Of a stretch of DNA of 45,521 bases, positions 1-45,521 are shown piece after piece. Source of the stretch: an uncultured Candidatus Cloacimonadota bacterium (GTDB taxonomy: Bacteria; Cloacimonadota; Cloacimonadia; JGIOTU-2); NCBI GenBank assembly GCA_964447485.1, contig CAYUTH010000002.1, forward strand, positions 1 to 45,521, in the 5' to 3' direction. The first letter of the stretch is position 1; the number at the start of each line of letters is the position of its first letter. A program made the position numbers and the translations under genes. The notes beneath the pieces are model-generated. The model searched no databases and was not told where the DNA came from. It saw nothing but the letters and a program-made list of their open reading frames with translations.

Positions 1-250
1 GTTTGACTAAATTATAATAATTTATAAATCGCTTCAATTCATTTTTTCTATGAGCTGATGATTTAAATTCTATCTTATCATGCCACATCTCCATGAGTGT
101 TCGAATGACTCTCTCTGCCTTTCCGTTTGTTCGTGGCCTTCGCACTTTTGTGAAACGCTGAGCTATCTTAATCCACCCTGAAAAACATATCAGATGTAGT
201 AGAATAAGTTGACAGCGGGGATTTAAGCGGGTACAAAACTCCCAAAAAAG
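1..250 (-). pseudogene. 3' portion of an rve/DDE integrase-type transposase (IS481/IS30-like), degraded and running off the left edge
   Basis: The minus-strand frame reads GWIKIAQRFTKVRRPRTNGKAERVIRTLMEMWHDKIEFKSSAHRKNELKRFINYYNLVK. RP.TNGK.ER..RTL..EW is the conserved tail of the rve core. The frame is closed upstream by TGA at 251-253, and no intact N-terminal half lies before the IS3 remnant at 407. Confidence 0.55.
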
Positions 251-406
251 TCACAGAAATGGACGAGAATCTGGGAGTTTTACATGATAAAAAATAAGAT
301 ATATGAGCCAAATATGTTTCAGATGTATTTACCAAATATATTGAATCTTTCAAATCCGTCTTCATCCTACGCTCCTCTATAAATATGTAAACAACGCTAA
401 GTTTTC

Positions 407-1033
407 TTACAGATTATCCAATAAGACCTTTGTAAATTCAATACTGGTAAACTGACTTCCCTGATCGGTGTTGAAGATTTCAGGTCTCCCGTATTTACTG
501 ATAGCTTCATTCAATGCTTCTACACAAAAGCTGCGATCCAAAGTGTTGCTGATTTTCCAGCTCAACATTTTAAGACTAAAAATATCAGTTATGGCTGTGA
601 GATAAACAACTCCGCGCTTTAGACGAAGATAAGTAATATCACTAGCCCATACCTGATTCACATGATCAATAGCCATGCCCGATAGAAGATAAGGATACTT
701 TTCATGTTGTGTATTAGGAATACTAAGATTGAGCTTGGGATAAATTGCTCGTATGTTTAAGTTATGCATTATACGCCTAACTGGTTTGCGATTGATCTGA
801 TGGCCATTTCGCTTCAACTCTTCTGTTATTCTGCGATAACCGTAGAATGGCCGCTTTAGATAAATCGACATGATTGCATCTTCCAATTTTCGTTCATTTT
901 TCTTCTCTGTTTTTTGATAATACACACTGCTTCTATTTACTCCCAATAATTCACATTGTTGACTGATTGATAGGGAGTCATTGTTACGCTCTACAAGTCC
1001 GGCTCTTTCCCGAATATTTGTATGTACTTTTTT
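407..1033 (-). pseudogene. IS3-family transposase OrfB (rve/DDE), C-terminally truncated
   Basis: It contains WASDITYL (first catalytic D) and NTDQGSQFTS (second D). It ends at LLDNL-stop, about 100 residues short of full-length OrfB proteins, so the region carrying the catalytic E is absent. Confidence 0.8.
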
Positions 1034-1290
1034 CGCAAAAACTCCTTCTCTACCTGGAGTACCCCAATCTGCTTGTAGAGATCATCGACGTGTACTTCTT
1101 TGTTGTTATTCAATTTTCGGCGCTTATCTGTAAATATTTTGGGAACTTCTTTAAGAAATCGAGATTTCCAATTTGATATCATGTTTAGATGTAGTTCAAA
1201 CTTCTGAGATAGTTCTGACAAAGCCATCTCCCCCCTAACTGCTTCTAAAGCTACTCTCGCTTTAAATTCGGACGAATATTTCTTGCGCAT
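991..1290 (-). CDS. IS3-family transposase OrfA (HTH subunit)
   Basis: 99 aa. MRKKYSSEFKARVALEAVRGEMALSELSQKFELHLNMISNWKSRFL is the typical IS3/IS911-type OrfA N-terminus, followed by a leucine-zipper-like C-terminus. The slippery site lies near its 3' end. Confidence 0.85.
   Translation of the reverse strand: MRKKYSSEFKARVALEAVRGEMALSELSQKFELHLNMISNWKSRFLKEVPKIFTDKRRKLNNNKEVHVDDLYKQIGVLQVEKEFLRKKYIQIFGKEPDL
1027..1033 (-). promoter_or_regulatory. Programmed -1 ribosomal frameshift heptamer A_AAA_AAG joining orfA to orfB
   Basis: The minus strand reads CGA AAA AAG TAC in the orfA frame. The -1 frame continues KKVHTNIRERAGLVERNNDSLSISQQCELLGVNRSSVYYQ, which runs without a stop into the orfB ORF of the track. 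Confidence 0.7.
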
Positions 1291-1426
1291 ATTTTATGCT
1301 CCTTTCACATTCTTTCTCTGAAAATTTTTCTAGTAAATCCAAAATAATTGAAAAGATAAATTTTCTGAGAAAAGCATTTTACTGCCATTTTTTCACCTTA
1401 TGCTACTGTCCGAATTTGGGGGAGCA

Positions 1427-2016
1427 TTATAAAACGAGAGATATTACAGAAAATTATCATGCAAAAGTGAAAAATGTCTATCGTGAGAACGAGGGGGCTC
1501 TTCTGCTCGTAATACAGGGTCATAAAATCCTCCAATGAATATATTGCCTTTTTGGATGCAGATGACGTCTGGTTGCCTGAGAAACTTGAAAAGCAGTTAT
1601 TATAATTTAAAAATAACCCTGACATCGAATTTGTTTCCTGTGATAATTATTTCATTGATAAAAGCGAGACTATCATTAACAGTTATGTCCGTAAAGTTAA
1701 ATTTGTCGAAGGAGATATTTTATTAGATTTCTTCATGGATTTTTTTCTTATTACGTCCGGTATTATGCTTAGAAGGTCGTGCTTGCAAAAAACCGGGCTC
1801 TTTGATGAGAATCTTCAGGTTGGTGAAGATATTGAGTTCTTTCTTCGGCTCGCTCAACGCTATCCTGCCGGTGTTGTGAAAGAAAAATTGTTCAAACGAA
1901 GAGTGTGTAAAGGGTAGAGTCTCAAAATTTCTATCATTAAAAAAAACACACATACAACAATATAGGTTTAGCACAAATCTTGAAAAATATTTCAATTTCC
2001 CATCTGCATTATTCAC
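1427..2016 (+). pseudogene. Family-2 glycosyltransferase pseudogene, paralogue of CDS 5135-6127, 5'-truncated by the IS3 element
   Basis: It is colinear at the nucleotide level with 5290-5900. For example, [33 protein letters not shown]... aligns with [34 protein letters not shown]..., and FFMDFFLITSGIMLRRSCLQKTGLFDENLQVGEDIEFFLRLA with FFMDFFLITSAIIIKRSCIQKVGLFNENLQVGEDFEFFLRLA. There is a frameshift after ARNTG, an in-frame TAA, a premature TAG at 1915-1917, and decayed similarity to about 2016. Confidence 0.8.
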
Positions 2017-2034
2017 TTGAAAATTCGTCCCTTT

Positions 2035-3348
2035 TTAGTCAACGATTTTAATAAATATTTTAATCTTTATCTCAGTATATAATGCATATATTGCAGCAAC
2101 AATTATCAATATATCGGTTGGAACAGATAATCTTGGACTTGGACTTTCTATTAATGCATGAATAACGGATGAACTTATTGCGGATATGTATAAAATTAGA
2201 AAAAAGAATTTATCCATTATAGATAAATCTATTTTCTTTTTTTGGAAGAAATACAGTATTGGAAAAAGAAAAAATATAAATTGAATAAGAAAAAATAAAT
2301 ATTTTTCAAAATACTCGTAAAAAAAATGAGGAATAAATTCAAAATCGCTCCATATATCTTGATCCCAGAAAAAAATCCAGCTATGAAACACGTTTTTTAA
2401 ATACTTATTGGGTTGTAGCATAACGGTTTCAATAAACATTTGTTGGAATATTTTTGATAATTGAGCAAATGATAGACTATCCCTTTCTCTCATTTCTTTT
2501 TCTATATGCCAAATAGTATTATAATGATCTCCTTTTCCTAATATCTCTTTTTTTCTTTGTTCAATATACATTTTTTTATAATAATCGTATTTATCCGGTG
2601 CATCCCCAATAAAATTACGTATTTGTTGTGATAGATGCAAACCAGTAGCTGTACTTAAACTAAAAGTGTCATGATAATGTAAATTAATTAAACACCAACC
2701 ACCTAACAAAATTATTACAGGTAAAATAAAGCATAATAAACTTCTAATTATTTTTTTTATTAATATTTTTTGTCTTTCTAAATATATTAGTAAAAAGAAA
2801 AATAAAATAAAAATTATTATAATAAATTGTGGTTTGGTTAATGCTAACAAACTTGCACATAAACCCAATAATAAAGAAAAAATAATTTTATTAGGTTCTT
2901 CAAAAACTTTTAATAACAATAGGAAAATACTCGAAATAAAAAAAACTGAAAGGGTTTCGGTCAATATTGCTGTTTCCCATATCAAAAAAGGATAACAAAT
3001 AATATACAAAATACCACTAATAAATGCAAAAATATTATTCTGTGTTAGTTTGTATATAATTACAAAAAGGTTTACTGATATGAGTAACCCTAATATCAGC
3101 TGAAATAACATAATTATGTTATTATTAAAACTGGCAAGAATAATTAAAAACGGATACCCAGGTGCTCTTAAACCACAATAATTTGATAAATTTATTTCTT
3201 TAATAAATTCTGCTAGCTTAAAATATGAATGGGAATCTGCTGTAATCTGAGGTTCAACAAAAATATAAATTACTATGCGAATAATAATTGATATGGATAT
3301 TAAACCTAATAAGTATCTACTAGTATGTGAGTTTTTATTTTTTAACAT
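2035..3348 (-). CDS. Polytopic membrane protein, putative GT-C fold glycosyltransferase (ArnT/PMT-like)
   Basis: 437 aa with about 11-12 hydrophobic helices. The first loop has acidic/aromatic residues (ITADSHSYFK) and an LRAPGYPFLI motif like the R.PGYP block of GT39/GT83 enzymes. It sits in a polysaccharide context. The family call comes from motif memory only. Confidence 0.55.
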   Translation of the reverse strand: MLKNKNSHTSRYLLGLISISIIIRIVIYIFVEPQITADSHSYFKLAEFIKEINLSNYCGLRAPGYPFLIILASFNNNIIMLFQLILGLLISVNLFVIIYKLTQNNIFAFISGILYIICYPFLIWETAILTETLSVFFISSIFLLLLKVFEEPNKIIFSLLLGLCASLLALTKPQFIIIIFILFFFLLIYLERQKILIKKIIRSLLCFILPVIILLGGWCLINLHYHDTFSLSTATGLHLSQQIRNFIGDAPDKYDYYKKMYIEQRKKEILGKGDHYNTIWHIEKEMRERDSLSFAQLSKIFQQMFIETVMLQPNKYLKNVFHSWIFFWDQDIWSDFEFIPHFFYEYFEKYLFFLIQFIFFLFPILYFFQKKKIDLSIMDKFFFLILYISAISSSVIHALIESPSPRLSVPTDILIIVAAIYALYTEIKIKIFIKIVD

Positions 3349-3373
3349 AATATCAGTGTTTCCTTTTTAAAAT

Positions 3374-3667
3374 TCAATTGATTTTGTTCTGTACAAAGAT
3401 TTTAAGGCTATAAGCTATTCGTTCTTCAAGATAAGAATATTCATATCTAAAAATCAGCAATATTTTATCACTAATTGGTAATGGATTAAATCTGATATGA
3501 TTTTTATTATCCCATGTAGTTATTGGGGAACATCCTTCGTCATAAATTTTTGTAAAACAATCCCTGTTAAATATGTTTAACACTATACTTGTTCCCAATC
3601 TTGAGCAAACGAAAAAAATAATATTTGCTTTGGGTGCAGTGCTCGAAAGCAGGATATTATGATGCAA
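3374..3667 (-). CDS. Hypothetical protein (97 aa), possibly a 5'-truncated remnant
   Basis: The ORF lies 26 nt upstream of, and co-directional with, the 437-aa membrane protein. No motif was recognised. The decayed IS lies just upstream. Confidence 0.3.
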   Translation of the reverse strand: MHHNILLSSTAPKANIIFFVCSRLGTSIVLNIFNRDCFTKIYDEGCSPITTWDNKNHIRFNPLPISDKILLIFRYEYSYLEERIAYSLKIFVQNKIN

Positions 3668-3786
3668 TTTTTTATATGCAAAAAAACTAATTTGACTTTA
3701 CATAAGTATTTTTTTGAAAACTTTTTAATATTTCTCATGAGACTCTTTTTAAAAAATTACATAAAATTGTCAATAAACCAAGATTA

Positions 3787-4950
3787 TTTACTAATCTTTC
3801 CGACTTGAGTTAACCTATTGAAAGACAGGCAGATAGCATAAAGAAACACTTTACAGAAAAACTCCGAAAATTATTATTGTCCCGTAAGTTATGCCTATAA
3901 CTTAAACAATAATAAAACGAGGTTATGTATGTTAAAACATTATAATCAGGTAAAGCTGTCAAGTGTAGGATCGAAAAATGTTTTCGATTTATTTAAAACA
4001 TTCAATTTGAAATCAATCTTATCACAGAGTAAAATAGTAAAACAGAAAGATCACAAAATATCCGAGATGCTTTTTATCTTTCTGGTTATTATCCTTGAGA
4101 ACAGCAACTCGATTTTTAGTGGGATAGTTAAAAATCAAATATCAAATCTCAAAACACCTATCAACGATATGCTTAACAAATCGCATTACGAGACGTTTTT
4201 ATCAACCTTGCTCGGCATCTCGATCTGCTGATTGTTCTCTGATCTTTGACGATACCGGCAAAGTAAAAATCGGTCATAAAACACGAAATATCAGTTGGTT
4301 TTATGATCACAGTAAAAATAAATATTTCAAAGGCTATCAGAATATAACAGCAGCATGGCCTAATGGTAGAACGGCAATACCAATTGAAATCGAGTTGAAA
4401 ATTGGCAAGAAACGTTCAAAACATTCCAGGAGAGTAAACTACCATAGTGGAACTCACACAGAGCAACGAGTACGTTTCGGCAAGAAAAAGAAAACCGATA
4501 TCGTAATCCAGATGATCAAAGTAAGTCTTCCAATTATGCGGCAATGATCGCCGACTTAACCATTCGCTATGTATTCTACACTATGTTTTGTTATCGAAAA
4601 GAGCAGAACAGCTATAAACCCATGGGACAGATTGTAGCTCAGTTTTACCGGTAGTTATTTGATTTGTGTCTGAATACATTTGTTGAAATGATGTTTATAC
4701 AATACGCTAAAGATTTTGTGGATTATGCGATTGAACTTGGTTACTCTAATTTGTATGACCTGAGAAAAAATATCGACAAATTACTTCAGGAATTCTTCGA
4801 ACGAGAAGTGTTTTTAAATAAAATTACCGAATCAGATAATCATAGTTTTAGGAAATCCGCGTAAAAACCTTTAAATAAGTAAGTTCCAAGCATTTCATGA
4901 AAAAACATGCCTTATTTTATAAGGACTTACGCGTCGGAAAGATTAGTTAA
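3787..4950 (+). mobile_element. Decayed insertion sequence bounded by 18-bp terminal inverted repeats
   Basis: The left end TTTACTAATCTTTCCGAC (3787-3804) matches the reverse complement of the right end GTCGGAAAGATTAGTTAA (4933-4950) at 17/18 positions, with a 15-nt perfect core. The interior carries a frameshifted DDE transposase reading frame. Confidence 0.65.
3929..4864 (+). pseudogene. DDE transposase pseudogene (IS4/IS1634-like), broken into at least 3 frames
   Basis: The pieces are MLKHYNQVKLSSVGSKNVFDLFKTF..., then IVLIFDDTGKVKIGHKTRNISWFYDHSKNKYFKGYQNITAAWPNGRTAIPIEIELK (a DDT..K.G block typical of the first catalytic D region), then ...AAMIADLTIRYVFYTMFCYRKEQ... and the 66-aa C-terminal ORF at 4664-4864. 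Stops and frameshifts lie between the pieces. Confidence 0.6.
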
Positions 4951-5134
4951 TTATTACAGACTCTCGCTTGTACTCTCTTATTGCTTCCAGTTCATGAAAA
5001 AATATCGTAAAATCTTTTACAAAAATCCTAAATCTCTTCATCTCCAGCTGGAATTACCATGGAACTGATATTTTTGGGGGGTATGCCAAATAACCTACAA
5101 ATGGAGTTGACATGTTGATGAAAAATTTGGGGGT

Positions 5135-6127
5135 ATGCATGAAAAAATTTTTTATAATATTGACATATTAACAAGCATACTAAGGTTTACCTATATGCCA
5201 AATGTTGATGTGATAATACCTACACATAATTGTATTTTTATTGCAAAGGCAATAGAAAGCGTCATACGTCAAACTCATCAAAACCTACATATTATAATTA
5301 TTGATGATGGCTCAACTGATGATGCAAAGGATACTGTCTATAGATTTCGTAATTTATATCCAGGTAAAATTAACTATTATTATCAACACCAACAAGGACC
5401 TGCTGCTGCTCGTAATACAGGGATTAAAAGATCATCCAATGAATATATAGCTTTCTTGGATGCAGATGATATCTGGCTGCCTGAAAAACTTGAAAAGCAG
5501 TTATTAATATACAAGAAAAACCCCGATATTGGATTCGTTTATTGTGATAACTATTTTATTGATAAAAGCGGGAACATAATTAAAGATTATATACGTAAAG
5601 TCAAATTGGTTGAAGGAAATATTTTATTAGATTTCTTCATGGATTTTTTTCTTATCACTTCCGCAATAATTATCAAAAGATCATGCATTCAAAAGGTAGG
5701 TCTCTTTAATGAAAACCTCCAAGTTGGTGAAGATTTTGAATTCTTCCTCCGATTAGCAAAATATTATACAGCAGGTGTGGTTAGAGAAAAATTATTAAAG
5801 CGTCGGGTATGGGCTAGAAGTTTGAGTAAACGGGATTATGAATTAAATACAAGGATTGACATCGAAACGTTGAAAAAATTTATTTCTGTTCATTCTGCTT
5901 TTAATAATATGCACAGGCAACTGATCATGAAAAGAATGTCTGATATGTATTTTAAATTTGGGTATATGTATCTAGAGCACAAAAAGAATTTAAAAGCTCT
6001 TACTCAATTTACGCTTTCACTTAGATTTTTTCTAAACATTAAGGCCATAAAAGGTTTAATATCTTCCATTCTACCTAAAATATTACTTTCACAATTAAAA
6101 AAACAGAATGATAACTATAGTCGATAA
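5135..6127 (+). CDS. Family-2 glycosyltransferase (GT-A)
   Basis: VDVIIPTHN..., [39 protein letters not shown] (DxD) and VGEDFEFFLR are present. The true start may be the internal Met at 5195 (MPNVDVIIP). Confidence 0.9.
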   Translation: MHEKIFYNIDILTSILRFTYMPNVDVIIPTHNCIFIAKAIESVIRQTHQNLHIIIIDDGSTDDAKDTVYRFRNLYPGKINYYYQHQQGPAAARNTGIKRSSNEYIAFLDADDIWLPEKLEKQLLIYKKNPDIGFVYCDNYFIDKSGNIIKDYIRKVKLVEGNILLDFFMDFFLITSAIIIKRSCIQKVGLFNENLQVGEDFEFFLRLAKYYTAGVVREKLLKRRVWARSLSKRDYELNTRIDIETLKKFISVHSAFNNMHRQLIMKRMSDMYFKFGYMYLEHKKNLKALTQFTLSLRFFLNIKAIKGLISSILPKILLSQLKKQNDNYSR

Positions 6128-6154
6128 CAATACTATTATTCAATAATACAACAC

Positions 6155-7678
6155 ATGGAATCAGCACTAAAGAATCGCGGCAAAAAACTGCTACAAGGTT
6201 CATTTTTAAGAACTTTTACAGTTTTTTTGCAAATTATAATATCCTTTTTCATGCTTCCCTTTTTAGTTCATAATTTTGGGGATAAAACATACGGTTTATG
6301 GTTATTGATAATGATTTTTGTAGATTACTACACGCTTCTTAGATTGGGTTTCAGCAGTGCAGTAGGCAGATACTTATCTCGTGCTGTTGGACGTGAGGAC
6401 ATTGAGGAAATGTCTATTATAAGTAGTACATCTTTTTTTATATATATATTTATATCCGTCCTTATGATAATTGCAACATTTATATTATATTGTTGCAGTT
6501 CAGCTATCGTCAAAATCCCTGCTGATCTACAATTATTCAAATATTTGATAATTATCTTTGGAATAAGCACTGCCTTGGCCCCACCTTTTAGTGTTTTTAG
6601 AGCAATACTTAATTCCCACATGCAATATAAAATAGTTGAATACGTTAATATTATTCTACTTATTATAAAAAATTCCCTAATATTTCTTTTTATTAAATCG
6701 GGATATGGACTTTTGTCTGTAGCCTGGATATATATATTGTGCAATTTAGGACGAATGATCTTCCTTTATTTCTATAAAAGCATTAAATATAAAAATATAT
6801 TTATTTCATTAAAATATTTTAGGAAAAATAGAGTTAGAACTTTGTTTAGATATTCAATCTATACATTTATTGCACAAATTGCGGAAAAACTACGTTTCAA
6901 GGTTGATACTATAATTATAACTATTTACATCGGGCTTACTGCTGTAACGCATTATAATATTGCTTTGAGTCTAATTGGATACTTTATACTTTTTATCGAA
7001 ACCATTATTAGTGTTTTCCAAAATTATGTAAGTCAACAAGATGGTTTGGAAGATTATGACTCTATTAGAAACAAATTTTTACTCACAACCAAGATCAATA
7101 CTTATTTAAGCATTTTTATTGGATTTTCAATTATTTTTTATGGAAAAAGTTTTATTGAAAAATGGATGGGAGCAAACTATTTAGATTCTTATCCGATACT
7201 TGTCATTTTAACCCTATCTGCAATAATCAACCTTGCGCAACATACCTCAGTGAAGGTATTGTATGGAATCTCAAAAAACAAATTTTATGCCTATTCAAAT
7301 TTTATTGAGGGCATATTGAACGTTTTAATTAGTTTGATTCTGGTAAGAAAATATGGATTGATAGGAATAGCATTGGGAACGACTATTCCTATGTTAATTT
7401 TTTCATTAATAATCCAACCGATATATGTCAATAAAATCTTAGAAAGTAGTATAAAAAAATATTTTTTTTCAATGACTATCAATTTGGGATTGCCAAGTTT
7501 AATTCTTGGTATATTTTTTCTATTCGCTAATCAATATCTTGCTGCATCTTATACAGCAATTGCAATTTTAGCGATTATACAAACAATTTATTTTGTAATA
7601 TTAATATTCTTTTTAGGATTTAAAAAAGATGAAAAAAATTATTTTCAACAATTATTGGCAGACATTATTTCACCCTAA
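6155..7678 (+). CDS. wzx: Wzx-like oligosaccharide flippase (MOP/polysaccharide biosynthesis protein family)
   Basis: 507 aa with about 12-14 TM helices and the typical N-terminus (KKLLQGSFLRTFTVFLQIIISFFMLPFLVHNFGDKTYGLW). It lies in a glycosyltransferase operon. Confidence 0.75.
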   Translation: MESALKNRGKKLLQGSFLRTFTVFLQIIISFFMLPFLVHNFGDKTYGLWLLIMIFVDYYTLLRLGFSSAVGRYLSRAVGREDIEEMSIISSTSFFIYIFISVLMIIATFILYCCSSAIVKIPADLQLFKYLIIIFGISTALAPPFSVFRAILNSHMQYKIVEYVNIILLIIKNSLIFLFIKSGYGLLSVAWIYILCNLGRMIFLYFYKSIKYKNIFISLKYFRKNRVRTLFRYSIYTFIAQIAEKLRFKVDTIIITIYIGLTAVTHYNIALSLIGYFILFIETIISVFQNYVSQQDGLEDYDSIRNKFLLTTKINTYLSIFIGFSIIFYGKSFIEKWMGANYLDSYPILVILTLSAIINLAQHTSVKVLYGISKNKFYAYSNFIEGILNVLISLILVRKYGLIGIALGTTIPMLIFSLIIQPIYVNKILESSIKKYFFSMTINLGLPSLILGIFFLFANQYLAASYTAIAILAIIQTIYFVILIFFLGFKKDEKNYFQQLLADIISP

Positions 7679-7707
7679 CACCTACAGTTGATTATAAAGG
7701 AAACCTA

Positions 7708-9084
7708 ATGAAAAAAATATTAATAATCACAAACGCTTTTCCTCCATATAAATATGTTGGCAGACTTCGAGTAATTCAAACAGCTAAATATCTGCCTAAA
7801 TTTGGTTGGAAGCCCATTGTTTTAGCTCCTACACCTAACTATTTGTGGGTTAAAGATATAAAAACACTAAATGAAATCCCAAAACATTTAAAAGTATATC
7901 GGGCATTTATGCCAATTGGTTTACCAGTTTTGGTAAAAAAACTATCTGATTCTTTTGCAAAAAATAAACATAGTGAATTAAATAAAAAAAATGAAGGGCT
8001 TAAAACAAATAAAAAATCTCTTAATGAATCTTTCTTTAAACACATCTTTATAAACTTTATTAATACAATACATAATTTATCTGTGAAATACTTATATATT
8101 CCAGATTATCATATTATATGGTTACCATTTATGTTATTTAAATCCATTAGAATTATTGAAAACAAAAATATTGATATGATATATTCTTGTTCGCCAGCTA
8201 ATTCGATGCATATATTCGGATTCATTTTAAAAATATTAACAAAAAAATCGTGGATTGCTGACTATAGAGACCTTTGGAGTGATGATCATTTACATCTTTG
8301 GAAAAATAAATATAGAGCAAATGTAGAAAAATACATTGAAAAAAATATTTTACGAAAAAGTGATAAAATTATTGTTACTTCAAAGCCTGCTGCAAGATTT
8401 ATGTTATATAATTTTAAACATATTACTTTTAGTAAAATTCATGTAATCACTAATGGGTATGACAGTGAATGCAATTTAGTTAATAAGAAGTATATTAAAA
8501 AAATAAATTTTTCTCTTGTTTATACTGGTAATATCATGAAATATTCAAAATCGAATCTTTTAATGGCCATAGGACAACTATTAAATCAATATCGGGAATT
8601 AAAGAACAATTTAAGAGTGTTTTTTATTGGTAATATTGATTATGAAGAAAAAACAGAAATGGAAAATACTATTATTAGTTTTGCTATGCAAAAAAATTTT
8701 ATTTTTAAGGATTGGGTCAATTACAAAAAGTTGTTAAAAATCCAACGGTCAGCTGATCTTTTGTTACTTATTAAAGGAAGTAAAAGAAATACTGAAGTTG
8801 TGATACCCGGAAAAATATTTGAATACATTATCTCAGGACGACCAATATTAGCATTAGTTCCGGATGGAGCAGCGAGAGATTTGATAATGGAAACAAATAC
8901 AGGAATCTGTGTATATCCAAATGATGTTGAAGGAATTAAAAATGCCATTCTAGCTTTATATCATAAATGGGAAAACAATCAATTAAAAATTGAACCGAAT
9001 TATGAAGCTATAAAAAAATATGACCGGAAAAATCTAACAAAAAAATTAGCTGCTATTCTTGATGAAACTTTAAATAAAAAATGA
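7708..9084 (+). CDS. GT-B glycosyltransferase, family 4-like
   Basis: The N-terminus is MKKILIITNAFPPYKYVGRLRV. DYRDLWSDD and the C-terminal nucleotide-sugar domain block IPGKIFEYIISGRPILAL are present. Confidence 0.7.
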   Translation: MKKILIITNAFPPYKYVGRLRVIQTAKYLPKFGWKPIVLAPTPNYLWVKDIKTLNEIPKHLKVYRAFMPIGLPVLVKKLSDSFAKNKHSELNKKNEGLKTNKKSLNESFFKHIFINFINTIHNLSVKYLYIPDYHIIWLPFMLFKSIRIIENKNIDMIYSCSPANSMHIFGFILKILTKKSWIADYRDLWSDDHLHLWKNKYRANVEKYIEKNILRKSDKIIVTSKPAARFMLYNFKHITFSKIHVITNGYDSECNLVNKKYIKKINFSLVYTGNIMKYSKSNLLMAIGQLLNQYRELKNNLRVFFIGNIDYEEKTEMENTIISFAMQKNFIFKDWVNYKKLLKIQRSADLLLLIKGSKRNTEVVIPGKIFEYIISGRPILALVPDGAARDLIMETNTGICVYPNDVEGIKNAILALYHKWENNQLKIEPNYEAIKKYDRKNLTKKLAAILDETLNKK

Positions 9085-11240
9085 TGAAGAAGCAAGAGCA
9101 ACCCAAATTACTTTTAATCGCTCCATATTTCTACCCTCGCAATTACGGTGGGGCAGTAAAAATTTATCATGATCTAATGAGATCATTGCAAAATTTTAAT
9201 ATTGCTATCTTGTCAGAAAGTCAAGGGGTAGAACAAAATAAAATTACTAACTTTGATAATACTTCCTATAAAAAATTTAATTATTCAATGACAAGAATGA
9301 AAAAGCTTATTCTACATTTCACTTCATCAAACAGAATACTGTACATTTTTGAGATTATCTTTTTCGTTTTTTCTTCTATTATACAATTTTATAAAATCAT
9401 CAAAGGCATTAAACCCGATATCATTATTTGTGGAGATACATTTAATTGTGGTTGGCTCATTCAAATTGTTTCTAATAAAATAACAATAATAAATTATATT
9501 CATGGAGAAGAAATCACTCAAGAAACTAAAAGAGGTGGGTTTGTAAATTTTTTAAAACGATACCAGAAAATAGCTATTAATAAAGCTAATTTGAATATTG
9601 TCCCCAGTTCTTTCACGAAAGAAGTAATCAGAAAGTTTTCTAATGTAAAACCAAATAAAATATTAATCCTACCAAACTTCATTGACACTAAAATATTCTA
9701 TCCTTTAAAAAATCGGGAAAAAATAAGAAACGAATTATCGTGGTCAGATAAGATCATTCTATTAACAATTGCCCGATTAGTTCCCAGAAAAGGTGTAGAC
9801 AAAGTCCTTCTGGCACTAAATAGAAAACAGCGAAATGGGGAACTGCCAAACAATTGGAAATATATTATTGGTGGAGAAGGAAAAGAAAAAGAAAACCTCC
9901 AAGCCCTTTGCAAACAATTAAATTTGGAAAATCATGTTGATTTTATTGGTTTTGTAGACGATAAAAGAATCAGAGAATTGTATGGTGCTGCTGATGTTTT
10001 TATTATGGCTAATAGGGAAATTCATGGTGATACGGAAGGTTTTGGAATAGTCTTTCTGGAAGCGAACGCTTGCGGCACACCCGTAATTGGAGGTATTGCC
10101 GGAGGTACAAAAGATGCCATAAAAGATAAAATTACCGGATTGCGAATTGATGGTAATGATGTAAATGAAATTGGTGATGCAATTTTAAATTTACTGAATC
10201 ATGAAAAAACAAGAAAATTTATGGGGAATCAGGGACTTAAAAATGTAATAAAAAATCATAGTATAAAAACTGCTTCAAACAAATTAAATGTTATTCTGTT
10301 TCTTTTAAATAAAAGAAAATATCCTTCGTTAAATACCTTCAATAATATGAAATTAACAGTAAGTATTATCATCCCAACCTATAATATGGCAAAATATCTA
10401 CCTAACGCTATTGATAGTGTATTGGCTCAAACATATAAAAATTATGAGATTATTGTAATAGATGATGGCTCTACAGATAACACAAGAATAATTCTCAACA
10501 AATATAAGGATAAAATCAAATATGTATATCAAAAGAACAAAGGACTTGCTTGCGCTCGTAATACTGGACTAAAATATTCAACGGGTAGATACATTGCTTT
10601 ATTGGATGCTGATGATTTGTGGCTTCCGAACAGGCTCTCCGAAGAAGTCCCAATACTTGATAACAATCCCAAAATTGGACTTGTACACGCTAATGCTATT
10701 GATATTGATGAGGAAGGAAATACACTCGGGCTTACTACACAATCACCAAGATTGAGAAAAAAGAATATGGCGTTGAACCTTCTTTTAAGAAAAGAACACA
10801 TTCTCTGTCTGACAGTTCTTTTTAGAAAAGACTGCCTTAAATATGTTGGAATGTTTGATGAAAACTTGACATGGCTGGGAGTAGAGGATAGAGATCTTTG
10901 GGTTCGTATCGCTCAACATTTCAGAATAGAATATATTGATAAACCTCTCGCATTACATCGCATTCGTTCTGATGCAATGAGCAGAAATATAGAGAATATG
11001 ATGAAAGCACGTTATTACGTCGTTGATAAATACAACCCAAGATCCTCTTGCTTGAGCTTTATGAGAAGACAAATGTTGAGTGCTATTCATTTTGAAGTTG
11101 CAGACGGTCTTTCGTGGCGTGGTGAACCAAGAAAATCTCTAAAACAATACTGGAAAGCCCTAAAATTTTACCCCTTCAATATTATAATCTATATCAATTT
11201 TCTGAAAGCAATTATAAAGACAATATTTAATGTTTCTTAA
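9081..11240 (+). CDS. Two-domain glycosyltransferase: N-terminal GT4 (GT-B) fused to C-terminal GT2 (GT-A)
   Basis: Residues 1 to about 400 carry GDTEGFGIVFLEANACGTPVIGG (the EX7E region of GT4). Residues from about 423 carry VSIIIPTYNMAKYLPNAIDSVLAQTYKNYEIIVIDDGSTDNT and ARNTGLKYSTGRYIALLDADDLWLPNRL. This is a single uninterrupted 719-codon ORF. Its ATGATG start overlaps the preceding stop. Confidence 0.85.
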   Translation: MMKKQEQPKLLLIAPYFYPRNYGGAVKIYHDLMRSLQNFNIAILSESQGVEQNKITNFDNTSYKKFNYSMTRMKKLILHFTSSNRILYIFEIIFFVFSSIIQFYKIIKGIKPDIIICGDTFNCGWLIQIVSNKITIINYIHGEEITQETKRGGFVNFLKRYQKIAINKANLNIVPSSFTKEVIRKFSNVKPNKILILPNFIDTKIFYPLKNREKIRNELSWSDKIILLTIARLVPRKGVDKVLLALNRKQRNGELPNNWKYIIGGEGKEKENLQALCKQLNLENHVDFIGFVDDKRIRELYGAADVFIMANREIHGDTEGFGIVFLEANACGTPVIGGIAGGTKDAIKDKITGLRIDGNDVNEIGDAILNLLNHEKTRKFMGNQGLKNVIKNHSIKTASNKLNVILFLLNKRKYPSLNTFNNMKLTVSIIIPTYNMAKYLPNAIDSVLAQTYKNYEIIVIDDGSTDNTRIILNKYKDKIKYVYQKNKGLACARNTGLKYSTGRYIALLDADDLWLPNRLSEEVPILDNNPKIGLVHANAIDIDEEGNTLGLTTQSPRLRKKNMALNLLLRKEHILCLTVLFRKDCLKYVGMFDENLTWLGVEDRDLWVRIAQHFRIEYIDKPLALHRIRSDAMSRNIENMMKARYYVVDKYNPRSSCLSFMRRQMLSAIHFEVADGLSWRGEPRKSLKQYWKALKFYPFNIIIYINFLKAIIKTIFNVS

Positions 11241-11382
11241 ATTATATTTTTGAGCATAAAAGACAAAAGTTAGTTCTTAAATTTTCTGTAATTCTTTGCT
11301 TTAAAACCTCTTGAAAGTAATTAATTTACCAATAAGTTGACAAATATTTTTTAAATCAAGAAATAAATGTGGAGTTCTGTAG

Positions 11383-12546
11383 ATGCCAAAAAAATACCTG
11401 ATTTCTTTTTTGATAGCAATTTTATTTGCGAGCATACTTTATGCCGGAGGGATTGAAGTCCCTTTACCAAAAAATGGCATAGATGTTCTGGATAAAGAGA
11501 ATGATCTTATAAGTGCTGGCTTAAACAGACTTAATCCCCCTATTAGTGCAGAGGAATACAAATCCTTACAATTCCAGGAAGGCAACCTTGATTTCTTGTC
11601 TGCTGAAGAACGGACATATTATATAACTGGTGGAGACATCCTCATCATTAAACTTCCCGATGAAAAAGAATTTACTGAATTCGAAGTTAATTTTGAGGGT
11701 TATATTACACTTCCGAAGATGGGAAATTTCAAAGCAGAGGGACTCACTATAGGGGAATTAGAAAAATCAATCTTTTTCAGTCTCCCTCTTTATTTACGAA
11801 GACAAGAGGAAGTTCAGGTTCAGATAAAAGAGAAGCGTAAATACATTCAGGTATTAGGATATGTTGGCACACCTGGATGGTATCTATTGCCTGAGAATGC
11901 TGGAATTCAGGGAGCCTTCGTTGCTGCTGGTGGAATTAACGATGGATCGATCTGGAACGAGATAAACCTATATAGGACAACCTATAGTCTTAAATCAACT
12001 GAACAAAAATTAATTGTTGTTGACATGTTTACCTTCCTCAAATCCACTGATTATAATATATTGCCACAATTAAAATCAAAAGATATCATTGTAGTTCCTA
12101 TGACTCCGCTAATGGGAACGGTAAAAAGATCCCTGGGTGCGTGGACCCCACCCCAGGAAAGACTTGAAACTGATACTGAAGATAAAATCCGTGTTGCAGG
12201 AATGGTCGGAAATCCAAGTTTGTTAGAACCAATAAAAGGAAGTAATCTACTTGATATCCTTATATCTGCAGGCGGCACAAGTCCAGATGCTGATCTGCAA
12301 CATATATTTTTAGTAAAAAAATTGAAAGACGGAAAGTATAGAACAAAAGTTGTTGATTTGAAAAAATATATTGAAGATAAGAACTTTCAGGACATTCCAT
12401 ATGTAGGAGAAGGGGAAACAGTCTATGTGCCGGAGAAAAGAAAGACATGGGTATATAAAGCATGGAAAGGGTCAATTGATTTCCTGAAAGACTTCTTGTA
12501 TCTTGTATCTGCATTTTCAACTCTCTATCTACTTTCACGACAATAA
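11383..12546 (+). CDS. wza: Polysaccharide export protein, Wza/OPX family
   Basis: It has a signal peptide, a Poly_export-like block (YYITGGDILIIKLP...GYITLPKMGNFKAEGLTIGELEKSI) and two SLBB-like blocks (VQVLGYVGTPGWYLLP...AGGIND; IRVAGMVGNPSLLEPIKGSNLLDILISAGG). Confidence 0.85.
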   Translation: MPKKYLISFLIAILFASILYAGGIEVPLPKNGIDVLDKENDLISAGLNRLNPPISAEEYKSLQFQEGNLDFLSAEERTYYITGGDILIIKLPDEKEFTEFEVNFEGYITLPKMGNFKAEGLTIGELEKSIFFSLPLYLRRQEEVQVQIKEKRKYIQVLGYVGTPGWYLLPENAGIQGAFVAAGGINDGSIWNEINLYRTTYSLKSTEQKLIVVDMFTFLKSTDYNILPQLKSKDIIVVPMTPLMGTVKRSLGAWTPPQERLETDTEDKIRVAGMVGNPSLLEPIKGSNLLDILISAGGTSPDADLQHIFLVKKLKDGKYRTKVVDLKKYIEDKNFQDIPYVGEGETVYVPEKRKTWVYKAWKGSIDFLKDFLYLVSAFSTLYLLSRQ

Positions 12547-12549
12547 ATT

Positions 12550-13206
12550 ATGAATCCAACAAAAGATCTAAAAACATATAATTTTGTGGAATTCACCCGA
12601 ATGAACAAAGTTATATCCAAAGAAATTCAAAGACAAGGCGGGAAAACCATTCTCTTTACAAGCGGTAGTGGAGCAGAGGGTAAGACTTTTATGGCTGTCA
12701 ATCTGGCTTTGAATTACATCAAAAACACACCTCAGAGAATTCTCCTGGTTGATATGAATTTGAGGAATCCACAAATGCATAAAATCTTTGGACTGCCAAA
12801 AGAGAATGGGATAACTGATATTATCAATGATAAAATTCCTTATGAAGACGCACTAAAAAATACTGAATTTCCTAATCTCAAAGTAATTACTAGTGGAACA
12901 TATGGTGGTATTGTTGCTCAATCTTTTAACGATCTACGATTTGTCATCGAAGAACTCAGACAATCGGTAGATATTGTTATCTTTGAATCCTCTCCAATAT
13001 TAGTTTCGAATAGGGGAAACATTGACCCTTCAATATTGAGCTCTCTCATAGACACTGTTGTGCTCGTTGTGCTCGCACGAAAAACAAGAAAAATGTCCGT
13101 ATTAAAAGCCAACGAACTTATACATCTGGCAGGTGGTGAGATTTTTGGCGTTGTCATGAATAATAAATATGTTCCTAAGGAGAAGAAGAGGCAGAAAGGT
13201 GTTTAG
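12550..13206 (+). CDS. CpsD/CapB-type P-loop ATPase (BY-kinase catalytic-domain homologue)
   Basis: Walker A is SGSGAEGKTFMAVNLA, Walker A' is ILLVDMNLRNPQMHKIFGL and the Walker B-like block is DIVIFESSPI. The C-terminus NNKYVPKEKKRQKGV has one Tyr only. Confidence 0.8.
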   Translation: MNPTKDLKTYNFVEFTRMNKVISKEIQRQGGKTILFTSGSGAEGKTFMAVNLALNYIKNTPQRILLVDMNLRNPQMHKIFGLPKENGITDIINDKIPYEDALKNTEFPNLKVITSGTYGGIVAQSFNDLRFVIEELRQSVDIVIFESSPILVSNRGNIDPSILSSLIDTVVLVVLARKTRKMSVLKANELIHLAGGEIFGVVMNNKYVPKEKKRQKGV

Positions 13207-13220
13207 AGGTAAAATAAACC

Positions 13221-14291
13221 ATGCAACAAATTGATATATCAGAATATACTCAAGTCCTGAAGGAACACAAGAAACAAATCATCATTGTGTTCTTATGTAT
13301 TTTCATTCCTGTATTTTTTATCAGCTTTGAAATCATATCCACTTATGAAAGTGAAGCAACTTTATTTATTGAAAAAGTGCCATTGAAGACAGAGGAGATC
13401 ATATTTCGCCGTGGTTCATCCCGAATAGATATAACTAGGGAAATTGTAAGATTACGATCTCTGGATTTCACTCAATCAGTTGTGAGGTCCCTGCCTGAAA
13501 AAACTTTTTTTGAACTGCACAAAGAACTCAGTCTTAATGAGAGGGTCATGCAGAGGATAAAAAAACTTATTGGGACAAAAGCCTACAATTCTCTTAAGAA
13601 AATATCTGGAAGAGCCTTAGAGGATAATCAAAGCGAACGACAAATTGAAAAGAATGTGCTGCTAAAAATACAAGAAAGCATAAATATAAAATATCGTGGA
13701 GATGGAGTTCTTACTATATCTGCGATAACTCAAGATCCTGAAATATCTTACCAAATTGTAAATGCTTATTCAACACTTTGGCAGAGTATGAATCTTCAAG
13801 AGAATAAAGAAGATGTTGTTTCTGCACGTAAGTTTATTGAAGAAGAACTGGAAACATCATCCCAGAAACTCAACGTCGCCGAAGATAATTATCTGAAATA
13901 TAAACAATACATCGGAGTTCCTCTTCATTATAACTATCAAGAAGAATGGGAGATTGAAAGTGTTGACCCCGAATTGGCACGGCTCTCCTCAGAAGTGAAA
14001 TCTAATCGTGCAAATTATAATGCCTGGTATAACAAATTACGGGAGATACAAATCTGGGAAAGACTTATAAGAAGCGATATTCAAGTAATAGATGTTCCCC
14101 AAATCCCAGAAAAGCCTACTGGTTCGAGTAAAATGAGAACGCGATTCATTGGGTTTATTTTTGCTCTATTTATCGCACTTGGTTTGCCAATTATGATTGA
14201 CTTTCTGAAAGATTATGTTAAAAAACCTATCGATATTGAACGACTTCTTAGCGTTCCGGTTGTGGGCGTTATCCCAAATATGGAAAAATAA
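13221..14291 (+). CDS. Polysaccharide co-polymerase / chain-length determinant (Wzz/GumC-like)
   Basis: It has an N-terminal TM helix after IDISEYTQVLKEHKKQ, a long coiled-coil-like periplasmic region and a C-terminal TM helix (FIGFIFALFIALGLPIMIDFL). It is adjacent to the kinase-like gene. Confidence 0.7.
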   Translation: MQQIDISEYTQVLKEHKKQIIIVFLCIFIPVFFISFEIISTYESEATLFIEKVPLKTEEIIFRRGSSRIDITREIVRLRSLDFTQSVVRSLPEKTFFELHKELSLNERVMQRIKKLIGTKAYNSLKKISGRALEDNQSERQIEKNVLLKIQESINIKYRGDGVLTISAITQDPEISYQIVNAYSTLWQSMNLQENKEDVVSARKFIEEELETSSQKLNVAEDNYLKYKQYIGVPLHYNYQEEWEIESVDPELARLSSEVKSNRANYNAWYNKLREIQIWERLIRSDIQVIDVPQIPEKPTGSSKMRTRFIGFIFALFIALGLPIMIDFLKDYVKKPIDIERLLSVPVVGVIPNMEK

Positions 14292-14423
14292 CTTGTAGCC
14301 CGAAGACTTGTAAAAAGCTGTTAATTATATTACTCGAATTCGAGATTTAATGATTATTAATAAACATCTCTGTTTGGCATTTGCTTTTCTTTCTATACTT
14401 AATCTATACTTTTAAAAAATATC

Positions 14424-15908
14424 ATGGCCTATCAAAGAACATTGACCTATCCTCTTCCTGTCCGACTGGGCATAATCGATCAGCCGGTTCTGAACAATAG
14501 ATTCTTCTACTTTGTTGTTTCTTTTTTTATAATTTTACAAGCTATAGTTGTTTATTTTAACATAGAATCAAGAATGTTCATTGCGCTCTGCTATTTTTCA
14601 ATAGCAATTTTATTATTCTTTTCTCTCAACAAACCAGAACTTCCTATCTTTGCAATCACATTATATGTTCCTTTCAGTAAAATTATTGTGGGTAATATTG
14701 CTACTGCTGTCAATTTTACAAATGTACTTCTATTAATGGTTCTATTTTCCTGGTTCATAAGCCACGAATCTCGAGAGGAAAGATTTATAATTAAAACTCC
14801 TCTTAATTTTCCACTTCTCCTTTTTGCATTACTTGGCTTCGTTTCTCTTATTCAGGGTAGTTACCATCTGGCGAATATAGGAGGAGAGGGTTTATTATTT
14901 TCCTTTTGGCGATGGTATGCCCCGATGTTCCTATATATTGTCGTCGTGAACAACATTCGAGATAGAGAGTCAATTAAAAAAGTTTTCATTATTATTATGA
15001 TTACTGCTGTAGTTGTGGCTCTGATCACCATTCGTGAACATGCAGATGTTGGAAATGTCTCAAGTTGGGATAAAGCAAGAATTGGCGGGATTGCGGGAAA
15101 TCCTAATAGTCTCGGCACTTTTTTTGTAAATTATGGACCATTGCTTCTTGGAATTTTTATATATAATGCCCATAAAATCCGGAGCTGGATATTCATGGCT
15201 TTTTTCCTTTTATGCGCCAGGGGTGCGCATGTGACATATTCTCGAGGAACCTGGCTTGCTTTAGGGGTAAGCATAGTATTCATTACAGCTATAACGAGAA
15301 GCAAAAAACTCATCATCCCGGGAATACTACTAATTGGTTTTGTTGCTATCAACCCCTCAATACTGCCCGAAAGTATTACGGGACGATTTAAATCAACCTT
15401 TACAAACGAACAGTCCTATCTCGAACAATCTGTTGAACAGAAGGTTGAAAAAAGTGCTTCTGATAGAATTATCATCTGGAAAGGCGCTCTAAATATGATC
15501 CAACACAACCCGGTTCTTGGATTTGGTTTTGGTGTTTTTCCATATTACATCATGGACTACTCTGAAATTGAGGAACAACGAGATGCACACAACACCTATC
15601 TTCGAATTGCTGCAGAGATGGGGATACCGGCGTTATTAGTATTTCTTTCACTTATCGCAATAGTTTTTTTTACAGCTCTTTGGGTTTTCAGGAATTCCAA
15701 AGATAATTTCTTTAAGGGGTGTTCCGTTGGTTTCATGGGAGGTGTTATTGGTCTTTTAGTAGCATGTATGTTCGGTTCAAGAATGAATTCTCTGGAAATA
15801 TCAGGACAATTCTGGATTATTGCTGCTTTAATGCAAAGACTAAAAATAATAATCACACAAGAGATGATCGATAAAAATAAATCAAAATCTAATGAGAAAA
15901 AAAAATAA
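14424..15908 (+). CDS. wzy: O-antigen ligase/polymerase family membrane protein (Wzy_C domain)
   Basis: 494 aa and polytopic. It has a large loop with SRGTWLALG and DAHNTYLRIAAEMGIPALLVFL, typical of the Wzy_C/O-antigen ligase family. Confidence 0.8.
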   Translation: MAYQRTLTYPLPVRLGIIDQPVLNNRFFYFVVSFFIILQAIVVYFNIESRMFIALCYFSIAILLFFSLNKPELPIFAITLYVPFSKIIVGNIATAVNFTNVLLLMVLFSWFISHESREERFIIKTPLNFPLLLFALLGFVSLIQGSYHLANIGGEGLLFSFWRWYAPMFLYIVVVNNIRDRESIKKVFIIIMITAVVVALITIREHADVGNVSSWDKARIGGIAGNPNSLGTFFVNYGPLLLGIFIYNAHKIRSWIFMAFFLLCARGAHVTYSRGTWLALGVSIVFITAITRSKKLIIPGILLIGFVAINPSILPESITGRFKSTFTNEQSYLEQSVEQKVEKSASDRIIIWKGALNMIQHNPVLGFGFGVFPYYIMDYSEIEEQRDAHNTYLRIAAEMGIPALLVFLSLIAIVFFTALWVFRNSKDNFFKGCSVGFMGGVIGLLVACMFGSRMNSLEISGQFWIIAALMQRLKIIITQEMIDKNKSKSNEKKK

Positions 15909-15975
15909 AAAAGTCGCATTTATATTATCTCAATTTCCGGAACAATACGAAACATTCTTTGTTCAACAAGTTGCT
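15892..15975 (+). pseudogene. Remnant of the 5' end of a WcaL-like GT4 gene
   Basis: KKVAFILSQFPEQYETFFVQQV parallels the N-terminus of CDS 17909 (KTKFALIISQFPETHETFILREI). Similarity is lost after about 28 codons, and the ORF continues as AT-rich nonsense to 16101. Confidence 0.4.
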
Positions 15976-16355
15976 GATAATAATACAAGATTAAATTTAT
16001 TTTTTGTTAAAATAATTGTGCGATTAATACTCGATATGTTAAATTACTTTTTTACAATAAAACAAAATCTGTATTTTAATCAAGCTGATAACCTAATTTG
16101 AATTCAACGGTATTGTAGTGTAATAAAAATTATGATAAAAAATATCACGCTTACGAAACGAGCCTGACTTCATTTTATCGGGAGTAATTGATGAATAAAT
16201 CTAAAATGTTGTCTGCAATTAGCCTACGAAAAATCAGCATTTATACATCTCAAGGAAGGAGAAAACTTATCACGAATTATCTTTATTGTATGGCGTTAAT
16301 TAGTGACAAACATTTAATAAATGTTACAAAATCATGATATTAAAAGGAGCGACAA

Positions 16356-17828
16356 ATGAAAATCTTATTTATCTATCCAGATATTCGCGGTTCTCTTCGT
16401 ATCCACCAGTGTGGTTATTTCTACACTGGAATAGCTAGCCTTTCCGCTGTACTAAAAAACAATAACTACAGTGTAAGCCTTTTACATTATCTTCATGAGC
16501 CATTTAAAAATAAATTTATATCTGATATTATAAAAGAAAATCCAGATCTGGTTGCATATTCGGCAACCACGAATATGTTCACTTTTGTAAAAAAATGGTC
16601 TTACTGGATTCGTAGGTATTTTCCTGCGAAAATACAGATATGTGGCGGAGTCCATCCTACACTAAATACTAACTCTAGTCTTGAAGAATCCGATCTTGAT
16701 GCTGTTTGCATAGGAGAAGGGGAGGAACCTTTATTAGAATTATGCAAACATTTGGAGAGAGGAGCATCTATTCTCGAGAATAATATCAAAAACATTGTGT
16801 ATAAAGACCATAGTAGAACAATCAAACACAATGCATTAAATCCTGTAATGTCCTCCTCAGAATTGAATCAACTTCCATATCCTGATAGAGAATTATTCGA
16901 TGATAATAAGATATGCGATATGAATCGACCAATTGTATTTGTTTCTCGCGGGTGTCCATATAATTGCACATACTGCTGTAATGAAGTTTTAAGAAAAAAA
17001 ACAGGTAATGGAAAAGCGGTGCGTACCCGTAGTGTATCTAATGTAATCGGAGAAATGAAGTATATCATTCATCTTTATCCACATACAAATGGCTTCCATT
17101 TTGATGATGATATTTTTGGAATTAATAGGAATTGGCTTCAAAAGTTTGTTGTTGCTTACAAAAAAGAGATAAGTCTTCCTTTTAGTTGTAACACAAGAGC
17201 TAATCTGATCAATAATGATATAATTAGGTTACTAGTACATGCTGGATGTGATGAAGTTGCGATGGGTGTAGAAACGGGAAATCGTAAACTAAGAAATAAG
17301 GTGCTTGCCCGCGACATGTCAAATACGCAAATCACATCTGCTTTTCGACAATTTGAAGAAGCTGGAATAACAACCCATTCATATAATATGACCGGTTTAC
17401 CTCACGAAACAATATGTAACAGCTTGGAAACAATTAAGTTAAATTCAATTTTGAAGAAAAAAAAATGGACCATGAAAGAATTACGAATTACAATTTTCTA
17501 TCCATATAAAGGAACTAGATTGTATCATGAAGCGGAAAAGCATAATATGCTCACCGAAAAAGATGTTGTAAATTATTCTGATGATACTATTATAAAATCT
17601 AAGACCATGTCTGGACATCAAATTAGATTTATTGCGAAATATTTCAGAATATTAGTTTTGATTTATCAAATAATATTAATTAATAGTAATAATTTTCAAA
17701 AAGTGATATTGAGAATGTTTGACAAATTTATAACTTCAAAGATGGTTGGGAAAATATTATTTCCGTTTTTTAATGCAATATATCCACTCTTAGTCAAAAT
17801 TTTCAGGCTTTTATCATCCAAAGGTTAG
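16356..17828 (+). CDS. B12-binding-domain radical SAM enzyme (class B type)
   Basis: The N-terminal Rossmann-like region (MKILFIYP..., VAYSATTNMF, ICGGVHPT, CIGEGEEP) is followed by VSRGCPYNCTYCCN (CxxxCxxC). A strong RBS (AAGGAG) lies 7 nt upstream. Confidence 0.85.
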   Translation: MKILFIYPDIRGSLRIHQCGYFYTGIASLSAVLKNNNYSVSLLHYLHEPFKNKFISDIIKENPDLVAYSATTNMFTFVKKWSYWIRRYFPAKIQICGGVHPTLNTNSSLEESDLDAVCIGEGEEPLLELCKHLERGASILENNIKNIVYKDHSRTIKHNALNPVMSSSELNQLPYPDRELFDDNKICDMNRPIVFVSRGCPYNCTYCCNEVLRKKTGNGKAVRTRSVSNVIGEMKYIIHLYPHTNGFHFDDDIFGINRNWLQKFVVAYKKEISLPFSCNTRANLINNDIIRLLVHAGCDEVAMGVETGNRKLRNKVLARDMSNTQITSAFRQFEEAGITTHSYNMTGLPHETICNSLETIKLNSILKKKKWTMKELRITIFYPYKGTRLYHEAEKHNMLTEKDVVNYSDDTIIKSKTMSGHQIRFIAKYFRILVLIYQIILINSNNFQKVILRMFDKFITSKMVGKILFPFFNAIYPLLVKIFRLLSSKG

Positions 17829-17908
17829 CATTAGCCGTTAAGAATTTGATGATACCAATTTTATTTAAATTATTTAATACACTATTTATCTACTAAAGGA
17901 GAAAAATA

Positions 17909-19153
17909 ATGTTAAAGGAAAAAAAAGAAAAAACTAAAAAGACAAAATTTGCATTAATAATCTCTCAATTCCCAGAAACTCATGAAACTTTCATTCTGCG
18001 GGAAATCATTGAAATAAAAAACAATAAAATTGATTTTTCTATATTTTCCCTAAAAAAATGTAAGGATAAAATAATTCATCCCCAAGCAAAGGAATTAATG
18101 AAAGAAACATTTTATTCCCCTTTCTTTTTTTCGTGGAATATTATAAAAGCGAACTTTTATTTTATCTTTAAAACCCCTTTCAAAATACTAACAATACTTT
18201 TTTATATTATTAAACATAATTATCAATCTCTTGAATTATTGGTCAAATCTCTGGTAATATTTCCTAAAACGTTGTATTATGCTAATACTTTTCAAAATAA
18301 GGGTGTTGATCATATACACGCTCATTGGGCAACAATTCCAACAACTTCAGCTATAATAATATCAAGACTTACCGGTATTCCATTCAGCTTTACTGCCCAT
18401 GCGTGGGACATTTTTCTGCCCAATCCGATGCTGCAAGAAAAAGTTCGGCGTGCAGAATTTGTTGTGACATGCACCGGTTATAATAAAAAATATCTGGATT
18501 CATTACTTGATTATAAAGAAAATGATAAGATAATCCTGAACTATCATGGTATTGATTTTGATACATTACCGGAAATCAACAAAGATTTCGACGATAACCT
18601 AATCTTATCAATTGGAAGATTGTGTGAACAAAAAGGCTTTCCATATCTTATTGACGCCTGTTCGATTCTTCGTGATAAGGGACATCAATTCAAATGCGTA
18701 ATCGTCGGAGAAGGACCTGACAGAAAATCCCTTACTTCACAAATCAACCAATTGGGATTGCAGGAATATGTTGTTCTCTCCGGCATGAAACCTCAATCTT
18801 ATATTTTCGACATGTTCAATAAGGCAAGAATGTTTGTATTGCCCTGTGTCATTTCAAGAAACGGAGACAGAGATGGCATCCCAAATGTCATGATCGAAGC
18901 TCTGGCATTGAACACGCCAGTGATATCAACAACCGTCTCAGGCATACCTGAGATAATATATAATAACATTACTGGCATCACGGTTGATCCAAAAAATTCT
19001 CGACAGCTTGCCGAGGCAATCATCGGGCTGCTCAATAATCCAGCCGCAGCAGAAACTTTTGTGAAAAATGGCAGAAATCTGGTTGAGGAGAAATTCGACA
19101 TTAAGAAAAATGTTGGAGTATTAGTCTCAATATTAATTAATAGAGATTGTTAA
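17909..19153 (+). CDS. GT4 glycosyltransferase, WcaL-like
   Basis: Motifs present are ISQFPETHETF, HAHWAT, GRLCEQKGF and DGIPNVMIEALALNTPVISTTVSGIPEII. Confidence 0.8.
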   Translation: MLKEKKEKTKKTKFALIISQFPETHETFILREIIEIKNNKIDFSIFSLKKCKDKIIHPQAKELMKETFYSPFFFSWNIIKANFYFIFKTPFKILTILFYIIKHNYQSLELLVKSLVIFPKTLYYANTFQNKGVDHIHAHWATIPTTSAIIISRLTGIPFSFTAHAWDIFLPNPMLQEKVRRAEFVVTCTGYNKKYLDSLLDYKENDKIILNYHGIDFDTLPEINKDFDDNLILSIGRLCEQKGFPYLIDACSILRDKGHQFKCVIVGEGPDRKSLTSQINQLGLQEYVVLSGMKPQSYIFDMFNKARMFVLPCVISRNGDRDGIPNVMIEALALNTPVISTTVSGIPEIIYNNITGITVDPKNSRQLAEAIIGLLNNPAAAETFVKNGRNLVEEKFDIKKNVGVLVSILINRDC

Positions 19154-19156
19154 TAA

Positions 19157-21403
19157 ATGTCTAAAATAAATATTCTTTACATCATCTGGTCATTGGGTTT
19201 TGGGGGGGCAGAAAAGGTTGTTATCGACCTATGCAAAAAAATAGATAAGGATAAATTTCATCCAACAGTCTGTTGCCTTAACGATAAGGGGGTATTTGCT
19301 GATGAATTAGAAGATGTTGGAATCGAAGTGATACCTTTATATAAAAAGCCAAAATTTGATCCATACATAATTTGCAAAATTTATAAACTCATTAAAAATA
19401 AACAAATTGATCTCGTGCATACTCATCTATGGACTGCTAATTTCTGGGGAAGAATTGCTGCCTATTTATCCAGAGTAAAAGTAATTATTGCCAGCGAGCA
19501 TACAACTGATGAAAATCGTTCCTGGTATTATCATCTTGCAGATAGAATGCTCGCAAGGATCTCGACTAAAATAATCGCCGTCTCATCAAGTGTGAAAAAA
19601 TTTCATATGGGGCGCTCAAAAATTCCATCATGTAAATATAGGATTATCAACAACGGCATCGAGATCGAAAAATTCAATGTCTCCATTAATAGGATTCAGA
19701 AAAGAAATGAGCTCGATTTTAAACCAAACGAATTTGTGATAGGTCTTTTTGGTCGTTTTGTCCCGGCAAAAGCCCATGAGGTTCTCCTTCAATCATTGAA
19801 AGAAGTAATACATACATATCCACAAGTGAAAGTCCTTTTTGTGGGCAGCGGTCCAACTGAAGATCATATTAAAATGATGGCTTCAGATATGGGATTAATG
19901 GAACATGTGACATTTGCAGGTTTCAGGAAAGACGTGCCTGAGTTATTTCGTATCCTGGATCTATTCGTACTCACTTCCATCCGGGAAGGATTTCCTATCA
20001 CAGTACTGGAAGCGATGGCTTCCGGAGTTCCGATAATAGTAACAAACGTCGGAGGTAATTCCGATATAATCTGCGATAAGGAAACCGGATTTATAATTGA
20101 ACCAAATGACGTTGCTGAGTTGAGTAGGCGAATTAAATATATAATAGAACATCCAGAACAAGTTGAAAGTATTATAAATAATGCTTCAAAAACCGTAAAA
20201 AGAAATTTCACTTCTAAGATAATGACCAAGGCTACCGAAGGATTGATCAGTGAATTATATTATAAAGATTTTTCATCTCCCTCAAAAATCAGACTTCTCT
20301 TTGTTATCGATAACCTGAATCCCGGTGGATCTCCCCGTCAATTGATCGAGCTTGCCACAAGATTGCAGAAGGATAGATACAATATCACTGTTTGTAGTCT
20401 CGACAAAAATAATAATGCATTAGCTTCCAGTCTTGAAGGTGCGGGTATTCCACTTGTTTCATTAGCTCAACATGGTTTCTTTGATCTAAAAACTTTAATT
20501 TCTTTGTATAAATTTATTAAAAAGAATACATTTGATATCGTTCATACCTACCTGTTTACCGCAGATACATACGGAAGAATCTGTGCAATACTCACGCGGA
20601 CGCCAGTTGTTATAGCATCGATGAGGAGTGTTGATACGTGGAAGAATCATCTACACAAACTCACGGATAGGATTCTTGCTTTAGGAACTGATAAAATTGT
20701 CGTAAATGCACAGGAGATACAAAATTTTCTACAAAAATTCGAAAAGATACCCTTCCAAAAAATCGAAGTGATCTATAATGGAATTGATGAAAATTTGTTT
20801 GAGCTAAAGGTAAATTCAGAAAAAATTAGAACAGGTTTAGGTCTTAAAAATGAAGATTTATTAGTCGGCATCTTTGCACGAAACGATCCGGTGAAAGATC
20901 ATAAGACATTTTTTCATGCAGCCAAGATCATATTGGAAAGTACATCAAATGTTACATTCCTCGCAATGGGTTATTGCATGAACACTCCTTCTATGAATGA
21001 GCTCGTGCATAAACTTGGCATTCAAGACAATGTCATCTTAAAAGACCACTCACCGGATTATCTTAGCTATCTGGCTAGTGTTGATATTTCTGTAATTTCT
21101 TCATTGGTCGAGGGCTGCTCGAATGTAATACTGGAATCCATGGCGCTTAGAATACCGGTCATTGCAACAAATGTCGGAGGTAATCCAGAATTAGTTATTG
21201 ATAAGCAAACAGGATATTTATTTCCCCCTAAGAATCCAGCGGTGTTGTCAGTAGAAATTATCGAACTGCTTCAGAATCCTCTAGTAAGAAAAGAAATGGG
21301 AAACAGGGGTTTTATAAGAGCTAAAAAAGTATTTTCTATGGGGAGCATGATTAATGATACAGATTCCTTGTATAAAGAATGTCTAAGAAGAAAAAAACTT
21401 TGA
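19157..21403 (+). CDS. Tandem GT4-GT4 fusion glycosyltransferase
   Basis: Module 1 has ILYIIWSLGFGGAEKVV ... REGFPITVLEAMASGVPIIVTNVGGNSDII. Module 2 (from about residue 376) has IRLLFVIDNLNPGGSPRQL ... VEGCSNVILESMALRIPVIATNVGGNPELV. This is one 748-codon ORF. Confidence 0.85.
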   Translation: MSKINILYIIWSLGFGGAEKVVIDLCKKIDKDKFHPTVCCLNDKGVFADELEDVGIEVIPLYKKPKFDPYIICKIYKLIKNKQIDLVHTHLWTANFWGRIAAYLSRVKVIIASEHTTDENRSWYYHLADRMLARISTKIIAVSSSVKKFHMGRSKIPSCKYRIINNGIEIEKFNVSINRIQKRNELDFKPNEFVIGLFGRFVPAKAHEVLLQSLKEVIHTYPQVKVLFVGSGPTEDHIKMMASDMGLMEHVTFAGFRKDVPELFRILDLFVLTSIREGFPITVLEAMASGVPIIVTNVGGNSDIICDKETGFIIEPNDVAELSRRIKYIIEHPEQVESIINNASKTVKRNFTSKIMTKATEGLISELYYKDFSSPSKIRLLFVIDNLNPGGSPRQLIELATRLQKDRYNITVCSLDKNNNALASSLEGAGIPLVSLAQHGFFDLKTLISLYKFIKKNTFDIVHTYLFTADTYGRICAILTRTPVVIASMRSVDTWKNHLHKLTDRILALGTDKIVVNAQEIQNFLQKFEKIPFQKIEVIYNGIDENLFELKVNSEKIRTGLGLKNEDLLVGIFARNDPVKDHKTFFHAAKIILESTSNVTFLAMGYCMNTPSMNELVHKLGIQDNVILKDHSPDYLSYLASVDISVISSLVEGCSNVILESMALRIPVIATNVGGNPELVIDKQTGYLFPPKNPAVLSVEIIELLQNPLVRKEMGNRGFIRAKKVFSMGSMINDTDSLYKECLRRKKL

Positions 21404-21498
21404 TTAAAATTTATCATATTTATATATTTGCATTATATAAAAATTATGAATATAAAATGATAAACTCGGCAGGTAAATAAAAAAAGAATGCAGGCATC

Positions 21499-23409
21499 AT
21501 GAAATTTTACAAAAGAGATTTTATTTCAATACTTATTGTTGGAGTCGTTATTATTGTATTTCACGTTCTGGACATTTTTCCATATATCGCTCAAATCTTC
21601 AAACCCATACAGGACAGTGTCTATGATTCAATCGAGGATGCTGGAGATGTTTTTAAGGAAGCAGAGCAGAAGGGATATAGCCCTGAAGGCGGGTTCCTTA
21701 TGCTCAGTGATTTTGAAACTCCCGAAGAACTTCAAAAATGGCGTTATGCTGATGTCATACTTTACCAGTCAAACCAGTTTGTCTCAAGCGGCAGCCAGTC
21801 AGGGAAAGTAGAATTTCTTGCTCATCGTGGTGATGCTCCCAAACTTTTTCTCCAGTACTTCCCAAAACGCTGGTCAAATTTTGTGGCTCTAAACTTCGAA
21901 ATCTATAATCCGTCCGAATCAAAAACAAGGATTATTCTCCAAATAAAAGACCGAAGCGAAAAAAGATTCAAATACGATCTATATCTTGAACCAAAACAAT
22001 GGAACCAGTACTCAATACCAATTGACGATATGTCCGATGAGATAGATATTAAAAAAATAGTAGATCTAAATTTTTTCCAATGGAAACCATCTCAAGACGC
22101 AGTGGTTTATATTGATGATGTGAAACTCATCACTTCTCAGTTTGAAGACCAAAAAGTATATGCGAACCCTACACAAACCCAGCAAAAGGTAAAAAATATT
22201 ACTTCTCAGCAGGAACGTGAGATCACAAAAACAAATTATTCTCAAGGAGACGCTGTTACGTTCAGAGTCAAAAACCCAAACAAGATCGGCATCAGCAATA
22301 CACCTTGCACGGGAGTAATAGAGTTTCCTTCAGGAAAAGTATATGAGAAAACAATTCTTCTTCTCAAAGAACCATCCGGTCAGGATATTCCGTATCAGAT
22401 CAAAGCGAACACCACCTGGAACGATGGTAGCTTTAAAGAATCTCAGATCGATTTTCAAACGAGCTTCAAGGCAAATGAGGATAAGCAATTCGCTCTTCTT
22501 TATGGCAAAGATCTGGCAAAAATGAATTTCAAATCGGGCGTTACTATCCGTTACAAAGAAAATGTTATTCAAGTGAGTACTGGTAAACTACGCTTTGAGT
22601 TAAGCAAAAGCCATTTTACCCTATTGGATAAAGCCTGGCTGGATGCAAATGGCGATGGTTACTATTCCGATAATGAACTCGTGTCTGAAGGCGAAGACAT
22701 CATCATGACATATAATGGAATCCTTTATCAGAGTTCTTATGATTACTCTACGTACAACATTGAGATGGTTGAAGCTGGTCCTTTACGCTCGACATTCCAG
22801 GCAGAGGGTTACCTTAGAAGTAGCAGTGGTTATGACCTCTGCAAATTTGTTGCCCTTATCACGGCATTTGCAGAACAAAGCTTCGTAGAAGTATCATTAG
22901 ACTTCATTTTCTCGCGAACTGCCCCCATTGAATCTGCAGCAATTTTCGTGCCCTATTCAGAAGAAATCTCACAGGTCTATTCTCCAAATACTGGTGTGCA
23001 GATGGATCTTCCGGTTATTATTTATCAGTCTGATATTGAAAAATCTGAAGTGCGGAATCAGGGAAGAAAATTATTTTTCGACCAAGATCTTTCTCGTTGG
23101 GTAGACGCAAGCAATCCTAAAGGCGGTATCATGGTTGCAGTTAAACCTTACTGGGACCTCAGCCAATTCGGTTATTATATACAGGAACAGGATGTAACAC
23201 TTATGCTATGGCCGCCTTTTGCTCAAGAAATAGACATCAAATATACTCTGCAATACAAAATGACGCGCAACTATGAAAACCGAAGAAATCAGGATTTCGG
23301 CAGAACTCACGACATTCTCATCTATTTCCACTCCAGTGACATCGAACAACTCAAAACCACAGAGGTTGCCGAAGCATTTCTGCATCCGGTCACATTTATT
23401 TCACAATAG
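21499..23409 (+). CDS. Membrane-anchored extracytoplasmic protein of unknown function with an N-terminal CBM-like beta-sandwich region
   Basis: There is a single N-terminal TM helix (ISILIVGVVIIVFHVLDIF). Residues of about 60-215 (KVEFLAHRGDAPKLFLQYFPKRWSNFVALNFEIYNP...VVYIDDVKLI) look like a carbohydrate-binding jelly-roll. I could not assign the remaining 400 aa. Confidence 0.5.
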   Translation: MKFYKRDFISILIVGVVIIVFHVLDIFPYIAQIFKPIQDSVYDSIEDAGDVFKEAEQKGYSPEGGFLMLSDFETPEELQKWRYADVILYQSNQFVSSGSQSGKVEFLAHRGDAPKLFLQYFPKRWSNFVALNFEIYNPSESKTRIILQIKDRSEKRFKYDLYLEPKQWNQYSIPIDDMSDEIDIKKIVDLNFFQWKPSQDAVVYIDDVKLITSQFEDQKVYANPTQTQQKVKNITSQQEREITKTNYSQGDAVTFRVKNPNKIGISNTPCTGVIEFPSGKVYEKTILLLKEPSGQDIPYQIKANTTWNDGSFKESQIDFQTSFKANEDKQFALLYGKDLAKMNFKSGVTIRYKENVIQVSTGKLRFELSKSHFTLLDKAWLDANGDGYYSDNELVSEGEDIIMTYNGILYQSSYDYSTYNIEMVEAGPLRSTFQAEGYLRSSSGYDLCKFVALITAFAEQSFVEVSLDFIFSRTAPIESAAIFVPYSEEISQVYSPNTGVQMDLPVIIYQSDIEKSEVRNQGRKLFFDQDLSRWVDASNPKGGIMVAVKPYWDLSQFGYYIQEQDVTLMLWPPFAQEIDIKYTLQYKMTRNYENRRNQDFGRTHDILIYFHSSDIEQLKTTEVAEAFLHPVTFISQ

Positions 23410-23412
23410 TAT

Positions 23413-24180
23413 ATGACTTCCCAGGCAGTTCCCTTTCTGATGTACCATAACATCTTACCTGAAGGCGATCCATACACTATTACAAAGGAAATGTTCCGGG
23501 AACAGATGGCATTGTTAAAAGAGAATGACTACAATGTGATCGCAGTAAGAGATTTTGTGTCGCAACAAAAAACATTTGAGAAGCAGACAAAAAAAATTGT
23601 GTGCCTGACCTTTGATGACGGGTATTCTAATAATTTTGAATATTGCCTACCCGAGCTGGAGAAATATAATTTTAAAGCCACTTTCTATGTCACAACATCT
23701 TTGATAAATTCTGAGATGGGATTTACAGAGGATCAGGTACGTACACTCTCAGAAAAAGGTATGGAAATCGGGTCTCATACGGTAAATCATGTCTTTCTTT
23801 CAAATCTTACAGATGACAAATTATATTATGAATTGGAAGAATCCAAAAAGCAGCTTGAAGATATTATTCAAAAACCCGTAACAAGTCTTTCGCTTCCCGG
23901 TGGAAGAGGGAATAAAAGAATTTTTACAGCAGCACAAAAAGCCGGATACGACACACTCTGCACATCTGTATATCACCCTAATGATGCCGACACATATCTC
24001 TTTTCTCTAGGACGGATACCTATAAAAAGAGACTGCACAATAGAACTGTTTGAGAGAATTGTATCTCTCGATCTTTCTGTCTGGAAATCAATGAAATTCA
24101 GACAGGATATAAAATTTATTATTCAGAGAATTCTTGGCAACAAGTTGTATCACTCGATCATGCTGATGAAGTACGAGTAA
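23413..24180 (+). CDS. Polysaccharide deacetylase (CE4, NodB homology domain)
   Basis: Motifs present are LTFDDGYSNN, ATFYV, IGSHTVNH and LSLPGG. Confidence 0.85.
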   Translation: MTSQAVPFLMYHNILPEGDPYTITKEMFREQMALLKENDYNVIAVRDFVSQQKTFEKQTKKIVCLTFDDGYSNNFEYCLPELEKYNFKATFYVTTSLINSEMGFTEDQVRTLSEKGMEIGSHTVNHVFLSNLTDDKLYYELEESKKQLEDIIQKPVTSLSLPGGRGNKRIFTAAQKAGYDTLCTSVYHPNDADTYLFSLGRIPIKRDCTIELFERIVSLDLSVWKSMKFRQDIKFIIQRILGNKLYHSIMLMKYE

Positions 24181-24181
24181 T

Positions 24182-25339
24182 ATGGGCTGGATAATTGCAT
24201 TCTGGATCTCAGGCATAGTGCTCTTCTATGTCTATTTAGGATATCCTATACTGATACTATTTCTATCAAAATTGCTTCCCAAACCATATGTGAAATTCTC
24301 TGATGAAGAGCTGCAAAACACCTCACTGCTTCCTTCGATTAGCATTTTTATACCTGCCTACAATGAAGAACCTGTTATAGAGAAAAAGATCCGCAACACA
24401 TTGGAACTCGATTATCCGAAAGATAAGATCGAGATCGTCGTCGCTTCTGACGGTTCTCATGACAAAACAGTCGAGATTGCCAAGCTCTATTCTGATAAAA
24501 TCCAGATTATGGCTTACGCTGTGCGTGAGGGAAAAACGGGCTTGATCAACAAAACAATTCCAAAACTCAAGGGCGAGATCATAATTTTTTCCGATGCTTC
24601 AGCAATGCTTGCAGTAAATGCCCTGAAAGAGCTTATCGCTCCTTTTAAAGACCCTGAGGTCGGCAGCGTATCCGGGCTCTATATTCTTCGGGATGCGACA
24701 TCGACTTCCCGCGCAGAGGGTGAGGGCTTTTACTGGCATTATGAGACCTTCCTCAAGACCAATGAAAGCAAATTCTACTCAATATTAGGAGCTCATGGTG
24801 CTCTGTATGCCTTAAAAAAATCTCTCTTCCGAACGCTTCCTCCCAACGCTATCAATGATGATTATATTCTTCCTATGTGTGGAGTTCAGCAAAAGAAACG
24901 CGCAGTGTATGAGCCCAAGGCGATTGCGGTGGAAGAAGGCACAACCTCAGTTCGGGGGGAGATGAAACGCCGCATACGCATTTCGGTCGGCAATTTTCAG
25001 CAACTCGTTCTTTTAAGGGGACTGCTCAATCCCTTCCGCGGGAGAATTGCTTTTGAATTTCTCTCTCATAAATTTCTCAGAAGCTTTTCATTCCTCTTTA
25101 TTATCATACTTTTCTTTTCAAATATCTTTATCCCAATTACAGGATTTCGTATATTTTTTCTTTTCCAAATCCTCTTCTACCTACTCGGGTTGGGAGGTGC
25201 CATATTCTTCAAGAATAAAAAGATGCCTGTTATAATCACAGTTCCTTTCTACCTGGTTATAATCAATTATGCAGCTTTCATCGGGCTGTTCAAATATATT
25301 TCTCATACACAGAAAGTTACCTGGGAAAAACCACAGTGA
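24182..25339 (+). CDS. Membrane-embedded family-2 glycosyltransferase, processive synthase type (COG1215, PgaC/IcaA/cellulose-synthase-like)
   Basis: An N-terminal TM helix is followed by ISIFIPAYNEE, VASDGSHDKT, IIFSDASA and NDDYILPM, then RRIRISVGNFQ in the position of the Q/RxxRW motif (the W is not conserved). There are 3-4 C-terminal TM helices. Confidence 0.8.
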   Translation: MGWIIAFWISGIVLFYVYLGYPILILFLSKLLPKPYVKFSDEELQNTSLLPSISIFIPAYNEEPVIEKKIRNTLELDYPKDKIEIVVASDGSHDKTVEIAKLYSDKIQIMAYAVREGKTGLINKTIPKLKGEIIIFSDASAMLAVNALKELIAPFKDPEVGSVSGLYILRDATSTSRAEGEGFYWHYETFLKTNESKFYSILGAHGALYALKKSLFRTLPPNAINDDYILPMCGVQQKKRAVYEPKAIAVEEGTTSVRGEMKRRIRISVGNFQQLVLLRGLLNPFRGRIAFEFLSHKFLRSFSFLFIIILFFSNIFIPITGFRIFFLFQILFYLLGLGGAIFFKNKKMPVIITVPFYLVIINYAAFIGLFKYISHTQKVTWEKPQ

Positions 25340-26559
25340 GTAAGTACTACATCCGGCTTGCACGAACATATCTGACATCCGGAAATCACAAATTCCTTTC
25401 CTTTGGCAATGTCATTTCGGTTGTTGGAATTTTTCTTGGAGTATTTGCTCTTATTGTAGTTATGTCCGTGATGAACGGGCTGGAAGAGGATATTACAGAA
25501 CGAATCATTGGACTGCATTCAGAGATTAAGATCTATGCAAAGGATTTTGCACCGCTTACGAACTGGCAAAATATTGAGAAAGATATCCAAAACAAAGCAA
25601 TAACCGGGATCAGCCCTATTGTGCAAGCAGAACTCATGCTTCTCCACGAGAAAAAGGTAAGCGGCACTATCTGCCAGGGCATTAATCTCTCAAAGCATGA
25701 CGACATCACATTTTTAATGAAACGAATATACATCGGCGCACCGACACAAGAGGAACTAAATGATGGTATAATCGTCGGTTCCGACCTCGCGCTTATTCTC
25801 GGTGTGAACTGGGGAGATGAACTGACTCTCACGTCCCCGATTGCAGATCAACCGACACCATTTGGCATGATGCCGAAAAGTATAACCTTGAAAGTTGTGG
25901 GACTATTCTACACGGGCATACCTGAATACGACATGAAATATTCGTATACAGACCTTCATACTCTTCAAAAATTTCAAAATATGGGTGATGCTATTTCGTA
26001 TCTTGGGATTAAAACAGTTTCCCCAAAAAAGTCCCTCCGGGTAGCAAAGAATATCAGAACTAAACTCGGGGATTCCTATGATGTGCTGGATTGGAGAGAG
26101 TTTGAGAAGCATCTTTTCACTGCCATCCGGTTCGAGAAAAAGATCATGTTCCTCGTACTTGTGCTTATTTTTCTTATTGCTGCCTTTAATATGATCGGAA
26201 ATTATCTCAAACTCGTTGCTCAGAAACGTCAGGATATCGGCATACTCAAATCCTTTGGCGCAAAGAAGAAAGACGTCATGAGAATATTTTTATTCAATGG
26301 GATCTTCATCTATCTGATAGGAACCGTTGCCGGTTTTATTGTGTCTCTTGGACTACTCGCGGCTCAAATAAAATGGCAGTTCATACATATTCCTATATCC
26401 GGAATGCCTTTTCAATCCCTCCCTGTGAAAATCGAGCTCTTTGACCTGCTTCTCGTTGCGCTCGCATCATTCATTATCACGCTGCTCACCACACTGATCC
26501 CGGCACGGCGCACCATGAATATCGATGCGATAAAGGTCATTCAGGAAGCAGAAGAATAG
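25336..26559 (+). CDS. LolC/LolE-family lipoprotein-release permease (FtsX/MacB-type)
   Basis: The N-terminus is YIRLARTYLTSGNHKFLSFGNVISVVGIFLGVFALIVVMSVMNGLEE. It has a large periplasmic domain and a C-terminal FtsX-type helix bundle with ILKSFGAKKKDV. The GTG start overlaps the stop of the preceding GT2. Confidence 0.8.
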   Translation: MSKYYIRLARTYLTSGNHKFLSFGNVISVVGIFLGVFALIVVMSVMNGLEEDITERIIGLHSEIKIYAKDFAPLTNWQNIEKDIQNKAITGISPIVQAELMLLHEKKVSGTICQGINLSKHDDITFLMKRIYIGAPTQEELNDGIIVGSDLALILGVNWGDELTLTSPIADQPTPFGMMPKSITLKVVGLFYTGIPEYDMKYSYTDLHTLQKFQNMGDAISYLGIKTVSPKKSLRVAKNIRTKLGDSYDVLDWREFEKHLFTAIRFEKKIMFLVLVLIFLIAAFNMIGNYLKLVAQKRQDIGILKSFGAKKKDVMRIFLFNGIFIYLIGTVAGFIVSLGLLAAQIKWQFIHIPISGMPFQSLPVKIELFDLLLVALASFIITLLTTLIPARRTMNIDAIKVIQEAEE

Positions 26560-26568
26560 AGTCATTAA

Positions 26569-27204
26569 TTAAGTTTCCTCTTTAAACAATATTTCATCGA
26601 CACATTCCTTTGCACAAGTATAAGAAAATCCTTTTCTCTGCAAAAATGCGAGCGCTTTATTTCTTCGCTCACGCGGCTCCAATTTCATATATTTTATCTT
26701 TCTTTTTGAGAGTTCCCTCACTGCCATCTCATGCTCTGTCTCTCCAGAAAGATACTTTTCGCTCAATCCTTGAATGATTTCGTTTGAAATCCCTTTTTGC
26801 TTTAACTTCTGTGTGATTGCATAGTTCCCTTGCGGATGGTGTGAGATCAGATCCAGCATATAGGACTCAGCAAAATCTTTATCATTGATGAATCCTTTTT
26901 CCTGATATTTGATAATGAGCGTATCAATTGTTGGCTGTGAAATTTTTTTGCTTGTGAGTTTTCTTAAAATTTCCTTTTTTGAGCGGAACCGGTATTTGAG
27001 AAATTCCAGGAGAATATATTCTGCTTCAAAGAATTCAATATTCCTGCGCAGTTCATAAAATTCATCGGGCTGGAAAATTCGCCCTTGCTCCAGCCCGAAT
27101 TTTTGTAATACGTTCTTTGATGAGACCGAAAAACCGAACTCATCATCGATGAAAATATCGTATAAGCGTTTATTTTTTCTCTTGCTTATCCTTGTTAACT
27201 TCAT
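26569..27204 (-). CDS. recX: RecX-family regulator of RecA
   Basis: 211 aa with helical repeats, lying immediately downstream of recA and overlapping it by 35 nt. The repeat pattern (…[12 protein letters not shown]…, …[15 protein letters not shown]…, …[12 protein letters not shown]) is typical of RecX. Confidence 0.75.
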
Positions 27205-28213
27205 TTTTTGCAGGTGTCTCTATACCGAGTGCTTTTTTCACTTTTTTCTCAATCTGATCTTTGACCTTTGGATTCTCACGCAGATAATCTTGCGTCTGAT
27301 CCTTACCCTGACCAAGCTGAGTGTTCTCATAAGAATACCACGAGCCCTTCTTCTGGATGATCTTCGCATTCACAGCTTCATCCACGAGAATGCCAAGTGA
27401 TGAGATGCCCTTCCCGTAGATAATATCAAATTGAACGGAACGGAAAGGAGGGGCAAGCTTATTCTTCACGATCTTAACCCAGATCACGTTGCCGAGGATT
27501 TCGTTTGTTGCACTTTTAATCTTGGGTCCGGCTTTTACTTCGATGCGTACTGAGGAATAGAATTTCAGTGCCACACCACCGGTGGTCGTCCTGGGATTCA
27601 TATAAGGGGTGACGCCGATCTTCATACGTGTCTGGTTAATGAAGATAAGTGCACAGTTAGATTTACCGATCACGCCTGTGAGTTTGCGCAGCGCTTGTGA
27701 CATGAGACGTGCCTGCAGCCCGACATGGGAATCTCCCATATCTCCTTCAATTTCCGTTTGAGGAACGAGTGCTGCAACCGAGTCCACAATAATCAGATCG
27801 ACAGCATTGCTCCGCACCAGTGTTTCTACGATCTCAAGTGCTTGTTCTCCATTGTCCGGCTGGGAGATGAGCATTTCATCGGTATTGATGCCGAGTTTTT
27901 TGGCATAATTGGGATCCAGCGCATGTTCAGCATCAATAAAGGCAATCACACCGCCCAGTTTCTGAGCTTCGGCTGCAATATGCAAAGCGAGCGTGGTTTT
28001 ACCAGATGCTTCTTCACCATAAATTTCCGAGATCCTTCCGCGGGGAATTCCACCCACACCAAGGGCAGCATCAAGATTGATCGCTCCGGTAGGGATGGTT
28101 TCTATATCAACGAGAGTGCCATCACCAAGCCGCATGATCGAGCCCTCGCCGTATTTTTTGCGGATCTGACCCATAGCAGTATCTAAGGATTCTTTGTAGT
28201 CTTCCTTTTTCAT
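27170..28213 (-). CDS. recA: Recombinase RecA
   Basis: Motifs present are [20 protein letters not shown] (Walker A), [21 protein letters not shown] and [11 protein letters not shown]. Confidence 0.98.
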
Positions 28214-28794
28214 TATATATTACCTCCGTAATTTTTTGCCTTCTCTAAATTAAATGTTTTTAAAATTGAATATATTGGACCTGAGGACGTGAGCTGGCTT
28301 TTGAATAACGTGAGCTCATTGCATTGGACAATGTCATCGACAGGTATTAAGTTGGAAGAAATTTTCTCCCATTCGATATTTCGGACAAATTTAATTCTGC
28401 CAATTGTTGTATGCAGAGCCAAAGGGCGTTTCTCTTTACTGAACCCGAGATCATACAATGCCATGTCAACATCCTTGAAAAGCTGCGCTGCAGAATCTGT
28501 CTCATCTTTCATATCATACCAGATAAGGCGCGGACGCTCCGGATTGGGTATCATTTCTGCTTCTTTAAAGGAAATTGCAAATGGAGTATGTTCAATTGTG
28601 ACTCCTACTACGGATGTATAAATATCCTCCAGAATACGCTCGTTCACATCGCCCAAAAATTTGAAAGTCACGTGCAGATTTTTCTTATCAACCCACTTGA
28701 TCCCTTTTGGAATGTGACCTTTCAAAATTTCAATATTGCGCGCAATACGGGTTTTAAGTTCCTCGGGAAAATCAATTGCCAGAAAGAGTCTCAT
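28213..28794 (-). CDS. thpR: RNA 2',3'-cyclic phosphodiesterase (2H family, ThpR/LigT)
   Basis: It starts [10 protein letters not shown] and has the two HxT/S motifs HVTFKFLG and HTTIGR. Its stop overlaps the recA start (TAATG). Confidence 0.85.
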
Positions 28795-29276
28795 CAGCGT
28801 TTATATCCTATCATTCTAAGAAATTCTTTTCGTTTTTCAATGTCTTTATCGGATTCCACTCCCTTTGGAGAGAAGCCGTCAATAACGCCGAGAATACCTC
28901 TGCCTTGTTCGGATTCGGCTACGATAACCTCAACCGGATTTGCAGATGCGCAGAAAATATTCACAACCTCAAAGCACTGCTTCAGGCTGTTCAGTACATT
29001 TATAGGAAAGGCATCCTGCATCACAATGAAGAAGCTATGCCCCGAAGCAATATTCTCCAGGTTTTCAACAGCAATATCAATAAGGGCTTTGTCAGTGCCG
29101 TCTTTTCTGATAAGGCACGGACCTGATGCTTCTGAGAATGCCAGCCCGAACTTGATGCCCGGCACGGAATTCACCATGATCTCATAAATGTCCTCAACGG
29201 TCTTAATAAAATGGGACTGTCCCAGAATAATATTGCACCCCTCTGGAAACGTCAATTTCACCGTTTTTAATTCCAT
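28794..29276 (-). CDS. Adenosine-specific kinase family protein (PF04008-like)
   Basis: 160 aa. LGQSHFIKTVEDIYEIMVNSVPGIKFGLAFSEASGPCLIR matches my memory of the conserved core of this small family. The TGATG overlap with the thpR start indicates one operon. Confidence 0.55.
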   Translation of the reverse strand: MELKTVKLTFPEGCNIILGQSHFIKTVEDIYEIMVNSVPGIKFGLAFSEASGPCLIRKDGTDKALIDIAVENLENIASGHSFFIVMQDAFPINVLNSLKQCFEVVNIFCASANPVEVIVAESEQGRGILGVIDGFSPKGVESDKDIEKRKEFLRMIGYKR

Positions 29277-29397
29277 TATGGCTCCCTGTTTATTCCTTGT
29301 AATGGCATGGTTAGAATAAAGATTTTTTTTTCCATATGTTTGTCAAATTTTGTATGCATTTTCTTGACATTCATGTTCATTCTATCAGAAAAAAATT

Positions 29398-29742
29398 ATG
29401 AGAATCGATAGTTACCAGTTCGGAAAGATGGTCATAGACGGAATTCCGTACACACATGATGTGATCATACACAATAATTATGTGCAGTCAGATTGGTGGA
29501 GAAAGCGTTCGCATCATTTGATACTTGCAGATATTCCCAGCCTGCTATTTGAAAAACCGGATGTGCTCGTTGTCGGCACAGGCAAATTCGGCTTGATGAA
29601 AATTGATAAAGAAGTGATCAGGTATTGTGATAAACATGGCATCGAGCTTATTTGGAAAGATACATCCAGTGCCGTAGATGCTTATAATGATTTGCAGGAT
29701 TCCGGAAAACACTTCATCGCCGCATTCCATTTGACGTGCTGA
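29398..29742 (+). CDS. Mth938-like domain protein (DUF498 family)
   Basis: 114 aa. Matching blocks are IDSYQFGKMVIDGIPYTHDVII, PDVLVVGTGKFGLMKI and GIELIWKDTSSAVDAYNDL. Confidence 0.65.
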   Translation: MRIDSYQFGKMVIDGIPYTHDVIIHNNYVQSDWWRKRSHHLILADIPSLLFEKPDVLVVGTGKFGLMKIDKEVIRYCDKHGIELIWKDTSSAVDAYNDLQDSGKHFIAAFHLTC

Positions 29743-29743
29743 G
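29716..29743 (+). repeat. Direct repeat copy 1 (att-like), the last 8 codons plus stop of the Mth938-like gene
   Basis: ATCGCCGCATTCCATTTGACGTGCTGAG is identical at 27/28 positions to 31618-31645. Confidence 0.9.
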
Positions 29744-29855
29744 TACATATAGCACAAACAACAGATATTTGTTGACACATATAGGGAAAAAAATCTTTTT
29801 AAAATCATTAATGGATTGATCTTGGTACAGACGTTTTAAATTAAATTAATAAACA

Positions 29856-29867
29856 TAAAACGTTTTA
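29856..29867. promoter_or_regulatory. Perfect 12-bp palindrome TAAAACGTTTTA upstream of the cassette (candidate operator)
   Basis: It is self-complementary. The half-site ACGTTTTA also occurs at 29831-29838. It lies 33 nt upstream of the ATG at 29900. Confidence 0.3.
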
Positions 29868-29899
29868 ACTGATCCGTTAATATATCTAGTGTGATTAGA

Positions 29900-30787
29900 A
29901 TGAAATTAATTTATAGAAAACGAGTTTTATTGGCAATAATTCAATCCTTCGGAGGTGAACTAGGAGTAACACATTTTCAAAAATTATTATTCTTATTTAA
30001 TCAAAGACAGAAAAAAAAAACTTACAATTTTGTACCAAATAGATCCGGATGTTTTTCATTTCAGGCAGTTGCTGATAAATCACGATTGATGAAAGACGGA
30101 TTTCTTGAAAATGTTAAACAATGGAAAACTATTTCGTGTGAAACGAATTTCTCATCATCTTTAACTGATTTTGACAGGAAAGAGCTCGGTAAATTAAGAA
30201 TCAAATACGAAAATCTTACAACAAAAGAATTAATACGAGAAATTTATTTAACTTATCCTTATTATGCAATTAACAGCGAGATTGCCGAAAAACACCTTAA
30301 TGAAGAAGAGAGAGAAGCAATATATAGACTGAAACCAAACGATTTCAAAACAATGCTTTTTACAATTGGTTACGAGGGAAAATCATTAGAAAATTATTTG
30401 AATCATTTAATACAAAACAACATAAAAGTGCTATGCGATGTAAGAAAGAATCCAATCAGTATGAAATATGGATTTGCAAAAAAAACATTACAAAATGCTT
30501 GTGAGGTGTTGAATATAAAATATATACATTTCCCCGAATTAGGTATTGAATCAAGAAAAAGAATAAACCTAAAAACACAAGCAGATTACGATTCATTATT
30601 TTTTGATTATGAAAAGACGGTATTGAGCAAACAGACTGAACAAATTAATACAATAGTGGATTTGCTCGATAATTACAATCGTGTTGCACTGACATGTTTC
30701 GAATACTCTCCCCAACAATGCCATCGTACAAGAGTTGCAAATGCCGTAATTAACTCATCTCCTGAATGCTCATTAGAACACTTATAA
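29900..30787 (+). CDS. Two-domain protein: unassigned N-terminal domain (about 150 aa) fused to a C-terminal DUF488 domain
   Basis: The C-terminal half has TIGYEGKSLENYLNHLIQNNIKVLCDVRKNPISMKYGFAKKTLQNACEVLNIKYIHFPELGI ... VALTCFEYSPQQCHRTRVANAV, the hallmark DUF488 blocks (TIGHS, VDVR, F.K..L, LG, C.E....CHR). An alternative GTG start lies at 29891. Confidence 0.7.
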   Translation: MKLIYRKRVLLAIIQSFGGELGVTHFQKLLFLFNQRQKKKTYNFVPNRSGCFSFQAVADKSRLMKDGFLENVKQWKTISCETNFSSSLTDFDRKELGKLRIKYENLTTKELIREIYLTYPYYAINSEIAEKHLNEEEREAIYRLKPNDFKTMLFTIGYEGKSLENYLNHLIQNNIKVLCDVRKNPISMKYGFAKKTLQNACEVLNIKYIHFPELGIESRKRINLKTQADYDSLFFDYEKTVLSKQTEQINTIVDLLDNYNRVALTCFEYSPQQCHRTRVANAVINSSPECSLEHL

Positions 30788-31602
30788 TGACCAAGAAAAA
30801 AATACTTGTTACAGTCAAAACCTATCCAACAATTTCAAAAAAATATGACGAATTAGTATGCACTGCAGGTTTTGATGAAGATGGTAATTGGATTAGAATT
30901 TACCCTATCCCATTTAGGAAACTTGATTATGTTCATCAATATAAAAAATATCAATGGATTGAAATGGATTTAATAAGGAACAAGAGTGATTTTCGCCCTG
31001 AAAGTTATAGTCCGAGAAACATAGATGCTGCTGATGTGATTACTTTTCATGATAAGTTGGGAACAGAAGAAAACTGGGCTGAGAGAAAAAAAATTATCCT
31101 CAGAAATATATACGATGACATGTCCGCATTAATTGCCGAAGCAAAAACTAAGGGACTATATACCTCCTTAGGAGTTTTTAAACCTGCTGAAATTAAAGAT
31201 TTCGTCTGCAAACCTGTTGAAAAGGAGTGGAGTGAAAAACAAAAAGCAACTCTTGAGCAAGAAAGATTATTTGATAAAAAAAGCACTCATGAGATAGTAA
31301 AAAAGCTCCCATACAAGTTTAGCTACACCTTCTGTGATGTAAATGGAACAGAATCCACATTAATGAATGAAGATTGGGAGATTGGCGCTTTATTCTGGAA
31401 TTGTCTTGAGAAAAACCGCGGTGATGAACATGCCGCTTGCGAGGATGTAAGAAAAAAATATTGGGATGACTTTGCAAAAACTAAGGATTTGTATTTTTTT
31501 CTTGGTACAACTAAACTAAATCATCTTAGAGCTCCAAATCCATTTATTATTATTGGAACATTTCATCCAAAAAAAGACCTGCAATCCAAATTGGAGATTT
31601 AG
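30787..31602 (+). CDS. Hypothetical protein (271 aa), no family recognised; translationally coupled to the DUF488 gene
   Basis: The ATG at 30787 shares a base with the upstream TAA (TAATG). The protein starts MTKKKILVTVKTYPTISKKYDELVCTAGFDEDGNWIRIYPIPFRKL. There is no TM helix or signal peptide. The upstream extension to 30766 is unlikely to be translated. Confidence 0.6.
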   Translation: MTKKKILVTVKTYPTISKKYDELVCTAGFDEDGNWIRIYPIPFRKLDYVHQYKKYQWIEMDLIRNKSDFRPESYSPRNIDAADVITFHDKLGTEENWAERKKIILRNIYDDMSALIAEAKTKGLYTSLGVFKPAEIKDFVCKPVEKEWSEKQKATLEQERLFDKKSTHEIVKKLPYKFSYTFCDVNGTESTLMNEDWEIGALFWNCLEKNRGDEHAACEDVRKKYWDDFAKTKDLYFFLGTTKLNHLRAPNPFIIIGTFHPKKDLQSKLEI

Positions 31603-31617
31603 ATTTCTCAAAGTAAG

Positions 31618-31645
31618 ATCGCTGCATTCCATTTGACGTGCTGAG
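31618..31645 (+). repeat. Direct repeat copy 2 (orphan copy of the Mth938-like gene 3' end)
   Basis: ATCGCTGCATTCCATTTGACGTGCTGAG still reads IAAFHLTC-stop. Weaker similarity to the sequence after copy 1 continues for about 45 nt (ACAAAC...AGATATTT..TTGACA). Confidence 0.9.
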
Positions 31646-31768
31646 CTTGTATATTACAAACCCATCTAAATAGATATTTTTATTGACATCGGATGCAACA
31701 TTTGCTATTTGTAAGTTACTGAAATTGTAAACACTTATAACTCTATAAAGATAAGGCGGAAAAGATAA

Positions 31769-32893
31769 ATGAAAAAAGTATTGATTATTTCTTATTTGAT
31801 TCTTATGCTATTTATTTTAACGAGTTGTGATTTACTCCATCTATTTAGTAATCACTATACCTGCGAACTTTTTAAAGATGCAATCTACTTTATCGATACA
31901 GACGGAAGTAACCTTAGAAAGTTAGTCAGCCTCGATCATATAGAAAGTAATTGTGAAGATGATACAATAGATTTGCTTCCAGGTGCCAGACTACTATTAT
32001 TCACGCCTGATGGCAACAAAATAATTTATTGTACGAATCCTTATGAATCCAATAATAATAGTCTTTATTCTGTAAATTGTGATGGTAGCGATAATACACT
32101 TCTTACAGAAGATTTAAACGTTCTTTACAATTATGGTGGAATATCAATTTCTTGCATAGAATCAAAAATTATATTTATCGGTAATGTTAAGTATTTGAAC
32201 GATAAAAGTGAAAAATTCTCAGATATTTTTATGGTAAATTTGAATGGATCAAATCTGAATAATATAACAAATACTTATGGGATTAATGAAAAAAATCCTC
32301 GCTTCTTACCTAATGGTGAAGACATCATTTATTCTTCAATTAATCATTTGAATGACTTAAAATCGTATTCAATTAATAAATTACATCTTAACAGTGGTTC
32401 TATTGATACACTCGTATTTAATAATGAATATGCCTATAAACATCTTTTATTATCTCAAGAAGGGACCCAAATATATTATGTTGTATATAAAGACAATTCT
32501 TATTCCTTCTTCGCTATGAATTCAACTGGAATACATCAGGTGCAACTATATGAAAATATTCCTTCTATTAACAATACTCCATCCATATCTTCAGATGGTT
32601 TAAAAATTGTATATGTTAGCAATCATAATTTGTGTATTATGAATACAAATGGCTCAGGCATTAATCAAATAGAAACATCATTATACTATCCTTGTTACCC
32701 CACGTTCTCACAAGGAGGAACTAAAATATTATACTCAGGTTCTGCTATTAATGATAGTATTTACATAATAAATATTAACGGATCAAATGAGATGACAATA
32801 CATGAGGGATTTATGCCAGCCCTTTCACCGGATGAGAATAAAATAGCTTTCTCGGGATACTATTTTTATAAGACATATGACTATTGGGAGTAG
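31769..32893 (+). CDS. Lipoprotein with TolB-like/PD40 beta-propeller repeats
   Basis: It has a signal peptide with a lipobox (LFILTSC). Recurrent D/NGS..xxL repeats are present (DGSNLRKL, DGNKIIY, DGSDNTLL, NGSNLNNIT, NGEDIIY, DGLKIVY, NGSGINQI, NGSNEMTI, DENKIAF). Confidence 0.7.
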   Translation: MKKVLIISYLILMLFILTSCDLLHLFSNHYTCELFKDAIYFIDTDGSNLRKLVSLDHIESNCEDDTIDLLPGARLLLFTPDGNKIIYCTNPYESNNNSLYSVNCDGSDNTLLTEDLNVLYNYGGISISCIESKIIFIGNVKYLNDKSEKFSDIFMVNLNGSNLNNITNTYGINEKNPRFLPNGEDIIYSSINHLNDLKSYSINKLHLNSGSIDTLVFNNEYAYKHLLLSQEGTQIYYVVYKDNSYSFFAMNSTGIHQVQLYENIPSINNTPSISSDGLKIVYVSNHNLCIMNTNGSGINQIETSLYYPCYPTFSQGGTKILYSGSAINDSIYIININGSNEMTIHEGFMPALSPDENKIAFSGYYFYKTYDYWE

Positions 32894-33060
32894 AATATAC
32901 ATTATAACTATTAACCTCTACCCGTTTTAATTTTCGGTAATAATTTTTTCGATCAGTTTACTTGAGCGAATCTATCTCATTTTTTTACTCAATTTTCCGA
33001 ATAAAATAAATCCCAAAAATAATTATTGACAACCACATATTTAATTCTCAAATAAGAGTT

Positions 33061-34494
33061 ATGAATAGGATGAAAGTCGGAGTAAGAACCTCACAGCTCA
33101 TGCAGCAGAAGCTCAAGCTCTCGCCGCAGATGCTTATCACTGCTGAGCTTCTCCAGAAGCCAATCCAGGAACTGGAAATGGTGCTTAAAAAGGAACTCCG
33201 CATTAATCCTTTCCTACAGGATCTCAGTTCGGATGAAGAGCAATACGATACACCTGAAGTTGCGGATGAGATGGAGGAATATCAATATAATGATGATGAT
33301 GGAGACCTTGCAGACCAGATACTGCAACTGAACAAGATCATCAATGATATTGGCGAAGTGACCAATGACCAGTTCGGGTATGAACGACAGGACAGATCCA
33401 GACCTTCTCCTGATAATGAAGAATACGAAACATCAAAAGAAAATATCTGGGACAACTTCATCCTGCAGGTGAAAGAATTACCGCTTAACCCGGCAGAGCA
33501 AGAATTTGCAGATTCCATTCTCAATAACCTTGATGCAAACGGTTACCTCGACACGCCTTTTGTAGAATTGTATGAATCCTATGGGCTTGCTGAAGCACGA
33601 GCGGAGCAAATCCATCGTATGATAATGAGTATCTATCCGCGTGGAATGGGAGCACGAAATCTTTCAGAATGCCTGCTTGCACAGCTCGATGAAGAAACCG
33701 CGAACCACCCGGTCATTACCTCTATTATTGAAAACGATCTTGATATCTTACAGAATCACCGACTGGATATGCTGACAAAGAAATACAATATTGCTCTCGA
33801 AGAGCTGGTTGCCATCAAAAATATTATCCACCACCTTGACCCAAAACCCGGGAGCCGGATAACGAACGGGACTTTATCATACATTAAACCGGATATCATC
33901 GTAAAAGAGATCGACGGCGATCTTGAGATCATTGTAAACGACACATACATTCCGGAGATAACGGTCAATAAAGAGTACGCACAGCGGATACTTGCGCAGA
34001 GTGCAGATAAGAAAAGCGCAGTGAAATATGTAAGATCAAAACTCCTTGCTGCTGAAAACTTCGTGAAGGCATTATGGATGAGACGGGAGACACTTCTCAG
34101 GATAACTGATGAACTTATTCATCAGCAGTCAGCCTTCTTCCGGGAAGGAAAAAAGGAGCTCCAGCCAATGACCTATGAGGATGTGGCAAAAAAGATCAAG
34201 CGGGATGTTTCAACCATCTGTAGAGTTGTGAATAATTATTATATTGAAACACCGCTCGGAGTTTATCTTATGAAGTGGTTCTTCACCAGCAAAGTGGGCG
34301 ACCTCTCATCCCAGCTTATCAAAAAAGAAATTCAGAAAATCGTTGATGCGGAGAACAAGAAAAAGCCGCTTAGCGATCAGAAAATTGTGAATATTTTAAA
34401 CGACCAGGATATCGACGTATCACTTCGGGCAGTGACAAAATACAGAAATCAAATCGGCATTGCTGCCAGCAGACTGCGGAAAGAACATCTTTAA
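33061..34494 (+). CDS. rpoN: RNA polymerase sigma-54 factor
   Basis: Region I is QQKLKLSPQMLITAELLQKPIQELE, followed by an acidic region II, an HTH (YEDVAKKIKRDVSTICRVV) and an RpoN box (SLRAVTKYRNQIGI). The start may be the Met at 33070. Confidence 0.9.
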   Translation: MNRMKVGVRTSQLMQQKLKLSPQMLITAELLQKPIQELEMVLKKELRINPFLQDLSSDEEQYDTPEVADEMEEYQYNDDDGDLADQILQLNKIINDIGEVTNDQFGYERQDRSRPSPDNEEYETSKENIWDNFILQVKELPLNPAEQEFADSILNNLDANGYLDTPFVELYESYGLAEARAEQIHRMIMSIYPRGMGARNLSECLLAQLDEETANHPVITSIIENDLDILQNHRLDMLTKKYNIALEELVAIKNIIHHLDPKPGSRITNGTLSYIKPDIIVKEIDGDLEIIVNDTYIPEITVNKEYAQRILAQSADKKSAVKYVRSKLLAAENFVKALWMRRETLLRITDELIHQQSAFFREGKKELQPMTYEDVAKKIKRDVSTICRVVNNYYIETPLGVYLMKWFFTSKVGDLSSQLIKKEIQKIVDAENKKKPLSDQKIVNILNDQDIDVSLRAVTKYRNQIGIAASRLRKEHL

Positions 34495-34533
34495 ATTGAC
34501 GCGCAGTGCTCTCCAATATTTCTAAACCAGCAC

Positions 34534-35310
34534 ATGAAATCCTTTGAAATCTTAGCTTCGGGAGTATTCCCGGAAAACAAGCTGAAGATCGTACACACCA
34601 AGAGTACTCTTTCCTACGACGAAAAGACATCAGCGCTCATAGAAAGGCATTGGAAGCAAGAACTGAGAGTAGCCAAAGAGAAAAGCAAGCTCCTTTTCAA
34701 CGGTCCCATTTACCGTCTTGAAGATTATGAAATATTGGAAAATAAGCTCTTAGTATATGTGTCCGAAACCAACTTCAAACAGCTGATGGGAACGAATTTT
34801 TATCATCCTGAACTTGCTGAGGAATATGGGAAATCATATTTGTCAAATGCACTTGCGCTGAGCACATTCCTTGAAACTGGAGATGAAAATTTTATCTTTG
34901 TAAAACGGAGCCCAAATGTATATTTTGGGGAAGGGTTGTGGCATCTTATTGCAGGGCAGTTCTCGATTGAAAAGAACAAAACTCAGACTCTTTCTGCTTT
35001 CGAAGTCTTATATAAAGAATTATTGGAAGAAGGGGCTCTTATAAAAGACGATATTGAAAATTGTGTGTGCCTTGGTTTAATACGGAATACAGTTCACTTC
35101 AAACCGGAATTGGTTTTTTATACAAAAACATCATTGTCAGCCAAAAAAGTTACCGAGAAAATCCGCACTGCCCACGATGGTTATGAACATGAAGAAGTAG
35201 CGATCGTCCATAAGAGCGAGCTTGATGTTTTTATGAATAATGAAAAATTTACAAGTTTTGCCCGGGGTAATTACTTTCTCTATCAAAGAGAGTTTGTAAA
35301 ATATGAATAA
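34534..35310 (+). CDS. Nudix-like hydrolase (divergent Nudix box)
   Basis: GLWHLIAGQFSIE...FEVLYKELLEEGAL resembles GX5EX7REUXEEXGU but carries an insertion. The assignment is weak. Confidence 0.4.
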   Translation: MKSFEILASGVFPENKLKIVHTKSTLSYDEKTSALIERHWKQELRVAKEKSKLLFNGPIYRLEDYEILENKLLVYVSETNFKQLMGTNFYHPELAEEYGKSYLSNALALSTFLETGDENFIFVKRSPNVYFGEGLWHLIAGQFSIEKNKTQTLSAFEVLYKELLEEGALIKDDIENCVCLGLIRNTVHFKPELVFYTKTSLSAKKVTEKIRTAHDGYEHEEVAIVHKSELDVFMNNEKFTSFARGNYFLYQREFVKYE

Positions 35311-36643
35311 AGAGCTTTTCAATTCTGGTAAAGAGATCGATTATAAAGATATGCCTCTGGCTGAGCGTGTTCGTCCACAATCTTTAGATGAGTTCGTTGG
35401 TCAGCACAAAATTTTGGAAAAGGACACGATCCTTAGAAATATCATCGAGAATAACGAACTGACCTCGCTTATATTCTGGGGTCCGCCGGGAACTGGCAAA
35501 ACGACCCTGGCTAGGATCATTGCAAACAAGACAAATGCCAGTTTCATCTTCTTCAGTGCAGTACTTTCCAAAATTAATGAAGTGCGCAACGCCATGAAAG
35601 AAGCGGAGTTTAATCTACGGAATTTTCATAAAAAAACCATCCTCTTTATTGATGAAATCCATAGGTTCAATAAGGCACAGCAGGACGCATTTTTGCCCTT
35701 CGTAGAAAAAGGAGTTATCATTCTCATTGGTGCGACTACAGAAAATCCGTCCTTTGAAGTGATTGCTCCCTTGCTCTCCCGCTGTAAAGTTATCGTGCTC
35801 CAGATGCTCGATGAAGAAGATATTTATACGATTATAAAAAGGTGTTTTACACACCCGCATAGTGAAATCCAACAATATGAAAAAATGTTCGATGACAAGA
35901 TACTTCACTTCCTTGCCGATTATTCCTGCGGCGATGCTCGAGTTGCGCTGAACTCGATAGAACTCATTATCAAGGCGTATGGTAAACAAAAAGAAAAACT
36001 ATCTGTCGCATCTATCAAGAAATTGCTGGAAAGAAATAATCTCTTTTATGATAAGGATAGAGAAGAGCATTATAACATTATCTCTGCTTTGCATAAATCG
36101 TTGAGGGGAAGTGATCCACAGGCAGGGCTTTACTGGCTGGCACGCATGCTGGAAGCCGGGGAAAATCCTCTTTACATCGTCAGAAGACTGGTGCGGTTCG
36201 CTTCCGAAGATGTGGGGCTTGCCGATCCGCAAGCGCTGGTTCAGGCAATTGCAGCGAAGGACGCAGTACATTTTCTCGGCATGCCGGAATGCAATCTGGC
36301 ACTCGCTCAACTGGTCGTATATCTGGCGACAGCTCCCAAAAGCAATAAATTGTATACTGCTTATAAGTCCGCTGCAGGAGATGCAACAAAGACAAGCCAT
36401 CTGGGTGTGCCCTTTCATATCCGCAATGCGCCGACAGGGTTGATGAAAGAACTTGGTTACGGAAAAGATTATAAATATTCCCCTGAATTCGAGGATGGGT
36501 ACTCGTACCAGAAATATTTCCCGGATAAGATGAATGAGAAAACGTATTATCTCCCCTCACAATTTGGCTTTGAGAAGGAAATAAAGAAACGATTGGATTG
36601 GTGGAACAAGCTGAGGGATAGACCTAAAGAAGATAATAAATAA
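35303..36643 (+). CDS. rarA: Replication-associated recombination protein A (AAA+ ATPase RarA/MgsA)
   Basis: Motifs present are [79 protein letters not shown] and HIRNAPT. Confidence 0.95.
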
Positions 36644-36711
36644 AAAGGAAAATCTTTTTTCCTGAGTCTTGCAGATTTGAGATTTCAGAAGTTCAACCGT
36701 TGCGAAGGTCA

Positions 36712-36877
36712 TCCGCCAGTGGGCGGACAGGCCGATCGTTCGTAAGGCTTTTTACACACCTCCCGGCTAAAGCCGGACTCCTCTTGATAGAGGAGAATTG
36801 CATTGGATATTGATCTAACGATTGATAAAAAACAAAAAATAATTCCCCTCTTGAGAGGGGTGCCCCGATTTATCGGG
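36712..36877. repeat. Cluster of five short GC-rich hairpins (REP-like) between convergent genes
   Basis: The stems are TCCGCC/GGCGGA (36712-36727), CCGGCT/AGCCGG (36763-36776), CTCCTCT/AGAGGAG (36778-36795), CCCCTC/GAGGGG (36845-36860) and CCCGAT/ATCGGG (36864-36877). The third and fourth share CCTCTTGA..GAGG. Confidence 0.6.
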
Positions 36878-36935
36878 ACGGGGTGTGTTATTTCGAAAAA
36901 TAGATTCCGCTTTCGCGCTTTTACACTTTTTCGCT

Positions 36936-39455
36936 TTATCGTAACTTCACCATCTTCCTCACCACCGCATGTCCGTTGTACTCTAACTTATATAAATAGG
37001 CGCCTGGTGCAACCTGCCTGCCTTGCTCATCTGCACCGTCCCAGACGATCTTTGTCTTTACCCAAAAGTCGTGTGTTGTACCGTCGAACCTACGAATAAG
37101 CTGTCCTCGGGTGTTGTATATGGATAGTGTATAATCTTCTACTCTTTCGTAATCTGCAGTGATGAAGAGTATTTCTGTCTCATTTGTAAAAGGATTCGGT
37201 GTGTTTTGAAAAAGATACAGTTTGTTAACAAAACTAGTATCCGGCTCATCCACACTGACTGTATCCTGGCACTCATACGCACCAATGTCTATCCTCCCGT
37301 TAAATATTCTCGGTTTCCCCGCCAAGTCCTTTGCTGGCAGATGCAGCCCTGTTGTGTCCGGTGTGCCTGCATCGATGCAGGGAGAATATTTCGTTAACTC
37401 ATAACTAAATGGATCACCACCAACAAAAAGCGGGTCTTCGTCTATGTTGCCGTCTCCCCAATACACTGTTCCGTTGTTATTGGTGTTTATTGCGTCTATT
37501 CCACCATCGATATTACAGTATTCTAATGACACAGAATTAGGATCATGTTGAGGATGGAACCATATCTCTGTTTCGGGATCGTTGCGGAGTATTGTATTAA
37601 TAAGGCTTACATGGCTATCATCAACTAAGCGTATCGTGCCTTCTGAACAGTCCTTGTTATCAACGATGGTGCAGTTTATGAAAAATAATTGATCAAAAGT
37701 CCAATTAATATTAAAACCGCTATTAATATCACCATAGTTATTTGTAATCAGACATCCTATAAATAAGGGGGTGTTATCAAGAGAGCCGGCACCAAAATGA
37801 CCAGTTGCTGGATTGGTTCTGTTATTTTCTATTATACAATTAATAAATACCGGATTACTGTTGCCTCCACAATATATTGCTCTTTCGTTTACTTGCTGAT
37901 AAGAAGAACTTATTACTACATTTTCGCAGACAGGATTGCAGTATTGTGTGCAATGTAAGTGGGTTGTTATTAAATCAGATGAAATATTATTATCAAATAA
38001 ATTTATATTTCTTAAAATTGGATTTGAGTAATGGCGAATACTGACACCACCAATTGTTGTTTCATATCCGTGTTGAAGTGACATATCTTCAAGTGTAAAG
38101 TTACTAATATTGTGTATCATGAATAAATTACATGTCTGCTCCGCATCAAGAATTGTAACCTCTTTTCCTGCGCCAGTTATAGAAATATACTCTTTCCCGG
38201 ACAATGCAAAAAACTCACCGGTTAACGAGGGGGAATACGTTCCTTCATCAACATAAATCGTGTTTGGATGGGTGCTGTCAGATTTCACCATAATGAGTGC
38301 ATGGTAGATATTTAAAAATGCGACATTGTAACTTAATCCACTATTGGCATTATTGCCATCAGGGGAAACATATATATCATTATTAATTTGCTCTATTTTA
38401 TGGTTAAGCATATCAAAAGTGATACTGCCCTCAAACGCATACGCATAAAATATATCCGGCTCTTGTACCGTAAACGTATCGACATATACTACCGTTGTAC
38501 CACCGTGATTATAGATATCGCTCCCCAACGGAGAATAATTCATATATATGTCACACCGATCTTGCGAGGAGAAATTTACAATGACATTATCGTCACCTTT
38601 ATCGAAACCGCCACCTGCAATATATGCAAAATTATGTATGATTTTTGTACCGATAATGTTTAACTCAAGACAATCAAAAACCATTATCCCACCCCCATTG
38701 TCTGCTTCATTATCATGTATTTTACAATTCAGTATATTAAATATATCAATAATATCATCACCATAACCAATATATATTCCACCGCCATAAGTATAATTCC
38801 CTGTATCATAACCACTACCATGTTGTATAGTAAAACCATAGATAGTTGCTTCATCACCTCCATCTTTTATAACAACACAACTTCCGTTATTATTTCCATC
38901 GATAATTGTATTGTTTATATAGGATTCATTACCGGTTGTGTAATACTTGCTGGCAACGGTAATGCTCTTTCCACTATAATCTATATTCTCAACGTATGTT
39001 CCGGGATAGACAAGAATAATATCTCCATCTACGGCATTGTTTATTCCTTCCTGTATAGTTGTATAGTCTCCTGTGCCATTTATATCGACAATGATGGTTT
39101 GGGGATTGGGATTTTGAATGTAAGGTCTTGGTTTTGATTTTTTCCTATTAAATCTATTTCTAAATAATTTTATTTCGTATTCTTTGTCGTTATAAATTTT
39201 GTCACAATCGAACTGATATTGACAATTACAGAAATAAATTATCGGTTCGAAGAATTCTTTTGTTCCTGCTGTGAATTTCTGAGAAACACTGAAAAGACTC
39301 CAGTCTTCGATAAATTCTGCAAAGACATATTCAGGATCACCGCCATCAGGTCCCAAATGGGTAAAGATTTCGGTGTAAGTGATAAAGTCACAGTCAGCTT
39401 TTAAGAAAAGAGGTATAATAAGTAACAGGAGCATGGTAATAAATATTTTTTTCAT
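36936..39455 (-). CDS. Secreted right-handed beta-helix (pectin-lyase-fold) repeat protein with a T9SS-type C-terminal sorting domain
   Basis: It has a signal peptide (MKKIFITMLLLLIIPLFLKA) and GDYTTIQEGINNAVDGDIILVYPGTYVENI followed by many N/G/I-rich PbH1-like repeats. The C-terminus is LFQNTPNPFTNETEILF...IYNTRGQLIRRF...WDGADEQGRQVAPGAYLYKLEYNG...KMVKLR. Confidence 0.8.
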   Translation of the reverse strand: MKKIFITMLLLLIIPLFLKADCDFITYTEIFTHLGPDGGDPEYVFAEFIEDWSLFSVSQKFTAGTKEFFEPIIYFCNCQYQFDCDKIYNDKEYEIKLFRNRFNRKKSKPRPYIQNPNPQTIIVDINGTGDYTTIQEGINNAVDGDIILVYPGTYVENIDYSGKSITVASKYYTTGNESYINNTIIDGNNNGSCVVIKDGGDEATIYGFTIQHGSGYDTGNYTYGGGIYIGYGDDIIDIFNILNCKIHDNEADNGGGIMVFDCLELNIIGTKIIHNFAYIAGGGFDKGDDNVIVNFSSQDRCDIYMNYSPLGSDIYNHGGTTVVYVDTFTVQEPDIFYAYAFEGSITFDMLNHKIEQINNDIYVSPDGNNANSGLSYNVAFLNIYHALIMVKSDSTHPNTIYVDEGTYSPSLTGEFFALSGKEYISITGAGKEVTILDAEQTCNLFMIHNISNFTLEDMSLQHGYETTIGGVSIRHYSNPILRNINLFDNNISSDLITTHLHCTQYCNPVCENVVISSSYQQVNERAIYCGGNSNPVFINCIIENNRTNPATGHFGAGSLDNTPLFIGCLITNNYGDINSGFNINWTFDQLFFINCTIVDNKDCSEGTIRLVDDSHVSLINTILRNDPETEIWFHPQHDPNSVSLEYCNIDGGIDAINTNNNGTVYWGDGNIDEDPLFVGGDPFSYELTKYSPCIDAGTPDTTGLHLPAKDLAGKPRIFNGRIDIGAYECQDTVSVDEPDTSFVNKLYLFQNTPNPFTNETEILFITADYERVEDYTLSIYNTRGQLIRRFDGTTHDFWVKTKIVWDGADEQGRQVAPGAYLYKLEYNGHAVVRKMVKLR

Positions 39456-39669
39456 TGCTTCTCTCCGTATAAATAGCTCATACTCTATTGGTTTTCCTGA
39501 TTTCTCTTGTTAAATAAACATTCTACTATAATGTTCATTATATAATAAATCATCCTAAGCCGGATGAACGGGATTCCTCCGGTCACAAAATCCAAATCGT
39601 AAACATTTGCCTTCATATTTTTCCTTAAAATGGATTAATGAAAAGGATGAAATGGGTGTCAATTTTTTC

Positions 39670-39681
39670 TTCACGCGTGAA
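39670..39681. promoter_or_regulatory. Perfect 12-bp palindrome TTCACGCGTGAA upstream of the Spy-like gene (candidate operator)
   Basis: It is self-complementary, lies about 73 nt upstream of the ATG at 39754, and is nested within the 8-bp inverted repeat GGATGAAA (39645-39652) / TTTCATCC (39695-39702). Confidence 0.3.
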
Positions 39682-39753
39682 ATTTTTAAACCTTTTTCAT
39701 CCCCAATTATCATAACAGGCAAATATGTGAAAAGAAAAATCATGGAGGTACAG

Positions 39754-40272
39754 ATGAAAAAATATCTCGTACTCGCAATAATCTTAGGATTGTTCGCAAC
39801 GCCATTACTGGCACAAAATTCGAACATGCCAAATCCCCGGGGAAGCATGAACATGATGCAGCAAAAACAAAATCATCAGGAACATTTTATGATGAAACAG
39901 GGACCCGAGGGAAAAGGTCAGCACATGGGATTTCCCTTCTGGATGGCTGAAGAACTCGAACTCACAGATGCCCAGATCGATAAGATCGATGACTATCAGG
40001 ATGATTCCCGTAAACTGTCAATCAGCTTGAATGCCGACATTGATAAATTGCAAATTGACGAAGAAAATGCAATGCAAGATGAAAATTATAAACAAGCTCG
40101 CAATATCATTGACCAGATATTTCTGAAGAAGGCAACTCTTGCAAAAGAACGTATTACTTTAAAAGAGAAGATAGCCTCAGTTCTTACTGAAGATCAGATC
40201 GCAAAAATAAAATCATTACATAAAACAAAATTTCAAAACCCTCCCGCAAAGCATTCGGAGTGGCATAAGTAG
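39754..40272 (+). CDS. Periplasmic Spy/CpxP-family (LTxxQ motif) protein with a Met/His/Gln-rich N-terminal region
   Basis: GGAGG lies 6 nt before the ATG at 39754. The signal peptide is MKKYLVLAIILGLFATPLLAQ. Two LTxxQ motifs are present (LTDAQIDKI, LTEDQIAKI). The ORF-track start at 39607 lacks these features. Confidence 0.65.
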   Translation: MKKYLVLAIILGLFATPLLAQNSNMPNPRGSMNMMQQKQNHQEHFMMKQGPEGKGQHMGFPFWMAEELELTDAQIDKIDDYQDDSRKLSISLNADIDKLQIDEENAMQDENYKQARNIIDQIFLKKATLAKERITLKEKIASVLTEDQIAKIKSLHKTKFQNPPAKHSEWHK

Positions 40273-40387
40273 TAGTCACTCTCCCTCTCACTTATAAGAG
40301 ACATCGCTCTGGTGTCCCTTTTTCTATTACTTCAACAAACACATTTATTGACAGATAGAAAGCCCATTTGCAACAATCATCTTTGTT

Positions 40388-41107
40388 ATGAAATCGAAAT
40401 CAGAACTCGTTGCAGAAGTTAAAAAAAATATCCTGCCGCAGCACATAGCAATTATTATGGATGGCAACGGCAGATGGGCAAAATCAAAAAATCTGCCGCG
40501 CATTAAAGGGCACTATGAGGGCACTCGCGCAGTAAAACGCATTGTGAAAGTTTCCGGAGAGATCGGACTGAATTATCTTACTATCTACGCATTCTCAACA
40601 GAAAATTGGAAACGTCCGAATAACGAACCAAAAGCAGTTCTCACTCTTATTGAAAACACACTTATGAAAGAGATCCGAGAACTGTATGAGAGCAATGTGG
40701 TTATTAAATTTATCGGGGCGCGAGATGGTATTTCAGATTCGCTTGCCCAAAAGATGAATGATGCGTATGAGATGACCAAAGATAATACGGGACTTCATCT
40801 TCTTGTGGCAGTTAATTATGGTGGCAGATTGGAAATTATTGAAGGCATAAACACGCTCCTCAGGGAAAAGCAAGATTCAATTACGTTGGAAGATTTCCCC
40901 AAATATTTATATACAAAAGATATTCCCGACCCCGATCTGCTAATCCGTACCAGCGGAGAAATGAGGATCAGCAATTACCTCATCTGGCAGATCGCATATT
41001 CCGAAATGTACTTTACAAAAACACTCTGGCCAGATTTTTCGCAGGAAGAATTCCTTCAGGCAATTATTGATTTTCAGAGACGCGCTCGCCGATTTGGAGG
41101 AGTGTAG
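40388..41107 (+). CDS. uppS: Undecaprenyl diphosphate synthase (cis-prenyltransferase)
   Basis: Motifs present are HIAIIMDGNGRWAK, YAFSTENWKRP, LIRTSGEMRISNYLIWQIAYSE and RRFGG. Confidence 0.95.
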   Translation: MKSKSELVAEVKKNILPQHIAIIMDGNGRWAKSKNLPRIKGHYEGTRAVKRIVKVSGEIGLNYLTIYAFSTENWKRPNNEPKAVLTLIENTLMKEIRELYESNVVIKFIGARDGISDSLAQKMNDAYEMTKDNTGLHLLVAVNYGGRLEIIEGINTLLREKQDSITLEDFPKYLYTKDIPDPDLLIRTSGEMRISNYLIWQIAYSEMYFTKTLWPDFSQEEFLQAIIDFQRRARRFGGV

Positions 41108-41111
41108 GTCA

Positions 41112-41930
41112 ATGAAAAAAGTAATTGTCCGCATTTTAAGCTCGATGATCTACGGACCTGTTATGCTTGTCTGTGCATGGTTTGGCGGCTACCCTCTTCA
41201 AATTCTGCTCTCTCTTGTCATCATACTTGGAATTCGTGAGTTCTCTCTTCTTGCACGTGATCATAAAGAAGTGAAACTCCTTCTTCCTGTCCTGATAATT
41301 TGCGGACTGCTGCTCACATGGTCGATATTTTTCTTCCAGTTTAAATACCTTGTGGCTTTGTTTGTATTGTTCCTCTTTTTATTTCTTGCGTGGGATGTGT
41401 TTGCAAACAAAGAGCAACAAGCAGTCGAGAAAATCTCCTTCAGCATGTTTTCGCTGATATACATTCCCCTGCTGATATCTTTTCTCTATCTTGTGCGGAC
41501 GCTCGAGTATGGAAAATTTCTCCTTATCATACTTTACGGCTGCATCTGGTTGACCGACTCTGCGGCGTATTTTCTCGGAGTGAGATTTGGAAAGCATAAA
41601 AATATTTTCCGCTCCAGTAAGAACAAATCCATCGAAGGATTCGTTGCGGGTTTTATCACAGCTTTTGTAGGTGCGTATCTGCTTAATCAGCTTGTGTATC
41701 TTATATTCGGATATTTCGTGCTGTACTCATGGAAAGATATTGTGGCGTATGGCATCATTGTTGGATTTCTCGGGCAGTTGGGAGACCTTGTTGAGTCCAA
41801 TCTCAAGCGTGATTTCGGCGTAAAGGATTCATCCAATCTCATTCCGGGGCACGGCGGCATACTCGACCGATTTGATAGTTTGCTGATAAGTGCGCCATTC
41901 TTGTATTTCTATTTTACTTTGATAGGATAA
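41112..41930 (+). CDS. cdsA: Phosphatidate cytidylyltransferase
   Basis: It is polytopic, with the C-terminal signature KRDFGVKDSSNLIPGHGGILDRFDS. I take the start as MKKVIVRIL (41112) rather than 41067, which would overlap uppS. Confidence 0.9.
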   Translation: MKKVIVRILSSMIYGPVMLVCAWFGGYPLQILLSLVIILGIREFSLLARDHKEVKLLLPVLIICGLLLTWSIFFFQFKYLVALFVLFLFLFLAWDVFANKEQQAVEKISFSMFSLIYIPLLISFLYLVRTLEYGKFLLIILYGCIWLTDSAAYFLGVRFGKHKNIFRSSKNKSIEGFVAGFITAFVGAYLLNQLVYLIFGYFVLYSWKDIVAYGIIVGFLGQLGDLVESNLKRDFGVKDSSNLIPGHGGILDRFDSLLISAPFLYFYFTLIG

Positions 41931-41933
41931 ATC

Positions 41934-43064
41934 ATGAAAAAAATCGCATTACTCGGCGCAACCGGCTCGATCGGACAGTCCACCATCGAAGTCGTGAAGA
42001 GACATTCTGATAAATTCAAGATCGTGCTTGCATCTGCGCACAGCAGGATAGACGAGCTCCTGAATTATGAAAATCAGATTCCGATAGACCATTTTGTGAT
42101 TACCGGAGAGAACGGCATTACCAGATCCGAAAATACCGATAACATTCATCATGGCGAGGATACGCTTCTTTCACTTTTGGAAGAAATTGATTATGACATT
42201 ATGCTGAATGCGATTGTCGGCTCTGCGGGTTTGAAATACACTGTTGCGGGATTGAAAACCGGTCATACTATCGCACTTGCAAATAAAGAATCTCTCGTCA
42301 TGGCAGGGGATATCATCACTGAACTTGCAAGGGAAAATAACTGCAGGATCATTCCAGTGGACAGCGAGCACAGTGCGGTCATGCAGTGTCTTGAAGGTGC
42401 GCAGGACAAATCACATGTGCGGAGGATAATACTCACTGCATCAGGCGGTCCGTTTTCAAGCCTGAAAATAGAAGCATTCAAAAACATTACGCTTAAGGAC
42501 GCACTTCAGCATCCGACCTGGGCTATGGGAGATAAGATCACAATCGATTCTGCCACCATGGCAAACAAAGGGCTGGAAGTTATCGAGGCACATCATCTGT
42601 TTGATGTAGCATATGACGAAATCGACGTGCTCATTCATCCGCAGTCTGTTATCCATTCAATGGTGGAGTATATAGATGGCTCTATCATTTCACAGATGAG
42701 TTTCCCGGACATGAAGCTCCCGATCCAATATGCGCTGAGTTACCCGGACAGATTTGATGCGACTGCCCAAAACACAGATTTGGCGAATATCCATCAACTC
42801 ACGTTCTACAAACCGAATTTTGAGAAATTCCCTCTGCTTGGAATGGCTTTTGAAGTCGGCAAGAAAGGGGGCATCATGCCTACCATTTTCAATGCTGCCA
42901 ATGAAGCTGCGGTCACCCTCTTTCTTCAGGAAAAAATTCATTTTACAGACATTCCAAAAATCGTAGAGAAAGAACTTGCAGCTATGAATATTCACAATCC
43001 TGATCTTGAAACAATTATTGAGAAAGACAAAGAAATAAAAGAAAAAATTTATACACATTACTAA
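41934..43064 (+). CDS. dxr: 1-deoxy-D-xylulose 5-phosphate reductoisomerase
   Basis: Motifs present are LGATGSIGQSTIEVV, LANKESLV, PVDSEHSA, LTASGGPF, HPTWAMG and NAANE. Confidence 0.97.
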   Translation: MKKIALLGATGSIGQSTIEVVKRHSDKFKIVLASAHSRIDELLNYENQIPIDHFVITGENGITRSENTDNIHHGEDTLLSLLEEIDYDIMLNAIVGSAGLKYTVAGLKTGHTIALANKESLVMAGDIITELARENNCRIIPVDSEHSAVMQCLEGAQDKSHVRRIILTASGGPFSSLKIEAFKNITLKDALQHPTWAMGDKITIDSATMANKGLEVIEAHHLFDVAYDEIDVLIHPQSVIHSMVEYIDGSIISQMSFPDMKLPIQYALSYPDRFDATAQNTDLANIHQLTFYKPNFEKFPLLGMAFEVGKKGGIMPTIFNAANEAAVTLFLQEKIHFTDIPKIVEKELAAMNIHNPDLETIIEKDKEIKEKIYTHY

Positions 43065-43085
43065 AAGGATCATGAAGGGCGCATT

Positions 43086-45467
43086 ATGAGGAAGATATTC
43101 GATCATCCTTTTATTCCTATTACTGCATGTTTTATTGGAGGATTACTTTTGGGCTCATATCTCCAATTTCCAATAATTCCTGTTGCAATTACACTCCTTT
43201 TAGTTACGGTATTTCTCCTCATTTTTAAGAAGCGACCACTTTTTTTCATCGTGGTTTTGCTGCTTCTTTTTGGGATATTCAGATTTCAGATAGGTAGGAT
43301 TCTGCCGGAACATCATATTGCACATTTTATTGATCATCTTGGGATTGAAAAAGTTCACATTGAAGGAGACATTATTGAAGAACCTGAAGAATCTCCAGGT
43401 AAGATCTCATGTTTAATTAAGCTTACTCAGCTCGAAGGTGTTCCTGTGCTTGGTAATATTCTCCTCACAATCAAAGATACAGATAACGACACAGCTCCTT
43501 CTTATGGTGATCATATTAGTTATCATGGAACCGCATTTCGCCCTCTCAAGAATAACAATCCCTACAGTTTCAATTACCAGGAATACCTTGAGAACAATAA
43601 TATTCACGGGCTTTCTTACCTCTATAGAGCGGATTACACTATCACCAAAAAATCAAAAGATCTCTATTATTATCTCATAGTTGTGCCCAGAAATTGGATA
43701 AGAAACCGGATCAACAAATTTTATTCATCAGGATATTCCGGCTTCCTGAAAGCGATTCTGCTTGGTGAAAAGAATTCTCTATCCCCACAATTAAAACAGG
43801 ATTTTGCTTCATCGGGCTTGTCACACATACTTGCCGTCAGCGGTTTGCATACCGGTGTGATCGCACTCATCTTTTTAACGATCTTCCAGATAGTGTTCAG
43901 AAATCGCACCGCAGCTCGAATTCTTACGATAGTTTTACTCATTTATTATATGCTGCTGGCTCATGCAGTTCCTTCTGTTCAGCGCGCCGTGATCATGATA
44001 AGTTTGGTGCTTTTGGCAAAGATATTGCAAAGAAGGATCAGCACAATAAATATTCTCTTCGCTGCGGCTTTTATCATTCTTGTGATAAATCCCATGCAGT
44101 TATTCAGCATCGGATTTCAGTTATCCTTTATATCGGTGTTTGCCATTCTTGTTATCTTTCAGTATCTGTCCAAAAAATTAAATCCGCTTCGGAAAAATCA
44201 CTCAAAATTATTTTGGCTGCTTAATCTTATGCTTTTAAGTTTGATGGTTCAGATCGTTCTTGCACCACTCACAATTCATTATTTCCACACACTTGCGCTG
44301 GGTGGAATAATTGCAAACGTAATAGCAATACCCCTTATCTCTCTTATGCTTCCGCTTTCCATTCTTTCAATCTTGTTTCCAATTTCTGCAATATGTGCTG
44401 TGTATGCTGCTGCGAATAAGTTATTGCTTTTTCTCGTTTTCGCAATTTCCCGTTTTGTTGCATCACACAGAATCCTCTTATTTGATTTCCTTTATCTGAA
44501 TGATCTTCAAATCCTTTCACTATATACAGTAATGCTTATGCTTATACTCCTGTGGAAACATTCGGACAATTCTCAGATAAAACTGTATAAATTTCTTTCA
44601 TTTTCCGTTTTGACTATAACAATTCTCGTGGTACCCGGATTATTAAGAGAACGAAATTTCGAGATCACTGTTCTCGATGTCGGACAGGGTGATGCGATCG
44701 TTATACGCACACCTGCTCATAAAACCATTCTCATCGATACTGGGGACAAAACGATGAATAAGGATTACGGAGAACTCGTTGTTGTTCCATACTTTAAAGC
44801 CCGGGGAATCAAGGATATTGACCTGCTCATCCTCACTCATCCTCATGCGGATCATATTGGAGGAGCTCAAGCAGTTATGGAAAATATCCGGGTTGATAAA
44901 GTGTTGATTCCGCGTTGTGAATATGAGTCCACTTTGTATGATAATGTGCTGGCTTCCTTCGAAGAAAATAAGATAGAAGTAATATATGCAGACACCTCTC
45001 TTGTGTTTCAGGAATTCCAGCCCGTAAAACTAAAAATATTACATCCTGCCTACGAATATAGAAATGAAAATAATGTAAATAACTACTCGATTGTAGTAAA
45101 AGCTGAGTATGAGAATTTTGCCGTACTTTTTACCGGAGATGCAGAGAAAGAAGTTGAAGAAATCCTTATTGAAAATTGGGGGAATAAATTGGATTCGGAT
45201 CTTTTAAAAGTAGGACATCATGGCAGTAATAGTTCTTCGACTTTTGAATTTTTGGAGCATGTTTCTCCGGAATATGCGGTAATTTCAGTTGGAACAAAAA
45301 ACAGGTACGATCATCCTGACAAAGAGGTCATTGTGAGAATAGAGAATTCTACTGATAAACTATTTCGCACAGATTTGGATGGGGCAGTGATTTTTACCTA
45401 TGGAGGTAATTCTTTGAATATAAAGACTATAGTATCTGAGAAGGAAATTATTGATTGTGATATATAA
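43086..45467 (+). CDS. comEC: DNA internalisation-related competence protein ComEC/Rec2 (DUF4131, competence and metallo-beta-lactamase domains)
   Basis: It has N-terminal TM helices plus an OB-like region, the competence-domain block SGLSHILAVSGLHTG, and a C-terminal MBL domain (VLDVGQGDAIV, LILTHPHADHIGG, GDAE, VGHHGS). Confidence 0.9.
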   Translation: MRKIFDHPFIPITACFIGGLLLGSYLQFPIIPVAITLLLVTVFLLIFKKRPLFFIVVLLLLFGIFRFQIGRILPEHHIAHFIDHLGIEKVHIEGDIIEEPEESPGKISCLIKLTQLEGVPVLGNILLTIKDTDNDTAPSYGDHISYHGTAFRPLKNNNPYSFNYQEYLENNNIHGLSYLYRADYTITKKSKDLYYYLIVVPRNWIRNRINKFYSSGYSGFLKAILLGEKNSLSPQLKQDFASSGLSHILAVSGLHTGVIALIFLTIFQIVFRNRTAARILTIVLLIYYMLLAHAVPSVQRAVIMISLVLLAKILQRRISTINILFAAAFIILVINPMQLFSIGFQLSFISVFAILVIFQYLSKKLNPLRKNHSKLFWLLNLMLLSLMVQIVLAPLTIHYFHTLALGGIIANVIAIPLISLMLPLSILSILFPISAICAVYAAANKLLLFLVFAISRFVASHRILLFDFLYLNDLQILSLYTVMLMLILLWKHSDNSQIKLYKFLSFSVLTITILVVPGLLRERNFEITVLDVGQGDAIVIRTPAHKTILIDTGDKTMNKDYGELVVVPYFKARGIKDIDLLILTHPHADHIGGAQAVMENIRVDKVLIPRCEYESTLYDNVLASFEENKIEVIYADTSLVFQEFQPVKLKILHPAYEYRNENNVNNYSIVVKAEYENFAVLFTGDAEKEVEEILIENWGNKLDSDLLKVGHHGSNSSSTFEFLEHVSPEYAVISVGTKNRYDHPDKEVIVRIENSTDKLFRTDLDGAVIFTYGGNSLNIKTIVSEKEIIDCDI

Positions 45468-45474
45468 AAAAAAA

Positions 45475-45497
45475 CGAGCCGCCGGGGAAGCGGCTCG
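45475..45497. terminator. GC-rich hairpin after comEC (possible bidirectional or convergent terminator)
   Basis: The stem is CGAGCCGC/GCGGCTCG with a 7-nt loop. It is preceded by A9 (a U-tract on the minus strand) but not followed by a T-tract on the plus strand. Confidence 0.4.
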
Positions 45498-45521
45498 ACT
45501 CTACTAAGAGTAAAGGAGGGA

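What the first reader, a model, noticed from the sequence alone, without database searches (positions are those of the whole stretch)
29716..31645. A 1.9-kb two-gene insertion is bracketed by 28-nt direct repeats that duplicate the 3' end of the Mth938-like gene
ATCGC(C/T)GCATTCCATTTGACGTGCTGAG occurs at 29716-29743 and again at 31618-31645, identical at 27/28 positions by my alignment. Copy 1 is the last 8 codons plus stop (IAAFHLTC*) of the Mth938-like gene. Copy 2 is an orphan that still encodes the same 8 residues and stop. It happens to lie in frame behind the TAG of the second cassette gene (…KLEI*ISQSKIAAFHLTC*). Looser similarity continues for about 45 nt after each copy (ACAAAC…AGATATTT..TTGACA). 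Exactly two genes lie between the copies. This is the classic footprint of site-specific insertion into the 3' end of a gene, with the coding end regenerated (attL/attR-like). However, there is no integrase, transposase or tRNA inside or beside it. It could therefore be a decayed islet or a cassette mobilised in trans. A hand count of a 100-nt sample gives about 25% GC at the start of the first cassette gene, against about 39% in the Mth938-like gene and about 50% in rpoN.
Basis: partly seen in the sequence, partly recalled or inferred. Interest (0 to 1): 0.85.

Follow-up and report, generated by a model that had tools for sequence, protein, structure and literature searches.

The report
Repeat-flanked defence cassette, no integrase
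A two-gene candidate anti-phage cassette sits behind a small conserved gene in an uncultured Cloacimonadota bacterium, bracketed by a real 28-base duplication of that gene's end; relatives show it is an old insertion scar at a variable hotspot, kept, lost precisely and swapped by recombination, not a recently arrived self-mobile element.

Summary
The 28-nt direct repeat (29716-29743 and 31618-31645, 27/28) is real, non-random and found in independent assemblies. It brackets a leader, two genes and a 15-nt spacer. The genes match the PADLOC candidate defence pair PDC-M19A/B (E 7e-113 and 6e-121).

Five Cloacimonadota lineages carry the same layout: Mth938-like (DUF498) gene, cassette, then an orphan copy of the gene's end. 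Other lineages have precise empty alleles. Still others hold different cargo at the site, without the repeat.

Gene A has diverged in step with host genes, although the window-versus-clade-II value (dS about 1) is near saturation. No recombinase lies in the 45-kb window or in any related locus examined. The repeat accompanies no other cargo. So this is probably an old insertion at a defence hotspot. Its repeats now appear to serve as short recombination anchors for precise loss and for allele exchange.

Three details fail:
- The similarity in the tails after each copy is not significant.
- Low GC runs past the right repeat, through a PD40 gene, to about 33050.
- rpoN is about 43% GC, not 50%.

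One thing stays unexplained: the spacer plus orphan is more conserved than neutral sites. Interest is moderate.

The parts
29398..29742 (+). DUF498 / Mth938-like gene (114 aa). Its C-terminal IAAFHLTC is nearly invariant across the family.
   Evidence: Pfam PF04430, E 1.7e-21. Alignment A1 of 17 relatives shows FHLTC invariant.
29716..29743 (+). Direct repeat copy 1: the last 8 codons, the TGA stop and one further base of the DUF498 gene.
29744..29899 (+). Leader T1 of the cassette, with a promoter-like TTGACA at 29772-29777. It is homologous among cassette-bearing lineages and diverges at roughly the neutral rate (0.54-0.72 identity).
29900..30787 (+). Gene A (295 aa): an N-terminal helical domain plus a C-terminal DUF488 domain. 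It matches PADLOC PDC-M19A.
   Evidence: PADLOC 7.1e-113. Pfam DUF488 1.2e-23. AF2 model pLDDT 91.7, with only weak fold hits to PTP-fold phosphatases and a DarTG chain.
30787..31602 (+). Gene B (271 aa), matching PADLOC PDC-M19B. It has no Pfam or NCBIfam family. The predicted fold weakly resembles tandem OB-fold single-stranded-DNA binders.
   Evidence: PADLOC 5.7e-121. No Pfam, NCBIfam or PDB sequence hit. AF2 pLDDT 83.6; Foldseek hits to TEBP, Teb1, POT1 and HIN domains at TM about 0.3.
31015..31215 (+). Hypervariable segment of gene B. A coexisting strain allele (L021) is only 64-82% identical per 50-nt block here, but 100% identical from the orphan copy rightwards.
31603..31617 (+). 15-nt spacer ATTTCTCAAAGTAAG between the TAG of B and the orphan copy. 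It is conserved in all cassette-bearing lineages (13-15 nt long).
31618..31645 (+). Direct repeat copy 2: an orphan copy of the DUF498 gene end. It is found only behind gene B.
   Evidence: Together with the spacer it is conserved above the neutral expectation.
31646..31768 (+). Leader T2 (type b) of the downstream gene, with TTGACA at 31683-31688. It is homologous to the sequence that directly follows the DUF498 stop in cassette-less L027.
   Evidence: Local alignment score 44 against 13.2 +/- 2.3 for shuffles; alignment A5.
31769..32893 (+). PD40 / TolB-like beta-propeller lipoprotein-like gene (374 aa, 24-31% GC). It is absent from all sampled relatives outside this species and forms part of the window-specific low-GC block.
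   Evidence: Pfam PD40 5.8e-14; NCBIfam TolB-like, below cut-off.
32894..33010 (+). The rest of the window-specific block. Homology to sister species resumes at 33011, in the rpoN promoter region.
   Evidence: blastn break points at 29744 and 33011.
33061..34494 (+). rpoN, the conserved right-hand flank of the hotspot.

Best explanation
The repeat is probably the scar of one old insertion. A promoter-bearing leader, the PDC-M19A/B gene pair and a 15-nt spacer entered the last 28 nt of the DUF498/Mth938-like gene in an ancestor of this Cloacimonadota family. The gene's coding end was kept intact (copy 1), and a second copy was left as an orphan behind gene B (copy 2). Whether the original event was site-specific or a single crossover by a circular DNA carrying a short homologous stretch cannot be told.

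Since then the cassette has stayed at this one locus, the DUF498-rpoN gap. That gap is a hotspot holding different cargo in different lineages. The cassette has been inherited largely vertically.

Today the element encodes no recombinase. I infer that the two copies act as short homology anchors. Recombination between them removes the cassette exactly. Recombination at the orphan copy lets cassette alleles move between lineages regardless of what lies downstream.

Shown: the repeat, the conserved layout, precise empty alleles, co-divergence of gene A with host genes, mosaic exchange in gene B, and the absence of a recombinase. Inferred: the single origin, and the role of the repeats in loss and exchange.
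For: 1. The same layout (DUF498 gene, T1, A, B, spacer, orphan) occurs in five diverged lineages. Repeat spacing is 1902-1906 nt in the four measured lineages: window, L028, L019, L056.
2. Synonymous divergence of gene A equals that of host genes at both depths. Window against clade II: A 0.98-1.08, rpoN 1.12-1.26, LigT 1.10. Within clade II: A 0.24-0.37, rpoN 0.23-0.34. T1 diverges at about the neutral rate.
3. The orphan copy is found only behind gene B. It is absent from other cargo at the same site (L026, L027), from cassette-less relatives and from 24 DUF498 loci of other phyla. PDC-M19 pairs in other phyla have no flanking repeat.
4. Precise empty alleles exist. The L023 tail is homologous to L028 T2 (score 108 against 15.5). 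The L027 tail is homologous to window T2 (44 against 13.2). All four combinations of cassette present or absent with tail type a or b occur. The single 28-mer in L027 is identical to the orphan consensus.
5. Recombination tracts end at the spacer and orphan. The 3' half of B has 0.97 third-position identity between the window and L028, while T2 is unrelated. The L021 allele diverges up to about 31565 and is identical from 31615 on. In L020 against L056, the A-B block is mostly 88-100% identical per 40-nt block, while the DUF498 gene, T1 and T2 are 45-82%.
6. There is no tyrosine or serine recombinase in the window or in any related locus.
7. A ComEC competence gene at 43086-45467 fits uptake of DNA for homologous exchange.
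Against: - In the host tree the window is nested among three empty-site lineages (L009, L011, L022) that share one homologous empty allele. Pure vertical inheritance therefore needs several losses, or the window lineage regained the cassette from an unsampled donor.
- dS of about 1 is close to saturation.
- After that much time the cassette is still far lower in GC than the host.
- The spacer plus orphan (46 nt) is more conserved than neutral sites: 0.83-0.93 identity against 0.61-0.69 at third codon positions (P 0.0009-0.03). A passive scar does not explain this.
- In the window both copies share the codon TTC, seen in no other sampled lineage, and TGC, which differs from the TGT of every other orphan copy (TGC also occurs in the gene end of L009, L011, L023 and L056). 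This needs gene conversion or a more recent event.
- No excision or recombination event at the repeat has been observed directly. All 11 same-species contigs are occupied.
Confidence: 0.55

Rival explanations
1. One reading: the 1.9-kb unit is still a mobile, recombinase-less cassette (CIME- or satellite-like). Its attL and attR are the two 28-mers, and a site-specific recombinase encoded elsewhere in the genome, or on a visiting element, excises and integrates it.
For: - The geometry is that of integration into a gene's 3' end with the end regenerated.
- Precise occupied and empty alleles exist.
- The window lineage is nested among empty-site relatives.
- The element-side spacer plus the orphan copy is conserved above neutral, as a functional attR would be.
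- The left boundary of the repeat is sharp.
Against: - No integrase lies in 45 kb or in any related locus.
- No other cargo uses this site with the repeat, and there is no tandem accretion.
- Gene A and T1 co-diverge with the host.
- IMG/VR holds no exact match to the 28-mer (C or T at position 6) and no close relative of B.
- By inspection, the repeat has no inverted-repeat core.
- Repeat length and internal differences vary between lineages (28, 31 and 27 nt, with 1-7 mismatches), which suits homologous exchange better than a fixed crossover point.
Confidence: 0.2
2. The orphan copy and spacer are kept because they are a working cis element, not because of recombination. Examples would be an operator or upstream element shared by the T1 and T2 promoters, or a 3'-UTR element of the A-B transcript. 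On this view the duplication simply copied a regulatory module along with the gene end.
For: - The 46-nt block is conserved above the neutral expectation, and more so than the coding copy 1.
- Each copy lies 28-38 nt upstream of a TTGACA motif.
Against: - There is no supported RNA structure: RNAalifold gives -6.5 kcal/mol, with one possible compensatory change among 14 predicted pairs.
- There is no Rfam match.
- The sequence between each 28-mer and its TTGACA is not conserved, and its length varies.
- The promoter scan is uninformative in this AT-rich DNA.
- The genes downstream of T2 differ between lineages.
Confidence: 0.12
3. The repeat is a chance match, a dispersed REP-like repeat or an assembly artefact.
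For: None found.
Against: - None of 100 shuffles gives any match.
- There are only two copies in the window.
- The spacer-orphan junction occurs only behind gene B in 621 kb of related loci.
- No cassette-less relative and none of 24 DUF498 loci from other phyla holds a second copy of its gene end.
- The same structure appears in independent assemblies from several studies.
Confidence: 0.01

Closest known systems
CIMEs (cis-mobilizable elements): decayed integrative elements that keep attL and attR but have lost their integration and transfer genes (definition in PMC5704250; the streptococcal examples in the 3' end of fda are recalled from memory)
   Same: Both are short cargo segments in the 3' end of a protein-coding gene. 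Both are flanked by direct repeats that include the gene's end, and neither carries an integrase.
   Different: No related integrase-bearing element that uses this site was found. There are no remnants of integration or transfer genes and no tandem accretion. The cassette has co-diverged with its host, and no other cargo shares the repeat.
Core defence hotspots flanked by conserved core genes (P. aeruginosa cDHS, PMC10250203; E. coli hotspots, PMC10121019)
   Same: The conserved flanks (DUF498 and rpoN) hold variable, low-GC cargo in different lineages, and part of that cargo is defence-related: PDC-M19 here, LeoA-like dynamin GTPases in L027, an IS110 plus other genes in L026. Lateral transfer by homologous recombination through conserved flanks was proposed for cDHS in PMC10250203.
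   Different: Here one particular cargo carries its own copy of the flank's last 28 nt. I did not find that feature reported in the text searches I ran on those two papers. The E. coli study attributes most hotspot cargo to recognisable mobile elements.
PADLOC candidate defence system PDC-M19
   Same: Both proteins match the PDC-M19A and PDC-M19B models over their full length. They form an overlapping two-gene operon, as in homologues from other phyla. In L054 the pair lies next to a type I restriction-modification system.
   Different: PDC-M19 is only a computational candidate. No paper mentioning it was found, and its function is untested.
Integron gene cassettes
   Same: Both are small, recombinase-less cargo units with a recombination-site-like sequence at the 3' end.
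   Different: There is no attC-type imperfect palindrome, no IntI and no array. The repeat here is a copy of a host gene's end.

Membership tests
Site-specific integrative element / CIME | [quoted passage not shown] | tested here: met
   28-nt repeat, 27/28; copy 1 is the 3' end of the DUF498 gene.
Site-specific integrative element / CIME | Empty-site alleles with a single copy of the repeat | tested here: met
   L023 against L028, and L027 against the window. The sister species L009, L011 and L022 are also empty, but with a different intergenic allele.
Site-specific integrative element / CIME | A cognate integrase, in the element or in a related functional element that uses the same site | tested here: not met
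   None in the 45-kb window or in any related locus. No close relative of B and no exact 28-mer match in IMG/VR. The rest of the genome could not be searched.
Site-specific integrative element / CIME | Remnants of integration or transfer modules, or tandem accretion with other elements at the same att site | tested here: not met
   Only a leader, two genes and a spacer lie between the repeats. There are no further copies of the repeat.
Site-specific integrative element / CIME | Excision to a circular form, or transfer | not testable with these tools
   Needs raw reads or experiments. All 11 same-species contigs are occupied.
PADLOC PDC-M19 candidate defence system | Adjacent genes that match both the PDC-M19A and PDC-M19B profiles | tested here: met
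   E 7.1e-113 and 5.7e-121 with full-length matches; the genes overlap by one base.
PADLOC PDC-M19 candidate defence system | Anti-phage activity | not testable with these tools
   No literature found. Supporting context only: a type I restriction-modification neighbour in L054 and a hypervariable segment in B.
Core-gene-flanked defence hotspot | The same pair of conserved flanking genes with variable cargo, or none, across related genomes | tested here: met
   The DUF498-rpoN gap is empty in L009, L011, L022 and L025. It holds a small ORF in L023 and the cassette in the window, L019, L020, L028 and L056. L026 holds an IS110 plus other genes, and L027 holds LeoA-like GTPases.
Dispersed REP-type repeat | Many copies at unrelated loci | tested here: not met
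   Two copies in the window. In 621 kb of related loci the spacer-orphan junction occurs only behind gene B. The exact 28-mer is absent from IMG/VR.
Integron cassette | An attC imperfect palindrome and an IntI integrase | tested here: not met
   No inverted-repeat structure around the orphan and no integrase.
Transposon / IS target-site duplication | Terminal inverted repeats plus a transposase, with a short duplication | tested here: not met
   No terminal inverted repeats at the cassette ends and no transposase inside. From general knowledge, 28 nt is far longer than usual target duplications.

The most novel reading that the evidence does not exclude
In this family the PDC-M19 cassette could be a minimal mobile unit that carries no recombinase. 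It would carry a copy of the last 28 nt of a conserved host gene as a built-in, selectively maintained recombination site. That would allow exact, reversible gain and loss, and transfer into any relative whatever lies downstream. The agent would be either RecA acting on a stretch about as long as the minimal efficient processing segment (about 23-27 bp in E. coli, recalled from memory) or an unlinked, unknown recombinase. This would explain why the spacer plus orphan is more conserved than synonymous sites, and why several recombination tracts end there.
Probability: 0.2. Interest if true: 0.6.

Novelty: new member of a known kind. Interest (0 to 1): 0.35.

Why it matters
Many defence islands sit at hotspots between core genes with no recognisable mobile-element genes, and how they come and go is an open question (PMC10250203). 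This locus is a compact, well-bounded example in an uncultured phylum. It has a 1.9-kb candidate defence pair, exact occupied and empty alleles, and a short duplicated gene end at which several recombination tracts stop.

If the duplicated end is shown to drive gain, loss or allele exchange, it would be a concrete mechanism for moving defence genes without mobile-element machinery. It would also give a sequence signature to search for at other hotspots.

The case also adds context for PDC-M19, an untested candidate system. Protein B is strongly conserved across phyla and has a hypervariable segment. Its predicted fold weakly resembles OB-fold proteins that bind single-stranded DNA.

Tried and rejected
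- **Dispersed repeat or chance:** rejected.
- **Repeat extended by about 45 nt of tail similarity:** not significant; it is only a shared promoter-like motif.
- **Stop-codon readthrough making a B-IAAFHLTC fusion as a conserved feature:** rejected. L019 has a second in-frame stop, and L028 has a 13-nt spacer that shifts the frame. One strain allele (L006) does have TAG changed to TTG, which fuses the two.
- **The orphan evolving like coding DNA:** 6 of 9 changes fall at third codon positions (about P = 0.04 by hand calculation). Two of those are shared with copy 1 in the window, so the signal is weak and is better explained by conversion from the coding copy.
- **Conserved RNA structure over the end of B, the spacer and the orphan:** weak, with one possible compensatory change among 14 predicted pairs. 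No Rfam family matches.
- **A dif- or lox-like 11-7-11 arrangement across the spacer-orphan junction:** seen by eye only (7/11 arm symmetry). Substitutions in L020 and L056 do not preserve it, so it was dropped.
- **Integron, IS or IS110 mechanisms:** no attC, no terminal inverted repeats and no transposase in the cassette. The IS110 in L026 is a separate insertion.
- **Searches that gave little:**
  - Genome contigs with the single DUF498 protein found nothing.
  - The metagenome scan returned only distant DUF498 genes.
  - IMG/VR has no close relative of B, and the degenerate 19-mer hits there do not extend beyond the pattern; their number is about what I estimate for chance.
  - No paper mentions PDC-M19.
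  - The promoter and terminator scan is uninformative in AT-rich DNA.
- **Fold searches for A and B:** only weak matches.
Full report
**Observation**

The sequence ATCGC(C/T)GCATTCCATTTGACGTGCTGAG occurs at 29716-29743 and 31618-31645, identical at 27/28. These are the only two matches in the 45.5-kb window at up to three mismatches. No match appeared in 100 dinucleotide-preserving shuffles.

Copy 1 is the last eight codons plus TGA of a 114-aa DUF498/Mth938-like gene at 29398-29742 (PF04430, E 1.7e-21). Copy 2 encodes the same IAAFHLTC* and lies in frame behind the TAG of the upstream gene. Two genes lie between the copies. There is no tRNA in the window.

- The similarity in the tails after each copy is no better than shuffled sequence. 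The score is 11 against 9.3 +/- 1.8, and other TTGACA sites in the window score as well or better.
- rpoN is about 43% GC, not 50%.
- Low GC (24-36%) continues past the right repeat, through a PD40 lipoprotein-like gene, to about 33050.

The structure is present in eleven contigs from about ten samples, five of which run through the orphan copy, so it is not an assembly artefact.

**What the cargo is**

Gene A (29900-30787, 295 aa) has a C-terminal DUF488 domain. It matches PADLOC PDC-M19A over its full length (7.1e-113). Gene B (30787-31602, 271 aa) matches PDC-M19B (5.7e-121). It has no Pfam, NCBIfam or PDB sequence match.

Both families are large: thousands of members with 60-70% (B) or 47-65% (A) identity across phyla. 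The pair stays together elsewhere, once next to a type I restriction-modification system.

An AlphaFold model of B (pLDDT 83.6) gives only weak Foldseek hits, all to tandem OB-fold single-stranded-DNA binders (TM about 0.3). The model of A (pLDDT 91.7) weakly resembles PTP-fold phosphatases and a DarTG chain.

No paper mentions PDC-M19. The defence role is therefore a database candidate and not a shown function.

**Organism and site**

Relatives identify the host as an uncultured Cloacimonadota bacterium close to Ca. Celaenobacter. The gene order recX-recA-LigT-adenosine kinase | DUF498 ... rpoN is conserved across the family.

The gap between DUF498 and rpoN varies between lineages:
- Empty, about 155 nt (226 nt in L025): L009/L010, L011-L013/L024, L022, L025.
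- One small ORF: L023.
- The A-B cassette plus small ORFs: L019, L020, L028, L056.
- The cassette plus PD40: the window and L021.
- An IS110 transposase with unrelated genes: L026.
- A pair of LeoA-like dynamin GTPases: L027.

Against the nearest sister species (about 91% nucleotide identity), homology stops at 29744 and resumes at 33011. The window-specific block is therefore the cassette plus PD40, which matches the low-GC stretch.

**The repeat belongs to the cassette**

Every cassette-bearing lineage has an orphan copy of the DUF498 gene's end 13-15 nt after the stop of B. Repeat spacing is 1902-1906 nt in the window, L028, L019 and L056.

The orphan copy is absent from all of the following:
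- other cargo at the same site;
- cassette-less relatives;
- 24 DUF498 loci from other phyla.

PDC-M19 pairs in other phyla also lack any such flanking repeat. The spacer-orphan junction occurs nowhere else in 621 kb of related loci. The 28-mer has no exact match in IMG/VR.

**Empty-site counterparts**

Two families of downstream leader exist. Type a is found in L023, L028, L019, L056 and L020. Type b is found in the window and L027.

In cassette-less L023 the DUF498 stop is followed directly by the type-a leader that follows the orphan in L028 (score 108 against 15.5 +/- 2.8 for shuffles). In cassette-less L027 the stop is followed by the type-b leader that follows the orphan in the window (44 against 13.2 +/- 2.3).

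All four combinations of cassette present or absent with leader a or b occur. This requires recurrent exact gain or loss, or recombination at the 28-mer. The single 28-mer in L027 is identical to the consensus of the orphan copies.

**Age of the insertion**

Nei-Gojobori synonymous divergence of gene A equals that of host genes at two depths.

| Comparison | Gene A | rpoN | LigT | DUF498 |
|---|---|---|---|---|
| Window vs clade II | 0.98-1.08 | 1.12-1.26 | 1.10 | 1.04-1.40 |
| Within clade II | 0.24-0.37 | 0.23-0.34 | n/a | 0.41-0.58 |

The leader T1 is homologous in all lineages and diverges at about the neutral rate (0.54-0.72 identity). The layout is therefore old, not a recent arrival.

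One complication remains. In the host tree the window is nested among L009, L011 and L022, which share one homologous empty allele. Either there were several losses, or the window lineage regained the cassette from an unsampled donor.

**Recombination inside and at the edge of the cassette**

Gene B is mosaic.
- Between the window and L028, dS is 0.30. Third-position identity is 0.97 in the 3' half, while the leaders after the orphan are unrelated.
- Between L028 and L019, dS is 0.93, higher than for the host genes.
- A coexisting strain allele (L021, from the same sample as L003) is only 64-82% identical per 50-nt block over 31015-31215. It is 100% identical from 31615 rightwards.
- Between L020 and L056, the A-B coding block is mostly 88-100% identical per 40-nt block. 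The DUF498 gene, T1 and T2 are 45-82%.

So cassette alleles are exchanged between lineages, and several tracts end at the spacer and orphan.

**An unexplained feature**

The stop, spacer and orphan (46 nt) are 0.83-0.93 identical between the window and clade II. Third codon positions of A and B are 0.61-0.69 identical (0.85 for B against L028, where the 3' half was recently exchanged), and the distal leader is 0.55 (binomial P 0.0009-0.03; against the clade consensus, 1e-5).

The orphan copies are more alike than the coding copies are. In the window both copies share TTC, seen in no other sampled lineage, and TGC, which differs from the TGT of the other orphan copies (TGC also occurs in the gene end of L009, L011, L023 and L056). 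This points to conversion between them or to a more recent event.

No RNA structure is supported and there is no Rfam match. Readthrough is not conserved.

**Interpretation**

The best-supported account is one old insertion into the last 28 nt of the DUF498 gene. It could have been site-specific, or a single crossover with a circular DNA carrying a short homologous stretch. The result has been retained at a hotspot.

I infer that the two copies now act as short recombination anchors for exact loss and for allele exchange. The length, 28 nt, is about the minimal efficient processing segment reported for E. coli RecA-dependent recombination (recalled from memory, not checked). A ComEC gene lies in the window.

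No recombinase was found in the window or in any related locus, no other cargo carries the repeat, and no attP form was found.

**Comparison with known systems**

The locus works most like a CIME. [quoted passage not shown] The locus fails the tests for a cognate integrase and for decay remnants, so it is not filed as one.

It does fit the description of a core-gene-flanked defence hotspot, for which transfer by homologous recombination through conserved flanks has been proposed (PMC10250203; compare PMC10121019).

The finding is a tidy new instance of known kinds of genome plasticity, with one feature (the conserved orphan) still to be explained.

Noticed in passing
window 31015-31215 (gene B); L021: A strain in the same metagenome sample as L003 carries a B allele only 64-82% identical per 50-nt block over this 200-nt segment, but identical to the right of the gene. 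This is a hypervariable patch of the kind seen in specificity regions of defence genes.
   Followed up: partly
window 31191-31645 against L028 4800-5264: The 3' half of gene B, with the spacer and orphan, is nearly identical at synonymous sites (0.97) between two lineages whose host genes differ by dS of about 1.1. This indicates recent exchange between species, ending at the orphan copy.
   Followed up: partly
L006 2340-2386 (window 31600-31645): In one strain allele the TAG stop of B is TTG, so B is fused to ISQSKIAAFHLTC, encoded by the spacer and orphan (284 aa).
   Followed up: partly
L071 79-936: A B gene 95% identical to the window's is cut at ...GGAACATTTCAT and joined to unrelated, higher-GC DNA encoding another protein. 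This is either a chimeric contig or a rearrangement at a CATTTCAT motif that also occurs in the 28-mer of other lineages.
   Followed up: no
L026 5230-9866; L027 6346-12342: Other cargo occupies the same DUF498-rpoN site. L026 has an IS110-family transposase with a Por-secretion-tail protein, a CBM96 protein and a response regulator. L027 has two LeoA-like dynamin GTPases and a weak PDC-M09A-like protein. Neither has the repeat.
   Followed up: partly
window 29317-29346 and 29772-29801: A 30-nt inverted repeat (24/30) brackets the DUF498 gene. The cassette leader TTGACACATATAGGGAAAAAAATCTTT resembles the conserved adenosine-kinase promoter region on the opposite strand. This is seen only in the window lineage. 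It could be convergence or a local conversion.
   Followed up: partly
window 31769-32893: The PD40/TolB-like lipoprotein-like gene (24-31% GC) was found only in this species. L027 keeps a homologous leader, followed by ATG and a run of A, but the sequence after that is different.
   Followed up: partly
window 407-946 (-) and 43086-45467 (+): An IS3-type transposase fragment (HTH_21 plus rve) lies at the left end of the window. A ComEC competence gene lies at the right end.
   Followed up: no
window 29398-29742: The DUF498 gene evolves much faster at the protein level than its neighbours (dN 0.109 against 0.018-0.036 versus L009) while dS is similar. Its C-terminal FHLTC stays invariant.
   Followed up: no

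Follow-up and report, generated by a model that had tools for sequence, protein, structure and literature searches.

We describe a mobile pair of overlapping genes, at positions 29900-30787 and 30787-31602 of a 45,521-nucleotide stretch of an uncultured Candidatus Cloacimonadota genome (contig CAYUTH010000002.1; 'the window' hereafter, always at its full length). The pair makes up a discrete 1.9-kb insertion between 44-nt direct repeats, and profile comparisons assign it to PDC-M19, a candidate anti-phage system of PADLOC-DB v2 (2023). Its first product (protein A) carries a C-terminal DUF488 domain, and its second (protein B) is classed by sequence profiles as a divergent, remote member of the DuOB (dual OB-fold) family. 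The two proteins most likely form a conflict module aimed at single-stranded DNA (ssDNA) or DNA ends, and we lean, tentatively, towards a reading in which the DUF488 enzyme and the dual-OB protein of this PDC-M19 member cooperate against incoming DNA. DUF488 is a very large family that includes E. coli YeaO, and we know of no DUF488 protein with a demonstrated activity. The present cassette contributes a small two-gene form whose domain logic is clear: it joins a putative domain for partner binding, an enzyme of cysteine phosphatase-like type and a predicted dual OB-fold protein. With it, the role of DUF488 can be tested directly on a pair of small, soluble proteins, and the window supplies well-marked insertion boundaries as well as sites that are naturally empty.

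A mobile cassette between direct repeats

A preliminary description of the window, made from its letters only, had noted two open reading frames (ORFs) overlapping as TAATG and inserted between housekeeping genes. The coordinates and the 1-nt overlap, at the TAATG junction at 30785-30789, were confirmed, and the case for an insertion is strengthened by direct repeats and by empty sites in relatives. The features of the locus are as follows.

29716-29759, forward strand: left direct repeat, att-like, overlapping the DUF498 gene at its 3' end (...AAFHLTC, then stop)
29760-29899, forward strand: upstream non-coding leader of the cassette, putative promoter region, containing TTGACA at 29772-29777
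29900-30787, forward strand: gene 1 (PDC-M19A), ATG at 29900, TAA at 30785-30787, 295 aa
29900-30343, forward strand: N-terminal domain of protein A (around aa 1-148), mostly helical, with resemblance to Panacea and the DarG C-terminal domain
30347-30787, forward strand: C-terminal DUF488 domain of protein A (PF04343) plus stop codon, with the C266/E268/C274/H275/R276 loop intact
30787-31602, forward strand: gene 2 (PDC-M19B), ATG at 30787, stop at 31600-31602, 271 aa
31618-31661, forward strand: right att-like direct repeat, immediately past the gene 2 stop, where the DUF498 3' end survives as a relic copy

Both are real genes and not chance ORFs, as they have homologues in roughly 6,400 (gene 1) and 7,000 (gene 2) clusters at 90% identity. 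A GTG at 29891 is a second possible start for gene 1, and a longer gene 2 ORF from 30766 was discarded because the homologues uniformly begin with M-x-K-x-K-(I/V)-L. The promoter is presumed to lie in the leader; a consensus scan for promoters and terminators gave no excess of sites over shuffled sequence.

On its left, the cassette is bordered by recX, recA, thpR and the adenosine kinase and DUF498 genes, and on its right by a PD40 lipoprotein gene and rpoN. The two repeats are 84% identical, with an exact 22-nt core (GCATTCCATTTGACGTGCTGAG, at 29722-29743) for which the chance expectation is 0 matches. Close relatives have the site empty, with one repeat copy only. These empty sites came to light only when a related protein served as anchor and not the exact DUF498 protein, whose look-up returned the same population only, with the cassette in all. 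The alignment to one relative (L108) stops exactly at 31645, and the PD40 segment that comes next (31646-33001) is missing from it. An exact-match scan of metagenome contigs with the 22-nt core gave no match. The low GC content noted earlier stood in part: genes 1 and 2 (0.30 and 0.34) are below the flanking core genes (0.39-0.47), but the mean over the window is 0.356, with the adjacent PD40 gene at 0.29. As GC spans 0.245 to 0.448 along the window, we down-weighted it as a sign of foreignness.

Domains of the two proteins

Protein A matches PF04343 over residues 163-282 (E value of 1.2e-23, 84.5 bits against a gathering cut-off of 22.2), which bears out the initial DUF488 call. Four of the motifs on which that call relied (TIGYEGKS, VLCDVRKNP, PELGI and the CHR block) occur in protein A and do not vary among 40 homologues; the last had been misspaced, as five residues, not four, separate its glutamate from the second cysteine (C-x-E-x5-C-H-R). 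Residues G157, Y158, E159, G160, D180, V181, R182, C266, E268, C274, H275 and R276 are invariant in the same set. The domain belongs to the rhodanese-phosphatase superfamily, with C-x-E-x5-C-H-R as its putative catalytic loop, and Foldseek matches it to PTP-fold cysteine phosphatases, including the RNA 5'-phosphatase 2c46. Against DUF488-N3a (PF22751), protein A of the window scores 19.2 bits (E value of 0.0016; threshold 27 bits), and 40/40 homologues match that model at E values of at most 1 (best 2.1e-7).

The N-terminal half had been said to be faintly like the Panacea domain, and this held up: this half resembles both Panacea and the C-terminal domain of DarG. A FQKLLFLF block followed by a VP...G motif recalls the former, and 13 of the 40 homologues match SocA_Panacea (PF13274) below threshold (best E value 3.9e-4); protein A of the window has no match to that model. 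The AlphaFold model of this domain (pLDDT 93) finds its best Foldseek match in the PDB in chains D and B of the DarTG complex 7yk3 (probability 1.0, E value of 1.8e-3; for chain D, a TM score of 0.49 by target over 173 columns), and the NCBIfam DarG model weakly matches aa 14-91 (E value of 0.11). A profile search of PDB sequences with protein A gave no match to the DarG C-terminal domain, and the domain search of gene 1 returned DUF488 only and no macrodomain. We presume that the N-terminal domain binds the partner, protein B. The gene pair is also like PanAT and SocAB (Panacea, DUF4065, PF13274) in having two genes with the antitoxin-like one first, but it differs from them at the signature GPV motif, which is critical for Panacea neutralization (PMC8832971): the tripeptide is absent from protein A, whose family instead shows invariant P46 and G50-C51-F52. 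The main text of PMC8832971 has 0 occurrences of 'DUF488' and mentions neither a fusion to DUF488 nor a dual-OB partner.

Gene 2 had been considered unplaceable and the pair a candidate undescribed system, and neither view survived the profile searches. Protein B matches phrog_25907 (E value of 5e-71) and the PDC-M19B profile PDLC04508 (E value of 5.7e-121, residues 1-269 on profile positions 1-268 of 269), and protein A matches the PDC-M19A profile PDLC04505 (E value of 7.1e-113, residues 4-293 on positions 2-292 of 294). As the pair is already catalogued in PADLOC as PDC-M19, it is not undescribed, and Pfam likewise has families of its own for the two core domains, DUF488-N3a, annotated as the 'active DUF488-N3 subclade', and DuOB (PF22557). 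The cassette and PDC-M19 share gene order, adjacency and co-directionality; there is no structural difference, and the window copy differs in lying in a Cloacimonadota housekeeping locus and not in a defence island. Other copies of the pair are embedded in type I restriction-modification loci, and PADLOC candidates rest on just such a 'guilt-by-embedding' criterion (PMC12881386). The literature searched contained no biochemical or phage-challenge result for PDC-M19. PMC12881386 does not have it among its tested candidates, and searches on PDC-M19 and DuOB returned no relevant paper.

Protein B is placed in the DuOB family through intermediates. Neither the window protein nor any of 40 close homologues matches PF22557 directly at an E value of at most 1. 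More distant homologues do so at 2e-3, and in a DuOB-positive group of 18 proteins (group A6) all match it (best E value 3.5e-8); hhalign aligns the gene 2 family to this group over 253 columns with a probability of 100% and an E value of 1.8e-56. The cassette would share with DUF488-N3a and DuOB the same pairing of enzyme and dual-OB protein, and differs from it in that its protein A is below the DUF488-N3a cut-off and has an extra N-terminal domain of the Panacea/DarG-C-terminal type, and its protein B is linked via intermediates only. We take DUF488-N3a and DuOB to be the DUF488 branch of the RapZ-C/DUF488/DUF4326 clade, which Burroughs and Aravind reportedly defined in 2023 and for some members of which they are said to have predicted DNA-end processing in conflict systems.

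The AlphaFold model of protein B (pLDDT 85, pTM 0.84) has an N-terminal barrel of predicted OB topology (around aa 1-90), followed by another domain (around aa 125-260) that is rich in beta structure and interrupted by helical inserts. Its Foldseek matches are weak (best E value 2e-3, TM scores of 0.26-0.33) and are nearly all OB-fold ssDNA binders: CST, Teb1-AB, RecO, SSB, LEF-3 and the OB domain of DnaE, with the tandem-OB proteins Teb1-AB and CST at the top. The model thus gives a weak OB-fold reading, and suggests that protein B probably binds DNA. The invariant polar residues of protein B (C25, D68, R70, E72, S73, Q158, D196 and E198) have the look of an active site rather than of a simple binding surface. 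Family and Foldseek searches found no match to an ART family or fold.

Other candidates for gene 2 were set aside. PqqD (E value of 0.037) was matched by just 2 of 40 homologues, and ARPP (ARG and rhodanese-phosphatase-associated protein, PMC9503650), considered because a Cys and a Gln are conserved in it too, differs in fold and gene partners as judged by its description only. Single-sequence and profile searches of PDB sequences with proteins A and B gave nothing usable, and matches to colicin E2 (E value of 0.19), internalin (0.81) and MmeI (0.47) were treated as chance. In a profile search of a representative library with gene 2, the best 150 matches were stand-alone proteins of about 270 aa only, with no informative fusions.

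Linkage, variants and genomic company

A homologue of gene 1 is found directly upstream of gene 2 in 77/77 testable genome loci, the co-occurrence for which the preliminary description had proposed a neighbourhood survey. The translational coupling it had suggested is conserved, with an intergenic gap of -4 to +11 nt in 72 of the 77. The distance matrices of the two proteins correlate (Mantel r of 0.68, a value reached in 0/999 permutations). The pair is obligate and co-evolving, with a mean pairwise identity of 0.64 for B, 0.53 for A and 0.46 for the A N-terminal domain, its fastest-evolving part.

Gene 2 occurs in at least 596 bacterial and archaeal species and also on plasmids and in phages. 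The distribution is patchy, no conserved core-genome position across a phylum was seen, and identities of 60-70% across phyla indicate horizontal spread. Plasmids, the immunity regions of prophages and archaea all have the DUF488 and DuOB-like core in different layouts, and this core stays the same while the N-terminal module varies. DUF488-N3a also occurs as a stand-alone gene adjoining a DuOB-like one, as in Gordonia phages and in contigs of Nitrospirota, Omnitrophota and others, and in some versions the DUF488 gene lies on the opposite strand, convergent with B. In a Sulfolobales variant (L185 and L186), the DuOB-like protein is encoded beside a ParB_N-HTH-DUF488 fusion. There, a DNA-clamp-type ParB/HTH module takes the place of the Panacea-like domain, and a third conserved gene (165 aa) follows, which the window lacks. 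An archaeal DUF488-HTH ParB-fold fusion binds CTP (bioRxiv 10.1101/2025.10.10.680097), which points to DNA as the arena. In Sulfolobus plasmid pSOG2, the 5 kb upstream of B contain no DUF488 gene; the next gene, which overlaps B, encodes 168 aa without a Pfam match and may be a swapped partner.

The company that the pair keeps fits the general 'conflict system' reading put forward in the preliminary description. Type I restriction-modification genes are found within 4 kb of it in 11/77 loci, and in two of these (L068 and L079) it is embedded as hsdR-[A-B]-hsdS-hsdM. In Gordonia prophages it sits between the integrase and immunity repressor genes, and it occurs in Gordonia temperate phages, in two PHROG families and on 23 plasmids, 11 of them conjugative and including Sulfolobus conjugative plasmids. 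On these plasmids, ssb and toprim genes lie close to it. Of the 80 loci, the majority are chromosomal and free of other mobile-element genes, and at most loci, the window included, there is no defence gene adjacent to the pair. Prophages and defence islands are among the reported neighbourhoods of DUF488 (bioRxiv 10.1101/2024.05.24.595836), and on Methanoperedens plasmids a DUF488 gene adjoins RadC, YpsA and UvrD/Dna2-like genes (PMC9674854).

Possible modes of action

In the cooperative reading, protein B would be the nucleic-acid-recognizing subunit and bind ssDNA or DNA ends that an incoming replicon exposes. The chemistry would fall to protein A, its DUF488 domain acting as a cysteine-dependent enzyme of the rhodanese-phosphatase superfamily in phosphoryl transfer or hydrolysis on a terminal sugar-phosphate of the nucleic acid bound by B. 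The fast-evolving N-terminal domain would tether A to B and, by analogy with DarG, probably fill the DNA groove of B until foreign DNA arrives. In this model, DNA as the substrate, the type of chemistry, the autoinhibition and the role against phages itself are all inferred; the cooperative model leaves the active site-like residues of B unexplained. If the pair does defend against phages, it would add a mechanism of ssDNA or DNA-end sensing or processing that uses neither a nuclease nor an NTPase.

A known system with parallels is DarTG2. Its DarG joins an enzyme domain and a helical partner-binding domain in one protein, as protein A would, and the DarG C-terminal domain (7yk3) is the nearest solved structure to the N-terminal domain of A. 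DarTG2 has an ssDNA-associated partner, as the window pair putatively does, and acts in phage defence, a role that for the window pair is that of a candidate only. The pair differs in having neither an ADP-ribosyltransferase (DarT) nor a macrodomain, and in the reversal of both domain order and gene order. With a cysteine phosphatase-like DUF488 as its enzyme, any chemistry would be phospho-based and not ADP-ribose-based.

As Panacea and DarG C-terminal domains are known from antitoxins, they favour a toxin-antitoxin logic over a cooperating complex. A DarTG- or PanAT-style system acting by abortive infection is a possibility we take seriously, if an unlikely one: B would be a growth-arresting ssDNA effector, acting by ssDNA binding or by catalysis on its dual-OB scaffold, and A a bifunctional antitoxin whose Panacea/DarG-like domain sequesters B (type II) while DUF488 reverses the product of B (type IV). 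Such an architecture would parallel that of DarG2, an eraser enzyme joined to a second, toxin-binding domain that binds DarT, and blocks it, via ssDNA mimicry (Deep et al. 2023, cited in PMC11825919). Panacea-type domains are hyperpromiscuous antitoxin domains (PMC8832971), the gene order is antitoxin-first with a 1-nt overlap, and the greater conservation of B than of A, with the putative neutralizing domain fastest of all, is usual for a toxin and its antitoxin. The invariant Cys, Asp and Glu of B suggest catalysis, and pSOG2, with its possibly swapped partner, points the same way. Against this, B has no recognizable toxin or enzyme fold, many versions do without the Panacea-like domain, convergent DUF488 genes are atypical for such operons and the ParB-HTH-DUF488 fusions suggest DNA targeting and not toxin sequestration. 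A related proposal, which we consider doubtful, is that B is a new ssDNA-directed effector on a dual-OB scaffold, curbed by an ssDNA-mimicking domain and a cysteine phospho-esterase antitoxin, and that the pair is an analogue of DarTG in which phospho-linked DNA modification or DNA-end chemistry would replace ADP-ribosylation. If true, it would provide the first biochemical function for the large DUF488 family.

It is rather improbable that the pair serves mobile elements themselves, protecting or processing ssDNA or DNA ends or countering host defences so as to aid the establishment of plasmids and phages after entry, and was scattered into chromosomes later. Carriage on conjugative plasmids, proximity to ssb and toprim, presence in temperate phages and the Methanoperedens neighbourhoods would all suit such a role, but embedding in type I restriction-modification operons classically marks defence cargo of a host or prophage, as does the position between integrase and repressor, and the chromosomal majority of loci has no other mobile-element genes. 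We give very little credence to the view that the pair is an ordinary accessory of nucleic-acid or nucleotide metabolism or repair and takes no part in genetic conflict. The housekeeping context in the window (recA, recX, thpR and rpoN) and the widespread occurrence of DUF488 proteins such as YeaO as single genes speak for it; set against them are the patchy distribution with an empty site in the closest relatives, the repeat-flanked insertion, the horizontal spread across phyla and the enrichment of the pair beside restriction-modification genes.

A catalogued cassette at a variable site

The window holds two open reading frames exactly where the preliminary description had placed them, and the junction between them reads TAATG, as it had reported, an overlap of 1 nt. 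A 44-nt direct repeat brackets them.

29716–29759, left copy of the direct repeat, 44 nt, the 3′ end of the DUF498 gene
29900–30787, plus strand, gene 1 (protein A), 295 aa, ATG at 29900, stop TAA at 30785–30787
30787–31602, plus strand, gene 2 (protein B), 271 aa, ATG at 30787
31618–31661, right copy of the direct repeat, 44 nt, a relic of the DUF498 3′ end

A longer gene 2 frame from 30766 was rejected, as the homologues share an N-terminus of the form M-x-K-x-K-(I/V)-L. When homologues are clustered at 90% identity, gene 1 has roughly 6,400 clusters and gene 2 roughly 7,000. Both genes are real and strongly constrained.

The pair had been presented as a candidate undescribed system, but PADLOC-DB v2 already lists it as PDC-M19, a ‘phage defence candidate’ made up of two genes. 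Gene 1 matches the PDC-M19A profile (E = 7e-113) and gene 2 the PDC-M19B profile (E = 6e-121), both end to end, and the domains of the pair are covered by the Pfam families DUF488/DUF488-N3a and DuOB. Each protein also belongs to a PHROG family without a known function, A to phrog_14939 (E = 4e-64) and B to phrog_25907 (E = 5e-71). PADLOC candidates derive from a guilt-by-embedding screen, and PDC-M19 is absent from the few that were tested (PMC12881386); our literature search found no mention of PDC-M19 and no experiment on the function of a DUF488–DuOB pair. The window pair is thus a real finding, yet a member of a catalogued, uncharacterised kind; what the preliminary description said of gene 1 was correct.

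The cassette is a discrete insertion, as had been proposed. The direct repeats bracket it exactly and share 84% identity with an exact 22-nt core, GCATTCCATTTGACGTGCTGAG, for which 0 matches are expected by chance. Using the adjacent adenosine kinase (AdoK) gene as an anchor, we collected related loci; those in which the flanking proteins are 96–97% identical have a single repeat copy and no cassette.

Content of the interval between DUF498 and rpoN in related loci (percentages give similarity to the window)
L099, L100: AdoK 97%, RecA 96%; PD40 gene only (empty site); one repeat
L103, L104: AdoK 92%, RecA 93%; nothing, DUF498 straight to rpoN; one repeat
L108: gene 1 77%, gene 2 90%; cassette without the PD40 gene; two repeats, 1,903 nt apart
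L101: gene 1 58%; site occupied by a divergent gene 1, within which the contig ends; one repeat seen
L105, L110: AdoK 90–91%, RecA 92%; unrelated cargo; one repeat

L108 is collinear with the window as far as 31645 and lacks the segment that comes next in the window (31646–33001). These differences show that, in this lineage, variable cargo of several kinds occupies a hotspot just after DUF498, and that the cassette is one mobile unit there. No recombinase gene lies within its 1.9 kb, so mobilisation would need one supplied in trans.

The variable segment at 31646–33001 encodes a PD40 (TolB-like beta-propeller) lipoprotein and has a low GC content of 0.29. The unrelated cargo spans 3.5–4.4 kb (L110:1100–5535, L105:1958–5535); by the look of the translations, that of L110 includes genes for a putative receiver-domain protein, a small protein with a putative coiled coil and a large, probably secreted one. 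Elsewhere in the window, 2001–4000 and 6001–10000 have very low GC (0.245–0.29 against a window mean of 0.356). A 30-nt inverted repeat, 80% complementary (TTGACA...ATAT.GG.AAAAAAATCTTT), has one arm at 29317–29346, in the divergent promoter region ahead of DUF498, and the other at 29772–29801, at the left end of the cassette, and may be a reused promoter-like element or a chance resemblance.

Domain composition of the two proteins

Residues 163–282 of protein A match DUF488 (PF04343) at E = 1.2e-23 and 84.5 bits against a cut-off of 22.2, and the motifs quoted for this domain in the preliminary description, including C266, E268, C274, H275 and R276, do not vary among 40 aligned homologues. 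All 40 also match DUF488-N3a, Pfam's ‘active DUF488-N3 subclade’, the best of them at E = 2e-7; at 19.2 bits, the window protein itself stays under that model's cut-off of 27. The AlphaFold model of A is very confident (pLDDT 93), and a structure search with its C-terminal half returned PTP-fold cysteine phosphatases, the RNA 5′-phosphatase domain of human capping enzyme and tetrapyrrole-methylase-like folds. Burroughs and Aravind reportedly placed DUF488 in the rhodanese–phosphatase superfamily in 2023, with which these fold matches agree, and the clade is said to be predicted to act in DNA-end processing within conflict systems.

For the N-terminal half of A (roughly residues 1–148), the top structural match is 7yk3, the DarTG complex of M. 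tuberculosis, at its chains D and B (probability 1.0, E = 1.8e-3, 173 columns); with 187 residues, the matched chain has a length that suits the DarG C-terminal domain. A weak match of residues 14–91 to positions 180–261 of the NCBIfam DarG model (E = 0.11) points in the same direction. The faint Panacea likeness noticed earlier is sound, in that 13 of the 40 homologues match SocA_Panacea (PF13274) below threshold (best E = 3.9e-4). Membership is nevertheless unproven. The window protein gave no match to the PF13274 model, and the gene 1 family has G-C-F in place of the Panacea GPV signature, which is described as critical for neutralisation (PMC8832971).

Protein B, previously called unplaceable, gave no direct Pfam match and no PDB sequence match, but profile–profile comparison now places it. 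In a Gordonia phage and a Sulfolobus plasmid, distant homologues match DuOB (dual OB-containing domain, PF22557) with E = 2e-3. Many PF22557-flagged proteins came up when such members served as seeds for a search, and all 18 of those scanned again matched DuOB (best E = 3.5e-8). Compared with this DuOB-positive group, the gene 2 family aligns over 253 columns with a probability of 100% and E = 1.8e-56, and on this profile evidence we assign it to DuOB as a divergent branch. For protein B, AlphaFold gives a confident model (pLDDT 85, pTM 0.84). The structural neighbours are weak, and those at the top of the PDB and BFVD lists are mostly OB-fold binders of single-stranded DNA (ssDNA) or DNA ends: CTC1 of CST, the tandem OB pair Teb1-AB, RecO, human SSB and ribosomal protein S12 in the PDB (best E = 2e-3), and baculovirus LEF-3, phage SSBs and a DnaE OB domain in BFVD. 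Residues invariant across the family include Y13, W35, R37, Y39, R44, K54 and W57, of an aromatic or basic kind typical of the nucleic-acid face of OB folds, as well as the polar C25, D68, R70, E72, S73, Q158, D196 and E198. Distant DuOB-like proteins (alignments A5 and A6) share a C-x5-C-x-G-H motif that looks like a zinc knuckle, together with further invariant cysteines; the window's clade has lost this knuckle.

Linkage, arrangement and neighbourhood of relatives

Scanning one genome per species, we found gene 2 relatives in at least 596 species. From 80 loci kept, 77 were testable, and all 77 have a full-length gene 1 homologue directly upstream of gene 2 on the same strand; the spacing of the two genes falls between −4 and +11 nt in 72 of these. 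The distance matrices of A and B correlate (Mantel r = 0.68, reached by 0 of 999 permutations). B is the most conserved (mean pairwise identity 0.64), followed by the DUF488 domain (0.61) and the N-terminal domain of A, the fastest-evolving part (0.46).

Outside this clade the core of a DUF488 and a DuOB-like gene is kept and its arrangement varies. A stand-alone DUF488(-N3a) gene lies upstream of, and overlaps, the DuOB-like gene in Nitrospirota, Omnitrophota and one other contig; on plasmids of Streptomyces, Arthrobacter and Rhizobium and in Gordonia phages, a stand-alone DUF488 gene is convergent to it with overlapping 3′ ends; one pair is interrupted by a transposase. In the Nitrospirota version (L087–L090), a QueC/Asn_synthase-like PP-loop ATPase gene follows on the same strand (about 5841–6641 in L087), which, being found in one lineage only, may be coincidental. 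Sulfolobales (L185:1133–3555, L186:1171–3593) have a three-gene version that begins with a 349-aa ParB_N–HTH_ParB–DUF488 fusion, continues with the DuOB-like gene and ends with an overlapping, conserved 165-aa gene, the product of which has no Pfam match. Plasmid pSOG2 carries a similar 168-aa gene 3′ of its DuOB-like gene (L082:5852–6358). An archaeal ParB-fold DUF488–HTH fusion has been shown to bind CTP (bioRxiv 10.1101/2025.10.10.680097).

At 44 loci we scanned the three genes that flank the pair on either side, 264 proteins in all; the most frequent families were N6_Mtase (8), Methylase_S (8), Eco57I-type methylases (7) and HsdR-type domains (5), along with TIR domains and AbiEii/OLD-like ATPases. 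A per-locus search seeded with EcoKI HsdM, HsdS and HsdR located type I restriction–modification genes no more than 4 kb from the pair in 11 of 77 loci (10 of the 44 with full flanks); for a random gene we roughly estimate well under 1%. Two loci (L068, L079) have the order hsdR–[A–B]–hsdS–hsdM with gaps of 3 to 12 nt. Gene 2 relatives also occur on 23 plasmids, 11 of them conjugative. In Gordonia phage Nymphadora (L081, NC_031061.1, 4024–6271), gp42 (DUF488) adjoins gp43 (DuOB-like) between the repressor and integrase genes, a region that in temperate actinobacteriophages often holds prophage-encoded defence genes. Lysogens probably express gp43, since it overlaps the stop codon of gp44, the immunity repressor gene. 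The annotation of gp42 as a ‘HipA toxin’ was rejected; it is a stand-alone DUF488-N3a protein (PF04343, E = 1e-29).

Candidate modes of action

Constant across all versions are a cysteine phosphatase-like enzyme and a putative dual OB-fold protein; what varies is the fusion on the enzyme, which may be lacking or may consist of either a Panacea/DarG-C-terminal-like domain or a ParB/HTH DNA clamp. All of them would be explained most simply by two proteins that work as one module on ssDNA or DNA ends, the reading we favour tentatively. For the cassette, only domain identity, linkage, mobility and context go beyond inference, and we infer the remainder: B would recognise nucleic acid, DUF488 would carry out phosphoryl transfer or hydrolysis at a terminus and, in the window's clade, the N-terminal domain would tether A to B and may plug the groove of B as an ssDNA mimic. 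Deep et al. (2023; cited in PMC11825919) report, by their title, that the DarG C-terminal domain inhibits via ssDNA mimicry, and the second domain of DarG2 binds DarT (PMC11825919).

The main rival, a possible but doubtful one, is a DarTG- or PanAT-like toxin–antitoxin system with B as the effector and A as a dual-mode antitoxin. The antitoxin-type domain on A, the gene order, the conservation pattern and the active-site-like character of the invariant residues of B all favour it, but some versions lack the Panacea/DarG-like domain and some are convergently transcribed. That the DUF488–DuOB pair serves the mobile elements themselves seems to us decidedly improbable, and an ordinary metabolic or repair role highly so. 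The known system structurally nearest to the N-terminal half of A is DarTG, through the DarG C-terminal domain. A system of the DarTG type in which phospho-chemistry goes with a dual-OB effector is, in our view, unlikely.
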